In this document: positions 1-64,000 of the stretch, piece after piece
Layout: the number at the start of each line of letters is the position of its first letter
Numbering within the stretch: the first letter of the stretch is position 1
From: Candidatus Nealsonbacteria bacterium
Lineage (GTDB): Bacteria > Patescibacteriota > Minisyncoccia > Minisyncoccales > PWPS01
DNA length: 64,000 nt
NCBI GenBank assembly: GCA_003557645.1
Contig: PWNV01000011.1
Span: 13,640 to 77,639 of the forward strand
Direction of reading: 5' to 3'
Position numbers and translations under genes: made by a program
Notes under the pieces: generated by a model
Database searches by the model: none
What the model saw: only the letters and a program-made list of their open reading frames with translations
What the model was told of the DNA's origin: nothing

Positions 1-34
1 CCCCACAAAAACTCCTGCTGAAGGAGCAGTTAGC

Positions 35-63
35 TTGGCAGTGGAGCATTATAAAAATATAAT
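35..63 (+). promoter_or_regulatory. sigma70-like promoter upstream of glyA
   Basis: TTGGCA (35-40), 17-nt spacer, TATAAT (58-63). Only AGAAAA (no SD) lies between the -10 and the glyA ATG at 70. Confidence 0.4.
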
Positions 64-69
64 AGAAAA

Positions 70-1329
70 ATGAAACACAAAAATCTTCAAAATCAAGACT
101 GCAAAGTTTATGAAATAATTAAGAACGAAGAAGAGAGAAGAAAGGATACTCTCGAGATGATTCCATCGGAGAATCACACTTCTTCTGCTGTTTTAGAAGC
201 ACTTTCTTCCATACTTAGTGATAAGTATGCGGAAGGATATCCGGGAAAAAGGTATTACGGAGGGAATCAATACATTGATGAGATAGAAATTCTTTGTCAG
301 GAAAGAGCGAAGGAACTATTCAAGGTTCCTTTTGTTAATGTACAAGGTTACTCTGGATCTCCTGCAAATATGGCCGTTTATTTTGCTGTTCTTAATCCAG
401 GAGAAAAAGTGATGGGAATGAGTCTTACCGACGGAGGACATCTTACTCATGGATGGAGAGTTAATTTTTCTGGTACTTACTATAACTCTGTTTTCTATGG
501 GGTGAACGAAGAGACAGGATTAATTGACTACGACAAAGTAGAGGAGATTGCAAAGAGAGAAAAACCGAAACTTATTTTTGCTGGCGCAACGGCGTATCCA
601 AGGCTTATTGATTTTAAGCGCTTTCGTGAAATTGCTGATAGCGTTGGAGCCTATCTTTGCGCAGATATCTCTCACATTTCAGGTCTTGTTATTGCAGGAG
701 AACATCCCAGCCCAGCTCCTTTTGCGCACCTTATAACAACAACAACGCATAAAACTTTACGTGGGCCTAGAGGAGCAATTATTATGGTTACAGAAAGCGG
801 GATTGCAAAGGATGAAAGCTTACCGGAGAAGATTAACAGAGCAGTTTTTCCTGGCCTTCAAGGAGGTCCTCACGAGAATCAGATAGCAGGAATTGCTGTT
901 TGCCTCAAAGAGGCAGCAAGCCCCACCTTTATAGATTATGGGAAAAGGGTGGTAGAGAATTGTCAAAAACTAGCGGAAGAAATGAAAAAAAGAGACTTTA
1001 ATCTTGTCTCTGATGGCACGGATAATCATTTAATTCTTGCTGATCTAAGAAATAAAGAGATTTCAGGGAAAGAGGCACAGAATTTACTAGAAAAAGCAGG
1101 TATCACCTTAAACAAGAACGCTATTCCTTTTGACCCAAATCCTCCTGCCAATCCTTCTGGAATACGCCTGGGAACTCCGGCAATAACTACACGAGGGATG
1201 GGAGAGGAAGAGATGATAGAGATAGCCTCTTTTATTTCGCAAGTAGTAACAGAAAGGGACGAGGGGACTGTTGCGAAGATAAGAGAAAAAGTAAAAAAGA
1301 TGTGCAATAAGTTTCCTTTATCAAGATGA
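70..1329 (+). CDS. glyA: serine hydroxymethyltransferase
   Basis: 419-aa ORF with SHMT hallmarks SENHTS, GKRYYGG and the PLP-lysine motif TTTTHKTLRGPRG. ATGA overlap with the next gene. Confidence 0.95.
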   Translation: MKHKNLQNQDCKVYEIIKNEEERRKDTLEMIPSENHTSSAVLEALSSILSDKYAEGYPGKRYYGGNQYIDEIEILCQERAKELFKVPFVNVQGYSGSPANMAVYFAVLNPGEKVMGMSLTDGGHLTHGWRVNFSGTYYNSVFYGVNEETGLIDYDKVEEIAKREKPKLIFAGATAYPRLIDFKRFREIADSVGAYLCADISHISGLVIAGEHPSPAPFAHLITTTTHKTLRGPRGAIIMVTESGIAKDESLPEKINRAVFPGLQGGPHENQIAGIAVCLKEAASPTFIDYGKRVVENCQKLAEEMKKRDFNLVSDGTDNHLILADLRNKEISGKEAQNLLEKAGITLNKNAIPFDPNPPANPSGIRLGTPAITTRGMGEEEMIEIASFISQVVTERDEGTVAKIREKVKKMCNKFPLSR

Positions 1330-2135
1330 TTTTTATGGATGGAAGAAAAATTGCTAAAGAGAGATTATTAAGACTGAAAGAAGAAGTGAAAAAGAGAGAC
1401 AAGGCTCCTACTTTGGCGGTGGTTTGGGTTGGAGATGATGAGGTTTCTGGAATTTATGTAGAAGGAAAAAAAAGAGCCTTAGAAGAAATAGGAGTAGATG
1501 TTAAAATTTATAAATTTGTTAAAGATACACCATCAAGAGAAATAGAAGAAAAACTGATCTCTTTAAGTGAGGATGGAATAATAGTTCAACTGCCTCTTCC
1601 TAGACAATTTGATGCACAGAAAATCTTGGACTGTGTTCCTCCTCAAAAAGATGTTGATCTTTTATCAGAGACTTCTTTGGGAAAGTTTTATTCCGGCAAA
1701 GATAATTTTCTTCCTCCCGTTGTAGCAGCTATAAGTATTCTTCTTCAGGAATATAATGTTGATATTGAGGGGAGAGTGGCGACAGTTTTAGGGACGGGGA
1801 GATTAGTTGGTAAGCCGGTATCTTTTTTTCTAACAGAAAAAGAGGCAACTGTGTGCATGATAAATAAGCACACAAAAGATATTCCATTTTTTACTAAAAA
1901 CTCTGATTTAATAATTTCTGGGACAGGGGTTCCTTCTATCCTTAAGGGGGAAATGATAAAAGAAGGAGCAGTGGTTATTGATGCGGGAACAAGCAATGAT
2001 GACGGCAAAATCAAAGGAGATGTAGAAGAGGAGACCGTTTCTAGGAAAGCGTCTCTTCTTGCGCCTGTGCCTGGAGGAGTCGGTCCACTTGTCATCTATG
2101 CTCTTGCTTGTAATTTATTAAACCATGAGTATTGA
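1326..2135 (+). CDS. folD: bifunctional methylene-THF dehydrogenase / methenyl-THF cyclohydrolase
   Basis: 269 aa. Rossmann loop GTGRLVGKP and C-terminal PVPGGVGP motif typical of FolD. Adjacent to glyA. Confidence 0.92.
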   Translation: MIFMDGRKIAKERLLRLKEEVKKRDKAPTLAVVWVGDDEVSGIYVEGKKRALEEIGVDVKIYKFVKDTPSREIEEKLISLSEDGIIVQLPLPRQFDAQKILDCVPPQKDVDLLSETSLGKFYSGKDNFLPPVVAAISILLQEYNVDIEGRVATVLGTGRLVGKPVSFFLTEKEATVCMINKHTKDIPFFTKNSDLIISGTGVPSILKGEMIKEGAVVIDAGTSNDDGKIKGDVEEETVSRKASLLAPVPGGVGPLVIYALACNLLNHEY

Positions 2136-2652
2136 AGAAGTTTTCTTTTTGTTTTTAAACAGTTTTACCGGAAAATGGTTTCTGTTTGATTCCTTGATTT
2201 ATTTTTTAGCGCAGGTACTACCTTTTCTTCTTGTTCTTTCTCTGGTCTATTTTCTTATAAGAGACTGGAAAGGTTATGTTTGGATTTTAGGAGGATCATT
2301 CTTAGCTGGAATTTTCGCCCGTTATGCTTTAGTAGAACTAATTAGATGGTTTACTCCTCGTCTTCGACCTTTTCAAGTTTTTGCAGAGGAAGTAAACCTT
2401 ATTCTTCCCTACAAAGATTCTCTTTCTTTTCCATCGGGACACACGGCTTTTGTTTTTGCAATTTCTACTGTAGTTTACTTGGCGAACAAAAAAATGGGAG
2501 TGGTCTTTTACTGCCTTTCTTTTTTGGTTGGATTCTCTCGAGTTTTTGCGGGCATGCACTGGCCGTTAGATATTGTTGTCGGAGCGTTTATTGGTATACT
2601 GGCAGGCATTCTCTTACAAATAGTGATGGAGCTTATCAAAAAAAAGAGATGA
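2125..2652 (+). CDS. PAP2-family membrane phosphatase (undecaprenyl-diphosphatase-like)
   Basis: 175 aa, multiple hydrophobic helices. PAP2 motifs RLRP, PSGHTAF and SRVFAGMHWPLDIVVG. Confidence 0.8.
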   Translation: MSIEEVFFLFLNSFTGKWFLFDSLIYFLAQVLPFLLVLSLVYFLIRDWKGYVWILGGSFLAGIFARYALVELIRWFTPRLRPFQVFAEEVNLILPYKDSLSFPSGHTAFVFAISTVVYLANKKMGVVFYCLSFLVGFSRVFAGMHWPLDIVVGAFIGILAGILLQIVMELIKKKR

Positions 2653-2961
2653 AGGATTGACAAAAACAAAGAAAGGTATTAGTTTGAATGCGTTATGATG
2701 CAAAATATTAGGAAAACGAAACTTTTTCTTATTGACCCTTTTTAAGTGGGAGGTTTTTGTTTTCTAAATGTTTGAAATTAACCTCCCTCAAGAAAAGGGA
2801 GTTTTTCTTCAGACCTGAGATTTGACTTTCAGGCTTGGAGAAAAGAACAAATACTCACGGGCGCTTGTGGTTGCAAGTTTCTGTAGGAGAGCTGTTCTTA
2901 TGCTCCAAGACCATAGCTGTACCTTTGTAAGGAAAATTTTTTAAAAAGGAGGTAAGTTTTG

Positions 2962-3048
2962 ATGAGGGATGTCGTGCGTGATCCTGTACGTGTAATTATT
3001 AGTAGAAACATAGAAGATGTTAAAAAAAAAGAAGAAAAAAGCATCTAA
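2962..3048 (+). CDS. candidate 28-codon small ORF (MRDVVRDPVRVIISRNIEDVKKKEEKSI)
   Basis: ATG at 2962 preceded by AAGGAGGT (2946-2953) at 8-nt spacing, the strongest SD I saw in the window. No recognisable homology. Lies inside the ORF-poor gap. Confidence 0.3.
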   Translation: MRDVVRDPVRVIISRNIEDVKKKEEKSI

Positions 3049-3133
3049 TTTCTATGAATTAAAGAAATATAAATGGCACGAAAAACAGGCTCAAAAAGGA
3101 CTACAAAATAGACTTTCTTAAAAATTTTCCACT

Positions 3134-3162
3134 AAACTCGGCGCTCTGTGCCGAGTTTTATT
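3134..3162. terminator. bidirectional intrinsic terminator
   Basis: Stem CTCGGC/GCCGAG extended by AAA/TTT, with a 7-nt loop. T-tract TTTTATT on the plus strand and a shorter TTT on the minus strand, just downstream of tRNA-Leu. Confidence 0.6.
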
Positions 3163-3180
3163 ATATCAGAAGACTAACTG

Positions 3181-3264
3181 TGCCCGAGGAGAGACTTGAA
3201 CTCTCAAGGTGTTGCCACCAACGGATTTTGAATCCGTCGCGTATACCAATTCCGCCACTCGGGC
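3181..3264 (-). tRNA. tRNA-Leu (anticodon CAA)
   Basis: Manual cloverleaf on the minus strand: acceptor GCCCGAG/CTCGGGC, anticodon stem ACGGA/TCCGT, loop TTCAAAA, long variable arm, T-arm GAGAG-TTCAAGT-CTCTC. No encoded CCA. Confidence 0.9.
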
Positions 3265-3272
3265 TCAAATAC

Positions 3273-3300
3273 ATTCTACTTTAAAAAAAAATATTGTAAA
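3273..3300 (-). promoter_or_regulatory. candidate promoter for tRNA-Leu
   Basis: Minus strand reads TTTACA, 16 nt, TAGAAT, ending 8 nt before the tRNA 5' end. Shares sequence with the divergent Rrf2-operon promoter. Confidence 0.35.
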
Positions 3301-3321
3301 ATAAAAAAATATTGCTATAAT
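3294..3321 (+). promoter_or_regulatory. candidate promoter of the Rrf2-iscS operon
   Basis: TTGTAA (3294-3299), 16-nt spacer, TATAAT (3316-3321), 29 nt upstream of the ATG at 3351. Confidence 0.45.
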
Positions 3322-3350
3322 AAAGCCGACCCTTAAAGACGGAATTAAAA

Positions 3351-3737
3351 ATGAAAACAACAAAAAGAGCTCAATATGCTTTACGCGCAATGATTGTACT
3401 GGCAGAAAGCCAAAAAGTTCATCCTCTACGTTCGGTCGCCAAGGAAGAAGGAATTTCTTTCGATTATTTGGAAAAAATATTTTCTAAACTGGAAAAAAAG
3501 GGATTGGTGAAGGCAAAACGTGGAGCTACTGGGGGGTATTTTCTTTCTCGATCACCGGAAAAAATTACATTGAAAAATATATTTAATGCAGTTGAAGAGC
3601 CTGTCTTTATAGTGGACTGCATTAAAAAGAAATGTCCGCGAGACAATACTTGTAAAGCGTCTAAAGCTTGGAAGAAAATAAATAAGGAGATAGAAGGGTC
3701 TCTCTCCTCGATTACTTTATTTGATTTAATTAAATGA
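3351..3737 (+). CDS. Rrf2-family transcriptional regulator (IscR-like)
   Basis: 128 aa. N-terminal Rrf2 winged helix (KRAQYALRAMIVLA). Three clustered Cys (CIKKKCPRDNTC) resemble the IscR Fe-S ligands. First gene of the Fe-S operon. Confidence 0.85.
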   Translation: MKTTKRAQYALRAMIVLAESQKVHPLRSVAKEEGISFDYLEKIFSKLEKKGLVKAKRGATGGYFLSRSPEKITLKNIFNAVEEPVFIVDCIKKKCPRDNTCKASKAWKKINKEIEGSLSSITLFDLIK

Positions 3738-4891
3738 AAAAAAATAAGCAAAAAATTTATCTGGATTATGCCTCAACTACTCCTGCAGGGGAAAGTGTTG
3801 TTAGCGCGATGATACCACTTTTACAAAAGGACTTTGGTAATCCCTCTTCTTTGCATGCTCTTGGGCAAGATGCACTTTATGCCATTGATGAGGCGAGGAG
3901 AAAGGTGGCTGAATTTCTTGGAGCGAAAGAAAGCGAAATAATTTTTACTTCCTCTGCAACGGAAGCGGACAATATCGCCCTTTCTGGGGTTTTGCAAAAA
4001 GAGAAAAAAGCTCACGTTATTACCTCTGTCATAGAGCACAAGGCGGTGTTAGAACCGCTAAACTCTAGCAGTGCAGAGGTCACTTATCTTCCTGTAAACA
4101 AGGAGGGAGTAGTTAAAGTGGAAGATGTCTTAAAAGAAATAAGGGAAAACACAGTTCTTGTTTCAATAATGTATGCAAACAGTGAAATTGGGACGATACA
4201 ACCAATAAAAGAGATTGGAGCAGCAGTTAAAAGAATAAATGAAAACAGAAAGAAAAAAATTGTTTTTCACACTGACGCAGTACAAGCGGTAAACTATCTT
4301 CCCTGCAAGGTAAATGATCTAAACGTAGATCTTCTTACCATTAGTGGGCACAAAATATACGGACCAAAGGGAGTGGGAGCGCTTTTTATAAGGCAGGGAA
4401 TTGAAATTTCTCCTATTTTTTATGGTGCGAAACAAGAGAGAGGTGTTCGTCCTGGGACAGAAAATACTGCAGCCATCGTTGGGCTTTCACAGGCCGTAGA
4501 GGACTTGCAGAAAAACATGACGGAAAAAACAGAAAAACTGAGAGATCGAATTATAGATACAATTTTATCCGAAATTCCGCAGACAAGACTTAACGGAAGT
4601 AGAGAGAGAAGACTGCCGAATAACATAAACATTTCTTTTAAAGGAGTGGAGGGAGAAAGCCTTTTAATCGCTTTAGATCAAAAAGGGATCGCTGTTTCTA
4701 CTGGATCTGCGTGTGCTTCTAGATCTCTTCTTCCTTCGTATGTTTTGCTTGCGATCGGATTATCCCATGAAGAAGCGCACGGATCTCTGCGTGTCACCTT
4801 GGGAAGGATGACAACAGAGAAGGAAGTTGATTATTTTTTAGAACAACTTCCTTTAATTGTAGAAAGATTAAGAAAAATATCAGGAAAATGA
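3734..4891 (+). CDS. iscS: cysteine desulfurase (NifS/IscS type)
   Basis: 385 aa. PLP-lysine motif SGHKIYGPKG and active-site loop STGSACAS. ATGA overlaps on both sides. Confidence 0.92.
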   Translation: MKKNKQKIYLDYASTTPAGESVVSAMIPLLQKDFGNPSSLHALGQDALYAIDEARRKVAEFLGAKESEIIFTSSATEADNIALSGVLQKEKKAHVITSVIEHKAVLEPLNSSSAEVTYLPVNKEGVVKVEDVLKEIRENTVLVSIMYANSEIGTIQPIKEIGAAVKRINENRKKKIVFHTDAVQAVNYLPCKVNDLNVDLLTISGHKIYGPKGVGALFIRQGIEISPIFYGAKQERGVRPGTENTAAIVGLSQAVEDLQKNMTEKTEKLRDRIIDTILSEIPQTRLNGSRERRLPNNINISFKGVEGESLLIALDQKGIAVSTGSACASRSLLPSYVLLAIGLSHEEAHGSLRVTLGRMTTEKEVDYFLEQLPLIVERLRKISGK

Positions 4892-5265
4892 AAAACTATT
4901 ACACAAAAAAAACTATACAAAGATTTCTTGAGCCAAAATATTTTGGAGAGATGAAGGACGCTACTGGAGTAGGAGAAGTTGGCAACCCAAGGTGTGGCGA
5001 CAGAATGAAAGTTTATATCAAGATTAAAAACGGAAAAATTGTTGATGCTTCGTTTCAAACACTTGGTTGTGCGGCAGCAATTGCGACTTCTGATGTAATC
5101 TGTGAGATGATTATTGGGAAAACGACAAAGGAAGCGCTGTCTATTACAGAGAAAGAGATGATTGAAAAATTGGAAAAACTACCACTAGTTAAGGTGCACT
5201 GTTCTTCCTTGGCTATTGAGGGGTTAAAAAAAGCAATAGAAAATTATGAGAAAAAGGAGGACTAA
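4888..5265 (+). CDS. iscU: Fe-S cluster scaffold protein (IscU/NifU N-terminal type)
   Basis: 125 aa with the three conserved Cys contexts GNPRCGD, LGCAAAIA and HCSSLA. Confidence 0.9.
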   Translation: MKNYYTKKTIQRFLEPKYFGEMKDATGVGEVGNPRCGDRMKVYIKIKNGKIVDASFQTLGCAAAIATSDVICEMIIGKTTKEALSITEKEMIEKLEKLPLVKVHCSSLAIEGLKKAIENYEKKED

Positions 5266-6250
5266 GGTTATAGTTGCTCTTTCTGGTGGAGTTGACTCTT
5301 CCGTCGCCGCCGCTTTACTCAAAGAACAAGGCTTCTTTGTGGAAGGAGTTTTTATGCGTTTGCGCGGAGAAAAAATAGATTCTGTTGTAGAAGAAAGAGC
5401 CCGCGCAGTTTGCGAAAAGCTGGGAATCTCTTTTCATGTTTTAAAGCTAGAAAAAGAGTTTAAAGAAAAAGTGATAGACTCTTTTCTCTCAGTAATCAAA
5501 AAAGGAGAAACCCCTAATCCCTGCGTTATCTGCAATAGAGAGATAAAGTTTCAAAGTCTTTCCAATCGCTTAGAAGTCTTTAGCGCTGATTATTTTGCTA
5601 CTGGTCACTATGTGTTAAGTGAAAATGGGAAAATTTTGAGAGGAAAAGATAAAAGCAAAGATCAATCCTATTTTTTATGGAAAATGAAGAAAGAGTGGAT
5701 AGAAAAAGCAATTTTTCCTTTGGGAAATTATGGAAAAAAAGAAGTTCGGCTTATAGCGAAAAAATACAATCTTCCAACTACTTCAGTATCAGAATCTCAA
5801 GAAATTTGTTTTGTGGAGAGAGATATATATGATTTTCTAGAACGTCATCTTTCTTCCTCTCCAGGGAAAATTATAGACACAAAAGGAAATCTTTTAGGAG
5901 AACACAACGGACTTGCTTATTATACAATTGGACAACGCAAAAAAATAGGACTGGCGGGAGGACCTTATTATGTGCTAGAAAAGAATAGCCAGAAAAACGA
6001 ACTGATAGTGACTCGTAACGAAAAAGATCTTTTCAAAAAAGAAATATTTTTAGATGATGTAAATCTTTTAAGAGAAGTTTCTTTTCCTCTTAAAGTAAGA
6101 GCGAAAATAAGATATAGAGGGAGCCTGAGGTCAGGGATCCTTCAAAAAGAAAAAATAACCTTCCTTTCTCCTCAAAGAGCAGTTACTCCTGGCCAATCGG
6201 CTGTGTTTTATAATGGAGAAGAGCTAATTGGGGGAGGAATAATAAAATGA
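5246..6250 (+). CDS. mnmA: tRNA-specific 2-thiouridylase
   Basis: 334 aa. PP-loop VALSGGVDSSVAA and MnmA-type Cys (NPCVICN). Overlaps iscU by 20 nt. Confidence 0.9.
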   Translation: MRKRRTKVIVALSGGVDSSVAAALLKEQGFFVEGVFMRLRGEKIDSVVEERARAVCEKLGISFHVLKLEKEFKEKVIDSFLSVIKKGETPNPCVICNREIKFQSLSNRLEVFSADYFATGHYVLSENGKILRGKDKSKDQSYFLWKMKKEWIEKAIFPLGNYGKKEVRLIAKKYNLPTTSVSESQEICFVERDIYDFLERHLSSSPGKIIDTKGNLLGEHNGLAYYTIGQRKKIGLAGGPYYVLEKNSQKNELIVTRNEKDLFKKEIFLDDVNLLREVSFPLKVRAKIRYRGSLRSGILQKEKITFLSPQRAVTPGQSAVFYNGEELIGGGIIK

Positions 6251-6453
6251 AAAAAATAGACGAAAAAACAACTATTTCACACATATTAGAGCTTCCTCAT
6301 GGGGAAGAAGTTTTACGCAGGCACGGTGTTCCTTGTGTTTCTTGTCCGCTAGCTGCTCAAGAGATCAAGTATTTAAAAATTGGAGAAGTGGCTGATATGT
6401 ACAAACTCCCAAAAAAGAAAATTATTGAAGATTTAAACAATGAAAACGAATAA
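6247..6453 (+). CDS. DUF1858-like small redox-disulfide protein
   Basis: 68 aa with CVSCP (CxxC) in the context typical of hybrid-cluster-protein-associated redox disulfide domains. ATGA overlap with mnmA. Confidence 0.55.
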   Translation: MKKIDEKTTISHILELPHGEEVLRRHGVPCVSCPLAAQEIKYLKIGEVADMYKLPKKKIIEDLNNENE

Positions 6454-7585
6454 GTGTGTTATTTGTCATTATGCAGAGATAGGAACGAAGGGGAAAAACC
6501 GTCGTTTTTTTGAAGATCAGCTAGTTAAAAATATTCAAAATAAGCTTTCTGATGCGAAAGTTTTAAAGATGAGAAACAGGGTTGTTGTTTCTCCAAAAAG
6601 CGAGGAGATAGCAGTTGCTGCTCTTAAAAAGATGTGTGGTATTGTTTATTTTTCACCGGCAGTTGTAACTGCTTCTTTAATAGAAGAGATAGAAGGCGAA
6701 GTGGTGTCATTAATGAAAAAGCGTTCGCCGAGAACTTTTCGTATAACAGTGAAGCGATCGGATAAGAGTTTCCCGCTTTCTTCTGATAAAATTGCAGCCT
6801 CTCTAGGAGAGGCGGTGTTAAAGAACACGAAAAGCCAAGTAGATCTTCATCAGGCAGAAGTGAACTGTTATGTTGAAATAACAAAAGAAGAAACTTACAT
6901 TTATTTTGAAAAAATAAAAGGAGCAGGAGGTCTTCCAGTGGGAACGAGCGGAAAAGTATTATCTCTTCTTTCCGGAGGAATTGATTCGCCAGTGGCATCT
7001 TTTCGATTAATGAAGAGAGGATCTAAAAATGTTTTTGTTCATTTTCACGCTTATCCGGATACCTCTGCTGCTTCCATGGAAAAAACTCGAGAAATTGTAA
7101 GGATTCTTTCTTCCTTTCAAGGGGAATCTATAATTTATATGGTTCCTTTTGCTCAAATACAAAAAGAGATAATGCTTGGCTCAAGAGAGAGCTTGCGCGT
7201 TATTTTTTATCGTCGCTTTATGATGAGAATTGGAGAGGAAATTGCAAGAAGAGAAAAGGCACAAGCACTTGTTACCGGAGAAAGTTTAGGACAAGTTGCT
7301 TCGCAGACGATAGAAAACATGCGAGCGACATCGGAAGTAGTGGACGTTCCTGTTTTTCGGCCACTTCTTGGTTATGACAAGGAAGAGATTATAAGTGAAG
7401 CTAAAGCCATCGGTACCTATGAAACCTCTATTCGCCCTGAAGAAGACTGTTGTGTAAGATTTCTTCCACGGTACCCGGAAACAAAAGCAAACCTTTCTTT
7501 AGTAAAGAAAGAAGAGAAAAATTTTGCAGTTGAAGAAATGGTAACCACTGCGATTGAAAACTGTAAAGTGGAGCGTTTTACTTAA
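6440..7585 (+). CDS. thiI: tRNA 4-thiouridine synthase (no rhodanese domain)
   Basis: 381 aa. The N-terminal ferredoxin-like/THUMP region is inferred. PP-loop LLSGGIDSPVA. The length implies the short ThiI form. Confidence 0.87.
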   Translation: MKTNKCVICHYAEIGTKGKNRRFFEDQLVKNIQNKLSDAKVLKMRNRVVVSPKSEEIAVAALKKMCGIVYFSPAVVTASLIEEIEGEVVSLMKKRSPRTFRITVKRSDKSFPLSSDKIAASLGEAVLKNTKSQVDLHQAEVNCYVEITKEETYIYFEKIKGAGGLPVGTSGKVLSLLSGGIDSPVASFRLMKRGSKNVFVHFHAYPDTSAASMEKTREIVRILSSFQGESIIYMVPFAQIQKEIMLGSRESLRVIFYRRFMMRIGEEIARREKAQALVTGESLGQVASQTIENMRATSEVVDVPVFRPLLGYDKEEIISEAKAIGTYETSIRPEEDCCVRFLPRYPETKANLSLVKKEEKNFAVEEMVTTAIENCKVERFT

Positions 7586-7590
7586 AGCTA

Positions 7591-7619
7591 TTGAAGTTTT
7601 ATTCTTATTTAGGTACAAT
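7591..7619 (+). promoter_or_regulatory. candidate promoter of the small zinc-ribbon gene
   Basis: TTGAAG (7591-7596), 17-nt spacer, TACAAT (7614-7619). Confidence 0.4.
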
Positions 7620-7669
7620 TTTACAAAGCTAAAGGTCGGAAAGAACTGTGAACCTTATTTAAAAAAATT

Positions 7670-7831
7670 ATGAGTGAAGCATATTGTGTAAAGTGCAAAG
7701 CAAAAAGAGAAATGAACGACGAGAAAGAGGTTGAAATGAAAGGAAAAGGAGATACTAAAAGAAGAGCCCTTTCCGGAATTTGTCCTACTTGTGGGACAAA
7801 AATGTTTAAGATTCTTGGGAAAGCTAACTAG
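7670..7831 (+). CDS. small zinc-ribbon protein (DUF5679-like)
   Basis: 53-aa ORF not in the supplied track (below its length cutoff): MSEAYCVKCKAKREMNDEKEVEMKGKGDTKRRALSGICPTCGTKMFKILGKAN. CxxC...CxxC zinc ribbon, flanked by its own promoter and terminator. Confidence 0.6.
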   Translation: MSEAYCVKCKAKREMNDEKEVEMKGKGDTKRRALSGICPTCGTKMFKILGKAN

Positions 7832-7845
7832 CTCTTGAATTCAAA

Positions 7846-7871
7846 GCCGCCATTAATATGTGGCGGTTTTG
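7846..7871 (+). terminator. intrinsic terminator
   Basis: Stem GCCGCCA/TGGCGGT, 8-nt loop, followed by TTTTGATTT. Ends 10 nt before the ATG at 7881. Confidence 0.55.
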
Positions 7872-7880
7872 ATTTATAAA

Positions 7881-8738
7881 ATGAAAAATAAAAAAGTACT
7901 GCTAGTTTTCGCTTTGTTGATAGTGCTCAATATTTTTAGCTGGGAATTATTTTTTTCACTTCGCAGAGGAGAGATGGAGGTAGTTTTTTTGGATGTTGGT
8001 CAGGGTGATGCTATTTTAATTAAAACTCCTCAACATCACCATATTTTGATCGATGGAGGCCCAGGGAGCACCGTCCTAGAAAAACTTGGTGAAGAGTTTC
8101 CTTTTTTTTATAACTCCCTTGATCTGATTATTCTTACCCATCCCCACGATGATCATGTAGCAGGACTTATAGAGGTTGTAAAGCGATACGAAGTAAAAGA
8201 TATACTTTGCACGGGAGTTCGAGAAGAAACAGGTGTTTCCAGGGAGTGGAGTAGAATTATAGAAGAGGAAGGATATCGACAAGCAAGAGCTGGGACAAGA
8301 ATATCTGCCAATGATTTCTATATAGACATTCTTTATCCCGCAGAAAATTTAGCAGGAAAATATGTTAAAGACTTAAACGAGGTATCAGTTATTTCTCGTT
8401 TAGTTTATAAAGACAGCAGCTTTTTGTTTACAGGTGACGCTTACAAAAAGCAAGAAAGAGAAGTTATTGCTTTTCTGCAAGACTGTAAAGAAGAAGATTG
8501 GTGCTCAATTTTTACCCTTGACTCAGATGTTCTAAAGCTTGGCCATCACGGATCTCGAACCTCTACTTCCAAGGAGTTCTTGCAGTATGTTTCTCCAAGC
8601 GCTGCAGTTGTTATGGCGGGAGAAGGTAATCGCTACGGGCACCCGCACAGGGAAATATTAGAGAAGTTAGAAAAATATGGCATAACCGTAAAACGGACGG
8701 ATGTAGACGGTGATATACGTATTGTCTCTGAAGATTAA
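7881..8738 (+). CDS. ComEC/Rec2-related metallo-beta-lactamase-domain protein (MBL domain only, single N-terminal TM)
   Basis: MBL motifs LTHPHDDHVAGL and LGHHGSRTS. N-terminus MKNKK plus a hydrophobic helix. No competence-channel domain. I prefer the ATG at 7881 over the track's GTG at 7860, which lies inside the terminator hairpin. Confidence 0.8.
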   Translation: MKNKKVLLVFALLIVLNIFSWELFFSLRRGEMEVVFLDVGQGDAILIKTPQHHHILIDGGPGSTVLEKLGEEFPFFYNSLDLIILTHPHDDHVAGLIEVVKRYEVKDILCTGVREETGVSREWSRIIEEEGYRQARAGTRISANDFYIDILYPAENLAGKYVKDLNEVSVISRLVYKDSSFLFTGDAYKKQEREVIAFLQDCKEEDWCSIFTLDSDVLKLGHHGSRTSTSKEFLQYVSPSAAVVMAGEGNRYGHPHREILEKLEKYGITVKRTDVDGDIRIVSED

Positions 8739-8757
8739 ATCATATATAATCAAAGCA

Positions 8758-9120
8758 ATGGAAAAAAATATTGAAACAAAAGAAACAAGCAGGGAGATTC
8801 TTTTTGAGTGGTATAAAGAGAAAGGGGTGTCCTTTGAGGATCTTGAGAAATTAGAGAAGAGAAGAAAAGAGGAGGAGGAAGGAGAAGAAGATATTAGTTT
8901 TTCTTCTCCCGAAAAATCATTGGAAAGTTTAAAGGAAAAAGAGGACGAAAAAAAGCTAGAAGTAAAGGCAGAGGTTAAGAAGTTACTAATTTTAGCGGAA
9001 ACGGGTGGATTAGAAGAAGCAATAAAAGAGGCGCAAAAAAAAGCTGATCCGCTTGTTTTAGATGTTTTTCATGACGCCCTAGCTATGCACGGTGCGTATA
9101 AAAAATTTATCGGAAAATAA
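8758..9120 (+). CDS. hypothetical acidic protein
   Basis: 120 aa from the ATG at 8758 (track start 8710 is less likely). E/K-rich low-complexity centre with a helical-looking C-terminus. Stop abuts the next ATG (TAAATG). Confidence 0.5.
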   Translation: MEKNIETKETSREILFEWYKEKGVSFEDLEKLEKRRKEEEEGEEDISFSSPEKSLESLKEKEDEKKLEVKAEVKKLLILAETGGLEEAIKEAQKKADPLVLDVFHDALAMHGAYKKFIGK

Positions 9121-11505
9121 ATGTATATTCCTGTATTTTGGATTATTATCCTAATAACCTTTTTTCTTGTTATTGCTTTACTGATTTTTTTGTCTAAAAA
9201 AAGCAGGTTAGAGAATATAAAGCGGAGCTTAGATATGTCTCTTTTTTTAGTAAAGCTTCCGCGATACGAAAGCCAGGAAAAGGAAAGGCAGATAGAGGAG
9301 AAAAAAATAATCTCAAAGATGGAGCAGATTTACTCTAATTTTCTTTCCTTGCGAAAGGGAGAGAGGGTTGCTCTAGAGATTGCCTCTGAGGTGGGTCAGG
9401 GTGATATTTCATTTTATATCGCTGTTCCTTCAAGTTATGAAAATGCTTTAAGTAAATACGTGCAAGGAGTTTACTCTGGAGCAGTTTTGGAAAAAGTTCC
9501 TGGAGATTACACGATTTTTGAACCCAAGGGAGAGGCTTCGGCTTCTTTTTTAAAAACAAAGAAAAGTTTTTTCTTCCCGATAAATACTTATGAAAACCTA
9601 GAGAAAGATCCACTAGAATCAATAGCGAATGCAGTAAGTAGTATTGAGCCAGGAGAGGGAGCCGCTGTGCAAATAATATTGAGACCATGCTCTTTTAGCT
9701 TGCGCGAGAAGGGAGAGAAGTTACTCAGTAAAATTATAAACGATAAAAGTAGTTTGGAAAAAGCAATTACAGAGGTTAATGCGGGGACTTTTGGTAAAAA
9801 TTTTCGTGATTTATCTACTGCGGTTACAAAGAAAGAAGGGGAGAAGAATAAAGAGCTGGAGGAGAGAAAGGTCGGAGATGATACTATTGAAGCAATAAGA
9901 GAAAAAATAAGAAAGCCTGGATTTGAAGTCAATATAAGGCTTATTGGCGTAGCAAAAAACAAGGATGATGCGGATAAAGTGCTTCACAGCTTAGAGAGCG
10001 GATTCTCCCAATTTTCTTCTTCTTGGAATGAGTTTAAGATGGTTAGAGCTAAGAAAAAGATGCTCAGACAGCTTATCTATAATTATAGTTTTCGTAATTA
10101 TCGTAAAGAAGAAACCAACATTCTAAATAATGCTGAGATTGTTAGTGTTTATCATCTTCCTTTGTCTCATATGGAGAGTCCGTATATAAAATGGGCGAAA
10201 ACAAAGGAAGCTCCACCTCCCTCAGAGCTTCCAAAAAGCGGACCACTGTATCTAGGGGGTGCGGTTTATCGAGGTGAAAAAAAAGATGTCTATATGTCTT
10301 CCAATGAAGATAGAATGAGACATTTCTATATGATAGGTCAAACAGGAACGGGTAAATCTAACTTCTTGCGACAAATGATTCGCCAGGACCTTGAAAGCGG
10401 AGAGGGTGTGGGAGTTATAGATCCGCACGGAGATCTTATTGAACACACCTTACTCAACATTCCCAAAGATCGCATAGATGACGTGGTCCTTTTTGAACCT
10501 TTTGACCGAGACAGGCCGTGTGGACTCAATATGCTTGAATGGGATCTTCCCGAGCAAAAAAGCTTTGCTATCAATGAAATGATAACTATTTTTGGGACTC
10601 TTTTTGATCCATCTATTATAGGCCCTATGTTCGAGTATTATATGCGAAACGCCATGGCAGCTTTAATGGCCGACAAAGAAGATCCGGGAACATTAGTTGA
10701 GATTCCAAGAATGTTTATTGATGAAGATTTTAGAGAAAGAAGGTTGCAAAAAAGTGCAGATCCTATGATTAGAGATTTTTGGCTTAAAGAGTGGAGACAG
10801 ACAACAGGACAAACGGCTTCGGATATGAGAGGTTATGTGGTGTCAAAGATAGGAAGATTTGTCCAAGATGAAATGATGAGGGGTATTATTGGACAGAGTA
10901 AATCGTCTTTTGATTTAAGTAAAATAATGAACGAAGGAAAGATATTTTTAGCAGATCTCTCCAAAGGAAAAACAGGGGAGCTTAATAGCAAGCTTTTAGG
11001 GCTTGTTCTTGTCTCAAAAATGCAAGTTGCTGCGATGCAAAGAGCTAGAATACCAGAAAAAGAAAGAAGGGATTTCTTTTTATACGTGGATGAATTCCAA
11101 AATTTTACAACTGAAAGCGTGGCAACTATACTTTCCGAAGCAAGGAAGTACAGATTAAGTTTAAATGTATCTCATCAATTTATGCCTCAGCTTTCCGAGA
11201 ATATCAGAAATGCGGTAGTAGGTAATGTTGGGACAATGGCTTCGTTTAGGGTTGGAGCTGATGATGCTCAGTTTTTGGAAAATCAGTACAGTCCGGAGTT
11301 TTCCAAGTTTGACCTTATGAATGTTGATAATTATCAGTATATTTTCAAAACAATAGTAAATGGAAAAGTAACAACCCCCTTTAAAGTACATGCGCCTCCG
11401 CCAACTCCAGGAGATCCAGAAATAGCAAGAAGAGCAAGAGAAGTGTCGAAATCAAAATATGGGAAACCAAGAATTATGGTAGAAAAAGAGATTATGGAGA
11501 GATAG
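9121..11505 (+). CDS. membrane-anchored P-loop ATPase, TraD/VirD4 (type IV coupling protein)/HerA-FtsK-like
   Basis: 794 aa. N-terminal TM helix followed by SKKSR, then about 370 aa of unassigned domain. Walker A GQTGTGKS, Walker B FFLYVDEFQNF, and a C-terminal SHQFMPQL...GNVGTMASFRVG region resembling TraG/TraD C-terminal modules. Confidence 0.7.
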   Translation: MYIPVFWIIILITFFLVIALLIFLSKKSRLENIKRSLDMSLFLVKLPRYESQEKERQIEEKKIISKMEQIYSNFLSLRKGERVALEIASEVGQGDISFYIAVPSSYENALSKYVQGVYSGAVLEKVPGDYTIFEPKGEASASFLKTKKSFFFPINTYENLEKDPLESIANAVSSIEPGEGAAVQIILRPCSFSLREKGEKLLSKIINDKSSLEKAITEVNAGTFGKNFRDLSTAVTKKEGEKNKELEERKVGDDTIEAIREKIRKPGFEVNIRLIGVAKNKDDADKVLHSLESGFSQFSSSWNEFKMVRAKKKMLRQLIYNYSFRNYRKEETNILNNAEIVSVYHLPLSHMESPYIKWAKTKEAPPPSELPKSGPLYLGGAVYRGEKKDVYMSSNEDRMRHFYMIGQTGTGKSNFLRQMIRQDLESGEGVGVIDPHGDLIEHTLLNIPKDRIDDVVLFEPFDRDRPCGLNMLEWDLPEQKSFAINEMITIFGTLFDPSIIGPMFEYYMRNAMAALMADKEDPGTLVEIPRMFIDEDFRERRLQKSADPMIRDFWLKEWRQTTGQTASDMRGYVVSKIGRFVQDEMMRGIIGQSKSSFDLSKIMNEGKIFLADLSKGKTGELNSKLLGLVLVSKMQVAAMQRARIPEKERRDFFLYVDEFQNFTTESVATILSEARKYRLSLNVSHQFMPQLSENIRNAVVGNVGTMASFRVGADDAQFLENQYSPEFSKFDLMNVDNYQYIFKTIVNGKVTTPFKVHAPPPTPGDPEIARRAREVSKSKYGKPRIMVEKEIMER

Positions 11506-11511
11506 AGGTTT

Positions 11512-11540
11512 TTGACTTTGTATTAGAAAAATTATAAACT
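11512..11540 (+). promoter_or_regulatory. candidate promoter of the LOG gene
   Basis: TTGACT (11512-11517), 17-nt spacer, TAAACT (11535-11540). Only 10 nt to the ATG at 11551. Confidence 0.3.
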
Positions 11541-11550
11541 TTTCAGCATT

Positions 11551-12261
11551 ATGAAAAATATAAAAGATTCATCACAAATCTTTGATAAAGATCCTGCCCT
11601 AGGGAAAGAGGACTTTCGAAAAACCTTTCAATGGAGAATTTTTCGAATTATGGCAGAGTTTGTGGAAGGGTTTCAGTTTGTGGCTGATCTTAAAAATCCG
11701 GTAGCTATTTTTGGTTCAAGTCGTTTTGATGAGCAGAATCCAGACTATGTAAAAGCGAGGACCCTTGGTAATCTTTTGGCAAAAGAAAACTTTTCAGTTG
11801 TCACTGGAGGGGGGCCGGGAATTATGGAAGCTGCCAACAGAGGAGCAGCGGAAAGCGGCGGGAAAGGAGAATCGATTGGAATAAATATTCAACTTGAAGA
11901 AGGAGAGAGAGCAAACGAATATATGGAACGGTCTATCAGTTTTTATTATTTCTTTACTAGAAAAGTAATGCTTTCATTTTCTTCTTCCGGATATGTGTTT
12001 TTTCCAGGAGGATTTGGAACGTTAGATGAATTTTTCGAAATAATGACACTTATTCAGACGAAGAAAATTCCAGGAGTATCTACAGTTGTCGTTGTGGGAA
12101 AGAGTTACTGGGAGCCTTTATTAAGCTGGGCGCAAGAAGAACTTTGTCAAAAATATGAAACTATCGATCAGAAGGATTTGGAGATGATTAATATTGTTGA
12201 TACACCGGAAGAAGCTTTAGATGTTATAAAAAAAGCGTTTGATTATAAAAATAATAATTAA
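11551..12261 (+). CDS. LOG-family nucleotide 5'-monophosphate nucleosidase (TIGR00730-type)
   Basis: 236 aa with GGGPGIMEAANRGA and PGGFGTLDEFFE motifs. Confidence 0.87.
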   Translation: MKNIKDSSQIFDKDPALGKEDFRKTFQWRIFRIMAEFVEGFQFVADLKNPVAIFGSSRFDEQNPDYVKARTLGNLLAKENFSVVTGGGPGIMEAANRGAAESGGKGESIGINIQLEEGERANEYMERSISFYYFFTRKVMLSFSSSGYVFFPGGFGTLDEFFEIMTLIQTKKIPGVSTVVVVGKSYWEPLLSWAQEELCQKYETIDQKDLEMINIVDTPEEALDVIKKAFDYKNNN

Positions 12262-12266
12262 TTAAA

Positions 12267-13331
12267 ATGAAAGATATAGAGTTCCCAGTTTTCAAAACAA
12301 AGGTAGAAAATGATCGCCATTTTAATCTTTCCGATCCCAAAGGAAGAGAAGAATACTTTGCTTTCAAGGCAGGAAGTGAGATTGAAAGAATTAGAAAGCA
12401 TCTTGAGCATAGTGCTTTTATTGTTTATCTTCTAGGAAAGAAAAGTGCAGGAAAAGGCACCTACTCCAAAATGCTCGCAGAGGTAATTGCTCCAGAGAAG
12501 ATCGAACACTTTTCTGTTGGAGACATGATAAGAGAAGTAGATAAAGATTTAAAAGATGAAACGAAACGAAAAGAATTAATTGCTTTTTTAGAGGAAAACT
12601 ATCGAGGATGGATATCTGTAGATGAGATTATAAATATTTTAGAAGGAAGGAGTACTGCAAAACTTCTTCCTACGGATGTTATTCTTGCACTTGTAAAAAG
12701 AGAGATTGCTAAGAGAGGAAGAAAAGTTATTTTTATTGATGGCTTCCCTCGTGACCTGGACCAAATTTCTTATTCACTGTTTTTCCGTGATCTTGTTGGG
12801 TATCGTGATGATGCAGATTTTTTTGCTCTTATCGACGTTGCCGAGCAAGTGATCGATGAGAGAGTAAAGTGGAGAAGGATTTGCCCTAAATGTAACACTT
12901 CTCGGAATTATAAGCTTTTACCAACTTCTAAAATTAAACATGAAGAAGGAGAGTTCTCCTTAATTTGTGATAATCCTGGTTGTGGTGAGGAGAAGATGGT
13001 AAGAAAAGAAGGCGATGAAGCCGGAATTGATCCGATTAGAGAAAGATTGGAGATGGACGAGTATCTTATAAAACAAGCTTTCAATCTTTACGGGATACCA
13101 AAAATTCTTCTTCGTAATTCTGTTCCTGCTGAAAAAGCGGAGGAGTATGTTTCCACTTATGAACTTACTCCCGAGTATAGCTACGAGTGGGATGAGGAAA
13201 AAGGAGAGGTAATAGTAAAGGAAACTCCGTGGACTATTAAAGATGATCGTGGTGTAGAAAGCTACAGCTTGCTTGCTCCCCCTGTTGTTGTCTCTTTTAT
13301 CAAGCAGCTTGCTGACTTACTAAAAGCTTGA
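12267..13331 (+). CDS. adenylate-kinase-family (NMP kinase) protein with Cys4 lid and N- and C-terminal extensions
   Basis: 354 aa. Divergent P-loop GKKSAGKGT, IDGFPRD, lid CPKCNTS...CDNPGCG. About 55 aa N-terminal and about 90 aa C-terminal extra sequence. Confidence 0.65.
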   Translation: MKDIEFPVFKTKVENDRHFNLSDPKGREEYFAFKAGSEIERIRKHLEHSAFIVYLLGKKSAGKGTYSKMLAEVIAPEKIEHFSVGDMIREVDKDLKDETKRKELIAFLEENYRGWISVDEIINILEGRSTAKLLPTDVILALVKREIAKRGRKVIFIDGFPRDLDQISYSLFFRDLVGYRDDADFFALIDVAEQVIDERVKWRRICPKCNTSRNYKLLPTSKIKHEEGEFSLICDNPGCGEEKMVRKEGDEAGIDPIRERLEMDEYLIKQAFNLYGIPKILLRNSVPAEKAEEYVSTYELTPEYSYEWDEEKGEVIVKETPWTIKDDRGVESYSLLAPPVVVSFIKQLADLLKA

Positions 13332-13355
13332 CTACCATAGAAAGAGAGATATACT
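13328..13355 (+). promoter_or_regulatory. candidate promoter of the ncRNA candidate
   Basis: TTGACT (13328-13333, overlapping the upstream stop codon), 16-nt spacer, TATACT (13350-13355). The predicted start is about 6-8 nt later, at the 5' strand of the closing helix. Confidence 0.45.
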
Positions 13356-13361
13356 TTAGAT

Positions 13362-13490
13362 ACCGTTCCGCCCACATTGAAATTCTGACATTGTTATTAT
13401 CAGGGAGCCGAAAATGATTCTCAGCTCGTGGGCTGAGACTGAGGCACCCACCTTAATTTTTATGCTCAGATCCTTCATAGGGCGGACGGT
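13362..13490 (+). ncRNA. candidate structured ncRNA (long irregular hairpin; SRP-RNA-like or 6S-like, identity unresolved)
   Basis: ORF-free 193-bp gap. ACCGTTCCGCCC (13362-13373) pairs with GGGCGGACGGT (13480-13490), giving 11 bp with one bulge. Internal helices: TCTGA-CAT/ATG-C-TCAGA, GGGAGCC/GGCACCC, and apical CTCAGC/GCTGAG. U-rich tail TTTGTTGC. Sits upstream of ybaB, where SRP RNA lies in some bacteria. Confidence 0.4.
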
Positions 13491-13524
13491 TTGTTGCTAA
13501 ATTTTAAAATAAATCAAATTATAT

Positions 13525-13776
13525 ATGCTTGACAAATTTAAACAGATGAATCAACTCCGCAATATTCAAAATGAGCTTGGAAAGGAAAAAGTAGAAGAAG
13601 AAAAGAGGGGAGTAAGGATTGTAATGAATGGAAAGATGCAAGTGGAGGAGGTTAGCATAAACCCAGATCTCGAAACTAAAGAGCAAGGAGAAGCCCTTAA
13701 AGAGTGCTTTAACAGCGTAACACAGAAAGTACAGATGATGGCTGCAAGGAAGATGCAAGAGATGGGAGCGCTATAA
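13525..13776 (+). CDS. YbaB/EbfC-family nucleoid-associated protein
   Basis: 83 aa. Pattern KQMNQLRNIQNEL...VRIVMNGKMQVEEVSINPDL matches the YbaB family layout. Confidence 0.7.
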   Translation: MLDKFKQMNQLRNIQNELGKEKVEEEKRGVRIVMNGKMQVEEVSINPDLETKEQGEALKECFNSVTQKVQMMAARKMQEMGAL

Positions 13777-13798
13777 AAAAAGCGACAGAAACGTCGCT
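13774..13798 (-). terminator. intrinsic terminator for the rpmB-tRNA-Pro transcript
   Basis: Minus strand: stem AGCGAC/GTCGCT with a 6-nt loop, followed by a T run (TTTTTTTAT). Overlaps the ybaB stop codon. Confidence 0.5.
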
Positions 13799-13813
13799 TA
13801 ATTGCTACTAAAT

Positions 13814-13887
13814 TCGGGCCGGCGGGATTTGAACCCACGATCTCACGCACCCCATGCGTGCGCCCTAAGCCTCTAGGCCACGGCCCG
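13814..13887 (-). tRNA. tRNA-Pro (anticodon GGG)
   Basis: Manual cloverleaf: acceptor CGGGCCG/CGGCCCG, anticodon stem CACGC/GCGTG, loop ATGGGGT, T-arm GTGGG-TTCAAAT-CCCGC. No encoded CCA. Confidence 0.9.
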
Positions 13888-14109
13888 TTATTTTTTTTTG
13901 CCCAAAGTTTTAATGCACTTTGCACACGCTACAACCTTCTTTCCAGCAAAGGGTTTAAACTTTTTATTATTAACAACAGAAGGGATTCTTGCAGATTGTA
14001 AATTTGGTTTCTTTCGCCTTTTAGGAGTGGGATTGTATTGAGACATCAGCTTTTTCCTGCCGCTCTCCATTGATGATGTTTTTTCGCATATTTCACACAT
14101 TCTTGGCAT
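13888..14109 (-). CDS. rpmB: 50S ribosomal protein L28
   Basis: 73 aa from MPRMCEICEKTSS...QYNPTPKRRKKPNLQ...CAKCIKT. The track ORF is extended upstream to 14178. Stop TAA at 13890-13888 abuts the tRNA-Pro 5' end. Confidence 0.85.
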   Translation of the reverse strand: MPRMCEICEKTSSMESGRKKLMSQYNPTPKRRKKPNLQSARIPSVVNNKKFKPFAGKKVVACAKCIKTLGKKK

Positions 14110-14226
14110 AATTATAGTAGATATTAATTTTTTAATATGCTGTATTATAATGGAAAATGTAAATTTATCAAGTGACAAGAAAGTAGAAGTTGTTTTTTAC
14201 TGCTTTTTTTGTTATTATCTAGCACT

Positions 14227-14877
14227 ATGGAAATCTGGATTTTTTTACTAATAATTCTTATCTTTTCAGCGATATTTCATGAATATGCGCATGGTTTTGC
14301 TGCGTATGCTTTAGGCGATCCAACTGCAAAAAATGCCGGAAGACTTACCTTTAATCCCATTCCACACATTGATCCCTTTATGACGATCATGCTTCCCTTG
14401 GTTTTAGTTCTTGTTGGTTCTCCTTTTATTATAGGAGGAGCAAAGCCGGTTCCCATAAACCCCTTTAATTTACGCCAAAAATATGACGCTTTAAAAGTGG
14501 CTCTTGCCGGCCCCTTCTCTAATATTTTACTTGCTTTGCTTTTTGGATTAATGATTCGATTTTTGCCCTTTGTAAGGGAAACTGAGTCGCTGTTTCTTGC
14601 TTTCGGGGCGGTGGTTTTCTTAAATCTTCTACTTGCTTTTTTTAATCTTTTACCCATTCCTCCACTTGATGGTTCTCATGTTCTTTTTACCTTCTTTCCC
14701 TCAATTGCCGGAAAAGTGAAGATGTTTTTTGCTCAGTATGGATTCATCGTTCTTTTTCTGGTATTAATCTTGTTTTTTTCCTTTATCTTTCAATTTCTTT
14801 TCATCGTTATTAGTCTTGTTTTTTTCCTCTTTACAGGGAGCTATCTCGGTGATCTCTTTATGGTTATGGGGATGTAA
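14227..14877 (+). CDS. site-2 protease family (peptidase M50) membrane metalloprotease
   Basis: HEYAHGF zinc motif and NLLPIPPLDGSHV, polytopic. ATG at 14227 preferred to the TTG at 14209. Confidence 0.8.
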   Translation: MEIWIFLLIILIFSAIFHEYAHGFAAYALGDPTAKNAGRLTFNPIPHIDPFMTIMLPLVLVLVGSPFIIGGAKPVPINPFNLRQKYDALKVALAGPFSNILLALLFGLMIRFLPFVRETESLFLAFGAVVFLNLLLAFFNLLPIPPLDGSHVLFTFFPSIAGKVKMFFAQYGFIVLFLVLILFFSFIFQFLFIVISLVFFLFTGSYLGDLFMVMGM

Positions 14878-14886
14878 GAGCAATGC

Positions 14887-14914
14887 TTGACATTTTATTT
14901 TTTTCGTGTATATT
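14887..14914 (+). promoter_or_regulatory. candidate promoter of the str/S10/spc supercluster
   Basis: TTGACA (14887-14892), 16-nt spacer, TATATT (14909-14914). Leader contains the hairpin AGAGGTT-AATGC-AACCTCT (14920-14938). Confidence 0.5.
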
Positions 14915-14952
14915 TTCATAGAGGTTAATGCAACCTCTTTGTGTTTAGTTTT

Positions 14953-15363
14953 ATGCCTACAATAAATCAACTTATCAAAAAAGGAAGGAAAAAAATGAAA
15001 GGGAAAGATAAAACCCCGGTTTTTTCTTATGGATTTAATAATGTAAAAAACAGAAAATCTTATTTTCCCTCTCCTTTCAAGAGGGGAGTTTGCTTGAAAG
15101 TAACTACAGTTACTCCTAAAAAACCGAACTCGGCCTTGCGTAAAGTGGCTCGTGTACGACTCTCTAACGGAGCGGAAGTAACGGCCTACATTCCCGGAGA
15201 AGGTCACAAGTTGCAAGAACACTCGGTGGTTCTTTTGAGAGGTGGAAGAGTGAAAGACCTTCCTGGAGTGCGTTATCATGTGGTGCGTGGAACTCTGGAT
15301 ACTACCGGTGTAGAAGGAAAGAAGAAGTCCAGAAGTAAATACGGAACTAAGAAATCTTCGTAA
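14953..15363 (+). CDS. rpsL: 30S ribosomal protein S12
   Basis: [14 protein letters not shown]...[16 protein letters not shown]...[13 protein letters not shown]. Carries about 13 extra residues before KRGVC. ATG at 14953 preferred to the GTG at 14941. Confidence 0.95.
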
Positions 15364-15365
15364 GT

Positions 15366-15842
15366 ATGCTAGAAGAAGCCAAAAAAAGTTATAAAGTTCA
15401 TGAAATTAAGCCGGACCCTCTTTACGGAAGTGCTTTAGTATCAAAATTCATAAACCATATTATGCGATGTGGTAAAAAATCTGTAGCACGTAAGATGGTT
15501 TATGATTCATTTGAAAAGATTAAGGAAAAAACGAAAAGAGAACCTTTAGATGTTTTTGAAAGCGCTATATCCAACGTATCTCCTACACAAGAAGTTCGCT
15601 CTAAAAGAGTTGGAGGAGCAACTTATCAGGTTCCGATGAAGGTTAATAAGAAGCGATCCACTAGTCTTGCGATGAGATGGATTGCGGAAGCTGCGAGAGG
15701 TAAAAAGGGAAAAAAGATGAACGAAAGACTTTTTGAGGAGATTTTAAGTGCTTCTAATAACGAAGGAGATGCGATTCGGAAGAAAGAAAATATGCATAAA
15801 ATGGCGAAGGCAAACAAAGCTTTTGCTTATCTCGCAAAATAA
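15366..15842 (+). CDS. rpsG: 30S ribosomal protein S7
   Basis: 158 aa. S7 signature region and position after rpsL. Confidence 0.95.
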   Translation: MLEEAKKSYKVHEIKPDPLYGSALVSKFINHIMRCGKKSVARKMVYDSFEKIKEKTKREPLDVFESAISNVSPTQEVRSKRVGGATYQVPMKVNKKRSTSLAMRWIAEAARGKKGKKMNERLFEEILSASNNEGDAIRKKENMHKMAKANKAFAYLAK

Positions 15843-15848
15843 TAAATT

Positions 15849-17963
15849 ATGGCTAGAGAATATCCCATAGAAAGGTATAGAAATATTGGTATTATCGCCC
15901 ACATTGACGCTGGTAAAACTACTGTTACTGAGCGCATTCTTTTTTACGCTGGAATTTCTCATAAAATAGGAGAAACGCATTCTGGCGAGTCAATTATGGA
16001 CTGGATGGAACAGGAAAAAGAGAGAGGTATCACTATCACCTCTGCAGCAACGACTTGTTTTTGGACTCCTCTTGGCATGGAAAAGAAAAAAGAAAACGAG
16101 TATAGAATAAACATTATTGATACTCCAGGGCATATTGATTTTACAGCGGAAGTACAACGATCGATGCGTGTTCTAGATGCTGCAATTGTTGTTTTTGACG
16201 GTGTTGCAGGTGTTGAGCCGCAGTCGGAGACAGTTTGGAGGCAAGCGGATAAGTATAATGTTTCACGAATTTGTTTTATAAATAAAATGGATCGTCCAGG
16301 AGCTTCTTTTTCAGATTCACTGGACTCAATAAAAGAGAAGCTTACTCCAGATGTGGTTCCTGTACAGATTCCATACGGTGAAGAAGACAACTTTAAAGGA
16401 GTAATTGATCTTATTAAAAGGAAGTATTTAACTTTTAGTGGAGATTACGGTGAAATAATAGAAGAGAAGGATGTTCCCGAAGAGATGAAAGAAGAAGTAG
16501 AGAGGTGGAGAAGTGAGATGCTTGAAAAAGTGGTCACAGAGGACGAAGAACTGTTTGACCGTTACATGAACCAAGAAGAAATAGAAGAAGAAGAGATAAA
16601 GAGAGTTTTGCGGAAGGCAGTGCTTGAGTATAGGGTTGTTCCTCTTTTTTGCGGAACTGCTTTAAAGAATCAAGGAGTACAACCACTTCTTGATGCGGTT
16701 TGCCACTACTTCCCAGCACCTACAGATCTTCCTCCAGTAGAAGGAGTTGAAGTTAAATCAGAAAAAGAAATAAAGAGGCAAGCAAGTGACGAGGAGCCTT
16801 TTGCTGCGCTTGCATTTAAACTAACCAGCGACCCTTATGTTGGAAGTCTTACCTTTATGAGAGTTTACTCTGGAAAACTGGAAGGAGGTTCTTATGTGTT
16901 AAACGCTAGTAACGGAAAAAAAGAAAGAATTAGTCGTATTCTGCGGATGCACGCAGATCAAAGAGAGGAAGTCAAAGAAGTTTATGCCGGAGACATTATT
17001 GCTGCTGTTGGATTAAGAGAAACTTCTACTGGTCATACTCTTTGCGATGAAAATGCTCCTATCATTTTAGAGGAGATAAGTTTTCCCGAGCCGGTGGTAT
17101 CTATTCGGGTAGAACCAAAGACGAAAGCCGATCAAGAGAAGATGGGAATAGCCTTAAGAAGGTTATCAGAAGAAGATCCCACCTTCAGAGTCCACGGAGA
17201 TCTAGAGACAGGAGAAACTATTATTGCAGGAATGGGAGAGCTTCATCTGGACATTATCGTAGATCGCATGAAACGAGAGTTTAAAATTGATGCACAAGTT
17301 GGGCAGCCACAAGTTGCTTACAAAGAAACAATTAAAAAAGAAGCGAAAGCAGAAGGTAAGTATATAAAGCAGAGTGGTGGAAGAGGGCAGTATGGGCATG
17401 TGCATCTCCAAATTGAACCATTTAAGGAAGGAGACAAAAGATTGGAATTTGTGGATGCAATCAAGGGTGGAGCGATTCCTCAAGAGTTCATAGGTGCTGT
17501 TGAAAAAGGTATTGAAGAGGTAATGGATGAAGGAGTTCTTGCCGGTTATCCGGTTGTTAATGTTAAGGCAACTCTTTATGACGGATCTTATCATGATGTT
17601 GATTCCTCGAAAATGGCCTTTAAACTTGCTGGTGCAATAGGATTTAAGGAAGCTTGCAGAAACGCTGACGCAGTGATTTTAGAGCCGTTTATGAGAGTGG
17701 AAGTAATTGTTCCTCCTGAGTTTTTGGGTGATGTTATGGGGGATCTTTCTTCTAGAAGAGGTGAAGTAGAAAGTACGGAAGAAACAAAAGGAAAGAGAGC
17801 GCAGAAAGTGATACGTGCTAAGGTTCCTCTTGCTGAGATGTTTGGTTATGTGACCACGCTTAGATCGCTTACCAAGGGAAGAGGAAACTACACCATGGAA
17901 TTTGACAGTTACAAAGATGTTCCTTATAATGTCCTTCAGGAAATTACAGGAAATAAGGAGTAG
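15849..17963 (+). CDS. fusA: elongation factor G
   Basis: 704 aa. G1 [18 protein letters not shown]. Confidence 0.97.
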
Positions 17964-18025
17964 ACTTTTTTTAAAAAATATTATATTATTGGAGACACTT
18001 AATTATTAACCTTAAGTAAAAAAAT

Positions 18026-19222
18026 ATGGCTAAAGAAAAATTTGAAAGAGGGAAACCTCACCTTAACGTAGGAACTGTCGGTCACGTTGACCACGGTAAA
18101 ACTACACTTACCGCAGCAATCATCAATACTCTTAATCTGAAAGGATTTATTGATTCAAAGGCTACGGTAGAAGATATTGATTCTGCTCCAGAAGAAAAAG
18201 CGCGTGGACTTACTATCTCTATTTCTCATCGTGAATACGAAACGGAAAACCGTCACTATGCACACATTGATTGTCCGGGACACGCCGATTATGTAAAGAA
18301 CATGATTACTGGAGCTGCACAGATGGATGGGGGAATTTTAGTGGTTTCTGCTGCTGATGGGCCTATGCCGCAGACTCGTGAGCATATTCTGCTTGCTCGT
18401 CAGGTTGGACTTCCTTCTTTAGTGGTTTTTCTTAACAAAGTGGATATGGTTGATGACCAAGAAATGGTTGATCTTGTTGAGTCTGAAGTAAGAGAGCTTC
18501 TTACCAAGTATGAGTTTCCTGGCGATGATATCCCTGTAATTAAGGGTTCCGCCTTAAAAGCGCTTGAAGCGACTTCTGCAGATGATGAGGCGTTAAAGCC
18601 TATCATGGAACTTGTAGATGCGATGGATAGTTACATTCCTGAACCAGAAAGAGATGTTGATAAACCTTTCTTGATGGCTGTAGAAGATGTGTTTTCCATC
18701 GAAGGAAGAGGAACAGTTGCCACTGGAAGAATTGAGAGAGGAATTATCAAGTCCGGAGAGGAGGTTGAGATAGTTGGATTACATGACACAACAAAAACTA
18801 CGGTGGTCAGTATCGAGATGTTTAACAAAAGCCTGGACGAAGGAAGAGCTGGAGACAATGCAGGACTTCTTTTGAGGGGGACTAAGAAGGATGAGATTGA
18901 GAGAGGGCAAGTGCTCGCAAAGAAAGGTTCAATTACTCCCCATACTGAATTTGAAGCAGAGGTTTATATTCTCGGAAAAGATGAAGGGGGACGTCACACT
19001 CCTTTCTTTAAAGGTTACAAACCACAGTTTTATATGAGAACCACTGATATTACAGGTGAAGTAGAACTTCCTGAGGGGACTGAGATGGTAATGCCCGGAG
19101 ACACAGCAAACCTTAAAGTTAAACTTATTGCTCCTATTGCTCTTGAAGAGCAACAGAGATTTGCTATCCGTGAAGGAGGCAGAACTGTAGGAGCAGGAGT
19201 AGTGGGTAAGATTATCAAGTAA
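18026..19222 (+). CDS. tuf: elongation factor Tu
   Basis: 398 aa. [18 protein letters not shown]. Confidence 0.98.
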
Positions 19223-19546
19223 ATGGCAAAAGAGAAAGACGCAAAGTCAAGAATTCGAATTCGGTTACGCGCTTATGATCACAAAGTGATTGACACAAGC
19301 TCGCAGCAGATTATTGATACCGCACTTCGATACGGTAGCGAGGTTCTTGGACCAACACCACTTCCCACAGAAATAAAGAAATACACGGTTAATCGTGCCT
19401 CCTTTGTCTATAACAAGTCAAAGGAACAGTACGAGATCAGAATACACAAGAGAATCATTGATATTTTAGGTCCCAATACGAAAGTACTTGATGCCTTAAG
19501 AAATTTGACTTTGCCGACGGGAGTGAACATTGAGATTAAGATGTAA
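19223..19546 (+). CDS. rpsJ: 30S ribosomal protein S10
   Basis: 107 aa. IRIRLRAYDHKVID pattern. ATG directly follows the tuf stop codon. Confidence 0.95.
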   Translation: MAKEKDAKSRIRIRLRAYDHKVIDTSSQQIIDTALRYGSEVLGPTPLPTEIKKYTVNRASFVYNKSKEQYEIRIHKRIIDILGPNTKVLDALRNLTLPTGVNIEIKM

Positions 19547-19653
19547 TTCTAGTATTGCATTTATAAATGATAAACAGAAATAAAATTTGAATTTATTGTA
19601 AGGTTTCCGCATTATAATACCGAGGGGAGACCTCGGTGTTTAATTGCAAAATA

Positions 19654-20241
19654 ATGAAATTTATTCTTGGAAAAAAAATAGGAATGACACAACTCTTTAA
19701 CGAGGATGGAGAAGCAGTTCCGGTTACCTTGATTGAGGCTGGTCCTTGCAAAGTAACGAGAGTTAAGGGGAAAAACGAAGATGGCTATGACGCTGTCCAG
19801 ATTGGTTTTTCTGCGTTAAAGAAAGTGAAAAAATCACAAAGAAGGAGTCCTTTTCGTTATGTGCGAGAGGTTCCGGGAGTTTTTGATGTGTCTGAGAATG
19901 ATGAGATTTTGGTTGATGTTTTTTCTCCTGGTGAAAAAGTAAATATTTCTGCTACCTCGAAAGGAAAAGGATTTGCAGGGGTGATGAAGAGATGGAATTT
20001 TAAGGGAGCTGCAACCTCCTCTCACGGTACAAAGAAAACAAATAGAAAACCAGGTTCGATCGGTTCAATGTATCCCCAGAGAGTATTTAAGGGCAAAAAA
20101 ATGGCAGGAAGAATGGGAGCAGATAAAGTCACAACAAAAAATTTGGAAGTAGTTAACGTGGACAAAGAAAAAAACGTTATAGCTGTTAAAGGGGCGCTTC
20201 CCGGAAAAATTGGGGGCATGGTAATTGTAAGAGGATTATGA
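19654..20241 (+). CDS. rplC: 50S ribosomal protein L3
   Basis: MKFILGKKIGMTQLF...VTLIEAGPC. ATG at 19654 preferred to the GTG at 19636. Confidence 0.93.
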   Translation: MKFILGKKIGMTQLFNEDGEAVPVTLIEAGPCKVTRVKGKNEDGYDAVQIGFSALKKVKKSQRRSPFRYVREVPGVFDVSENDEILVDVFSPGEKVNISATSKGKGFAGVMKRWNFKGAATSSHGTKKTNRKPGSIGSMYPQRVFKGKKMAGRMGADKVTTKNLEVVNVDKEKNVIAVKGALPGKIGGMVIVRGL

Positions 20242-20891
20242 AAGCTAAATTATACAACAAGAAAGGTGAGAAGACAGGAGACATTACCCTCCCGGAGAGT
20301 ATTTTTAATGTAAAGGTGAATCCTGACTTGATATATCAGGTCGTTCGTTCTCAGATGTCTATTAGAAGACAGAACTCGGCCCACACAAAAGATCGTTCTG
20401 AGGTGCGGGGAGGAGGAAGGAAACCTTGGAGACAGAAAGGAACAGGAAGAGCACGTCACGGGTCCAGGAGATCACCTATATGGACTGGGGGAGGAGTAAC
20501 TTTCGGACCAAGAAACGAGAGGAATTATAAAAAGAAAATTAACAAGAAGATGAGAAGGAAAGCTCTTTTTATGGTTCTTACTGCAAAAAGAGAAAAAGAT
20601 TTGCTATTTTTTGTTTCCGATCTGGGAGTTAGTGAGCCAAAAACAAAGAACATGACTAACATTCTTTCTAAATTCCCAGTTGAGAAGGGAAGCACGTTGA
20701 TAGTTCTTCCAGAGATGGACAGAAACGCAATTCTTGCTACGCGTAACCTGGAAAACGTAGACACGGTACAAGCAAAGGATATTAGTCCACTTTCCCTTTT
20801 ATCTTATAAGTATCTTGTTCTTCCGGAAAAATCGGTAAAAATAATAGAAGAGAATTTTAAAAGTGATTTAACCGAAGCTAAGAAAACGTAA
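20238..20891 (+). CDS. rplD: 50S ribosomal protein L4
   Basis: 217 aa. GGGRKPWRQKGTGRAR motif. ATGA overlap with rplC. Confidence 0.94.
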   Translation: MKAKLYNKKGEKTGDITLPESIFNVKVNPDLIYQVVRSQMSIRRQNSAHTKDRSEVRGGGRKPWRQKGTGRARHGSRRSPIWTGGGVTFGPRNERNYKKKINKKMRRKALFMVLTAKREKDLLFFVSDLGVSEPKTKNMTNILSKFPVEKGSTLIVLPEMDRNAILATRNLENVDTVQAKDISPLSLLSYKYLVLPEKSVKIIEENFKSDLTEAKKT

Positions 20892-20893
20892 AA

Positions 20894-21172
20894 ATGGATA
20901 AAAATATAGTTATCAAGCCACACATAAGCGAGAAAGCAACCTTTTTAAATGAAAGTGGTTTTTATGTTTTTAGAGTAGCTAAAAAAGCGAATAAATCTGA
21001 AATAAAGAAAGAGATCGAAGGAAAATATAGCGTTAATGTTTTAGGTGTCCGGATTATAAAGATTCCCTCCAAAAAGATAAGAACAGGAAGAATCGAGGGA
21101 ACTAAAAAAGGATACAAAAAGGCAGTAGTTAAGCTTAAAGAGGGACAAAGCATTGATATTACTTCTTCTTGA
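20894..21172 (+). CDS. rplW: 50S ribosomal protein L23
   Basis: 92 aa. Position and L23-like sequence. Confidence 0.9.
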   Translation: MDKNIVIKPHISEKATFLNESGFYVFRVAKKANKSEIKKEIEGKYSVNVLGVRIIKIPSKKIRTGRIEGTKKGYKKAVVKLKEGQSIDITSS

Positions 21173-21204
21173 CTTAGTCTCAGTTATGTGTTTTAATTAA
21201 AATT

Positions 21205-21966
21205 ATGCCCAGCAAAACGAAAAAATTAATTGTTCCCTTAAAACGACACGCAGGAAGAGGGAATACAGGAAGAATTACGGTACGCCATAAGGGTGGAGGA
21301 GTGAAACGACTTTATCGTAAGGTTAGCTTTGGGCAAGAGTTTTTAAATGTTACAGGAGAAGTGATTGGTATTGAATATGACCCTAACAGAAGTGCTGACA
21401 TAGCTCTTATTCAATACGAGACTGGGGAAAAAGGATACCTTCTTGCTCCCCAAAAAATACAGAAGGGAGATAAGGTTATCTGCACGGAAAAAGCAGAGGT
21501 AAAGCCAGGAAATAGAATGCAAATTAAAAATATTCCTGTGGGAACAGCGGTTTACAACATTTCTCTTCATCCAGATGCTCCGGGAAAGTTAGTGCGTAGC
21601 GCAGGGGTTTCTGCCATTGTGCTGGCTCACGAAGGAAAGAGCACTCACTTGAGAATGCCGTCTCGAGAGATAAGGAAAGTAACAAGCACCTGTTTTGCTA
21701 ACGTTGGAGAGCTTTCTAAGCCAGAACATCGATACAGAGTAATAGGTAAAGCGGGTACGGCAAGGAAGATGGGGCGTAGGCCTACGGTGCGTGGTTCTGC
21801 GATGAGTCCGGTAGCACATCCTCACGGAGGAGGAGAAGGAAGAGCTGGTATCGGGATGCCCTCTCCTAAGACGCCTTGGGGGAAGATAGCTCGTGGTGTT
21901 CGTACTAGAAAAAGAAAACATACTGATCGAAATATAATAAAAAGGAGAAGTAAAAGAAGAAAATAA
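21205..21966 (+). CDS. rplB: 50S ribosomal protein L2
   Basis: 253 aa. SAMSPVAHPHGGGEGR motif. N-terminus shorter than typical L2. Confidence 0.94.
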   Translation: MPSKTKKLIVPLKRHAGRGNTGRITVRHKGGGVKRLYRKVSFGQEFLNVTGEVIGIEYDPNRSADIALIQYETGEKGYLLAPQKIQKGDKVICTEKAEVKPGNRMQIKNIPVGTAVYNISLHPDAPGKLVRSAGVSAIVLAHEGKSTHLRMPSREIRKVTSTCFANVGELSKPEHRYRVIGKAGTARKMGRRPTVRGSAMSPVAHPHGGGEGRAGIGMPSPKTPWGKIARGVRTRKRKHTDRNIIKRRSKRRK

Positions 21967-21969
21967 AAT

Positions 21970-22254
21970 ATGCCAAGAAGTCTTAAAAAAGGGCCATTTG
22001 TTGATGAAAAGCTTTTAAAGAAAGTGAAAGCTTCTGAGCCTGGTAATAACGAAGTGATTAAGACATGGTCACGAAGCGCTGCTATTACTCCTGAAATGAT
22101 AGGTTATGTTTTTGGTGTATACAATGGAAAGGAGCACATTAAAGTGCAGGTAACCGAAGAAATGGTGGGTCACCTGCTTGGTGAATTTTCTCCATCAAAG
22201 AAATTTGTTCGACACGGAGGAAAAATGCAACGTGATATAGAAAAGAAAAAATAA
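21970..22254 (+). CDS. rpsS: 30S ribosomal protein S19
   Basis: 94 aa. [12 protein letters not shown]...[13 protein letters not shown]. Confidence 0.95.
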
Positions 22255-22258
22255 AATT

Positions 22259-22777
22259 ATGGCAGTTGAAGCAAAGCTTAGATATCTTAGAACATCCCCT
22301 CGAAAAGTACGTTTAGTAGCGGATGTTATTCGCGGCCTTTCCTTGAAGGAAGCCGAGGAGGTTCTTCGTTTTACAACAAAAAGACCGACAAAGCCGATGT
22401 TAAAATTATTAAGGTCAGCCGCAGCCAACGCGGAACACAACTTTAATCTAAGGCGTGAGAATCTTTATATATCAGAAATCAGGGTAGATGGGGGACCTAT
22501 TTTAAAGCGATTTCGGCCGAGAGCAAAGGGAGCAATATCCCCTATACAGAAAAAGACATCACATATTTTTATTCAATTAAAGGAGTATGATGAGACAAAA
22601 AAGAAAGAGGCAAAAGGAAGAAAGCAGAAAATTGAAAAAGTAAAGCAGCAAGAAAAGCCAAAAGGAGAGGGATCCAAAGAGCAGACTCGTGAAGCAAAAA
22701 TAAAAGAAGTGAAAGAAGAAGGGCCAAAAAAATCAAAAGGAACAAAAAGGCAAGTATTCAGGCGTAAAGCGATATAA
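22259..22777 (+). CDS. rplV: 50S ribosomal protein L22 with a K/E-rich C-terminal extension
   Basis: 172 aa. L22 core (RTSPRKVRLVADVIRG) plus about 60 aa of lysine/glutamate-rich tail. Confidence 0.92.
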   Translation: MAVEAKLRYLRTSPRKVRLVADVIRGLSLKEAEEVLRFTTKRPTKPMLKLLRSAAANAEHNFNLRRENLYISEIRVDGGPILKRFRPRAKGAISPIQKKTSHIFIQLKEYDETKKKEAKGRKQKIEKVKQQEKPKGEGSKEQTREAKIKEVKEEGPKKSKGTKRQVFRRKAI

Positions 22778-22778
22778 T

Positions 22779-23426
22779 ATGACGCACAAAGTTCATCCAA
22801 GAATTTATCAGTTAAATAAGGTTACAGATTGGGACTCAAAGGGTTTTTATGAGAATGATTTTGCTGGTCTTTTAAAAGAAGATTATGAGATAAGAAAGCT
22901 TTTAAAGAAGTTATTAAAAGGCATGAGCGTTGAAAAGGTTGAAATTGAGCGTTCTCCAGAAAAGGTTGGCATTATGATTCACAGCTCAAGACCTGGGCTT
23001 ATTATTGGAAGAGGGGGTGAAGGAGTAAAGAAATTAAAGGAAAAACTAGAGAAAGCAATAGCTGAAGTTACTAAAGATGAAAAAAGAAATCTTCGGCTGG
23101 ATATAAAAGAAATAAAAGATCCTTGGCTTTCTGCTTCACTTGCTGCGCAAGACATTGCAGCTCAGATTGAAAAAAGACTGCCTTATCGTAGAGTGATAAA
23201 ACAGGCTCTACACAAGATTGCTATGCACAAGGAAGTGAAAGGAGTTCGGATCGAGATAGCAGGGAGGTTAAACGGAAATGAGATAGCAAGAAAGGAACAT
23301 TTTCAGGAAGGGCAGCTCAGGAGAGAAACCCTTAGATCTGATATTGAATATGCTTACGAAATAGCTCGCTGCTCTTACGGAGTGATTGGAATTAAAGTGT
23401 TTATTTACAAAGGAGAAAAATTTTAA
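22779..23426 (+). CDS. rpsC: 30S ribosomal protein S3
   Basis: 215 aa. KH domain GLIIGRGGEGVKKL. Confidence 0.94.
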   Translation: MTHKVHPRIYQLNKVTDWDSKGFYENDFAGLLKEDYEIRKLLKKLLKGMSVEKVEIERSPEKVGIMIHSSRPGLIIGRGGEGVKKLKEKLEKAIAEVTKDEKRNLRLDIKEIKDPWLSASLAAQDIAAQIEKRLPYRRVIKQALHKIAMHKEVKGVRIEIAGRLNGNEIARKEHFQEGQLRRETLRSDIEYAYEIARCSYGVIGIKVFIYKGEKF

Positions 23427-23427
23427 T

Positions 23428-23832
23428 ATGCTAGTTCCGAAAAAGATAAAACATCGTAAACACCGAAAGGGGAGGCTGAAAGGAGTTTCTCAAAGAGGTT
23501 CCTTTGTTAATTTTGGAAGTTATGGGCTAAGAGCGGAAGGAAAAGGGTTTATAAGTTCTAGGCAGATAGAAGCTGCTAGGAGAGCGATCATTCGTTATTT
23601 AAGAAAAGGAGGGAAGATGTGGATAAGAATCTTTCCCCATAAACCGATTACAAGAAAAGGACAAGAAGTTCCCATGGGAGGTGGAACTGGTAAAATCGAT
23701 CATTACGCTGCTCCGATTAGAGAAGGAAGAATGCTTTTTGAAATTGAAGGAATCCCGGAAGAAAAAGCAAGAGAGGCATTTCGCAAGGCGGGAGATAAGA
23801 TGCCAGTTAAAACTAAGTTTATAAAAAGGTAA
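23428..23832 (+). CDS. rplP: 50S ribosomal protein L16
   Basis: MLVPKKIKHRKHRKGR... The ATG at 23428 immediately follows the rpsC stop. Track start 23386 rejected. Confidence 0.94.
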   Translation: MLVPKKIKHRKHRKGRLKGVSQRGSFVNFGSYGLRAEGKGFISSRQIEAARRAIIRYLRKGGKMWIRIFPHKPITRKGQEVPMGGGTGKIDHYAAPIREGRMLFEIEGIPEEKAREAFRKAGDKMPVKTKFIKR

Positions 23833-23833
23833 A

Positions 23834-24022
23834 ATGAAAGCCAAGGAATTGAGAAAAAAAACAGACAAGGAACGTGCAAAACTTCTTTTAGAAAAAAGAA
23901 AGAAGCTAAAGGATTTTCATTTTAGTGGGGCAACTTCCAGACCGAAGAATACCAAGGAAGCAGTTAATTTGCGTAAAGATATAGCGAGAATAAAAACAAT
24001 TGCAAAAGAATATGAAAAATAG
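23834..24022 (+). CDS. rpmC: 50S ribosomal protein L29
   Basis: 62 aa. Position and [13 protein letters not shown] pattern. Confidence 0.9.
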
Positions 24023-24248
24023 ACTCAAAGGGGTGGTAGTTTCAAATAAAATGGATAAAACAGTTGTGGTTGAAGTTGAAAGAGTGAAAAAGCACCCTCG
24101 TTTTCAAAAAAGATATAAAGTACACAAGAAGTACAAAGCGCATGATGAGAAGGGCGAGTGCAATATAGGGGACAAGGTTGTTATCGAAGAAGGAAGACCG
24201 ATGTCTAAAGAAAAAAAGTGGAAAGTGATCAAGGAACAAAGCAAATAA
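24012..24248 (+). CDS. rpsQ: 30S ribosomal protein S17
   Basis: [24 protein letters not shown] pattern. ATG at 24012 (overlapping the rpmC end) preferred to the TTG at 24000. Confidence 0.9.
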
Positions 24249-24251
24249 ATC

Positions 24252-24623
24252 ATGATTCAAACAGAGACAATTTTAAAAGTAGCAGATAATGCTGGAGCGA
24301 AAGAAATCCAATGTTTTCGCATACTTGGTGGTACGAGAAGGCGCTATGCTAGGATAGGAGACATCATCGTCGCTGCAGTTAAAAAGGCAGAGCCAAGAAA
24401 GGAGGTGAAAAAGCATGATGTTGTACGTGCAGTAATTGTTCGCCAGAGATATAATTTTCGAAGAAAGAACGGTTCTTATGTGCGTTTTGATGAAAATGCT
24501 GCAGTTGTTCTTGATGGAAAGACAAAAAAACCAAAAGGAGGAAGGGTTTTTGGTCCTGTTCCAAGAGAACTTGCGGAGATGGGTTTTAAAGATATTACTA
24601 CAATGGCAAAAGAAGTGGTATGA
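24252..24623 (+). CDS. rplN: 50S ribosomal protein L14
   Basis: 123 aa. [17 protein letters not shown]. Confidence 0.96.
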
Positions 24624-24931
24624 AAATAAAAAAAGGAGATACAGTTTTAATAATCGCTGGAAAAGACCGAGGAAAGAAGGGGAGTGTTTTGCATGTTTTT
24701 CCTAAGATGGAGAAAGTTTCTGTAGAAGGTGTTAATCTTCTCAAGAAACACATCTCTCCTCAGAAACAAAAACAGCAACAAAAAGGAAAGAAGAAAGGAC
24801 AAGTTGTTGAGTTTCCTGCACCGATTCATGTCTCTAACGTGAAGGTAGTTTGTTCTAAGTGCGGGAAAGCAACTCGTACCTGGGAGAAAGAAGGGAAAAG
24901 AACTTGTAAAAAATGTAATCAGAAGATATAA
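24620..24931 (+). CDS. rplX: 50S ribosomal protein L24 (with C-terminal Cys4 ribbon)
   Basis: 103 aa. [27 protein letters not shown]...CKKCNQ near the C-terminus. Confidence 0.92.
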
Positions 24932-25488
24932 TGTCTAGCTTGCAAGAAAAATATAAAAACAAAATATTTCCAGAACTGAAAAAGAAGTTTGGTTTTAAGA
25001 ATATTCTGGATTGCCCACGCCCCGATAAAATTGTAGTTAACGTTGGGATTGGGCAGAGAGTAGTTAAAGACCCTTCAAAGAGAGATGATCTTATAAAGAA
25101 AATTTCTAATGACCTTGCCCTTATCACTGGACAGAAACCACATATCAGAAAGGCAAGAAAATCGATCTCTGGATTCTCTGTACGTGAAAAAATGCCGGTG
25201 GGATTGAGGGTTACTTTGCGCGGCAAGAGAATGAATCAATTTTTAGATAAGTTAATTAATGCTGTTCTTCCTCGTATTCGTGATTTTCAAGGGATAAATG
25301 AGTCCAGTGTTGATGGTGAAGGTAATTTAACCATAGGGATTAAAGAGCAACTAGTTTTTCCGGAAATCTCTTCTGATGATGTAGATGTATTTTTTGGGAT
25401 GGAGATAACTATTGTTACCACGAAGACAAATAGAGAAGAAAGCTTGGAGCTTTTAAAAATGATAGGAATACCTTTTACCACTAAATAA
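24931..25488 (+). CDS. rplE: 50S ribosomal protein L5
   Basis: 185 aa. TAATG overlap with rplX. L5-like sequence. Confidence 0.94.
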   Translation: MSSLQEKYKNKIFPELKKKFGFKNILDCPRPDKIVVNVGIGQRVVKDPSKRDDLIKKISNDLALITGQKPHIRKARKSISGFSVREKMPVGLRVTLRGKRMNQFLDKLINAVLPRIRDFQGINESSVDGEGNLTIGIKEQLVFPEISSDDVDVFFGMEITIVTTKTNREESLELLKMIGIPFTTK

Positions 25489-25491
25489 ATT

Positions 25492-25674
25492 ATGGCAAGA
25501 AAAGCAAAAATAGAAAAAGCGAAACAAAAAGAAAAATTTCCTGCCCGTAAAGTAAGGAGGTGCTTTAAGTGTGGAAGGGCAAGAGGTTTTCTTAGAAAGT
25601 TTGAACTCTGCAGGATATGTTTCCGTGAAATGGCTAATCGTGGTGAAATCCCTGGAATTAGAAAATCTAGTTGA
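25492..25674 (+). CDS. rpsN: 30S ribosomal protein S14 (zinc-binding type Z)
   Basis: 60 aa. CFKCGRARG...CRICFRE. Confidence 0.93.
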
Positions 25675-25683
25675 TAAAAATTT

Positions 25684-26076
25684 ATGTATACTGATCCCAT
25701 AGCAGATTTATTAAATCGAATTCGTACAGCCCAAGTGGCTAAGAAGAGTGAAATAGAGCTTCCCTTTTCTTGTGTTAAGCATGAAATTGCAAAGTGTTTA
25801 GAAAAAGAAGGCTTTGTCGAGAAAGTTGCAAAGAAAAAGAAGCAGTCTTTTTATGTTTTACGCATTGATTTAAAATATGAAGAAGGAAGACCGGTTATAA
25901 CAGAGGCGAAGAGAGTTTCCTCTCCCGGGCAACGTATTTATAAAAAGGGGAAAGAGATAAAAGGTGTTAAGGGAGGGTTGGGAATACTTATTTTATCTAC
26001 ATCCCAGGGAGTAATGACTCATAAAGAGGCAAGAAGAAAAAATGTTGGAGGAGAAATTTTGTGTGAAATCTGGTAA
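25684..26076 (+). CDS. rpsH: 30S ribosomal protein S8
   Basis: 130 aa. DPIADLLNRIRTA. Confidence 0.95.
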   Translation: MYTDPIADLLNRIRTAQVAKKSEIELPFSCVKHEIAKCLEKEGFVEKVAKKKKQSFYVLRIDLKYEEGRPVITEAKRVSSPGQRIYKKGKEIKGVKGGLGILILSTSQGVMTHKEARRKNVGGEILCEIW

Positions 26077-26081
26077 AAATT

Positions 26082-26621
26082 ATGTCAAGAATAGGAAAAA
26101 AACCAATTCAAATACCAAATGGCGTGGAAGTGACCATTGAGAAGGGAAGAGTGGTTGCGAAAGGACCAAAAGGTGAACTTGCAACTTCGTTTCCCGCGGA
26201 GATTGAAGTAAAGAAAGAGAACGATCAGATTATGGTATCGGAGAAAAGAAGGACAAAGAAAAGTAAAGCTTTTTGGGGAACTTTTCGATCCTTAATTTTC
26301 AATATTATAGAAGGAGTAAGTTCTGGTTATAAAAAAGAGCTTCAAATAAAAGGGGTTGGATACAGAGCAGAAGTACAGGGAGAAAAATTAATTTTGAAAG
26401 TTGGTTTTTCACACTTGGTTGAAGTTGATGCTCCCGAGGGGATTCAGTTTGAAGTGAAAAGAGATATTATTGTAGTGTCTGGGATAAGGAAAGAGCTTGT
26501 GGGGCGTGTTGCAGCAGAAATTAGAAAGGTACGTCCACCAGACCCCTACAAGGGAAAAGGAATTCGTTATAAGGACGAAGTAATAATTCTAAAAGAAGGT
26601 AAGAAAGGAGCGGGAGCCTAA
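26082..26621 (+). CDS. rplF: 50S ribosomal protein L6
   Basis: 179 aa. MSRIGKKPIQIP. Confidence 0.95.
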   Translation: MSRIGKKPIQIPNGVEVTIEKGRVVAKGPKGELATSFPAEIEVKKENDQIMVSEKRRTKKSKAFWGTFRSLIFNIIEGVSSGYKKELQIKGVGYRAEVQGEKLILKVGFSHLVEVDAPEGIQFEVKRDIIVVSGIRKELVGRVAAEIRKVRPPDPYKGKGIRYKDEVIILKEGKKGAGA

Positions 26622-26625
26622 ATAT

Positions 26626-26967
26626 ATGTTTAAAAAAGAAAAAATTAAAAGAAAACACCGCAGGATTAGAGCAAAAATTTCCGGGGATTCGCAACGCCCG
26701 CGACTTCATGTTTTTCGATCGTTAAAACATATTTATGTGCAACTTATCGATGACACGAAAGGGAAAACTTTACTTGCTGGGAGTGATCATGAAATAAGCG
26801 GCAAGAAGAATAAAACAGAAGTTGCTTTTATGCTAGGAGAAAAGATAGCAGAAAAGGCCAAAGAGAAGAAAATTAAGGAAGTTGTTTTTGATCGTGGTGG
26901 AAATATTTATCATGGAAGAATAAAAGCAGTGGCGGATGGTGCTCGTAAAGGTGGTTTAAAATTTTAG
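26626..26967 (+). CDS. rplR: 50S ribosomal protein L18
   Basis: 113 aa. RPRLHVFRSLKHIYVQLIDD...FDRGGNIYHGRIKA. Confidence 0.94.
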   Translation: MFKKEKIKRKHRRIRAKISGDSQRPRLHVFRSLKHIYVQLIDDTKGKTLLAGSDHEISGKKNKTEVAFMLGEKIAEKAKEKKIKEVVFDRGGNIYHGRIKAVADGARKGGLKF

Positions 26968-26974
26968 AAACATT

Positions 26975-27502
26975 ATGAGAAATAAAGAGATCAAAAAAGA
27001 ATTTGAAAACGAGGTTCTTGATATAAGCAGAGTAGAAAGAATGACTGCGGGAGGAAGGCGTTTGCGTTTCCGTACACTGGTAATTGTCGGAAATAAGAAA
27101 GGAAAGGTGGGGGTTGGTCTCGCGAAAGGGCATGATGTTCAGAAAGCTATTGAAAAAGCAATAAAAAGTGCGGAAAGAAGCATTATAAAAGTTCCCATTA
27201 CAAAGGATGGCACGATACCACATGAAGTGAAAGCAAAGTACGGTGCAGCGGTAGTTCTTTTAAGGCCTCAATCTGAGGGAAGAGGACTTGTAGCTGGAGG
27301 AACAGTAAGGACGATCTGCAGTATGGCAGGAATTGAAAATATTTCTGGTAAGCTTATCGGGAACACAAGGAATAAAACAAACAACGCCAGGGCAGCAGTT
27401 AAGGCTTTGCAAAGTATAAGATATAACGAAAAGAAAGAAGAAGTTACAGAAAAAGAAGTTGTTGTTAATAAGGAAGGCGATAGCAAAGATATTGCTAAAT
27501 AA
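26975..27502 (+). CDS. rpsE: 30S ribosomal protein S5
   Basis: 175 aa. RVERMTAGGRRLRFR...VGNKKGKVGVGLAK. Confidence 0.95.
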   Translation: MRNKEIKKEFENEVLDISRVERMTAGGRRLRFRTLVIVGNKKGKVGVGLAKGHDVQKAIEKAIKSAERSIIKVPITKDGTIPHEVKAKYGAAVVLLRPQSEGRGLVAGGTVRTICSMAGIENISGKLIGNTRNKTNNARAAVKALQSIRYNEKKEEVTEKEVVVNKEGDSKDIAK

Positions 27503-27506
27503 AATT

Positions 27507-27965
27507 ATGCAGATTCACGAAATACAACCAAAAAACAAATCAAAAAACAGAAAGAGAGTTGGGCGTGGTGGGAAAAGAGGAACTTATTCTGGAAGAGGAA
27601 TGAAAGGGCAAAAATCGAGAGCTGGAACCAGGAAAAAAGAACCTGAGATCAGGAGACTTATCAAAAGATATCCTAAGTTAAGAGGTTATAAGTTTTCTCC
27701 TCTGGGAAGCGTATTTGTTGTTAATCTTTCTATTTTAAATAAGTTATTTGATGAGAACAGTGAAGTAAGTCCGAAATCTCTTATAGAAAAAGGACTAATC
27801 TCGAAAAACACTAAAAAGAGCGTTAAAATTCTGGGAGAAGGAAAGATCGAGAAAAGTATCAAGGTTAAAGAGTGTCTTTTTTCGAAAACTGCAAAGGAGA
27901 AGATAGAAAAAGCAGGTGGAAGTGTAGAAGATAAAAAAAAGAAAGATGATCGAAAAAATAGTTAA
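27507..27965 (+). CDS. rplO: 50S ribosomal protein L15
   Basis: MQIHEIQPKNKSKNRKRVGRGGKRGTYSGRG. The ATG at 27507 is 4 nt after the rpsE stop. Track start 27459 rejected. Confidence 0.93.
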   Translation: MQIHEIQPKNKSKNRKRVGRGGKRGTYSGRGMKGQKSRAGTRKKEPEIRRLIKRYPKLRGYKFSPLGSVFVVNLSILNKLFDENSEVSPKSLIEKGLISKNTKKSVKILGEGKIEKSIKVKECLFSKTAKEKIEKAGGSVEDKKKKDDRKNS

Positions 27966-29253
27966 AATTTTCAAAATACCTGACCTTCGAAAAAGACTTT
28001 TGTTTGTTTTCGGGGTTTTTGCTATTTTTCGTGTTATGGCAAACATTCCTATGCCGGGAGTTGACGCGGAAAAAATGACAGAGTTTTTTGAAGGATTTGA
28101 AGTTTTTCAGCTTGCGAATCTCTTTACTGGAGGATCACTTGATCAATTTTCTATTGTTATGCTTGGTCTTGGACCCTATATCACGGCTGTAATTATTATT
28201 CAGCTTCTTACACTTGTTTGGCCAAAGCTAGAAAAATTACAAAAGGAAGAAGGTGATGCTGGAAGACAGAAGATAAATCAGTACGGAAGAATGCTTACGG
28301 TTCCTTTTGCTTTTATGCAGACCTACGGAATGCTCACCTTGTTTCAAAGCCAGGCTGTCATACCTCCTCTTAGCTTGATGGAAACGATTACCTCTATGAT
28401 GGTCGTTGCTGCTGGAACAGTTTTCTTGATGTGGCTTGGTGAGCTTGTTACAGAAAAAGGAATTGGCAATGGAGTTTCGCTCCTTATTTTTGCTGGTATT
28501 ATTGCCACGGTCCCAATTAGTGTGGCAAGAATGATAATGGATGTGGGTCTTAGCCCAGAAAATTTACAAGCCTACCTTCTTTTCTTTATTCTTAGTCTTT
28601 TTATCATTGCGGCTGTAGTGCATGTAAACGAAGCAAGGAGAAATATCCCAGTTTCTTATGCGCGACAAGTAAAAGGAAGAAAGGTTTATGGAGGAGCGTC
28701 TACTTACCTTCCTCTTAACCTTAATCCAGCCGGTGTTATTCCAATAATTTTTGCAATGTCAATTGTTATTATTCCGTCTATGATAGCTGGATTTTTTGTA
28801 GATGCTGGGGGAAGAATTGGGAGCTTAGCAATAACGGTATCTTCCTTTTTTGAGTCTGCTGTTGTGCAAGGATCACTGATTTTTGTAATGGTTTGCCTTT
28901 TTACTTATTTTTATACTGCAGTTACGTTTGACCCTAAAAATGTGTCTCAGAACTTACAAAAGATGGGAGGATTTGTACCTGGAATAAGACCAGGAAAGCC
29001 CACTGCAAATTATATATACTATATCCTAAACAGAGTTCTTTTGTTGGGAGCGCTCTTTTTGGCAACCGTTGCCGTTCTTCCTCTTGTTGTGGGAGGAGGA
29101 GTAGAGACTTTACTCGGTATTAGGGATACGGGAATAGAAACCTTTAGCTTTTTAATTGGTGGTGCATCACTCCTTATTATCGTAAGCGTGGTACTAGAAA
29201 CTATGAGGCAGATTAACGCTCAGCTTCAGATGAGAGAGTACGAAACCATTTAA
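27946..29253 (+). CDS. secY: preprotein translocase subunit SecY
   Basis: 435 aa, polytopic, SecY-like sequence and canonical position after rplO. Confidence 0.96.
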   Translation: MIEKIVKIFKIPDLRKRLLFVFGVFAIFRVMANIPMPGVDAEKMTEFFEGFEVFQLANLFTGGSLDQFSIVMLGLGPYITAVIIIQLLTLVWPKLEKLQKEEGDAGRQKINQYGRMLTVPFAFMQTYGMLTLFQSQAVIPPLSLMETITSMMVVAAGTVFLMWLGELVTEKGIGNGVSLLIFAGIIATVPISVARMIMDVGLSPENLQAYLLFFILSLFIIAAVVHVNEARRNIPVSYARQVKGRKVYGGASTYLPLNLNPAGVIPIIFAMSIVIIPSMIAGFFVDAGGRIGSLAITVSSFFESAVVQGSLIFVMVCLFTYFYTAVTFDPKNVSQNLQKMGGFVPGIRPGKPTANYIYYILNRVLLLGALFLATVAVLPLVVGGGVETLLGIRDTGIETFSFLIGGASLLIIVSVVLETMRQINAQLQMREYETI

Positions 29254-29261
29254 ATTTTTAT

Positions 29262-29966
29262 ATGAAAAACAATAAGCTTGTTATTTTTTTCGGACCTCCA
29301 GGATCCGGGAAAGGAACTCAGGCATCTTTACTCGCCGACAAAAAGAAATTATTTCATCTGGAGGCAAGCAAAGCCCTAGAAAGAAGGTTCTCTAAAAGCA
29401 AGAGTGGAGAAGAGGTAGAAATAGGAGGAGAGAATTATAATCTTAATGAACAAAAAAAGAGATGGAAGGAAGGACTCTTGTGTGAGGATGGTTTTGTTGC
29501 GTTTGTTATAAAAGAGAAGATAAAAAGCATACAGAAAACAGAAGAAGATGTTTTGCTTGATGGTTATCCGAGAACAGTTAAGCAGCTTGATCCGATTATG
29601 GATTTTATTTTTTCTATTTATAATGTTGATGATATTTTAGTTATAGCTCTTAAGGTTGAAGAAGAAGAATCAATAAAAAGAAATCAGAAACGAAGAGTTT
29701 GCTCCTTGATGAGACATCCGATTATCAATGTTCCAGAAACAGAGAATCTCACGATCTGTCCTATTGATGGTTCGCTGTTGCAGAAAAGAGAGCTAGATCA
29801 AGAAGAAGTTATCAGGGTTAGACTTCAGGAGTTTAAGATCCGCACCTTGCCTGTTCTTGATTATCTTTCAGATAAAGGGGTTTCTATTTCTTATGTTGAT
29901 GGAAAAGGAACAGTTGCCGATGTATTTTCCAGAGTTTTAAAAAACGCTGAAGATTTTGGCTTATGA
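29262..29966 (+). CDS. adenylate-kinase-family protein, long divergent form
   Basis: 234 aa. P-loop GPPGSGKGTQ and DGYPRT. The NMP-binding region carries an insertion and lacks the usual TGD-LR motif. The lid keeps only part of the Cys pattern. Confidence 0.75.
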   Translation: MKNNKLVIFFGPPGSGKGTQASLLADKKKLFHLEASKALERRFSKSKSGEEVEIGGENYNLNEQKKRWKEGLLCEDGFVAFVIKEKIKSIQKTEEDVLLDGYPRTVKQLDPIMDFIFSIYNVDDILVIALKVEEEESIKRNQKRRVCSLMRHPIINVPETENLTICPIDGSLLQKRELDQEEVIRVRLQEFKIRTLPVLDYLSDKGVSISYVDGKGTVADVFSRVLKNAEDFGL

Positions 29967-30535
29967 AAATCTTACCTATAATTGGTTGTCCTGGAGCTGG
30001 TAAAGGAACTCAAGTAGATCTTCTTTCCGAGAAGATCGAGTTTGATGTTATAAGAACTGGAGAACTGCTTCGTGAAAAAGCGAAGAAGAACGATTTTATC
30101 GGTAAGAAAATTCAGCAGACACTAAATCAGGGAGGACTTATTCCAACTCCGATTGTTTTTTCTCTTTGGATGCCAAAGCTAGAAGAACTCTCAAAAAGTA
30201 ACGCAAAAGGAGTTATTTTTGATGGAAACCCAAGAAAGCTATATGAAGCTTATATGCTAGAAGAGGTTTTTGAAATGTTTTCTTGGCATGACTTTCGAGC
30301 TTGCTACATTAATATAAGCAAAGAAGAAGCTCTTTCTCGCCTTGAAAAGAGAAAAAGGCATGATGACTCCGATGCCAGAGAACGCCTTTCTTGGTTTGAA
30401 ACAGAAGTGATACCTGTAATTGATTATTATAGAGAGAAGGGAGCTCTTATAGAGATAAACGGAGAGCAGTCTATTGAAATGGTTCAACGAGAGTTGTACG
30501 AGAAATTAAATGACTTTCTCTATGGCGCTAATTAA
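29963..30535 (+). CDS. adk: adenylate kinase, short-lid form
   Basis: 190 aa. GCPGAGKGTQ, RTGELLRE, short lid RKRHDDSDA. ATGA overlap with the upstream paralog. Confidence 0.85.
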   Translation: MKILPIIGCPGAGKGTQVDLLSEKIEFDVIRTGELLREKAKKNDFIGKKIQQTLNQGGLIPTPIVFSLWMPKLEELSKSNAKGVIFDGNPRKLYEAYMLEEVFEMFSWHDFRACYINISKEEALSRLEKRKRHDDSDARERLSWFETEVIPVIDYYREKGALIEINGEQSIEMVQRELYEKLNDFLYGAN

Positions 30536-31268
30536 ATCAGAAAAAGAGATAGAGACGATGAGAGAAGGTGGAAGAATACTTGCCACCATCATGGAAGGTC
30601 TAAAAAAAAAGATTGCTCCTGGAATTACAACTCTATCCCTAGATGATTTTGCCGAAAAGGAAATTATAAGCAGAGGAGGGAAACCCTCTTTTAAAAATTA
30701 TCAAGGTTTTCCAAACACTCTTTGTACGAGTATTAATCAGGTAATTGTTCACGGAGCTCCCTCAAGCTATATTTTAAGAGAGGGGGATATTATAACTCTT
30801 GATTGCGGTGTTTTATATAAAGGATTCCACACGGATATGGCAGTTACTGTCCCTGTCGGAAGAGTTGATGAAGAGACGCTTCGCCTTATAAGAGAAACGA
30901 AGAAAGCGCTTAAAAGAGGAATTAAAAAAACAAGGGAGGGTAATACTATCGGTGATATCGGAAACACGATCTCTCGGCATATCAATAACGCTGGTTTTTC
31001 GGTTGTGCGCGGCCTTTGTGGACATGGAATCGGGAAAGCGGTTCACGAAGAGCCACAGGTGTTAAACGAAGGAAAGAGGCGGAAAGGGCTTAAGCTTCAA
31101 AGGGGAATGGTTATCTGTATTGAGCCGATGGCTTCTATGGGAAGTCAGGAAATTAAAGACAGTGACGATGGGTTTGGAATTGAAACAGTTGATGGTTCTC
31201 TTTCTGCTCAGTTTGAGCACACTGTGGCAATAACTAGAGAAGGGTGCGTTGTGCTTACGGAGATTTGA
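30522..31268 (+). CDS. map: type I methionine aminopeptidase
   Basis: MALIKSEKEIETMREGG...CGHGIGKAVHEEP. Start at 30522 or 30510. Confidence 0.93.
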   Translation: MALIKSEKEIETMREGGRILATIMEGLKKKIAPGITTLSLDDFAEKEIISRGGKPSFKNYQGFPNTLCTSINQVIVHGAPSSYILREGDIITLDCGVLYKGFHTDMAVTVPVGRVDEETLRLIRETKKALKRGIKKTREGNTIGDIGNTISRHINNAGFSVVRGLCGHGIGKAVHEEPQVLNEGKRRKGLKLQRGMVICIEPMASMGSQEIKDSDDGFGIETVDGSLSAQFEHTVAITREGCVVLTEI

Positions 31269-31293
31269 ATCATTTAATTATTTTTTGTATAAT
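31265..31293 (+). promoter_or_regulatory. internal promoter upstream of galT
   Basis: TTGAAT (31265-31270), 17-nt spacer, TATAAT (31288-31293). Only 9 nt (CATAATATT) before the ATG at 31303. Confidence 0.5.
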
Positions 31294-31302
31294 CATAATA
31301 TT

Positions 31303-32322
31303 ATGAGCAAAGAAAAAGAATTTCCTTCGGAATTGCGATACGATCTCTCCTCTGGAGACTGGGTGGTAATTGCCTCCGGGAGAGGAAAGCGTCCGGAGAT
31401 GTTTAAGAAAGAAAAAAGATTAAAGGAAGAGTCTTCTGAAAGGAAGTGTCCTTTTTGTGATTTTTCCAATCTTAAGGATGCACGCTCTTGCTTTGAAAAT
31501 GGTAGACAAGTAGATAAGTTTACAAAAAACTGGAGCGCTATCTCTATACCTAACAAATATCCTGCGTTTCTTCCCTCTGATGATTTAGTAAAAAAAGAAG
31601 AGAATGGACTTTATCAAACAATGAATGCAGTAGGATATCACGAGGTGGTCGTTACGCGTGATCACAATAAATCAATGGGACAAATGAGTGTCGAAGAAGT
31701 GCGCGAAGTGTGTGCCCTTTACAAGCAGAGATATACTGAACTCAAAGATAAAAAACACGTAAATTATATCTCTATCTTTCACAATCACGGAGTAGAGGCT
31801 GGAGCTTCTGTTGCTCATCCACACTCACAGATTGTCACGACACCCCTTATAGATATTGACCTTAATAAAGCACTTTCTAAGGGAAGAGATTACTATGGAA
31901 GTCAAAAGGAGTGTATTTATTGTCGGATGAACGAGTGGGAGATGGAGAAAGGAGAAAGGATTGTATATGAAAATGAGCTCTTTTTGGTGATCTGCCCTTT
32001 TGCTTCAAAGGCTGCGTTTCAGACAATCATTTCTCCAAAAAAGCACCTTGCCTATTTTGAAGAAATAACAGAGAAAGAGCTGGATTTTCTTGCTGATGCT
32101 TTCCAAAAAGCACTTTCTAAGCTTTATACGGGCCTTGAAGACCCGCCTTATAACTTTTATCTTCACTGTGCGCCTTCTGACGGCATGGACCATAGTTATT
32201 ATCATTGGCACTGGACAATACTGCCTAAAACCTCTATTTGGGCGGGATTTGAGCTTGGGGCGAGAATGGAGATCTCTACCATTAAACCGGAAAAAGCGGC
32301 GGAATATTTAAGAAAACAATGA
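31303..32322 (+). CDS. galT: galactose-1-phosphate uridylyltransferase-family (HIT superfamily) enzyme
   Basis: 339 aa from MSKEKEF. Zn motif CPFCDF and active site VAHPHSQI. Track start 31249 rejected. Confidence 0.8.
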   Translation: MSKEKEFPSELRYDLSSGDWVVIASGRGKRPEMFKKEKRLKEESSERKCPFCDFSNLKDARSCFENGRQVDKFTKNWSAISIPNKYPAFLPSDDLVKKEENGLYQTMNAVGYHEVVVTRDHNKSMGQMSVEEVREVCALYKQRYTELKDKKHVNYISIFHNHGVEAGASVAHPHSQIVTTPLIDIDLNKALSKGRDYYGSQKECIYCRMNEWEMEKGERIVYENELFLVICPFASKAAFQTIISPKKHLAYFEEITEKELDFLADAFQKALSKLYTGLEDPPYNFYLHCAPSDGMDHSYYHWHWTILPKTSIWAGFELGARMEISTIKPEKAAEYLRKQ

Positions 32323-33023
32323 CTACCTTTATTGTAGCAAACTGGAAGATGAACCCTTCCACAAAAGAAGAGGCGGTAAGTCTTTTGTTGGCAATGGAAA
32401 AGCTAGGGAAGGAAAATAAAAAGGTGATAATTTGCCCTCCTTTTCCCTTTATGAGTCTATCGAAAAATGTAATATTAGGAGCACAGAATTGCTTTTTTGA
32501 AAAAGAAGGACCTTTTACGGGAGAAGTTTCCCCTTATATGCTAAAAAGCTTGGGTTGTAACTATGTTATTGTTGGTCATTCAGAGAGAAGAAATTTTTTT
32601 CAAGAAGATTCATCTTTGATTAGAAAAAAAATAGAAGTATTAAACGATGCCAAAATGACAACTATTTTATGTGTAGGAGAAAAATCAAGAGAAGATAGTG
32701 ATGTGGTAGAAACAATAACAAGGCAGATTGAAAGTGTTTTAGATGGCGTGAGTCTTCAAAATATAATAATAGCTTATGAGCCGGTTTTTGCTATTGGGAC
32801 GGGTGATTCTTGCTCGGCTGAAATTGCCAAAGAAAGAAGAGAGCTAATCAAAGAAGTTCTTTTTGAAATTGATAAAAACGAAAATCCAGCAATACTGTAT
32901 GGAGGAAGTGTAGACTCAAATAACGTTAGCGAATATATTGATAAAGCGGGCTTTGATGGCGTTCTTGTTGGAGGTGCTTCTCTTAATAAAGATGAGTTTA
33001 AAAAAATAGTAGATAGCGTATAA
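32319..33023 (+). CDS. tpiA: triosephosphate isomerase
   Basis: 234 aa. ANWKMN, VIVGHSERR, AYEPVFAIGTG. Confidence 0.93.
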   Translation: MTTFIVANWKMNPSTKEEAVSLLLAMEKLGKENKKVIICPPFPFMSLSKNVILGAQNCFFEKEGPFTGEVSPYMLKSLGCNYVIVGHSERRNFFQEDSSLIRKKIEVLNDAKMTTILCVGEKSREDSDVVETITRQIESVLDGVSLQNIIIAYEPVFAIGTGDSCSAEIAKERRELIKEVLFEIDKNENPAILYGGSVDSNNVSEYIDKAGFDGVLVGGASLNKDEFKKIVDSV

Positions 33024-33034
33024 AATTTAGAACA

Positions 33035-34816
33035 ATGAAATCAAAAGAAGTTAGAGAAAAGTTTATTCAATTTTTTAAGAAAAAAGAACATAAGATCGTT
33101 TCTTCTAGCTCCCTTATCCCAGAAGATGATACGGTTCTCCTTACTACGGCAGGAATGCAGCAGTTTGTTCCTTATCTTACAGGAGAAAAAAGTGTGCTTA
33201 GTGAATTCAAAACAAGACACCTTGCTTCTGTTCAGAAATGTTTTCGTACTCTAGACATTGAAGAGATTGGTGATGACACCCATTACACTTTTTTTGAAAT
33301 GCTAGGGAACTGGTCTATTGGTGAAGATGAAGAGAAAGGATATTTTAAGAAAGGAGCAATAGAGCTTGCTATCGATTTTTTTGTTAATGAAATGGGCCTC
33401 TCTAAAGAACGTATTTATGTTACTGTGTTTAAGGGAGAAAAGGGGATTCCTCGAGATGATGAGGCAATCTCTATTTGGACAGACAAAGGATTTCCTAAAG
33501 AAAGAATCGCGGAGTTTGGTACAGAAGATAATTTCTGGGGACCGACGTCAGAAACCGGGCCGTGCGGGCCCTGTTCGGAGATACACTACGATCGAGGACA
33601 AGAATACGGATGCTTAGAGGATTGTGGTCCAAACTGTGAGAATTGTAATCGTTTTGTGGAACTTTGGAATCTGGTTTTTATGGAGTACAACATGGAAAAA
33701 GATGGTTCATATACCAAGTTACCACAAAAAAACATTGATACGGGAATAGGTTTTGAGAGGCTTGTTTCTCTTTTGCAAGGAAAAGATTCTGCTTATGAAA
33801 CTGATCTGTTTAGCTCGGCAATAAAAAAAATTGAGGAACTTTCTGGAAAAAGATATGAGGAAAATAAAAAAGAGTTTCGTGTTATTGCAGATCACGCACG
33901 CGGTAGCATTTTTCTTATTGCAGATAGTGTTCTTCCTTCGAATAAAGGAGCGGGATATGTGTTGAGACGTATCATAAGAAGAATGATACGCTATAAAAAA
34001 GAAATGGGGATAGAATCTTTAAATGAGATAGTAGATATATTTATAAAAGAATATTCAGAATTTTATCACGAGCTAGAGAATAAAAATATCTTGAAAGTAA
34101 TTCAAGAAGAGGAAGAGAAGTTCGAAAAAACACTGGAGGACGGACTAAAAGAGCTGAAAAGAATTCAAGAAAAAGGAGCTATGAAAAATGACAAGATCGA
34201 TGCAGGAGATGCATTTTATGTTTATCAAACATTTGGTTTTCCACTAGAAATGATTCAAGAAGAGCTGGAAAAGAGCGGTTTATCGGTAGATGAAGAAAAA
34301 TTCAAAGAGGCGTTTTACAAACATCAAGAAATTTCAAGAAAAGGAGCGGAAGAAAAGTTTGGTGGTCTCTCCAAGGATGTGGGAGAAGATGAAGCAAAAC
34401 TTCATACAGCTACTCACCTTTTACATCAAGCTTTAAGGGAGGTGCTGGGAGATCATGTTATTCAAAGGGGATCGGACATAAACCGTGAAAGGTTGCGATT
34501 TGATTTTTCTCATTCTCAGAGTCTTTCCAAGGAAGAGATCATGGAAATAGAAAGGATAGTTAACGAGAAGATTAAAGAAGATTTAGAGGTTAAGGAGGAA
34601 AAGATGAGTCTTGAAAAGGCGAGGGAGAAAGGAGTGATTGCTCTTTTTCAAGATGATAAGATGGGGGATATAAGTGTTTATTATATCGGTAATTTCTCTG
34701 CAGAAGCGTGTGGAGGGCCGCATATTAAGAAAACATCTGAACTTGGCAAGTTTACAATTAAGAAAGAAGAGTCTTCCGGGGCAGGAGTAAGGCGTATTAA
34801 GGCTGTTTTGAATTAA
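33035..34816 (+). CDS. alaS: alanine--tRNA ligase (short form)
   Basis: 593 aa. FEMLGNWS and the SAD/editing-type motif HTATHLLHQALR. Ends soon after the editing-like region, with no C-terminal C-Ala domain. Confidence 0.9.
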   Translation: MKSKEVREKFIQFFKKKEHKIVSSSSLIPEDDTVLLTTAGMQQFVPYLTGEKSVLSEFKTRHLASVQKCFRTLDIEEIGDDTHYTFFEMLGNWSIGEDEEKGYFKKGAIELAIDFFVNEMGLSKERIYVTVFKGEKGIPRDDEAISIWTDKGFPKERIAEFGTEDNFWGPTSETGPCGPCSEIHYDRGQEYGCLEDCGPNCENCNRFVELWNLVFMEYNMEKDGSYTKLPQKNIDTGIGFERLVSLLQGKDSAYETDLFSSAIKKIEELSGKRYEENKKEFRVIADHARGSIFLIADSVLPSNKGAGYVLRRIIRRMIRYKKEMGIESLNEIVDIFIKEYSEFYHELENKNILKVIQEEEEKFEKTLEDGLKELKRIQEKGAMKNDKIDAGDAFYVYQTFGFPLEMIQEELEKSGLSVDEEKFKEAFYKHQEISRKGAEEKFGGLSKDVGEDEAKLHTATHLLHQALREVLGDHVIQRGSDINRERLRFDFSHSQSLSKEEIMEIERIVNEKIKEDLEVKEEKMSLEKAREKGVIALFQDDKMGDISVYYIGNFSAEACGGPHIKKTSELGKFTIKKEESSGAGVRRIKAVLN

Positions 34817-34863
34817 TGCTTGGGACTTGATATTTTTTAATAATAAGGATAAATTATATAATT

Positions 34864-36072
34864 ATGAAAGAAAAAATGATTGATATAGTCCCTCCTTTTG
34901 AAAAGAAGAAGGATAAGAAGGTTTATTATGAGCACAAAAAGGAAGGTGGGGCAAAGAAAGTATTCCTTCCGCTTGCTCTCCTTGGTTTAATTCTTGCTGG
35001 TTATTTTTATTATGCTTCTTACAGGACCGAGATTACTATTTCACCGATAATGGAAGAGTTTACACAAGAGCAAAAGGTTTTAGCACTTGCGACTGGAGCA
35101 ATTAATGAGGGAGAGGTAAGAGCAAGAATATTTAAAGAAAAAGTGAAAGGGGCACAAGAGTTTGACATAGAGGAGAGGAGATTAGTTGAAGAAAAAGCAG
35201 AAGGGGAGATTGAGGTTTGCCAGAATCACAGCGATGTTGGAGCATCGTATGTCGAAGGAACAAGATTTGTTTCTGAAAATGGGAAGCTTTTTATAGCAGA
35301 AGAAAGAGTGAATCTTCCTGGGAGAACTTATGAAGACGGGAAAGTTGTTGCTGGATGTGCTCAAATTGCAGTTGTTGCCGCAGAGCCGGGAGAAGAGTAT
35401 AACATTCCTTCGAATTCAAAATTTTCTCTTCCTGGATTGCACGGCACAGCTCACTATGGAAGGGTGGAAGGCAGGTCAATTACACTTAGAAAAGAAGGTT
35501 TCCGAGGAGAAGTTCCATATCTTGGAGAGGGAGAGAGGGCAAGAGTTGAAAAGGAAATGGCCGATGAGCTTTTTTCTCGGGGGATGGAGAAGATTGCAGC
35601 AGAGCATGGAGAAGATTATCTATTCAGAGGAGAAGATCAATACAGAATGGAGATAGCTGAACGGTTTTTCGAATCAAAAGACGACAACGAAGAAAAGGCG
35701 GTTCTAGAAATAGAAATAAGCGTAGAGGCAATTGCAATAAAAAAGAGCGATATGAATGATTATTTATCCGCTCTTTTGCCAGAAAATTATACCTGGGAAG
35801 ACAAAGAAACAAATTATTCTTTCTCGAGGATAGATTTTGAAGATGGGAGAGCGGAGTTTGATTTGACTTTTTCAGCCTCTATTTATGAGAAAATAAATAA
35901 GGAGTTAATGAGAAAGGAGTTGCTTGGACTTTCTTTTGAAGAAGCAAAGAGGAAGTTGGAGGAGGACATTGAAGCAGAGTGGATTAGTTTTCGTACCTTG
36001 CCCTTTGGAGCACAAAGGGTTTCAAGGAACATTGAAAGAGTGGGCATAGTTTTAGAATTTGACAAAATATGA
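34864..36072 (+). CDS. hypothetical membrane-anchored protein
   Basis: 402 aa. One TM (FLPLALLGLILAGYFYYA) after a K-rich N-terminus, then a large domain I cannot assign. Confidence 0.55.
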   Translation: MKEKMIDIVPPFEKKKDKKVYYEHKKEGGAKKVFLPLALLGLILAGYFYYASYRTEITISPIMEEFTQEQKVLALATGAINEGEVRARIFKEKVKGAQEFDIEERRLVEEKAEGEIEVCQNHSDVGASYVEGTRFVSENGKLFIAEERVNLPGRTYEDGKVVAGCAQIAVVAAEPGEEYNIPSNSKFSLPGLHGTAHYGRVEGRSITLRKEGFRGEVPYLGEGERARVEKEMADELFSRGMEKIAAEHGEDYLFRGEDQYRMEIAERFFESKDDNEEKAVLEIEISVEAIAIKKSDMNDYLSALLPENYTWEDKETNYSFSRIDFEDGRAEFDLTFSASIYEKINKELMRKELLGLSFEEAKRKLEEDIEAEWISFRTLPFGAQRVSRNIERVGIVLEFDKI

Positions 36073-36099
36073 AAAATTTGTTACCGTTACTAATCGTAA

Positions 36100-36309
36100 A
36101 TGAGCTCTAAAGAGAAAAAAAGAGGAATTGTATTAGAAGCACTGCCCAGCGCACACTTTCGGGTGAAGCTTGATAGTGGTGAAGAAATTATTGCTCATCT
36201 TGCTGGTAAATTGCGACTTCATCGAATAAAGGTTCTTCTTGGAGACAAAGTCACAGTTGAAACTAGTGAGTACGATAAAACAAAAGGAAGAATTGTTTAT
36301 AGAGGATAA
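36100..36309 (+). CDS. infA: translation initiation factor IF-1
   Basis: 69 aa S1-like fold sequence ([29 protein letters not shown]). Confidence 0.93.
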
Positions 36310-36311
36310 AT

Positions 36312-36425
36312 ATGAAAGTACAGTCATCAGTAAAAAAAATTTGTCGAGATTGTAAAGTTATTCGACGCAAAAGTCGCGTTTATGTTATTTGCAAGAATAA
36401 AAAACATAAACAAAGACAAGGATAA
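36312..36425 (+). CDS. rpmJ: 50S ribosomal protein L36
   Basis: 37-aa ORF not in the track: [37 protein letters not shown]. Confidence 0.92.
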
Positions 36426-36427
36426 TT

Positions 36428-36817
36428 ATGCCAAGAATTTCAGGAGTTAGTATACCGGAAAAAAAGCAAGTGGTAATTTCCCTTACCTATATTTTTGGTA
36501 TTGGTCCCTCTATTAGTAGGCGCGTATTGCAAGAAGCTAAAATTAGTCAAACAAAAAAGACATCTGAACTTACCGATGAAGAGACTAACAGGCTTCGAGA
36601 AATTATCGAGAAAAAATATAAGGTGGAAGGAGAGCTTCGTCGAGAAAGAAGGGAGGCGGTTGATAGATTAAAGAGGATTGATTGTTATCGTGGTGTACGT
36701 CATAAAAGAGGTTTGCCAGTTCGTGGACAGAATACGCGTACTAACAGTCGTACAGTTCGAGGAAACGTCAGAAAGGTTGCTGGATCTGGAAGAAAGGCAC
36801 CTCCTTCAGCCAAATAA
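36428..36817 (+). CDS. rpsM: 30S ribosomal protein S13
   Basis: 129 aa. MPRISGVSIPEKK...GLPVRGQNTRTNSRT. Confidence 0.95.
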   Translation: MPRISGVSIPEKKQVVISLTYIFGIGPSISRRVLQEAKISQTKKTSELTDEETNRLREIIEKKYKVEGELRRERREAVDRLKRIDCYRGVRHKRGLPVRGQNTRTNSRTVRGNVRKVAGSGRKAPPSAK

Positions 36818-36828
36818 AAAAGATATAT

Positions 36829-37275
36829 ATGGGTAAAAAAAGAGTTGTAACACAATCAGAAGAAGAGCTTTTACAGGAAAGAACGAAGCTTGAGGAAGCA
36901 AAAAGAAAGACAAAAGCACAAAAACGAGGCATCTCCAAAGGAAGGATGTATATTTCTGCAACCTATAACAATACAATTATAACCCTTACTGATAAAGATG
37001 GGAAAGTTTTAACTTGGGCTAGTGCTGGTAATCTGGGATTTAAAGGGACAAAAAAAGCAACCCCTTATGCTGCTTCTGAAGTTGCAAATGTAATTTCTGA
37101 AAAGGCGGAAAAAATGGGAATGAGTGAGGTAGATATTTTTGTGAAGGGGGTAGGAAGTGGAAGATCATCTGCACTTCGTGCTTTGGCCGCTAAAAATATT
37201 ATTATTAACTTGATAAAGGATGTTACACCTATTCCACATAATGGTTGTCGTCCTAGAAGAGCAAGAAGAGTATGA
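36829..37275 (+). CDS. rpsK: 30S ribosomal protein S11
   Basis: 148 aa. ATYNNTIITLTD...PHNGCRPRRARR. Confidence 0.95.
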   Translation: MGKKRVVTQSEEELLQERTKLEEAKRKTKAQKRGISKGRMYISATYNNTIITLTDKDGKVLTWASAGNLGFKGTKKATPYAASEVANVISEKAEKMGMSEVDIFVKGVGSGRSSALRALAAKNIIINLIKDVTPIPHNGCRPRRARRV

Positions 37276-37898
37276 CTAAGATTAATGATTGTAAAAAATG
37301 TCGTCGGGTTGGGGCTAAGCTTTTTCTTAAGGGAGAAAGGTGCAGTTCACAAAACTGTGCAATGGTAAAAAAGCCTTACGCTCCTGGACAAAAACCAAAA
37401 AGGAGAAAAAGACCTCTCTCTGAATTTGGAAAGGAGATGATAGAGAAGCAAAAACTTCGATATTGGTATGACTTAAGAGAGAAACAGTTTGCGAAATATG
37501 CAAAAGATGTTATTGGAAGACAGAAAACAGCAGAAGCTGCAGGAGATCAGTTGTTGCGAAAGCTAGAAGCTCGTTTAGACAATACGGTGTATCGAGCGGG
37601 ATTTGCGATTTCACGAGGTACTGCAAAACAAATGGTTGTGCATGGATTTTTTCATGTTAATGGAAAGCCAGTAGATAAACCATCTTATGCGATAAAAGTT
37701 GGAGATACAATCACTGTACGACCGGGAAAGAAAAAAGTGTTTGTTGATTTTACCGAAAGAATGAAAAATTATAATCTTCCTGCTTGGATATCTCTTGACA
37801 GCAAAAACCTGGAAGCAAAGGTGATCGGTGAGGTTGTGATCGAAGAGATCGCACCACCTGTAGAAATTTCTTCTATATTTGAATTTTATTCAAGATAA
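37272..37898 (+). CDS. rpsD: 30S ribosomal protein S4
   Basis: 208 aa. N-terminal Cys cluster CKKCRR...CSSQNC and an S4 RNA-binding domain. Confidence 0.94.
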   Translation: MTKINDCKKCRRVGAKLFLKGERCSSQNCAMVKKPYAPGQKPKRRKRPLSEFGKEMIEKQKLRYWYDLREKQFAKYAKDVIGRQKTAEAAGDQLLRKLEARLDNTVYRAGFAISRGTAKQMVVHGFFHVNGKPVDKPSYAIKVGDTITVRPGKKKVFVDFTERMKNYNLPAWISLDSKNLEAKVIGEVVIEEIAPPVEISSIFEFYSR

Positions 37899-37915
37899 GT
37901 AATTAAAACTAAAAG

Positions 37916-38854
37916 ATGATTCCATTACCATCCAAACCTAAAATTGTGGAAAAAAAGAAAGAGAATACAGCTCTTTTTGAGATAGATTCTTTATATCCAG
38001 GCTATGGAGCAACTGTTGGAAATAGCTTGCGAAGGGTTCTTCTTTCTTCTCTCGGAGGAGTAGCGATTACGAAGATGAAGATTGAAGGGATAAATCACGA
38101 ATTCTCTACGATTCCTGGAGTAATGGAAGATGTTGTGACTATAATGATGAATCTAAAAGAGATGCGTTTTATTATGCACTCTGATGGACCAGAAGAAATA
38201 AGTTTATCCGTAAAGGGTGAAAAGAAAGTAAAAGGATCTGATTTAAAATTACCAACACAAGTAGAGTTAATTTCTCCAGACACTCACATTGCAACATTAA
38301 CAAACAAAAAGGCATCGCTTGAGATGAGCCTTGAGATTGAAAGGGGGACAGGATATTCCTCTGCAGAAGATCGAAAGGAAGAAAAGCTTGATGTAGGAAA
38401 AGCTCTTCTTGACGCAATTTTTACCCCGATAAGACGAGTTAATTTTTATGTAGAAAATATGAGAGTTGGAGAGAGAACCGACTTTGATCGTCTCTTTATT
38501 GAGATTGAGACCGATGGAACGATGTCTCCTGAAAACGCTCTTTTTGAGGCTTCCGATATTTTGGTTAAGCATTTTGAAATAATTTCTCCACCAGAAGAGG
38601 AAAATAAAAAAGCTCCGAAAAAGGAAAAGAAAGTTGCTAAGAAGGAGGAAGACAAGGAAGAAGATTTATCAATAGAAGAATTAAAAATTTCTGCTCGTAA
38701 CGCAAACATTCTAAAAGAAAATAAAATTACAAGCGTCAAAGATCTCTTGGAGAGAAGTGAAGATGATTTAAGTGATTTAAAGGGAATGGGAGAAAAAGGA
38801 GTAGAAGAGATAAAGAAAGCGTTGAAAAAGAAAAAATATAAGTTGTCGGAGTAA
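37916..38854 (+). CDS. rpoA: DNA-directed RNA polymerase alpha subunit
   Basis: 312 aa. NTD GYGATVGNSLRRVLLSS, a K/E-rich linker, and a CTD helix-hairpin-helix region. Confidence 0.94.
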   Translation: MIPLPSKPKIVEKKKENTALFEIDSLYPGYGATVGNSLRRVLLSSLGGVAITKMKIEGINHEFSTIPGVMEDVVTIMMNLKEMRFIMHSDGPEEISLSVKGEKKVKGSDLKLPTQVELISPDTHIATLTNKKASLEMSLEIERGTGYSSAEDRKEEKLDVGKALLDAIFTPIRRVNFYVENMRVGERTDFDRLFIEIETDGTMSPENALFEASDILVKHFEIISPPEEENKKAPKKEKKVAKKEEDKEEDLSIEELKISARNANILKENKITSVKDLLERSEDDLSDLKGMGEKGVEEIKKALKKKKYKLSE

Positions 38855-38857
38855 ATT

Positions 38858-39205
38858 ATGCCGAGAATAAAAAACAAAAGAAGATTTGGAAGAAAGAGAG
38901 ATCAACGAAAAGCGCTCTTTAATTCACTTGTGCGCGCTCTTGTGTTGAAGGAAAAGATAAAGACAACGGAAACAAAGGCCAAGGAGTTACAGTCTTTGGT
39001 TGAGAAGATGGTGACTAAAGCAAAAGAAGACAACATTCATGTGCGAAGACTTTTAGAGAAAAGACTTTCTCCTGAGATATCTTATAAATTAGTTAAAGAG
39101 ATTGGAGTACGTTACAAGGATCGTCCGGGAGGATATACGCGTATTTTAAAGCTAGGACCAAGAGAGCAGGATGGGGCAAGAATGGCTATTATTGAATTTG
39201 TATAA
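38858..39205 (+). CDS. rplQ: 50S ribosomal protein L17
   Basis: 115 aa. GRKRDQRKALFNSL...GGYTRILKLG. Confidence 0.94.
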   Translation: MPRIKNKRRFGRKRDQRKALFNSLVRALVLKEKIKTTETKAKELQSLVEKMVTKAKEDNIHVRRLLEKRLSPEISYKLVKEIGVRYKDRPGGYTRILKLGPREQDGARMAIIEFV

Positions 39206-39209
39206 TCTT

Positions 39210-39557
39210 ATGAATAGAGAAACGCATACAATAGACGTATCAAAAAGATCACTTGGAAGGGTTGCTACGGAGATAACAACGCTTCTTATGGGCAAACAAA
39301 GAGCAGATTACAGACCCCATGATGATAAGGGAGATTTTGTTGTTGTAAAAAATATAAGCAATTTAGTACTTACCGGTGACAAGAAAAAAAAGAAAATCTA
39401 TTATCGGCACAGTGGATATCCTGGTGGATTAAAAGAAATCCCATACGAAAAATTTGCCAAAAGAAGTCAAGCCATTGCCTTGAAGAAGGCTGTTTATGGA
39501 ATGCTTCCAAAAAACAAGTTGCGAAAAGCGAGAATTAAAAGATTAAAAGTAGAATGA
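39210..39557 (+). CDS. rplM: 50S ribosomal protein L13
   Basis: MNRETHTIDVSKRSLGRVATEI...YYRHSGYPGGLK. ATG at 39210 preferred to the track start 39171. Confidence 0.93.
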   Translation: MNRETHTIDVSKRSLGRVATEITTLLMGKQRADYRPHDDKGDFVVVKNISNLVLTGDKKKKKIYYRHSGYPGGLKEIPYEKFAKRSQAIALKKAVYGMLPKNKLRKARIKRLKVE

Positions 39558-39964
39558 ATATGGCTAAAGGGAAAGAAAAATATTATCAAGCAGTAGGAAG
39601 AAGAAAAACCTCCACATGTGTGGTTCGTATTTATGAAAAAAAGAACGGAGGGTTTTCGGTGAACGATAAAGAGCTTAATGAATATTTTCCGACTTTTGAT
39701 CTTCAAGAAACGGTAATAGAGCCACTTTCTTTCTTAGATTATAAGGATAAATTTTTTGTATCGGTAAAAGTGCGTGGTGGTGGTGTGAGGTCTCAAGCCG
39801 AGGCGGTTCGCCATGGAATTACTCGTGCCCTTATAACTTTTGATGACAGTCTTCGTAAGCGCTTAAAACCTACAGGATTTCTTACTCGGGATCCGCGCAT
39901 GAAAGAAAGGAAGAAGCCTGGACTTAAAAGGGCGAGAAGAGCACCACAATGGAGAAAGAGGTAA
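39554..39964 (+). CDS. rpsI: 30S ribosomal protein S9
   Basis: 136 aa. GRRKTSTCVVRI...GGGVRSQAEAVRHGI...RAPQWRKR. ATGA overlap with rplM. Confidence 0.94.
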   Translation: MNMAKGKEKYYQAVGRRKTSTCVVRIYEKKNGGFSVNDKELNEYFPTFDLQETVIEPLSFLDYKDKFFVSVKVRGGGVRSQAEAVRHGITRALITFDDSLRKRLKPTGFLTRDPRMKERKKPGLKRARRAPQWRKR

Positions 39965-39989
39965 AACTTACATGCTACAGGCTTAGAAT

Positions 39990-40015
39990 TCCGCGCTTTC
40001 CCCGCGGATTTTTTA
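39990..40015 (+). terminator. intrinsic terminator ending the ribosomal supercluster
   Basis: Stem TCCGCG/CGCGGA, loop CTTTCCC, followed by TTTTTTAATTT. Confidence 0.55.
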
Positions 40016-40017
40016 AT

Positions 40018-40046
40018 TTGATATTTCACGGTTTTTGTATTACAAT
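40018..40046 (+). promoter_or_regulatory. candidate promoter of murA
   Basis: TTGATA (40018-40023), 17-nt spacer, TACAAT (40041-40046). Confidence 0.45.
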
Positions 40047-40070
40047 TAATAGGTATTACTAAATTATATT

Positions 40071-41366
40071 ATGGCAGAAAAATTAATTATTACTGGGAAA
40101 AGTAATCTAAGTGGTACTATTGATGTACGTGGTTCAAAGAACGCTGCTACACCTCTTGTGGCGGCTTGCTTGCTAACTCCTGAAGCCTGTGTTCTTGATA
40201 ATATTCCTCTCGTAGAAGATGTTAAGATGATGTTAGAGATTTTAAAAAGAATGGGCGCAGAGATAGATTTTTTGGACAAGAGAAAAGTGAGAATTAAAGC
40301 GAAGGATATTGATCCTGGGAAACTGGACCTTGACCTAGTAAACAAGATGAGATCTTCTATTTTGCTTGTTGGGCCCTTAGTTGCTCGTTTTGGGTCGGTA
40401 CGAATTAATCATCCAGGAGGGTGCATTATAGGATCTCGGCCGGTTGACACACATCTTGATGCTTTTCGGGAAATAGGTGTAAAGATAGAAGAGGTTAGCT
40501 TAAAAGAGAACGGGTCTTTACGCTCGAGAATGTATCACTTTAGTACAGAAAAAAAAATAAAAGGAAAAGAAGTTATTCTTAATGAATTTTCTCCGACTGC
40601 AACTGAAAATATACTTATGGTAGCGGCTCTTGCCAAGGGAGATACTATCATAAAAACAGCAGCTAGTGAGCCACACGTTCAGGATCTTGCGGCGTTCCTA
40701 AGAAAGATGGGAGCAAAAATAGAGGGGGAGGGCAGTAGTGTAATAAAAATTAGGGGTGCAGAAAAATTACAGGGAGCAGATCACTCGGTTACTTATGACT
40801 ATGTAGAGGCTGGAACATTTGCTCTTCTGGCTCTTGCTGCTCAAGGAAAGGTACGAATAGAAAATTTTCCTGTAGATCAACTTACACTTCTTCTTAGTAG
40901 ATTAAAAAGTTTTGGAGGAAAATTAAAGATAGAGAAAAATGCTGTTTTCGTAAATTCTGGGAGAGGTCTAAAAATCAACAAAGTGCAGGTTATGCCTTAT
41001 CCTGGAATCCCGCCTGACCTGCAGTCTCCGTTGGGTGTTCTTTCTACTCAAGCAAAGGGACTCACCCTTATTCATGACCCACTGTACGAAGGAAGATTAA
41101 AATACTTAGAAGAATTAAATAAAATGGGCGCAGAAATTGTGGTGTGTGACCCACATCGAGCTATAATAAACGGACCCACTAAATTACAAGGGACAACTCT
41201 TGATCCATTGGATCTTCGCTCTGGAGCTGCTCTTATCATTGCTGGCGTCATTGCAGAGGGGGTGACCGTTATTAAAGATATTAGCCAGGCCGATAGAGGA
41301 TACGAGGAGATAGATAAAAGGCTCCGAAAAATCGGTGTGCAAGTAAAAAGAATGAAAAATAATTAG
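40071..41366 (+). CDS. murA: UDP-N-acetylglucosamine 1-carboxyvinyltransferase
   Basis: 431 aa. Catalytic-Cys loop HPGGCIIGSRPVDTHL. Confidence 0.93.
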   Translation: MAEKLIITGKSNLSGTIDVRGSKNAATPLVAACLLTPEACVLDNIPLVEDVKMMLEILKRMGAEIDFLDKRKVRIKAKDIDPGKLDLDLVNKMRSSILLVGPLVARFGSVRINHPGGCIIGSRPVDTHLDAFREIGVKIEEVSLKENGSLRSRMYHFSTEKKIKGKEVILNEFSPTATENILMVAALAKGDTIIKTAASEPHVQDLAAFLRKMGAKIEGEGSSVIKIRGAEKLQGADHSVTYDYVEAGTFALLALAAQGKVRIENFPVDQLTLLLSRLKSFGGKLKIEKNAVFVNSGRGLKINKVQVMPYPGIPPDLQSPLGVLSTQAKGLTLIHDPLYEGRLKYLEELNKMGAEIVVCDPHRAIINGPTKLQGTTLDPLDLRSGAALIIAGVIAEGVTVIKDISQADRGYEEIDKRLRKIGVQVKRMKNN

Positions 41367-41372
41367 TAAAAC

Positions 41373-42374
41373 ATGTTTAATAGAAAAATTGGAATAGACC
41401 TTGGGACCTGTAATTCTTTAGTTTTTGTTCCGGGCAAAGAGATAGTTTTAAACGAGCCTTCGGTGGTGGCGGTGAGCGTTTATGAGAATAAAATTCTTGC
41501 AGTTGGAAAGGATGCCAAAGAGATGACGGGGAGAACTCCGGATGAAATTCGAGTTTATCGTCCTCTCCGCGATGGAGTTATTGCTGAGTATCGTATAACA
41601 GAAGCAATGCTTCGCTACTTCATTCAGAAATCACCTGGGCTACGCTTCATTAAGCCAGAGCTTATGATTGGGGTTCCAGTAGGAATTACTTCTACTGAGA
41701 AAAGAGCTGTTATTGAGGCAGGAATGTCTGCGGGAGCAAGAGCGGTCTACACGGTGAAAGAACCTATTTTAGCAGCGATTGGTGCAGGGATTCCCATCTC
41801 TTCTTGTTCTGGCCATATGATTGTTGACATTGGTGGCGGAACAACAGAGATAGCAGTAATTTCTTTAGGGGGTATCGTAGTCGCTCGCTCCTTGAGAGTT
41901 GCGGGAGACAAAATCGATGTTGCTATCTCTAATTATGTTAAAAGCAAGCACAATATAGCTTTGGGTGAAAAAAGTGTCGAAGACATTAAAATGAATATCG
42001 GGACAGCGATGAAAGAGAAAGAAGAGAAAGTAATGGAGGTAAAAGGCCGTGATCTTGTCTCTGGATTGCCACGTATTATTAAAATCTCCTCAAACGAAGT
42101 TGCTGGAGCGTCTGAAGAGACTTTGGAAGAAATTGTAAAAGTAGTAAAGCAAGTTCTCCGAGATACTCCTCCTGAACTTTCAGCCGACATCATGGACAAG
42201 GGGATGGTTGTCACTGGAGGGGGAGCTCTTCTTTCTAACATAGATGTCCTTATTACAGAGAAAACAGGAGTACCTTCGTTTTTTGCAGAAGATGCTCTTT
42301 TATCAGCGGCGAAAGGAGCTGGAATAATTTTAGACAATTTAGACAGTTATAAGAGAAGCATTATGAGTAAGTAG
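41373..42374 (+). CDS. mreB: MreB-family actin-like protein (paralog 1)
   Basis: 333 aa. GIDLGTCNS and DIGGGTTEIAVISLGG. Confidence 0.9.
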   Translation: MFNRKIGIDLGTCNSLVFVPGKEIVLNEPSVVAVSVYENKILAVGKDAKEMTGRTPDEIRVYRPLRDGVIAEYRITEAMLRYFIQKSPGLRFIKPELMIGVPVGITSTEKRAVIEAGMSAGARAVYTVKEPILAAIGAGIPISSCSGHMIVDIGGGTTEIAVISLGGIVVARSLRVAGDKIDVAISNYVKSKHNIALGEKSVEDIKMNIGTAMKEKEEKVMEVKGRDLVSGLPRIIKISSNEVAGASEETLEEIVKVVKQVLRDTPPELSADIMDKGMVVTGGGALLSNIDVLITEKTGVPSFFAEDALLSAAKGAGIILDNLDSYKRSIMSK

Positions 42375-42379
42375 TTTTT

Positions 42380-43255
42380 ATGAAAATTATAGGTCATAAA
42401 AAACAACAAAAGGCTCTTTCCACTTTTTTTGAAAAAAAGAAGATACCTCACGCTTTTTTGTTTTCTGGCCCGAGAAAAGTAGGGAAAAAGACAGTTGCTT
42501 TATGGTTTTTAAGAATGATAAACTGTAATGAGAAGAATGCTCCTTGTGAAAAGTGTCGCAGTTGCTATGAGATAAAGGAAGGTATCCATCCGGATATTAT
42601 TAATGTTTACGCGGATGAAAAAGAGATACAGTTAAATCAGGTAGAGCAATTGATTGAAAAAGTTTCAATGAGGGGGTTTAAATCCTTTTATAAGGGGGTA
42701 TTAATAGATGATGCGCACCTTATGAACACACAATCTCAAAACGCTATTTTGAAAACCCTCGAAGAGCCATCGGAAAATACGGTCCTTATTCTTGTTACCG
42801 AGTATCCTAATATGCTGCTCTCAACTATTACTTCTCGCGTTTTACAAATGAAATTTTCATCTGTTTCCGAAAAAGAAATTATGGAGTTTACTGGAGACGC
42901 AACCAGCACCTCTCTCTCCTTAGGAAAACCGGGAAAGGCTCTTGATTACCTAAATTTTCCAGAAATAAGAGAGAAAGAAGAAAAAACAAGAGAGGAGATG
43001 AGTAGGCTTGCAAGGGAGGATTTGTCTTATCGGTTTGCAGTGGCAAAGAATCTCTCTAAAGAAAAGAATATGGAGGAGATCATCAGATCCTGGATTGCTT
43101 GCACAAGAGAGGAGATGAGAAAGAAGATGAAAAGGAAAGAAAAAACGGATTCACTTCGGAAAATTCTAAAAGAGATGGAAGAGATAGTTTTTTTGAGCTC
43201 AAAAACCAATATTAATAAACAACTAGCTTTAGAAAAAATAATGATAAAATTATGA
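42380..43255 (+). CDS. holB: DNA polymerase III delta-prime subunit
   Basis: 291 aa. AFLFSGPRKVGKKT, Cys module CEKCRSC, SRV motif TITSRV. Confidence 0.8.
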   Translation: MKIIGHKKQQKALSTFFEKKKIPHAFLFSGPRKVGKKTVALWFLRMINCNEKNAPCEKCRSCYEIKEGIHPDIINVYADEKEIQLNQVEQLIEKVSMRGFKSFYKGVLIDDAHLMNTQSQNAILKTLEEPSENTVLILVTEYPNMLLSTITSRVLQMKFSSVSEKEIMEFTGDATSTSLSLGKPGKALDYLNFPEIREKEEKTREEMSRLAREDLSYRFAVAKNLSKEKNMEEIIRSWIACTREEMRKKMKRKEKTDSLRKILKEMEEIVFLSSKTNINKQLALEKIMIKL

Positions 43256-43815
43256 TCGATTATCAAACAATTGTACAAAAAACAAAACCTGAAATGGATA
43301 ATGTAATCAATTATCTTACAGGAGAGTTAAAAAGAATAAGAGCTGACAGAGCTACACCGTCTTTAGTAGAAGATATCGTGGTGGATTGTTTTGACCAGAG
43401 ACTTCCTCTTAAGCAACTTGCTGCTATTTCTTGCCCAGAAAAACGTCAAATATTGATTCAGCCTTGGGACAAAAACTATTTAAAAGATATTGTTAACGCA
43501 CTTCACAAGTCAAATTCGGACTTAAGTCCGGTAACAGAAGAAAAATCTATTCGCATAACTCTACCTCCTCTAACGGAAGAATACAGAAAAAGTCTTTTGA
43601 AGCTTCTTTCACAAAAAAGAGAAGAAGTGAGAATTAGCTTAAAAAGAGTCAGAGAAGAAGCATGGAAAGAGATACAAGAAGGATTTAATAATGGTGAGAT
43701 AACAGAAGATGATAAATTCAAAGGAAAAGATGATTTGCAAAAGATTATTGATGAGTATAATAAAAAGGTTGATGAGTTAATAGAGAAAAGAGAAGAAGAA
43801 ATTACGAAAGGATAA
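43252..43815 (+). CDS. frr: ribosome recycling factor
   Basis: 187 aa. RADRATPSLVEDIVVD and a C-terminal helical bundle. Confidence 0.92.
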   Translation: MIDYQTIVQKTKPEMDNVINYLTGELKRIRADRATPSLVEDIVVDCFDQRLPLKQLAAISCPEKRQILIQPWDKNYLKDIVNALHKSNSDLSPVTEEKSIRITLPPLTEEYRKSLLKLLSQKREEVRISLKRVREEAWKEIQEGFNNGEITEDDKFKGKDDLQKIIDEYNKKVDELIEKREEEITKG

Positions 43816-43818
43816 AAC

Positions 43819-44871
43819 ATGCCTCCTATTTTTGTTGTTATTATAACGCTTGTATTTTTAATCGCTTTTCATGAGCTTGGACACTTTTTGCTTGCTAAAA
43901 AATATGGAGTAAGAGTTGATGAGTTTGGAATAGGGATTCCTCCGCGAGCTTGGGGGAAGAAGATAGGAGAAACAATTTATTCCTTAAACTGGATTCCCTT
44001 GGGTGGTTTTGTAAGACTTTACGGAGAAGATGCAAGAATCGATAACGAAAGGAGCTTTTCTTCTAAACCGATTTATCAGCGAGCACTTATTGTTTTTGGT
44101 GGGATAGCAGCTTTCTTTTTAATTGCAATAGCTATTTTTTCTGTTGTTGCTTTTACAGGCGTAAGCGGAGTTGTTGCTGATGATACTTTAGATGAGTGGG
44201 AAAACCCTCGGGTATTTGTAAGAGGGGTGTTGGAAGGATCTCCTGCAGCGGAAGCAGGAATTGTTATGGGTGATATTGTAAAAGAGGTTGATGGTAAAGA
44301 GGTTACAAAAAGAAAAGAAGCAATAAGTTACTTTTTAGATAATAAGGGAGAAGAAGTCGAAGTGACAGTAAGAAGAGAAGGAGAAGAGTATTCTTTTCTA
44401 TTGACTCCCCGCGAAGAAGACGGCATTGTTGGAATTAATTTGGTGCGGATTGCCGAAAAAAGATTCCCCTTTTATGAGGCTCCTTTAATAGGTTTACAGA
44501 TAACAGGAGAGACGACTTATATGGTAGTCAGTGGTTTCTATACAGCTTTTTCATATGCTGTTACGGGCAGGGATCTTCCAGATTATATGGAACTTGGAGG
44601 ACCTGTAGCGATTGTTGGTATGGGAGCAGAACAGCTTGAAAGAGGTTTTTCTGATTATTTACATTTTGTTGGGATAATTACCATTTCACTGGCCGTTATA
44701 AATGCTCTTCCTATTCCTGCTCTTGATGGAGGAAGGCTGGTTTTTCTTGCGATAGAAAAAATTAAAGGAGGAGCAATTCCTCAGAAAATAGAATACGGGT
44801 TAAATGCAATATTTTTTCTTTTACTGTTGTCACTTATGATTTTTATTACTTTCAAAGATTTGGGGTTTTAG
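43819..44871 (+). CDS. rseP: RIP metalloprotease RseP (M50 with PDZ)
   Basis: 350 aa. HELGHF, a PDZ-like GSPAAEAGIVMGDIV segment, and NALPIPALDGG. Confidence 0.88.
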   Translation: MPPIFVVIITLVFLIAFHELGHFLLAKKYGVRVDEFGIGIPPRAWGKKIGETIYSLNWIPLGGFVRLYGEDARIDNERSFSSKPIYQRALIVFGGIAAFFLIAIAIFSVVAFTGVSGVVADDTLDEWENPRVFVRGVLEGSPAAEAGIVMGDIVKEVDGKEVTKRKEAISYFLDNKGEEVEVTVRREGEEYSFLLTPREEDGIVGINLVRIAEKRFPFYEAPLIGLQITGETTYMVVSGFYTAFSYAVTGRDLPDYMELGGPVAIVGMGAEQLERGFSDYLHFVGIITISLAVINALPIPALDGGRLVFLAIEKIKGGAIPQKIEYGLNAIFFLLLLSLMIFITFKDLGF

Positions 44872-44905
44872 AGGTGAGCATTATTAAGATAGATGAAGTT
44901 ATACT

Positions 44906-45961
44906 ATGTTTAGCAAAATTTTAAGAAAATTGTCGTGTGATATAGGGATTGATCTTGGTACGGCCAACTGCCTTGTGTATGTGCGCGGAAGAGGTATTAT
45001 TATGTCCGAACCTTCTGTAGTGGCTATAAACAACAAGACGGGACAGATTTTAGCAATAGGGGAAGAGGCCAGGAAAATGGTTGGAAAGACTCCTGGGCAT
45101 ATTGTAGCTACACGTCCACTTGTCTCTGGAGTAGTTTCAGATTTTGATGTTACCGAGCAGATGATTCGTTATTTCATCGAGAAAGCTCATCAAGACAGGT
45201 TTCCTCTACGTCCTCGTCCTCGTGTAGTAATTGGAATTCCTTGCGGTGTAACGGAAGTAGAAAAAAGAGCAGTTCAAGATGCTGGTAAAAATGCTGGAGC
45301 GGGACGTGTTTATTTGATTGAAGAGCCGATGTCTGCCGCTATAGGAATTCACTTGCCGATACAAGATCCAGGTGGGAACTTTGTTGTTGATATTGGAGGA
45401 GGAACTACAGAGGTCGCAGTAATATCGTTGGGAGGAATAGTTATTTCTAAAAGCCTACGTATCGCCGGGGATAAACTCAATGAAGATATAATTAATTTTG
45501 CGGAGAAGAGGCACAAACTTTTAATCGGAGAAAGAACTGCAGAGGATGTAAAGATTAAGATAGGTTCTGCTTGCCCAGGAGAAGAAAAGATGGAAGCGTC
45601 TATCAGAGGAAGAAACTTAGTTACGGGGCTTCCCGAAGAAGTTCTTCTTACAGATGACGATGCTCGAGAGGCGATGGAAAAGTCAATTCGAGAAATTGTT
45701 AGAACTGTTAAAGACACAGTAGAGGAGACACCCCCCGAACTTCTGGCTGATATTATGGCTAAAGGAATATATCTTCTTGGAGGAGGAAGTCTTTTAAGAG
45801 GGCTTGATAATTTAATTGAAGAAGAAACAAAAATTAAAACTATAATAGGGGACGATCCGCTTACAGCCGTGGTGCGCGGAGCTGGGTATGCGTTAGAGCA
45901 CATGGACAAACATACAGAGATTATTTTGCAAGCAGAGGACATTGATCCTCCAAAACAATAA
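44906..45961 (+). CDS. mreB: MreB-family actin-like protein (paralog 2)
   Basis: 351 aa. GIDLGTANC and DIGGGTTEVAVISLGG. By eye, roughly half of aligned positions are shared with paralog 1. Confidence 0.9.
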   Translation: MFSKILRKLSCDIGIDLGTANCLVYVRGRGIIMSEPSVVAINNKTGQILAIGEEARKMVGKTPGHIVATRPLVSGVVSDFDVTEQMIRYFIEKAHQDRFPLRPRPRVVIGIPCGVTEVEKRAVQDAGKNAGAGRVYLIEEPMSAAIGIHLPIQDPGGNFVVDIGGGTTEVAVISLGGIVISKSLRIAGDKLNEDIINFAEKRHKLLIGERTAEDVKIKIGSACPGEEKMEASIRGRNLVTGLPEEVLLTDDDAREAMEKSIREIVRTVKDTVEETPPELLADIMAKGIYLLGGGSLLRGLDNLIEEETKIKTIIGDDPLTAVVRGAGYALEHMDKHTEIILQAEDIDPPKQ

Positions 45962-45971
45962 GAAAGAAACT

Positions 45972-46256
45972 ATGTTTATAAAAAAGGAAATAACTAAATT
46001 AGCATTTTTGTCTCGTATAAAACTAGACAAAGAAGCGATGGAGGATATTCCCGAAGAGCTTGAATCAATCTTGAACTACATACAGAAACTGACGGACATT
46101 AATACTGAGGGAGTGGATCCTCTTTTTCATTTTCCAGAGTTAAAAAATGTTGTTCGCATTGATAAGGCTTTTGAAGAAAGCAAGGAGATCAAAGATAAAA
46201 TGATGTTGATGGGCAAAAAGAAGGACGGATATTTAAAGGTTGAATCAATATTATGA
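45972..46256 (+). CDS. gatC: Asp/Glu-tRNA amidotransferase subunit C
   Basis: 94 aa from MFIKKEITKLAFLSRIKL. Precedes gatA with an ATGA overlap. Confidence 0.85.
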   Translation: MFIKKEITKLAFLSRIKLDKEAMEDIPEELESILNYIQKLTDINTEGVDPLFHFPELKNVVRIDKAFEESKEIKDKMMLMGKKKDGYLKVESIL

Positions 46257-47644
46257 ATCCTACTATTAAAGAGACGCAGGAAAGAATTAAAAAGAGGGAA
46301 TTAACTCCCTCTGATGCTGTTTACTCCTTTCTTTCTCGTATAAGAGCAAGAAACATGGAGACAAATGCAATGCTCTCTGTGTTTGAGAAGGCCGCAGGAG
46401 AGATTACCGAGATAAGAAGAGAGCTACCTCTCTTTGGAAGTGTTTTTGCGATAAAAGACAATATTTTAGTCAAAGGAGAAAAGTGTACCGCCGGATCAAA
46501 AATATTGGAGCATTATGTTGCACCATTTGATGCTACTGTTATTGAAAAAATTAAAGAAAAAGGAGCAGTAATTATTGGAAAAACTAACATGGATGAATTT
46601 GCCATGGGTTCTTCAACGGAGAACTCGGCATTTGGGCCTGCAAGAAATCCACATAATTTGAAAAAAGTTCCTGGAGGATCGTCAGGAGGAGCAGCGATAG
46701 GAGTTGCTGATGGTATGTGTAACGCAGCTCTTGGATCGGATACAGGTGGATCAATTAGGCAGCCAGCTGCTTTTTGTGGGGTTGTAGGAATGAAACCAAC
46801 CTATGGGACAGTCTCAAGAAGTGGAGTTATTTCGATGGCCTCTTCTTTTGATCAAGTAGGACCGTTTGCTCAGACAGTAGAAGATGCCGAAATTATTTTT
46901 GAGGCAATTTCTGGCAGAGACATAAAAGATTCTGTTACTACGGATTTTTTGCGAAAAAACAGAAAGAGCGATAAAATTAGAGTGGGAGTTCCAAAAGAAT
47001 ATTTTGTGAAAGGAATAGACCAAGATATCAAGGAAGTAATTGAAAAAGCTATTTCAAAAATTGAGAGGAAAGGAATAGAAGTGATCGAAATAAGTTTACC
47101 TCATACAGAGTATGCGCTTCCAACCTACGAGATTATCATGGCTTCAGAAGTTTCTGCAAATATGGCTCGGTTTGATGGTATGCGCTATGGGATGAAGATA
47201 GAAAAAGATGTTGCAAAAACTATTCAGGACGCTTACCTTGAAAATAGAGGGCAAGGATTGGGCAAAGAGGTGAAAAGGAGAATCATTTTAGGAACCTACA
47301 CTCTTTCTGCTGGTTATTACGATGCATATTATGTTAAAGCACAAAGAGTTAGATCATTGATTTACAAGGATATGCAAGATGCGTTTAGGCAAGTCGATGT
47401 GCTTTTGACGCCTACCACACCAACTCTTCCGTTTAATATAGGTGAAAAGATAAAGGATCCCTTAGCAATGCATCTTTCAGATGTCTTTACTGTGACTGCT
47501 AATTTAGCAGGATTGCCGGCGATTAATCTTCCGTGTGGGAAAATTAAAGGTCTTCCGGTAGGGGCTCAGGTGATCGCTGGAAGATTTAGAGAAGAAATTT
47601 TATTTGCAGCAGCGAAAAAATTTGAAAAAATATGGCAGGAGTAA
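46253..47644 (+). CDS. gatA: Asp/Glu-tRNA amidotransferase subunit A
   Basis: 463 aa. Amidase signature GGSSGGAA...GSDTGGSIRQPA. Confidence 0.94.
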   Translation: MNPTIKETQERIKKRELTPSDAVYSFLSRIRARNMETNAMLSVFEKAAGEITEIRRELPLFGSVFAIKDNILVKGEKCTAGSKILEHYVAPFDATVIEKIKEKGAVIIGKTNMDEFAMGSSTENSAFGPARNPHNLKKVPGGSSGGAAIGVADGMCNAALGSDTGGSIRQPAAFCGVVGMKPTYGTVSRSGVISMASSFDQVGPFAQTVEDAEIIFEAISGRDIKDSVTTDFLRKNRKSDKIRVGVPKEYFVKGIDQDIKEVIEKAISKIERKGIEVIEISLPHTEYALPTYEIIMASEVSANMARFDGMRYGMKIEKDVAKTIQDAYLENRGQGLGKEVKRRIILGTYTLSAGYYDAYYVKAQRVRSLIYKDMQDAFRQVDVLLTPTTPTLPFNIGEKIKDPLAMHLSDVFTVTANLAGLPAINLPCGKIKGLPVGAQVIAGRFREEILFAAAKKFEKIWQE

Positions 47645-48168
47645 TACAAGAAATAATAAATTATCTCACTAATCCAGAGCTTATTTCTCCTTCTTTTTTT
47701 TCTGCTTGGCAAGTTCTTCGTTTGATTTTTATCTATATCTCTATTATTTTAGGAGCATTAATTATCTTTCTCCTTTCTGTTAATGGATATATTGATGCTC
47801 GATATAAGGCGAACCTTGAAGAGTTTACAAAGGTAAAACCCTATCGTAACTTTAAAGTCAATATAAATTGGGTGGAGATTACAAAAGCTGTGAAAGAAGG
47901 GAAAGAGGCTGATAGGAGACTTGCTGTTATCGAGGCAGATGATGCTGTAAATAGCGCCTTGGGACAACTTGGTTATCAGGGGAATAATCTTTTAGAAAAA
48001 CTAGAAAGAATAAATAAAGATATTATCCCTAACATTGAAGATCTTAAAAGAGCGCATAAAATTAAGAGAGATGTTGTATATGATCCAAGTAGAGGGCTTT
48101 CACATGAGGAGGCAAGGGAAATGATTGCAATTTACGAGAAGACTTTTCAAGATCTTCAACTTCTTTAA
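47632..48168 (+). CDS. hypothetical membrane protein
   Basis: 178 aa. One central TM (LRLIFIYISIILGALIIFLL). No motif I recognise. Confidence 0.5.
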   Translation: MAGVIQEIINYLTNPELISPSFFSAWQVLRLIFIYISIILGALIIFLLSVNGYIDARYKANLEEFTKVKPYRNFKVNINWVEITKAVKEGKEADRRLAVIEADDAVNSALGQLGYQGNNLLEKLERINKDIIPNIEDLKRAHKIKRDVVYDPSRGLSHEEAREMIAIYEKTFQDLQLL

Positions 48169-48174
48169 GCTGAT

Positions 48175-48202
48175 TTGACAATTTTGAATAATGTATTAGA
48201 AT
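48175..48202 (+). promoter_or_regulatory. candidate promoter of the tRNA operon
   Basis: TTGACA (48175-48180), 16-nt spacer, TAGAAT (48197-48202), 11 nt before the first tRNA. Confidence 0.5.
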
Positions 48203-48213
48203 GATCAAGGTAT

Positions 48214-48284
48214 CGCGGGGTGGTGAAATGGTATCATTTAGGGCCCATAACCCTGAGTTTCAGGTTCGAATCCTGACCCCGCAA
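48214..48284 (+). tRNA. initiator tRNA-fMet (anticodon CAT)
   Basis: Acceptor CGCGGGG/CCCCGCA with C1 opposite A72. GGG/CCC run at the base of the anticodon stem. Loop CCCATAA. T-arm TCAGG-TTCGAAT-CCTGA. No encoded CCA. Confidence 0.85.
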
Positions 48285-48295
48285 CATGACTTTTG

Positions 48296-48369
48296 GCCAG
48301 GGTAGCTCAGATGGTTAGAGCGTGGGACTCATAAGCCCGAGGTCGTGGGTTCGATCCCCACCCCTGGCA
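48296..48369 (+). tRNA. tRNA with anticodon CAT (elongator Met or lysidine-type Ile2; not resolvable by eye)
   Basis: Acceptor GCCAGGG/CCCTGGC, D-arm GCTC-AGATGGTTA-GAGC, anticodon loop CTCATAA, T-arm GTGGG-TTCGATC-CCCAC. Confidence 0.85.
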
Positions 48370-48385
48370 CATGAGTTCTAGAAGT

Positions 48386-48462
48386 GGGGGCGTAGATCAA
48401 TTGGTTAGATCGCCACTCTGTCACAGTGGAGGTTGCCGGTTCGAGTCCGGTCGTCCCCGCCA
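48386..48462 (+). tRNA. tRNA-Asp (anticodon GTC), CCA encoded
   Basis: Acceptor GGGGGCG/CGTCCCC, anticodon stem CCACT/AGTGG, loop CTGTCAC, T-loop TTCGAGT. The only tRNA in the window with a genomic CCA end. Confidence 0.9.
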
Positions 48463-48468
48463 AAAATT

Positions 48469-48491
48469 CCGAGAAATTCTCTCGGTTTTTT
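48469..48491 (+). terminator. intrinsic terminator after the tRNA operon
   Basis: Stem CCGAGA/TCTCGG, loop AATTC, then TTTTTT. Confidence 0.6.
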
Positions 48492-48548
48492 ATTGAATCA
48501 ACTCTAATTTTTATGTACAAAGAGTGCTATTTTTAAAGATAAATGCGT

Positions 48549-48577
48549 TTGATTTTATTCTTTTTTTAAGGTAAAAT
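48549..48577 (+). promoter_or_regulatory. candidate promoter of pheST
   Basis: TTGATT (48549-48554), 17-nt spacer, TAAAAT (48572-48577). Only 6 nt (TAAAAC) to the ATG at 48584. Confidence 0.4.
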
Positions 48578-48583
48578 TAAAAC

Positions 48584-49609
48584 ATGAAAGGGGAGAATTT
48601 AGAACTTATTAAAACAAAATTTTTACAAGAATTCGAAGGAGCGAAGACCTCAAAGGAAAGAAGGAAAATATGTAAAAAATATCTAGAGGATGAACTTTCC
48701 TCTGTTTTTGCGTCCTTAAAAAAACTTTCAGGAAAAGAAAAAGCAGAACTGGGGAAGGAAGCTAATAACTTGAAAGAGCTGTTTTCGAGTAAAATGACGA
48801 TGCTAAAGGAGATTAAAAAAGAAAAGGATGAGTGGATAGATGTTACACTCCCAGGAAAGAAACCTGCTCTTGGAAGCATTCACCCATTAACCAGAACACA
48901 AAGACGATGTGCAGAAATTCTTTCTCATATGGGATTTGTTACTGTTGAGGGGCCCGAACTAGAAAGCGAATGGTATAATTTTGATGCTTTAAACGTAGAG
49001 CAAGACCATCCTGCAAGAGAGATGCAAGACACTCTTTTTATAAAGCAAAAGAATAGAGAAAAATTAAGCCCTAGAGAAAGGCTTCTGATGCGAACTCAAA
49101 CTTCTGCTGTTCAGGCTCGTTATATGGAAAAAAATAAACCTCCTCTGAAAATTATTGTTCTTGAAAGGGTGTTTCGAAACGAAGCTACTGACAGTTCTCA
49201 TGAAATAAATTTCTATCAGTTAGAAGGGCTTATGGTTGAAGAAAAATTATCAGTAGCAAATCTTCAGGCCGTAACAAAGTTATTTTTCCATAATTTTTTT
49301 GGTAGTGATGTAGATATTCGATTTCGCCCTTCTTATTTTCCTTTTACCGAGCCATCATTTGAAGTGGATGTAAGTTGTACTATTTGTAAAAAAAGAGGCT
49401 GCAGTGCTTGTCAAAGAACTGGATGGCTGGAAATAATGGGAGCGGGCATGGTACACCCTAACGTATTAGAGAGCGCGGGAATAGATCCTTCACAGTTCAC
49501 GGGTTTTGCTTTCGGTATGGGGGTTGATCGTCTTGCCATGATTAAGTATGAAATTGATGATATTCGCCTTTTCTATGGCAGTGATTTACGATTTTTGAAT
49601 CAATTCTAA
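48584..49609 (+). CDS. pheS: phenylalanine--tRNA ligase alpha subunit
   Basis: 341 aa. Class II core with FRPSYFPFTEPS and GFAFGMGVDRLAM. Confidence 0.94.
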   Translation: MKGENLELIKTKFLQEFEGAKTSKERRKICKKYLEDELSSVFASLKKLSGKEKAELGKEANNLKELFSSKMTMLKEIKKEKDEWIDVTLPGKKPALGSIHPLTRTQRRCAEILSHMGFVTVEGPELESEWYNFDALNVEQDHPAREMQDTLFIKQKNREKLSPRERLLMRTQTSAVQARYMEKNKPPLKIIVLERVFRNEATDSSHEINFYQLEGLMVEEKLSVANLQAVTKLFFHNFFGSDVDIRFRPSYFPFTEPSFEVDVSCTICKKRGCSACQRTGWLEIMGAGMVHPNVLESAGIDPSQFTGFAFGMGVDRLAMIKYEIDDIRLFYGSDLRFLNQF

Positions 49610-49611
49610 AA

Positions 49612-51609
49612 ATGAAATTTTCCTATAACTTTTTACAATCATTCTTCAAAAAAAAGCTTCCTCCAGCCGAGAAACTTGCTGAAAAATTAATGATGCACTT
49701 TTTTGAAGTAGAAGAAATAGAGCATCTTAAGGATGACATTGTTTTTGATATTGATGTTTTGCCCAATCGTGCTGCGGATTGTTTTTCACATGTTGGAGTT
49801 GCCCGCGAAATAGCTGCGATTATTGGGATGGAGTATGAGAAGCCAAAAGCAGATTTTCAAGAGGACAGTGAAAGTATTTCTGACTTAATAAACATAAAAG
49901 TAAAAAATGCTTGTTCTCGCTACACCTTAAGAGCGATGAAAGGCGTAAAGGTAAAGCCATCACTACCCTATATCCAGAAAAGATTAAAAAGTTGTGGAAT
50001 AAAACCAATAAATAATATTGTTGATGCTACCAATTACGTCATGCTAGAGATGGGTCAACCGCTTCATGCATTTGATGGGGGGAAGATTGGGGGAGAAGAC
50101 ATAGTTGTGCGATTTGCAAAAAAAAGAGAGAAGATAGTGACTCTTGATGAAAAAAGATATGAACTTTATGATGATATATTAGTTATTGCTGATGAGTTTT
50201 CTCCTTTAGGAATTGCAGGGATAAAGGGAGGGATTGTTCCTGAAGTTGATAAGAATACAAATCTTATCTTTATTGAAGCGGGTAATTTTGATGCGAAAAC
50301 AGTAAGAAAGGGGTCGCAAAAACTAAAACTTAGAACAGATGCTTCTTCACGTTTTGAGCACGGAATTCCACCTGAATTTACTAAGGAAGCCTTGGATCGT
50401 GTGGTTACTTTGATTGCAAAAAATGGAGGGGGGAAAATTTTAAAAGGAGCGCTTGACTACTATCCTAACGAAAACAAGGCAAAAGAAATAATTTTTTTAG
50501 CTCAAGAAGTGAGAGGTCTTCTTGGAGTAGAAATTCCATTGAAAGAAATAGAAAGAATTTTGAGGTCCTTAGAGTTTAAAGTTAGAAGAGAAGGAGATAC
50601 TTTTTACGCTGAAGTTCCTTATTTTAGAATAGATATTTCTATTAAGGAGGATGTTATTGAAGAGGTGGGAAGAATCTATGGGTACGAAAACATAAAACCA
50701 GTAATGCCCACAGTTCAGATGAGGCTTTCAAAAGAAAGTGCTTCTGTGAAGATGGAAAAGATTTTTCGAAATCTCTGGAGTGCTATTGGTTTCTCGGAGG
50801 CATATAATTACTCTTTTATTAATAACAAAGTTGCAACTAGCTTTGAGTATAAAAACTTAATAGAAGTAGAAAAGCCGGTTAGCTTGGAGTATAAGTATTT
50901 GAGACCAAGTCTTCTTCCGGGGTTATTGGAAAACATTAAAGAAAACGAGAAAAACTTTAAGGAAATAAAGATATTTGAGCTGGGGAGAGTATTTTTCTAT
51001 GATGACGTTGCAAAAGAAAAGAAAATGATATCAGGAGTTATGGCACCAGATAATTTCTATGAAATGAAAGGTGCTTTAGATGTTTTTTTTGAGAAAATAA
51101 ATATAGAAGATATTTCCTATTTCCCGGTACAGGATGAGAATTTTTTAAACCTTAATCGCAGCGCAAAAATAATTTCAGGAGATGTAGTTATTGGGTATGT
51201 CGGAGAAATTTCTTCGGAGATTAGGGGGAAGATTAATCTTAAGAAAAAGGTTTCCGTTTTCGAAATTGATTTTGAGAAAATAGTTGAAATTGCTAGTGAG
51301 ATAAAGCCTTATGACCAGATTTCTAGATTTCCGTTTATGATCAGAGATTTGGCGGTTTTGGTTCCAGAAAAAACACTTCATGACGAGGTGTTAAAAGAGA
51401 TAAAAAATGCTGGTGGAATACTTCTTAGAAATATAGATCTTTTTGATGTTTATAAGGGAGAATCTATTCCGGAAGGACAGAAAAATTTTGCTTTTCGTCT
51501 TTTTTTTCAAGCGAAAAACAAAACTCTTTCTCCTGAAGAAGCCAACAGATTGCAAGAAAAAGTAATAAAAGCTCTGGATAGCAAGCCGGAGTGGAAGGTA
51601 AGAAAATAA
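49612..51609 (+). CDS. pheT: phenylalanine--tRNA ligase beta subunit (short form)
   Basis: 665 aa. MKFSYNFLQSF start runs almost directly into DIDVLPNRAADCFSHVGVAREIA. B3/4, B5 and FDX-ACB-like C-terminus are inferred. Confidence 0.9.
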   Translation: MKFSYNFLQSFFKKKLPPAEKLAEKLMMHFFEVEEIEHLKDDIVFDIDVLPNRAADCFSHVGVAREIAAIIGMEYEKPKADFQEDSESISDLINIKVKNACSRYTLRAMKGVKVKPSLPYIQKRLKSCGIKPINNIVDATNYVMLEMGQPLHAFDGGKIGGEDIVVRFAKKREKIVTLDEKRYELYDDILVIADEFSPLGIAGIKGGIVPEVDKNTNLIFIEAGNFDAKTVRKGSQKLKLRTDASSRFEHGIPPEFTKEALDRVVTLIAKNGGGKILKGALDYYPNENKAKEIIFLAQEVRGLLGVEIPLKEIERILRSLEFKVRREGDTFYAEVPYFRIDISIKEDVIEEVGRIYGYENIKPVMPTVQMRLSKESASVKMEKIFRNLWSAIGFSEAYNYSFINNKVATSFEYKNLIEVEKPVSLEYKYLRPSLLPGLLENIKENEKNFKEIKIFELGRVFFYDDVAKEKKMISGVMAPDNFYEMKGALDVFFEKINIEDISYFPVQDENFLNLNRSAKIISGDVVIGYVGEISSEIRGKINLKKKVSVFEIDFEKIVEIASEIKPYDQISRFPFMIRDLAVLVPEKTLHDEVLKEIKNAGGILLRNIDLFDVYKGESIPEGQKNFAFRLFFQAKNKTLSPEEANRLQEKVIKALDSKPEWKVRK

Positions 51610-51612
51610 AAA

Positions 51613-53520
51613 ATGCCTAAAAAATCAGAGTATAACGCAAAGGACATCAGTGTATTAAGGGGGCTTGATCCGGTACGAAAAAGGCCAGGGATGTATATCG
51701 GGTCTACGGGGGTTGATGGTCTTCATCACCTTATATGGGAGTGTGTTGATAACTTTATTGATGAGTTTATGGGTGGACACGGAAGTAGGGGATCAGTGAC
51801 TCTTCACGCAGATAACAAAGTAGAGGTAAGTGACGATGGAAGAGGGATTCCTGTCGACAAACACAAAGAAACAGGGAAGCCTGCCCTCGAGACGGTGATG
51901 ACAACGCTACACGCAGGTGCTAAGTTTGGAAGTAAAGCGTATCAAGTTTCTGGGGGTTTGCACGGAGTGGGAATTTCTGTTGTTTGTGCTCTCTCTGAAT
52001 GGATGAGAGCAGAGGTTTGTCGTGACGGTTATAAATATTCTCAAGAATACAAGCGAGGCGAGGTGGTTGCAAAGCTTAAAAAAGAAGGACCAACAAAAGA
52101 GACGGGAACTACGATTATTTTTCAACCAGATCCAGAGATTTTTAAAGAAGTTAAATTTGATTCCAAAAAAATACTGGATCATCTAAGACAGCAAGCATAT
52201 CTTACAAAGGGTATTAAGATTGATTTCAAAGACAGAAGAAACCCGATAGAAGAGAAGAGATCATTTTATTTTGAGGGAGGAATATTATCTTATGTTAAGC
52301 ATTTAACTAAAAGATCTGAACCTCTTTCGCCTAACGTTTTTTACTGCACAGGAGAGGAGAATGGTGTCATTATTGAGGCTGCATTTCGTTATACTCAAGA
52401 GTATGAAATATACGAGGAAAGCTTTGCCAACAATATCAATACCAAGGAAGGGGGAACTCATCTTACTGGTTTTCGTGTTGCACTTACCAGAACGATTAAC
52501 AATTATGCAAAAAGAGAAGGGTATTTAAAAGAAACAGAGGATAATCTAAGAGGGGAAGATATAAGGGAAGGTTTAACCAGTGTTGTTTCAGTTAAAATAA
52601 GGGAGCCACAGTTTGAAGGACAAACCAAAGCAAAACTTGGAAATGTGGAAGCTCGATCGGCAACAGAGAACTTAGTTTCAGAGGCACTGCTTGATTTCTT
52701 TGAAAGAAATCCTCAAGACACGAGAGCAATCATTAATAAATGTGTTCTTTCGGCAAAGGCGAGAAAAGCCGCAAAAGCAGTTAGAGAAACTGTTCTTCGA
52801 AAAGGAGCTCTCGAGGGGCTGTCTCTTCCTGGGAAGCTTTCGGACTGCACAACAAAGAAGCCCGAAGAATCAGAGCTCTATATTGTTGAGGGAGAATCAG
52901 CAGGAGGTAGTTGTAAAGGAGCACGAGACCGTAGATTTCAAGCAATCCTTCCTCTTAAGGGTAAAATTTTAAACGTTGAGCGCTATCGCATGAATAAAAT
53001 ACTAGACTCGAAGGAGGTGAGAGCTCTTGTGATTGCCCTTGGAACAGCGATTGCGGAAGACTTTGATATAGAGAAGTTACGCTATCAGAGAATAATTATT
53101 ATGTGTGATGCAGATTCAGATGGAAACCATATTAAGACACTGCTTCTTACTTTGTTTTTTCGTCATTTCCGACCACTGATTGAAAAGGGATATGTTTATA
53201 TAGCAAGGCCGCCTCTTTATAAAATTCAGGCTGGGAAGAGGGTTGAGTATGCTTATATGGAGGAGGATAAAGCTGAAATACTTGGAGATATAAAAGGAGA
53301 TGCAGTGGACATTCAGCGATATAAGGGTCTTGGTGAAATGAATCCAGAACAACTATGGGAGACGACAATGAATCCAGAAAATAGAATGCTAAAGCAGGTA
53401 ACGGTGGAAGATGCGCAAGAAGCAGATCAAGTTTTTGATGCTCTTATGGGGACTGAGGTTGCGCTACGGAAAAACTTTATTAAAACACATGCTAAAGACA
53501 CAAAAAACTTGGATGTATAG
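51613..53520 (+). CDS. gyrB: DNA gyrase subunit B
   Basis: 635 aa. GHKL region GLHHLIWECVDN...GGLHGVG. Toprim EGESAGGS and DADSDGNHI. Confidence 0.95.
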   Translation: MPKKSEYNAKDISVLRGLDPVRKRPGMYIGSTGVDGLHHLIWECVDNFIDEFMGGHGSRGSVTLHADNKVEVSDDGRGIPVDKHKETGKPALETVMTTLHAGAKFGSKAYQVSGGLHGVGISVVCALSEWMRAEVCRDGYKYSQEYKRGEVVAKLKKEGPTKETGTTIIFQPDPEIFKEVKFDSKKILDHLRQQAYLTKGIKIDFKDRRNPIEEKRSFYFEGGILSYVKHLTKRSEPLSPNVFYCTGEENGVIIEAAFRYTQEYEIYEESFANNINTKEGGTHLTGFRVALTRTINNYAKREGYLKETEDNLRGEDIREGLTSVVSVKIREPQFEGQTKAKLGNVEARSATENLVSEALLDFFERNPQDTRAIINKCVLSAKARKAAKAVRETVLRKGALEGLSLPGKLSDCTTKKPEESELYIVEGESAGGSCKGARDRRFQAILPLKGKILNVERYRMNKILDSKEVRALVIALGTAIAEDFDIEKLRYQRIIIMCDADSDGNHIKTLLLTLFFRHFRPLIEKGYVYIARPPLYKIQAGKRVEYAYMEEDKAEILGDIKGDAVDIQRYKGLGEMNPEQLWETTMNPENRMLKQVTVEDAQEADQVFDALMGTEVALRKNFIKTHAKDTKNLDV

Positions 53521-53521
53521 T

Positions 53522-53550
53522 TTGACAAGGTGCGATTTCTGCCTTATAAT
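53522..53550 (+). promoter_or_regulatory. consensus sigma70-type promoter of secE-nusG-rplK
   Basis: TTGACA (53522-53527), 17-nt spacer, TATAAT (53545-53550). Confidence 0.55.
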
Positions 53551-53597
53551 TGCGTGGTAAGCCCAAAGCAGGCTTTTTTAGTAAGCGATAATTTTTT

Positions 53598-53777
53598 ATG
53601 AAAAGTATAATTCAATTCTTAAAAGAGGCTAGGCAGGAAGTAAGAAAGGTGAGTTGGCCAACAAGGACAGATACTTTTAGAAATGCAATAATAGTAATAG
53701 TTGCTTCGTTTCTGGTTGCCCTTTATCTTGGTGGTATAGATTTTATTATTAGAAGGATAATGGAAAGAGTTATTTAA
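53598..53777 (+). CDS. secE: preprotein translocase subunit SecE
   Basis: 59-aa ORF not in the track: MKSIIQFLKEARQEVRKVSWPTRTDTFRNAIIVIVASFLVALYLGGIDFIIRRIMERVI. Immediately precedes nusG. Confidence 0.88.
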   Translation: MKSIIQFLKEARQEVRKVSWPTRTDTFRNAIIVIVASFLVALYLGGIDFIIRRIMERVI

Positions 53778-53778
53778 A

Positions 53779-54327
53779 ATGTCTAGACAAAAGGAAGTTT
53801 CACATGAAAAAAGGTGGTATGTTATTCATACTTATTCTGGCTACGAAGAGGCTGTAGCTAGTAATTTAGAGCAAAGGAAAGAGGCTTTTGGTGTGGAAGA
53901 TAAGATTTTTGATGTAATTGTTCCAAAAGAGAAAAAAATTAGAATTAGGGATGGGAAGAGAAAAGAAGTAGAGGAAAAGCTGTATCCTGGATATGTGCTT
54001 GTGCAAATGATTGTTACTGATGAATCTTGGTATGTTGTTCGCAACACACCAAATGTTAGTGGTTTTGTCGGGGCAGGGACAACACCTGTTCCACTCACAC
54101 AAGAAGAAGTGGATATTTTAATGAAAAGAATAAAAGAAGATGTTCCTCAATTCAAAATAAATGTAGAAGAAGGGGATATGGTTAAAATTACGGATGGGCC
54201 GTTTAAGGATTTTGATGGGAAAATTTCCGAGGTAGACAGAGAGAGAGGAAAGGTTAAGGTGCTAGTTAATATGTTTGGAAGGGACACTTCTGTAGAGCTC
54301 GATTCACTGCAGATAAAGAAGTTATGA
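53779..54327 (+). CDS. nusG: transcription termination/antitermination factor NusG
   Basis: 182 aa. NGN start RWYVIHTYSGYE and KOW GDMVKITDGPFKDFDGKISEV. Confidence 0.94.
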   Translation: MSRQKEVSHEKRWYVIHTYSGYEEAVASNLEQRKEAFGVEDKIFDVIVPKEKKIRIRDGKRKEVEEKLYPGYVLVQMIVTDESWYVVRNTPNVSGFVGAGTTPVPLTQEEVDILMKRIKEDVPQFKINVEEGDMVKITDGPFKDFDGKISEVDRERGKVKVLVNMFGRDTSVELDSLQIKKL

Positions 54328-54363
54328 ATGGAGTTAGAGTAATTACAAATAAAAAATATAATT

Positions 54364-54789
54364 ATGGCGAAGAAAGTTAAAGGAATAGTAAAATTACAAA
54401 TTGAGGGAGGGAAAGCTACGCCTGCTCCTCCAATTGGTCCGGCTCTAGCACAGTATGGAGTTAACATGGGTCAGTTTTGTCAAGAATTCAATGATCGTAC
54501 CAAGGAAAGAGCGGGGACCACGGTGCCAGTGGAGATTACTATATTTGAAGGTGGGGCTTATGAATTTATTCTAAAAAAAGCTCCTGCATCTGAACTTCTT
54601 TTAAAGGCTGCAGGAATAGAGAAAGGCTCTGGGAGTCCCAAGAAAAAGAAAGTCGGGAAAATTAATAGAGAGAAGCTAAAGGAAATAGCAGAAGAAAAGA
54701 TGGATGATTTAAATACTGAGAATATTGAAGCTGCAATGCGCATAATTGAAGGAACTGCAAAGAATATGGGGATTGAAATAAAAGATTAA
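54364..54789 (+). CDS. rplK: 50S ribosomal protein L11
   Basis: 141 aa. [25 protein letters not shown]. Confidence 0.95.
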
Positions 54790-54796
54790 TTCATTT

Positions 54797-55411
54797 ATGG
54801 ATTTTTTGAAATCTAAACAAGAAAAAGGGGACGGAGACCCCTTTTTCTTCGAGAAGAATCTAAAGAATAGATTTATTCCTGGGCACAAAAGGTTAAAAGA
54901 AACAGTGTCTTTGCTAAGAGATTCTGGGAAAAAAATTGTACTAACTCAAGGTGTGTGGGATCTTATTCACGAAGGACACGCGGTTTATCTAGAAGCTGCT
55001 AAGTCCTTTGGGGATATTCTTATTGTGGGAGTGGACTCTGATGAATTAACACGTTCTCGAAAAGGCCCGAATCGTCCAATTGTTCCCCAAGAAGAGAGAA
55101 CGAGAATGCTTTCTCATTTACGACATGTTGATATTGTTACTTTAAGAGAAATTGATGAGGATATAGGCGATCTTATTAGATTGGTTTGTCCAGATGTTCT
55201 TGTAACTTCAAAGAGCACCTCTGACTTCACTAAGAAGATGAAAAAAGACTATGAAAGCTACTGTGGCAAAATTGTAACGCTTCCTCCACAGGCCACGACA
55301 TCAACAACAGCAAGGATAAGAAATCTTACCATAGAAGGAGCTGAGCAACTTGCTTGTGAAGTAAGAAACATGACAGAAGAGTTTATAGAAAAAATCAAAA
55401 AAGGAAAATGA
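54797..55411 (+). CDS. cytidylyltransferase-family nucleotidyltransferase (TagD / RfaE-domain-II-like)
   Basis: 204 aa. HxGH motif DLIHEGH and C-terminal TSTTARIR (ISTT-like) motif. Confidence 0.75.
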   Translation: MDFLKSKQEKGDGDPFFFEKNLKNRFIPGHKRLKETVSLLRDSGKKIVLTQGVWDLIHEGHAVYLEAAKSFGDILIVGVDSDELTRSRKGPNRPIVPQEERTRMLSHLRHVDIVTLREIDEDIGDLIRLVCPDVLVTSKSTSDFTKKMKKDYESYCGKIVTLPPQATTSTTARIRNLTIEGAEQLACEVRNMTEEFIEKIKKGK

Positions 55412-56235
55412 AGGCACTCATCATTTATGCTCCAGCCTTGCATCGAGCTTATATAGAATTATTCAAGAAGCATCATGATGCTTCTATTTTCTTATTGGGC
55501 TCTGAATTCGTACACAGATTTCCGCGAATGGAGAGAGATATTCGCGCTCTTGATGCAGACAGTGTCAAAAAAGCTCTCAACGGCATGGGATTTTCTAATG
55601 TGAAAGTTTTAAAAGAAAGTGATTTAAAAAGAATCACTAAAAGCGATAAAGTCATTATGCCAGAAGAAGATGTTAGCCATAATTTTGTTAAAAAACATTT
55701 ACAGAACAAGGACGTAGAGTTTGTAAATGTTTTTTTAAGATGGGATAAAAGTAACACGAAAAAGAAAAGTGCAGTAATTACAAATGAAGCTATTTCCAGA
55801 GATGAGTTTGATAGAAGAATGATGATTAAGGCGAGAGAGGAATCCAAGAAAAGTCCAGACTGGTGGCGACAAATAGGCGCCGTCATTGTAAAAGATGGGA
55901 AAGCTCTTGTTTCTGGGTTTAACAAGCCACTACCTATTACTCAAATACATAATATTTTTGGTGATCCCCGAAGTAATTATGATCACGGTGAGTCGTATGA
56001 GCTTTCCAAGTTTATTCATGCTGAGGCTGGACTTATTGCTGTTGCAGCAAAAAATGGAATGAAAATTGACGGAGCATCTATTTACGTTACGACATTTCCT
56101 TGCCCTTCTTGCGCTAAATCTATTGCCGTAGCGGGCATAAAAGAAGTCTATTATAGCGAAGGATACTCTCTGCTAGATGCAGAAGATATTTTGAAGTCTT
56201 TTGGAGTTAAAATCGTAAGAGTAAGAGAGGATTAA
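55408..56235 (+). CDS. dCMP deaminase (ComEB-like) with an unassigned N-terminal domain
   Basis: 275 aa. C-terminal half has the zinc motifs HAEAGLI and PCPSCAKSI. The first 130 aa or so match nothing I recognise. ATGA overlap with the upstream gene. Confidence 0.8.
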   Translation: MKALIIYAPALHRAYIELFKKHHDASIFLLGSEFVHRFPRMERDIRALDADSVKKALNGMGFSNVKVLKESDLKRITKSDKVIMPEEDVSHNFVKKHLQNKDVEFVNVFLRWDKSNTKKKSAVITNEAISRDEFDRRMMIKAREESKKSPDWWRQIGAVIVKDGKALVSGFNKPLPITQIHNIFGDPRSNYDHGESYELSKFIHAEAGLIAVAAKNGMKIDGASIYVTTFPCPSCAKSIAVAGIKEVYYSEGYSLLDAEDILKSFGVKIVRVRED

Positions 56236-56239
56236 AAGT

Positions 56240-56686
56240 CTATCCAATTCGAGCTAGAATAGGAGAGCCCTGATTACCCTTAGAGACTACTAGGTGAAAG
56301 TGGAGGTGTGTGACTGTAGCTCCAGTGTTGCTATTACCAAATCTCACAAAAACCGAACCACCATCAATATTAAATTCTTTAATTATTGTTGATATTAGTT
56401 CTTGTAAATCCGCCCACCCCTTTGCGCTTAGTTCTTCTATTGTGGATACATGTTTTTTGTGGATAAAAAGAAAATGAAACTTTGCTCCATCGTAGGGATA
56501 CATATTTTCTGTCGCGATCCAAGAAAAATTTTCTGCGATTATCGGGTTTTTGTGATAATTTGACAAGTGTTCAGGGCAGAAAGGACAGACGCCCTCTTTT
56601 TCTATTCTATCAATGACTTTCTCATAGTTTTTACTCTTATCGTTTGGACGATTTGCGTTTTTTAAATTGACAAATTTTTTTTCCAT
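56240..56686 (-). CDS. HIT-family nucleotide hydrolase/transferase
   Basis: 148 aa. Histidine triad HLHFHLV and N-terminal CPFCPEH. Confidence 0.8.
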   Translation of the reverse strand: MEKKFVNLKNANRPNDKSKNYEKVIDRIEKEGVCPFCPEHLSNYHKNPIIAENFSWIATENMYPYDGAKFHFLFIHKKHVSTIEELSAKGWADLQELISTIIKEFNIDGGSVFVRFGNSNTGATVTHLHFHLVVSKGNQGSPILARIG

Positions 56687-56691
56687 ATATT

Positions 56692-57579
56692 TTATACCGG
56701 AGTTGGTATTCCCATTTTCGGGTGCGGATCATAATCCTTTAAAGTGAAGTGATTAACTCGAAAATCAAATATATTGTTTATTGATCTATCTATCTCGACT
56801 GTGGGAAATACCCTTGGTTTTCTTGAGATCAGTTCTTCTGCTTTTTCAAATTGGCTTTCATAAATATGGGTGTCAGAAAAAGTATAAGTAATATCCTTAA
56901 AGCTGTAACCGATAATATGAGAAACCATGAGGCCAAAAGCAGCGTACTGAATAATATTAAAGGGAACTCCAACAGGGAAGTCGGCGCTTCTTTGAAAATG
57001 ATGTATTGATATCTCTTTGGTTTCTGGAAAGGCCAATATATGGATCCATCCATGACAAGGAGCAACCACAACTCTTCTTGTTCTGTTTTTGTGTTGAATT
57101 GTGTATTGAGGAATCCATGGTGAGATAAAATGAGTTCTAAGATAGGGCCTTTCTTTCAATTGAGTTATCACTTCTTTTATCTGATTAAAAGGTGATCCTT
57201 CTTTTGTGGGGAAGGATGCCCAAGCGGCTCCGTACGAGCCATCTCCAAGGTCTCCTTCGGGAAGATTGAAGTTTGCGCACTTTTCTTTTGTAACCCAACG
57301 GTGCCACCACTTACAACCAAAACTCTCTAACTCTTCTTGTGTCCTTCCTCCATTAAGAAAGGCGATGTGTTCGGCGATGGCGCCCTCAAAAAAAGGGCCA
57401 GAGAGATCTCTTTCGGTTATTACAGGAAAGCCGTTGCTTATATCATATTTTAACTGAGCACCGACAATCATTTTTGTTTTTTCTCCGTGAATCGGCATCA
57501 CTTCACGCCCCTCTTTCATTATTTTTTTTAAAACGTCTTGATATTGACTGTCAGGGATGCGTTGTTCTATTGGTTTCAT
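56692..57579 (-). CDS. thyA: thymidylate synthase (ThyA family)
   Basis: Catalytic APCHGW and FQRSADFPVGVPFNI. I prefer the ATG at 57579 (MKPIEQRIPDSQYQD) over the track start at 57642, which would leave 4 bp to folA. Confidence 0.82.
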   Translation of the reverse strand: MKPIEQRIPDSQYQDVLKKIMKEGREVMPIHGEKTKMIVGAQLKYDISNGFPVITERDLSGPFFEGAIAEHIAFLNGGRTQEELESFGCKWWHRWVTKEKCANFNLPEGDLGDGSYGAAWASFPTKEGSPFNQIKEVITQLKERPYLRTHFISPWIPQYTIQHKNRTRRVVVAPCHGWIHILAFPETKEISIHHFQRSADFPVGVPFNIIQYAAFGLMVSHIIGYSFKDITYTFSDTHIYESQFEKAEELISRKPRVFPTVEIDRSINNIFDFRVNHFTLKDYDPHPKMGIPTPV

Positions 57580-57589
57580 TTTTTTAAAA

Positions 57590-57618
57590 TTGTTAGATAT
57601 AAAAGCTTTTGCTATAAT
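57590..57618 (+). promoter_or_regulatory. candidate promoter of folA
   Basis: TTGTTA (57590-57595), 17-nt spacer, TATAAT (57613-57618). The leader contains GGAGAGAGAG. Confidence 0.5.
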
Positions 57619-57646
57619 ATCACGGAGAGAGAGTATTATCAATATA

Positions 57647-58123
57647 ATGACTCAAAAAAAGATCTCAATTATAGTAGCGACTGACAACAGAGGCCTTATT
57701 GGAAAAGGGAATGAGTTGCCGTGGAGTTTTTCTGAGGATCTGCAATATTTTAAAGAAAAAACAATGGGGAAGTTCGTTATTATGGGTGATAGGACTTACA
57801 GGTCGATCGGAAAAAGTCTTCCAGGAAGGAAAGTCATAGTCTTGTCCAAAAGTGGTGATCTAGGCGATGGTAAGGTTCAGGTGGCTGACTCTATTGAAAG
57901 CGCCTTAGCTAAGACGGAAGGAGAAGTGATGGTCGCAGGAGGGGCTTCTGTTTATAAGCAGTTTTTAGAAATTGCAAATAGAATCTACTTAACCATGATT
58001 GACAAAGAATTTGAAGGAGATGTTTATTTTCCAAAATTTAATAAATCTGATTGGGTAGTTTCAAGCGAAAAAAAAGGTGATAACAATCTTTTAAATTTTC
58101 AAATCCTAGAACGAAAAAGATAA
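57647..58123 (+). CDS. folA: dihydrofolate reductase
   Basis: 158 aa from MTQKKISIIVATDNRGLIGKGNELPW. Track start 57557 rejected because it overlaps thyA and the promoter. Confidence 0.88.
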   Translation: MTQKKISIIVATDNRGLIGKGNELPWSFSEDLQYFKEKTMGKFVIMGDRTYRSIGKSLPGRKVIVLSKSGDLGDGKVQVADSIESALAKTEGEVMVAGGASVYKQFLEIANRIYLTMIDKEFEGDVYFPKFNKSDWVVSSEKKGDNNLLNFQILERKR

Positions 58124-58130
58124 ACAGAAA

Positions 58131-58159
58131 TTGATTAAGGGCGCAGTTTGTGTTATCAT
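58131..58159 (+). promoter_or_regulatory. candidate promoter of deoC-gatB
   Basis: TTGATT (58131-58136), 17-nt spacer, TATCAT (58154-58159). Confidence 0.35.
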
Positions 58160-58190
58160 TGAAATATTATTAGCTTAATTAAATTATTTT

Positions 58191-58847
58191 ATGAGTATTG
58201 CAAAAACTATTGATCACACTAACATAAGGAAAGATGCAACTGTTGATGATATTAAAGAGCTTTGTCAGGAGGCGAGAGAAAATCATTTTCACGGGGTTTG
58301 TATCAATCCAGAATGGGTAAAGTTGGCTGCTGAGGAACTTAAAGGAAGCTCTGTAAAAGTTGTAGTTCTTATTGATCCTCCGATGGGGCTTGGATCTCAT
58401 GAAGAGAGAGTAAGGGTTTGCAATAAAGCAAAAGAAGATGGAGCGAATGAGTTGGATATAGTGATAAATATTGTTGATTTAAAGCACGAGCGCTATGATA
58501 AAATAATGGAAGATTTAACTCCAATATGCCTTATCTTACCCACAAAAGTAATTATCGGCTCTGGATACTTAACCGATAACGAGATAAAGAAGGCTTCCGA
58601 AATCGTAAAAAACGCAGGAGCGATTTGTGTTAAGACAGCAACCTTTAAAGATCCCTTAGAGGAGAGGGAGGTAGAGGAAAAGGCTTATCATTTAAAATTG
58701 ATGAAAGAGCACGCTCCTGGTCTTTTAATTAAAGCTTCGGGAAATATTAGAAACTACGAGCAAGCAAAGTACATGGTTGAGGTAGGAGCAGATATTATTG
58801 GAACAAGTTCGGGAGTTGAAATTATTAAAGAAGAAGGCAATGTATAA
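58191..58847 (+). CDS. deoC: deoxyribose-phosphate aldolase
   Basis: 218 aa. IDHTNIRKDATVDDIKELC...GVCINPEWV...ELDIVINI...CVKTATF matches the DeoC layout with its Schiff-base lysine. Confidence 0.82.
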   Translation: MSIAKTIDHTNIRKDATVDDIKELCQEARENHFHGVCINPEWVKLAAEELKGSSVKVVVLIDPPMGLGSHEERVRVCNKAKEDGANELDIVINIVDLKHERYDKIMEDLTPICLILPTKVIIGSGYLTDNEIKKASEIVKNAGAICVKTATFKDPLEEREVEEKAYHLKLMKEHAPGLLIKASGNIRNYEQAKYMVEVGADIIGTSSGVEIIKEEGNV

Positions 58848-60309
58848 GCCGGTAATCGGACTGGAGATACACACTCAACTCAAAACAGAGTCAAAGATGT
58901 TTTGTTCTTGTCCGAACAGATCATCTGTTAAAGAACCGAACATCAATATTTGCCCTGTTTGCTTGGGCCATCCAGGGACACTTCCAGTAATAAACGAGGA
59001 GGCCGTAAAGAAGGTGCTAGAAGTGGGCATGGCTCTTGATTGTGAGCTAAGAGATGTTTCTCGATTTGATCGAAAGAATTATTTTTATCCCGACCTACCG
59101 AAAGGTTATCAGATATCACAAGACAGACGACCCCTTTGTTATGAAGGGTTTTTGGACATTAAAGGGAAAAGAGTTCGTATTAAGCGTATCCATTTAGAAG
59201 AAGACACCGGAAAGCTTTTTCATGACGAAAAAGAACAGTCTTCTCTAGTAGATTTTAATCGTGCAGGAATCCCCTTGATGGAGCTTGTAACAGAGCCTGA
59301 TATTCGCTCCGGTTACGAGGCTTACAAGTTTGCTGAAGAATTGCAGCTTATTTTTCGTTACTTGGAAATATCAGACGCAAATATGCAAGAAGGGCAGATG
59401 AGGGTGGAAGTGAATATTTCGATTTCCCACATGGAAGGAAGATTGGGGACGAAAGTAGAAATTAAAAATTTGAATTCATTTCGTGCTGTACAAAGAGCGG
59501 TGGACTATGAAATTAAAAGACAGAGCGGTATTTTAGAAAACGGGAAGCATGTATTGATGGAAACCAGGGGCTGGAATGAAAAGAAAGAGGAAACCTTTGC
59601 GCAGAGAGAAAAGGAAGAGGCGTTTGATTATCGTTATTTTCCAGAACCAGACCTTCCACCAATGTATCTGAATGATCCTCCTTTTAATAAGCAAAACATC
59701 AAACTAAAGACGGAGCTTCCTCAGAAAAAAAGAGAACGCTTTAAGAACGAGTACGGCATAGAAGAGGAAAAAGAGATGGAGGTGTTTATCGCTGATAGGG
59801 ATCTGGCGGATTATTTTGAACGAATTATGAGTGAGACTCTGAACTGGACCAAAGAATGGGATGAAAAAAGCAAAGTACAAAAAAGAGAGAAGAATCAATT
59901 GACTCGTCTTGTTGTTAATTATCTTTTAACGGACTTTCTTGGCCTAATAAAGGAAAAGACAGCCAAGGACACGCTTATTACCTCAGAAAACTTTGCAGAG
60001 CTTATAATGTTAGTTTATAAGAAAGAGATATCTAGTAAAATGGCTAAAGATCTTTTAAAGGAGATGCACGAAACAGGAGGGGATCCCTCACAAATAATTG
60101 AAGAAAAGGGCTTATCTCAAATTAAAAATACCGAGGAGGCTAAAAGTCTTATTAAAGAAGTAATAGAGGAAAACAGCGGAGCAGTGATTGATTATAAAGA
60201 GGGCAAAAAAGAGGCTTTGCAGTTTCTAGTTGGAAAGGTGATGGCCAAAACAAAGGGTAGATTAGACCCAGAAAAGGCCCTTGATGAAATAAAAAAGATA
60301 ATAGATTAG
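58840..60309 (+). CDS. gatB: Asp/Glu-tRNA amidotransferase subunit B
   Basis: MYKPVIGLEIHTQL...CPVCLGHPGTLP. ATG at 58840 preferred to the track start 58798. Confidence 0.93.
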   Translation: MYKPVIGLEIHTQLKTESKMFCSCPNRSSVKEPNINICPVCLGHPGTLPVINEEAVKKVLEVGMALDCELRDVSRFDRKNYFYPDLPKGYQISQDRRPLCYEGFLDIKGKRVRIKRIHLEEDTGKLFHDEKEQSSLVDFNRAGIPLMELVTEPDIRSGYEAYKFAEELQLIFRYLEISDANMQEGQMRVEVNISISHMEGRLGTKVEIKNLNSFRAVQRAVDYEIKRQSGILENGKHVLMETRGWNEKKEETFAQREKEEAFDYRYFPEPDLPPMYLNDPPFNKQNIKLKTELPQKKRERFKNEYGIEEEKEMEVFIADRDLADYFERIMSETLNWTKEWDEKSKVQKREKNQLTRLVVNYLLTDFLGLIKEKTAKDTLITSENFAELIMLVYKKEISSKMAKDLLKEMHETGGDPSQIIEEKGLSQIKNTEEAKSLIKEVIEENSGAVIDYKEGKKEALQFLVGKVMAKTKGRLDPEKALDEIKKIID

Positions 60310-60313
60310 AAAC

Positions 60314-61216
60314 TTATTTCAAGAAGTTCTTGACGATATTACTGGCTTCGTTAGAATTTTTTACCCATTTTATTCTTTTATCATCTTTCCACCATTGCAT
60401 TTGTTTTTTGCTAAATCTTCGAATATCTATAAACAAATGTTCGATAAATTCTTGATAACTAACTTCATTTTGTAAATATTTCACACACCACTTGTACTCA
60501 AGGCCAAAACTATTAATTCTTTTCCAGGATAGACCGGCCTCTTTGAGGCTTTTAACTTCTTCAATCATTCCTTGGTCAATCCTTACAAGGAGTCTTTTCT
60601 TTATCTTCTTATCTAGTTCTTTTTGAGAGATATTTGTTCCTATTAAGAGGGGATTATATTTCGAAGTTTTTTTAATTACGGGAACAGATTTACCAGTTTT
60701 ACTTATAACTTCAATTGCACGAACAAGTCTCCTTTTGTTTTTACTATCGATAGTTTTTGCTCTTCTAGGGTCTAGTTTTTTAAGTTTCTCGTATAATTTA
60801 TCAGAAGACTCTTTCTCTAATTCTTTTCTCAACCTCCAGTCAGGAGAAACGTCAGGAACAGTTATTCCTTCCGATAGAACTTTAATGTAAAAAGCGGTTC
60901 CTCCACAGACGAAAGGTATCTTATCCGCTCGATCTATTTTTTTTATCGCTTTTTCAGCGATAGCTTGAAATCGTGTAACGGTAAAATTTCTTTTTGGGCT
61001 GGCAACGTCGAGGAGGTGGTGAGGAACTCCTTCCATCTCTTCTTCTGTAATCTTACCAGTTCCGATATCCATTCCTCGATATACTTGTCTTGAGTCTGCC
61101 GAGATAACCTCACCATTGAACTTTTTTGCAAGAGAAACTGCAAGACCGCTTTTTCCGGAGGCCGTTGGGCCTAAGATAATTATTATTTTGATAAGATTTT
61201 TCCCTTTAGAGTCCAT
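60314..61216 (-). CDS. miaA: tRNA dimethylallyltransferase
   Basis: 300 aa. P-loop GPTASGKS and DSRQVYRGMDIGT. Confidence 0.92.
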   Translation of the reverse strand: MDSKGKNLIKIIIILGPTASGKSGLAVSLAKKFNGEVISADSRQVYRGMDIGTGKITEEEMEGVPHHLLDVASPKRNFTVTRFQAIAEKAIKKIDRADKIPFVCGGTAFYIKVLSEGITVPDVSPDWRLRKELEKESSDKLYEKLKKLDPRRAKTIDSKNKRRLVRAIEVISKTGKSVPVIKKTSKYNPLLIGTNISQKELDKKIKKRLLVRIDQGMIEEVKSLKEAGLSWKRINSFGLEYKWCVKYLQNEVSYQEFIEHLFIDIRRFSKKQMQWWKDDKRIKWVKNSNEASNIVKNFLK

Positions 61217-62409
61217 GGAGAGACTTGATTTATTTTGATTTTTACAAAGGTTCCAGTTATTTTTTTTGGCCCTTCAAAAATCACAGTTTTATTTTTAGCA
61301 GTTTTACCTTGTATTTTTCCGTTTTTGTTTATTTTTAAGGCTAATACCCTTACATCTTTTCCGATATATTTTTTATTTTTTTCTAATGTTATTTCTTTGA
61401 GTATTTCTGTTAATACTCTCTCCCTTCTTTTCTTTTCTTTGTCAGAGACAGTTTCTTTCATGGCGTATGCAGCGGTTTGAGGTCGAGAAGAATAACAAGA
61501 TATATATGCCATATCGAACTGTATTTCTCTAAAAAGCTCTACAGTATTATGGAAATGCCTCTCCTTCTCTCCAGGAAATCCGACTATCACATCCGTGGAA
61601 AGCTCTATTTCTGGCATAGCCTTTTTTATTTTCATCACCAGACCCTTGTAATCCTCTCTTGTGTAGGGGCGGTTCATCTTCTGTAAGATTTCATTGTCAC
61701 CTGATTGAACGGGCAAATTTAGTGACTTAACAACTTTTCTACATTCAGTCATTGCTTTAATAAGATCATCAGAAAAATCCTTTGGATGAGAACTTACAAA
61801 GCGTATCCAAAAATCTCCTTTTATTTGATTTATTTTTCGTAAAAGATCAGCAAAGCTCATTTCTCCTTTATAAGAGTTGACATTTTGACCGAGAAGCCAC
61901 AGTTCTTTATGTCCACTTGTAACTGCTTGTTCTGCTTCTTTTATAATATCTTCTGCTGGTCTTGATACTTCTTTTCCTCTCGTATAGGGAACAACACAAT
62001 AAGTGCAAAAATTATTACATCCCGTCATGATAGGAACAAAAGCAGAGATGCCCTCGAGTTTGGGGGTAACTTTAAAGTAGTTTTTTCCCTTAGCTTCGAA
62101 GAGAGGCCACTTTGTGAGATCTTCAATTCTTAAAACATGATCAAAGAGGTGTCTAAACTTTATTTTGTCTTTCTTTAAAACACATCCAGTAAGAATTGTT
62201 GTTGGTTTTATCTCTCGGCTATTTATCCTATTAATCTTTCCGTGAATACGGTTGGTTGCTGATCGTCTTATACTGCAGGCATTTATTACAACAAGATCTG
62301 CCTCTTCCTTGGGTGCTTCCTCATACCCGTTCTCTTCCAGATATGTGGAAATCCGTTGACTGTCACTTCTATTCATCTGACACCCAAAAGTAATGATATG
62401 ATATTTCAT
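61183..62409 (-). CDS. miaB: radical-SAM methylthiotransferase (MiaB-type)
   Basis: 408 aa. N-terminal FGCQMN, radical SAM CNNFCTYC, C-terminal TRAM-like region. Adjacency to miaA supports MiaB over RimO. Confidence 0.8.
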   Translation of the reverse strand: MKYHIITFGCQMNRSDSQRISTYLEENGYEEAPKEEADLVVINACSIRRSATNRIHGKINRINSREIKPTTILTGCVLKKDKIKFRHLFDHVLRIEDLTKWPLFEAKGKNYFKVTPKLEGISAFVPIMTGCNNFCTYCVVPYTRGKEVSRPAEDIIKEAEQAVTSGHKELWLLGQNVNSYKGEMSFADLLRKINQIKGDFWIRFVSSHPKDFSDDLIKAMTECRKVVKSLNLPVQSGDNEILQKMNRPYTREDYKGLVMKIKKAMPEIELSTDVIVGFPGEKERHFHNTVELFREIQFDMAYISCYSSRPQTAAYAMKETVSDKEKKRRERVLTEILKEITLEKNKKYIGKDVRVLALKINKNGKIQGKTAKNKTVIFEGPKKITGTFVKIKINQVSPWTLKGKILSK

Positions 62410-62430
62410 TCAATTTTTCTTTAAAAATAC

Positions 62431-64000
62431 TTAGGAATACGCCTCTTCTTTTAGCTTCTTTACAAATTCTTCAGTTGTAATCATTTCTTGCTTTTTTTCT
62501 CTACAGCGCACATTTACTTTTTTTTCGTTCTTTTCTTTTTCTCCCACTATTAGAAGATAAGGGATTTTTTGAGTTTCCCCGTTTCTAATTTTCTTTGAGA
62601 GGGTGTCGCTGTCCTTGTCTAGGTAAGCTCTTATTTTCTCTTTCTTTGTTTCTTCAAAAATTTCTTCTGCGTAATCCATGAATTTATCCGAAACAGGGAT
62701 AATTCTTACTTGCTCTGGAGCAAGCCAGAAAGGAAGGTTTCCATTGTAGTGCTCGAGTAAAAGAGCGATAAATCTTTCGTAGGAACCAAGCACTGCTCGA
62801 TGAACTATAATCGGATGTTGCTCTTTTCCGTTCTTGTCGATATAAGCAAGATTAAATCTCTTAGGTGTTGCAAAATCAATTTGCACGGTTGGGATCTGAA
62901 TTTCGTTTCCAAGAGCATCTTTAAACATAAAATCAAGCTTTGGTCCGTATATTGCAGCTTCTCCTTCTTGTTTTTTTGCATCAAGCTTCATCTCTTTAGC
63001 GACCTCTTCAAGTATTTCTTCACATAGATCCCAGTCCTTCTTCTCTCCAATATATTTTTCCGGATGAGCATAGTCGCGAACGGAAAGATAGGTTTGATGA
63101 TTACCCCAAAGATCAAACAAACCGTAAAAATCTTTTACTATGGAGACCATTCCTTTAATCTCGTCCTTGACCTGATCAACTCGACAAAAAGAGTGGCCAT
63201 CTTCTATTGTTATTCCATAAACCCTACTTAGCCCCCTTACTTCACCGGGCTTTTCTGCTCGATACATTTTTTCTGATTCCATATAGCGAATAGGGAGATC
63301 CCGATAGCTTCTTATTTTTGATGCATATATTTGTGTTTGGTGAGGACAAAGGACAGGGCGCATTACAAAGTTATGATTTTGCGGTGAGGTTACATGAAAA
63401 AGCTCTTCAGAAAACTTTTTTGCATGACCAGATTTTTCGTAAAGATCAATTTTTGCAAGGTGAGGAGTAAGAACTCTTTGGAAGCCGTAGTTTTCACAAA
63501 TATCTTCAATTTTCTTTTTTAATTCGTTGATAACAATAGTTCCTCTTGGAGTAAAAAGGGGAAAACCAGAACCCACAATATCGGAGAAGCAAAAAAGGTC
63601 AAGTTGTGCTCCCAGTTTTCGGTGGTCTCTTTTTTCATTTTCTCTTTTGTTTGAAAGATAAGTTTCTAAATCATTTTTTGTCTCAAAAGCTAATCCGTAT
63701 ATTCGTTTTAGCATGGGTCTCGTTTCTTCGCCCTTAAAATAGGCACCAGCGATCCTTTCTAGCTTAAAAGAGTCAACTGGAATTTCTTTGGAATTTTGCA
63801 CGTGGGGGCCTTCGCACAGATCAACAAAATTTCCACTTTGGTAGAGCGAGACGTTATCTTTTTCGATATCGTCGAGAAGCTCTAGCTTATAGGGATTGTT
63901 TTTAAATATTTCTTTTGCTTTTTCTTTAACAACCTCTCTTTTCTCAAAGGAAAAATCTTTCTTCATTATTTCCCTCATTTTATTTTCAATTCTTGCTAGG
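62431..64000 (-). CDS. thrS: threonine--tRNA ligase (5' end beyond the window)
   Basis: Class II core plus anticodon-binding domain (RDHRKLG...HRAVLGSYERFIA). The frame stays open from the first ATG (63978) to the window edge, and TGS/editing N-terminal parts are expected upstream. Confidence 0.9.
   Translation of the reverse strand, partial: LARIENKMREIMKKDFSFEKREVVKEKAKEIFKNNPYKLELLDDIEKDNVSLYQSGNFVDLCEGPHVQNSKEIPVDSFKLERIAGAYFKGEETRPMLKRIYGLAFETKNDLETYLSNKRENEKRDHRKLGAQLDLFCFSDIVGSGFPLFTPRGTIVINELKKKIEDICENYGFQRVLTPHLAKIDLYEKSGHAKKFSEELFHVTSPQNHNFVMRPVLCPHQTQIYASKIRSYRDLPIRYMESEKMYRAEKPGEVRGLSRVYGITIEDGHSFCRVDQVKDEIKGMVSIVKDFYGLFDLWGNHQTYLSVRDYAHPEKYIGEKKDWDLCEEILEEVAKEMKLDAKKQEGEAAIYGPKLDFMFKDALGNEIQIPTVQIDFATPKRFNLAYIDKNGKEQHPIIVHRAVLGSYERFIALLLEHYNGNLPFWLAPEQVRIIPVSDKFMDYAEEIFEETKKEKIRAYLDKDSDTLSKKIRNGETQKIPYLLIVGEKEKNEKKVNVRCREKKQEMITTEEFVKKLKEEAYS

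Follow-up and report, generated by a model that had tools for sequence, protein, structure and literature searches.

The gap of 193 bp (13332-13524) between a gene for an adenylate-kinase-like (ADK-like) protein and ybaB raises the question of whether a further gene is located there and, if so, what its product might be. The gap was studied in a stretch of 64,000 nucleotides from Candidatus Nealsonbacteria bacterium, referred to here as the window. According to the original prediction it holds a self-contained RNA gene that carries its own promoter and folds into a rod whose 5' and 3' ends pair, either a very divergent small SRP RNA or 6S RNA or something else; 6S RNA is an RNA that regulates RNA polymerase. 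The features of the locus are listed in Table 1.

Table 1. Predicted features of the window between the ADK-like gene and ybaB
Feature	Position	Strand	Basis or remark
ADK-like ORF, 354 aa	12267-13331	+	
-35 hexamer TTGACT	13328-13333	+	Promoter scan; TTGAC kept at the same place in relatives
-10 hexamer TATACT	13350-13355	+	Promoter scan; 16-nt spacer
Small RNA, predicted compact 6S-like, 134 nt by covariance model	13360-13493	+	R1 match, 112.4 bits
P1 5' strand, closing helix ACCGU-U-CCGCCC	13362-13373	+	MFE fold
Inner closing arm, 5' strand UGAA	13378-13381	+	Pairs with UUCA 13474-13477
P2 5' strand UCUGACAU	13384-13391	+	Pairs with AUG-C-UCAGA
Central bubble 5' strand UGUUAUUAUCA, U-rich, variable	13392-13402	+	Unpaired in family consensus
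P3 5' strand GGGAGCC	13403-13409	+	Pairs with GGCACCC; matches GGGag of Rfam 6S consensus
Asymmetric internal loop, 5' side GAAAAUGAU, holds AUGA(U)	13410-13418	+	Conserved columns
P4 apical hairpin, 8 bp and loop CGUG	13419-13438	+	MFE fold; 13419-13426 pairs with 13431-13438
Asymmetric loop 3' side CUGA and P3 3' strand GGCACCC	13439-13449	+	MFE fold, covariation
Central bubble 3' strand ACCUUAAUUUUU, first bases AC(C/U)U conserved	13450-13461	+	Aligns with CCCACCU of Rfam 6S consensus
P2 3' strand AUG-C-UCAGA	13462-13470	+	MFE fold, covariation
UGAA/UUCA helix, 3' strand	13474-13477	+	MFE fold, covariation
P1 3' strand, closing helix GGGCGGACGGU	13480-13490	+	MFE fold, covariation
U-rich tail UUUGUUGCUAAAUUUU	13490-13506	+	No call here by terminator scan
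ybaB	13525-13776	+	

The gap had been described as lacking an ORF, and the sole one inside it is a mechanical reading of 40 aa on the minus strand (13356-13478). We do not regard it as real because the covariation pattern argues against it: substitutions are compensatory pair by pair, and the excess of G-U pairs indicates an RNA from the plus strand. The product of the upstream gene belongs to the adenylate kinase family and is not dnaX, and the analogy once drawn with the ffs-dnaX-ybaB region of Bacillus is not supported.

The minimum-free-energy (MFE) structure of 13355-13500 (plus strand) has an energy of -49.5 kcal/mol (z = -4.7), and none of 200 shuffled sequences is as stable. It is a continuous rod that agrees with the fold made earlier by hand. 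The 11-bp, GC-rich closing helix (P1) is recovered as proposed, and the interior likewise contains UCUGACAU/AUG-C-UCAGA, GGG-A-GCC/GGC-A-CCC and an apical hairpin; the loop of this hairpin, CGUG, has four nucleotides and not the six first assigned to it. Inside the central bubble the MFE structure of this copy places four weak A-U pairs, which are absent from the family consensus.

Of 80 related Parcubacteria loci, 60 have a match to the covariance model (E<=3e-5) that agrees in position and strand, and about 12 others match more weakly. Across the 60 sequences 92.7% of the cells are paired, versus 35-54% when the partners are slid. Thirty-five of the 38 pairs change on both sides (591 compensatory cells), and no covariation measure is reached by any of 500 shuffles. 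The same rod is obtained from each of 29 relatives when these are folded independently. All 12 pairs of P1 (91.9% of cells paired) and all eight of P4 (98.7%) have changed on both sides, and helix 5 (P3) is 100% paired with four such pairs. Helices 2-4, the inner closing arm, are 83-88% paired across the 60 members, the covariance model being one register off here for some subtypes. Plain MAFFT alignment recovered only the apical helices and misaligned the hypervariable closing helix, which was mended by a covariance model built from close relatives. The family alignment contains 220 GU/UG cells versus 44 AC/CA cells; since G-U pairs outnumber A-C mismatches, the RNA is placed on the plus strand. 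The covariance model weakly scores the reverse strand too, because the rod is nearly symmetrical. The gap contains a real small RNA gene, read from the plus strand, whose structure is kept by compensatory changes. Fold, covariation and the promoter discussed below support the self-contained gene that had been proposed, and the check suggested at the time, an MFE and covariation analysis of homologous loci, bears it out.

The median length of the 60 members is 133 nt; for the bubble the medians are 14 nt (5' strand) and 12 nt (3' strand). This bubble is open on both strands in the consensus; its sequence is variable and without consensus pairs across the family. In the alignment of 29 sequences GGGAG, CCCAC, A58, A60, U61, G62 and A63 do not vary; when all 60 members are aligned, GGGAG is still almost invariant. 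The sequence (N)AUGAU is present in approximately 40 of the 60 members and is missing from a divergent subgroup. A K-turn or box C/D-like reading of AUGAU...CUGA was considered and rejected: the GA of the 3' strand is not conserved, the 3' strand of the asymmetric loop being CUGA in only 21 of 60 members and CUUC, CUAA, CUUA or others elsewhere.

The promoter scan finds the proposed TTGACT-16-TATACT with 10 of 12 matches, the first hexamer overlapping the stop codon (TGA, 13329-13331) of the ADK-like gene. A near-consensus TTGACa-N17-TAtAAT is present in 51 of the 60 loci, with TAtAAT kept 5-8 nt ahead of the model start in the relatives. Judged from the promoter sequence, transcription is predicted to start at about 13360-13362 (A), the first base of the closing helix, which fits the coincidence of start and 5' strand noted originally. 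At the other end, the U-rich tail that had been reported is indeed present after the 3' strand, where UUUGUUG directly follows the closing helix; as a U-tail it is weak, and the terminator scan does not call it. The closing helix of this copy probably serves as an intrinsic terminator too, though a weak one, and transcription may therefore continue into ybaB. Scans of this locus reveal neither a strong terminator between the RNA and ybaB nor a separate ybaB promoter, and ybaB is therefore probably transcribed by read-through. Among the 60 loci, 10 have a T-run no more than 8 nt from the closing helix, and 47 have a separate GC hairpin plus T-run terminator 9-60 nt downstream; a terminator or T-run follows the RNA in 57. 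Promoter and terminator are conserved together with the RNA gene in most loci.

Which RNA is it? Canonical 6S RNA is defined by a closing stem, a large central bubble and an apical stem (PMC8414754), and the rod found here agrees with this definition in the MFE structure, the 29 independent folds and the covariation consensus. Further features shared with 6S RNA (ssrS; RF00013; E. coli 6S, B. subtilis 6S-1 and 6S-2) are the G-C pairs flanking the bubble and a strong, housekeeping-type promoter. The bubble is also bordered by CUGA, GGGAG and CCCACCU(GGA), motifs that align to upper-case positions of the RF00013 consensus. The first of these lies in the region 13378-13391 and is aligned with the conserved CuGA.

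In the Rfam scans, which had been suggested as a check, no non-tRNA family other than 6S reaches a significant score, and 6S does so in three relatives; of the two families named in the original prediction it is the one that fits. The RNA resembles the 6S model. The copy in the window is matched over 13357-13496 with 16.3 bits (E = 0.3), and three relatives score higher: L075 (22.4 bits, E = 0.0086), L064 (25.6 bits, E = 0.0015) and, the best, L055 (31.5 bits, E = 5.7e-5). Correction for 4227 families is included in these E-values, and all four alignments are full-length (model positions 1-187), in the right orientation and over the right span. Membership of L055 and L075 in the family is confirmed (56 bits, E ~1e-9, with a model that did not include them in training). 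Two of the six copies tested (L054 and L017) give no 6S match at E<=10. The gathering threshold of the Rfam 6S model is 46.4 bits; it is reached by none of the 20 relatives scanned, and the window copy is below it as well. Nor does the reciprocal search, with family model R2, match E. coli ssrS at E<=10.

The RNA differs from 6S RNA in several respects besides its scores (16-31 bits for the members scored). The median length is below the approximately 160-200 nt of typical 6S RNAs, being about 50 nt shorter, and the 6S RNAs used for comparison measure approximately 185-200 nt. The apical arm has 47 nt versus 73 model positions, from which it follows that the -35-like contact may be reduced or different. 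The main subfamily possesses an AUGAU/C asymmetric loop and a CGUG loop. Unlike 6S RNA, which is processed from a longer transcript, the RNA described here is predicted to be a primary transcript running from the closing helix to its own terminator. We also looked for a stem that could refold after product-RNA synthesis, either a hairpin of the 3' bubble strand with the 3' strand of P2 or a helix collapsing the bubble. The longest such stem averages 4.47 bp versus 3.79 bp in shuffles, a weak signal; a UUGGA/UCCAG register is consistent in many members, and L064, L045 and L057 reach 7 bp. No alternative hairpin of this type was found in the window copy. On balance, we consider it probable that the product of the gap is an independent RNA of about 133 nt, predicted to be abundant, and that it is either a miniaturised member of the 6S family or a very close structural relative.

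The other family named originally, small SRP RNA (4.5S type, RF00169), shares with this RNA a similar size and a single long hairpin with its 5' and 3' ends paired, and no SRP RNA was found in the 64 kb. A very divergent SRP RNA is nevertheless hardly credible: the apical loop is CGUG rather than GNRA; the domain IV motif, which the first reading of the locus had already failed to find, is lacking, and so are the symmetric and asymmetric loops of that domain; and SRP RNA has nothing that corresponds to the large central bubble. None of six regional Rfam scans matches an SRP model at E<=10, while four of the six match 6S. A palindromic mobile or repeat element (MITE- or REP-like) is just as improbable. 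It would account for the near-symmetry of the rod with its weak reverse-strand score, and for the condition of L001, the locus closest by its neighbouring protein (83% identity), where the RNA is cleanly absent between the same two genes; a model search of 20 kb of that contig, this spot included, revealed no copy. This absence also weighs against the 6S reading. Repeat copies would be near-identical, whereas here the helices have changed wholesale by compensation. There is a single copy in each locus, and one in the window, by covariance model; its position is constant even among species that share only 60-80% identity in the neighbouring protein; and the G-U asymmetry is a mark of selection at the RNA level.

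That the structure acts in cis, as a leader or attenuator of ybaB or as a structured 3' UTR or terminator of the ADK-like gene, is also improbable, if less so. The arrangement of the window, with its lack of a strong terminator and of a separate ybaB promoter, is what such an element would produce, and throughout the sample the RNA lies just 3' of the ADK-like gene on the same strand. The related loci were chosen by that gene, and the constancy of this linkage may partly reflect the sampling. In a few loci the upstream neighbour differs; in L054, L044, L069 and L068 other genes sit between the ADK-like gene and the RNA. The downstream genes vary as well: only 6 of the 60 loci have ybaB as the first ORF after the RNA, others having different genes or a convergent tRNA next, and in most a terminator intervenes. 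The link to ybaB drawn originally is thereby not supported, and the downstream gene context together with the separate terminators rules against a ybaB leader. The conserved promoter with its start at the closing helix speaks against any cis element, and no alternative anti-terminator fold is evident.

A more serious competitor, which we still regard as unlikely, is a new class of RNA specific to Parcubacteria that has converged on the 6S shape and serves another partner, for example a protein reading the AUGAU/C and CGUG loops. Apart from GGGAG/CCCAC, the bases that vary least in the main subfamily are in the apical asymmetric loop, to which nothing in the 6S consensus corresponds. The subthreshold 6S scores, the failure of R2 to recognise E. 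coli 6S and the tight linkage to an unusual ADK-like gene point in the same direction. Against this, the divergent subgroup that lacks AUGAU keeps the bubble, GGGAG/CCCAC and both arms, and it is this subgroup that scores best with the 6S model. The core conserved family-wide is exactly the part held in common with 6S, and an E-value as low as that of L055 after correction for so many families is hard to attribute to chance. A miniaturised 6S-type RNA, hitherto unannotated, is the most likely identity.

If the RNA is of the 6S type, its function (polymerase binding, product-RNA synthesis and a physiological role) would be 6S-like. Two helical arms would hold open a central bubble of approximately 11-14 nt per strand, mimicking an open promoter. 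The apical arm (GGGAGCC/GGCACCC and hairpin) would take the place of upstream DNA, and the closing arm (UCUGA.../...UCAGA and the GC-rich terminal helix) that of downstream DNA. RNA polymerase with the primary sigma factor would bind the RNA rather than DNA promoters and so be sequestered. When nucleotides are plentiful, the enzyme might copy the 5' bubble strand and adjoining helix (~13378-13395) into a short product RNA, antisense to this region and beginning, for example, 5'-(A/G)UGUCAGAAUUU; 13378-13391 would form part of the template. Synthesis of the product would unzip the closing arm and release the enzyme.

A more elaborate version of this scheme is speculative and, in our estimation, rather unlikely: a natural minimal 6S RNA whose apical arm is too short for the canonical -35-like contact with sigma region 4, in which the lineage-specific AUGAU/C and CGUG loops replace that contact, and which is functionally tied to the ADK-like kinase. 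If true, it would mean that ultra-small bacteria of the Candidate Phyla Radiation (CPR) grip the polymerase differently or that a further protein takes part, and the tie to the kinase would link nucleotide supply to polymerase release.

Work on B. subtilis 6S-1 is informative with regard to size. Truncations of 78-82 nt without the -35-like region bind the sigma-A holoenzyme approximately 10-fold more weakly, and still serve as template for product RNA and are released (PMC8876501). The typical length of 6S RNA is thus not essential in vitro. The engineered 6S78 and 6S82cp of that study (PMC8876501) have, like the RNA described here, a central bubble between short arms. They are artificial and 78-82 nt long; the present RNA is natural and longer, with a full closing arm and an apical arm equivalent to 20 bp.

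Ms1 RNA has a length of about 300 nt, binds the core enzyme and is not known to bind the holoenzyme. It is described as a 6S-like rod of Actinobacteria, a partner of RNA polymerase that the 6S model fails to detect (PMC9130861). The Rfam scan of this region revealed no match to an Ms1-type family.

In the searchable literature we found nothing that ties 6S RNA to CPR, Patescibacteria or Parcubacteria, or that names such a motif. 6S RNA is considered nearly universal among bacteria; under the threshold of the curated 6S model, no 6S RNA would be annotated in these genomes. With the alignment and covariance model obtained here, 6S annotation could be widened across the group. The RNA would correspond in nature to the engineered minimal 6S RNAs and, through metatranscriptomes, gives a handle on growth-phase control in uncultured organisms. 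If the identification is correct, host-dependent, ultra-small bacteria with genomes of approximately 0.5-0.6 Mb would have kept a regulator that acts globally on RNA polymerase, though reduced in length by about 30% relative to the usual form.

A promoter scan places TTGACT-16-TATACT at 13328-13355 (10 of 12 matches), its -35 hexamer overlapping the stop codon of the adenylate-kinase-family (ADK-like) gene. The stretch 13355-13500 (+) forms a single continuous rod (-49.5 kcal/mol, z = -4.7), with none of 200 shuffles as good. The original prediction had described this fold correctly in every particular save the apical loop, which is of 4 rather than 6 nt. The minus strand of the element folds about equally well, and the strand of the RNA thus had to be decided by other means.

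Features of the RNA gene and its locus, with matches to the Rfam 6S RNA model (RF00013). Positions are those of the window unless a locus is named.
Feature	Position	Strand	Details
DUF87/TrwB-like ATPase, then LOG/SLOG 'lysine decarboxylase-like' protein	within 9121-12261	+	794 aa and 236 aa
ADK-like ORF, adenylate-kinase-family	12267-13331	+	354 aa; Pfam ADK/AAA_17
Intergenic gap	13332-13524		193 bp, between ADK-like ORF and YbaB/EbfC gene
Closing helix	13362-13373 with 13480-13490		outermost part of rod
Short helix			UGAA/UUCA, inside closing helix
P2 (inner closing-arm helix)			UCUGACAU with AUG-C-UCAGA, inside UGAA/UUCA helix
Central internal loop (bubble)			11 and 12 nt in window copy, between P2 and P3
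P3 (helix apical to bubble)			GGG-A-GCC with GGC-A-CCC
Asymmetric loop			GAAAAUGAU opposite CUGA, between P3 and apical hairpin
Apical hairpin			8 bp, loop CGUG
YbaB/EbfC gene	13525-13776	+	83 aa
Terminator-like hairpin	13780-13799	-	right after ybaB stop codon, 3' of tRNA-Pro(GGG)
tRNA-Pro(GGG) gene	13814-13887	-	
RNA-less spot, closest relative	L001 4033-4110; L081 10001-11328		contig PUMP01000054.1
RF00013 match, window copy	13357-13496	+	16.3 bits, E 0.3
RF00013 match, L075		+	22.4 bits, E 0.0086
RF00013 match, L064		+	25.6 bits, E 0.0015
RF00013 match, L055		+	31.5 bits, E 5.7e-5

Homologues of the ADK-like protein number in the thousands, all in Parcubacteria/Paceibacteria-type CPR bacteria. 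Eighty genome loci were gathered with an alignment of 22 of them, labelled mostly Candidatus Nealsonbacteria, with some Staskawiczbacteria, Wildermuthbacteria, Minisyncoccales and others. The window element alone, as nhmmer query, found matches in 48 loci at E<=10 and in 33 at E<=0.001, all on the strand of the ADK-like gene and nearly all directly 3' of it. Each of 29 sequences folded singly (29/29) gives the same rod, though the closing helix is wholly different in sequence between lineages. Plain MAFFT could align the apical half alone, which is why a covariance model, R1, was made from close relatives. Trained on 11 of these and run on all 80 loci, R1 matched the plus strand 60 times at E<=3e-5, with a further 12 or so weaker hits. 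The median member of these 60 is 133 nt long, with bubble strands of 14 nt (5') and 12 nt (3') and an apical arm of 47 nt where the 6S model has 73 positions.

The 60-sequence alignment was fitted to R1, so that its pairing and covariation figures are somewhat inflated: standard pairs fill 92.7% of cells, versus 35-54% once the 3' partners are displaced by 1-3 columns, both-sided changes occur in 35 of the 38 pairs (591 cells), and 0 of 500 shuffles match any of these measures. Conserved structure is nevertheless a safe conclusion because of the independent single-sequence folds and the size of the margin. G-U/U-G cells exceed A-C/C-A cells by 220 to 44, from which it follows that the functional strand is plus. 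Reverse complements were also scored by the covariance model at many loci, at 18-36 bits (for example L004 4111-4241 and L007 4108-4237, both minus strand), because the rod is nearly symmetrical; they are not separate genes.

At nearly every locus TTGACa is followed, after about 17 nt, by TAtAAT, which ends 5-8 nt short of where the closing helix begins, and a simple pattern detects the promoter in 51 of 60 loci. The family has two terminator designs, a separate GC hairpin with a T-run, or the closing helix with an immediate T-run. A T-run lies 9-60 nt past the closing helix in 47/60 loci, most of them, by eye, with a separate GC-rich hairpin ahead of it; the closing helix runs directly into the T-run in 10/60, as it does in the window copy.

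The element might instead have been a leader of ybaB. In the window, neither a strong terminator nor a second promoter was found between the RNA and ybaB, and transcription from the RNA's promoter may therefore continue into ybaB. We rejected a leader because ybaB is the first downstream ORF in only 6/60 loci (the second in 5/60), the RNA has its own promoter, and terminators follow it in most loci. The remaining loci carry unrelated ORFs 3' of the RNA, or a convergent tRNA and an M50 peptidase gene; at a few (L054, L044, L069, L068) other genes separate the RNA from the ADK-like gene. In the closest relative by ADK-like protein (83% identity), ybaB starts about 11-13 nt past the ADK-like stop codon, and no RNA copy was found at that spot or within 20 kb, a clean presence/absence between near neighbours. 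The RNA gene is therefore a separate unit, capable of being lost or relocated. We regard it as almost certain that the element is a genuine structured small RNA with transcription of its own; neither a cis-acting element nor a mobile repeat has appreciable probability.

At the gathering threshold, an Rfam scan of the whole window returns five tRNAs only. Relaxed scans of six regions, each about 281-351 nt (window copy, L075, L064, L055, L054 and L017), gave 6S RNA as the only non-tRNA family scoring significantly; the E-values already carry the correction for searching 4227 families. SRP RNA, also proposed in the original prediction, had no match whatever in these six scans and carries no appreciable probability. 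The 6S proposal fared better in part: RF00013 is significant in three relatives, but the window copy is at E 0.3, L054 and L017 gave no match, and no member reaches the curated threshold of 46.4 bits. All four matches are full-length (model 1-187) and span the rod exactly. L064 belongs to the 60-member set, and R2, a broader model not trained on L055 or L075, finds both of these, missed by R1, at 56 bits (E ~1e-9); all scored copies are therefore one family. The scores arise because the family's invariant bases align with the upper-case, most conserved 6S consensus positions: CUGA precedes the bubble, GGGAG follows it, and CCCACCU(GGA) lies in the returning strand. Bits are lost where the apical arm and the closing arm carry deletions. 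E. coli ssrS was not found with R2.

In canonical 6S RNA a closing stem on the outside and an apical stem flank a large central bulge in which the product RNA starts (PMC8414754); the family RNA shares this architecture, size being the sole difference. B. subtilis 6S-1 cut to 78-82 nt, without the -35-like region, still binds sigma-A holoenzyme, about 10-fold more weakly, still templates product RNA and is released (PMC8876501), which makes a short 6S RNA mechanistically credible. The longest stem of a post-product-RNA hairpin averages 4.47 bp versus 3.79 bp in shuffles, suggestive at most; a UUGGA/UCCAG register is consistent in many members and 7 bp is reached in three, with nothing seen in the window copy. 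The RNA probably works as a 6S RNA, for which we infer polymerase binding and a product RNA, and we classify it as a new, miniaturised 6S variant. The only rival with appreciable probability is a new RNA class converging on the 6S shape.

A divergent subgroup (L055 4172-4317, L075 3381-3516, L056, L030, L034, L064, L045, L057) is without the AUGAU asymmetric loop and differs in its apical hairpin, keeping the bubble, GGGAG/CCCAC and both arms. It has the highest RF00013 scores in the family (22-31 bits), and its alternative 3'-bubble hairpin is the best developed, at up to 7 bp. The AUGAU...CUGA loop is a lineage-specific feature. A box C/D K-turn reading of it was rejected, the 3' strand CUGA occurring in only 21/60 members and AUGA being absent from the divergent subgroup.

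The ADK-like protein is highly conserved across Parcubacteria, and the RNA gene lies nearly always directly 3' of its gene. It is unusually long for its family, with long N- and C-terminal extensions; the invariant cysteines C206, C209, C234 and C239 suggest a zinc-binding lid. The upstream order of ATPase and LOG/SLOG genes is conserved (window 9121-12261, +; L081 6861-9995), and further downstream lie an M50 peptidase gene and the rpsL-rpsG-fusA ribosomal cluster. The hairpin after ybaB probably terminates transcription in both directions, for ybaB and for the convergent tRNA-Pro gene; a convergent tRNA downstream of the RNA gene also occurs in several relatives.

In the searchable literature we found no paper linking 6S RNA to CPR, Patescibacteria or Parcubacteria, the single co-occurrence being irrelevant. 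Rfam thresholds would leave this RNA gene unannotated. A functional link between nucleotide supply, through the ADK-like kinase, and a 6S-type RNA is conceivable.
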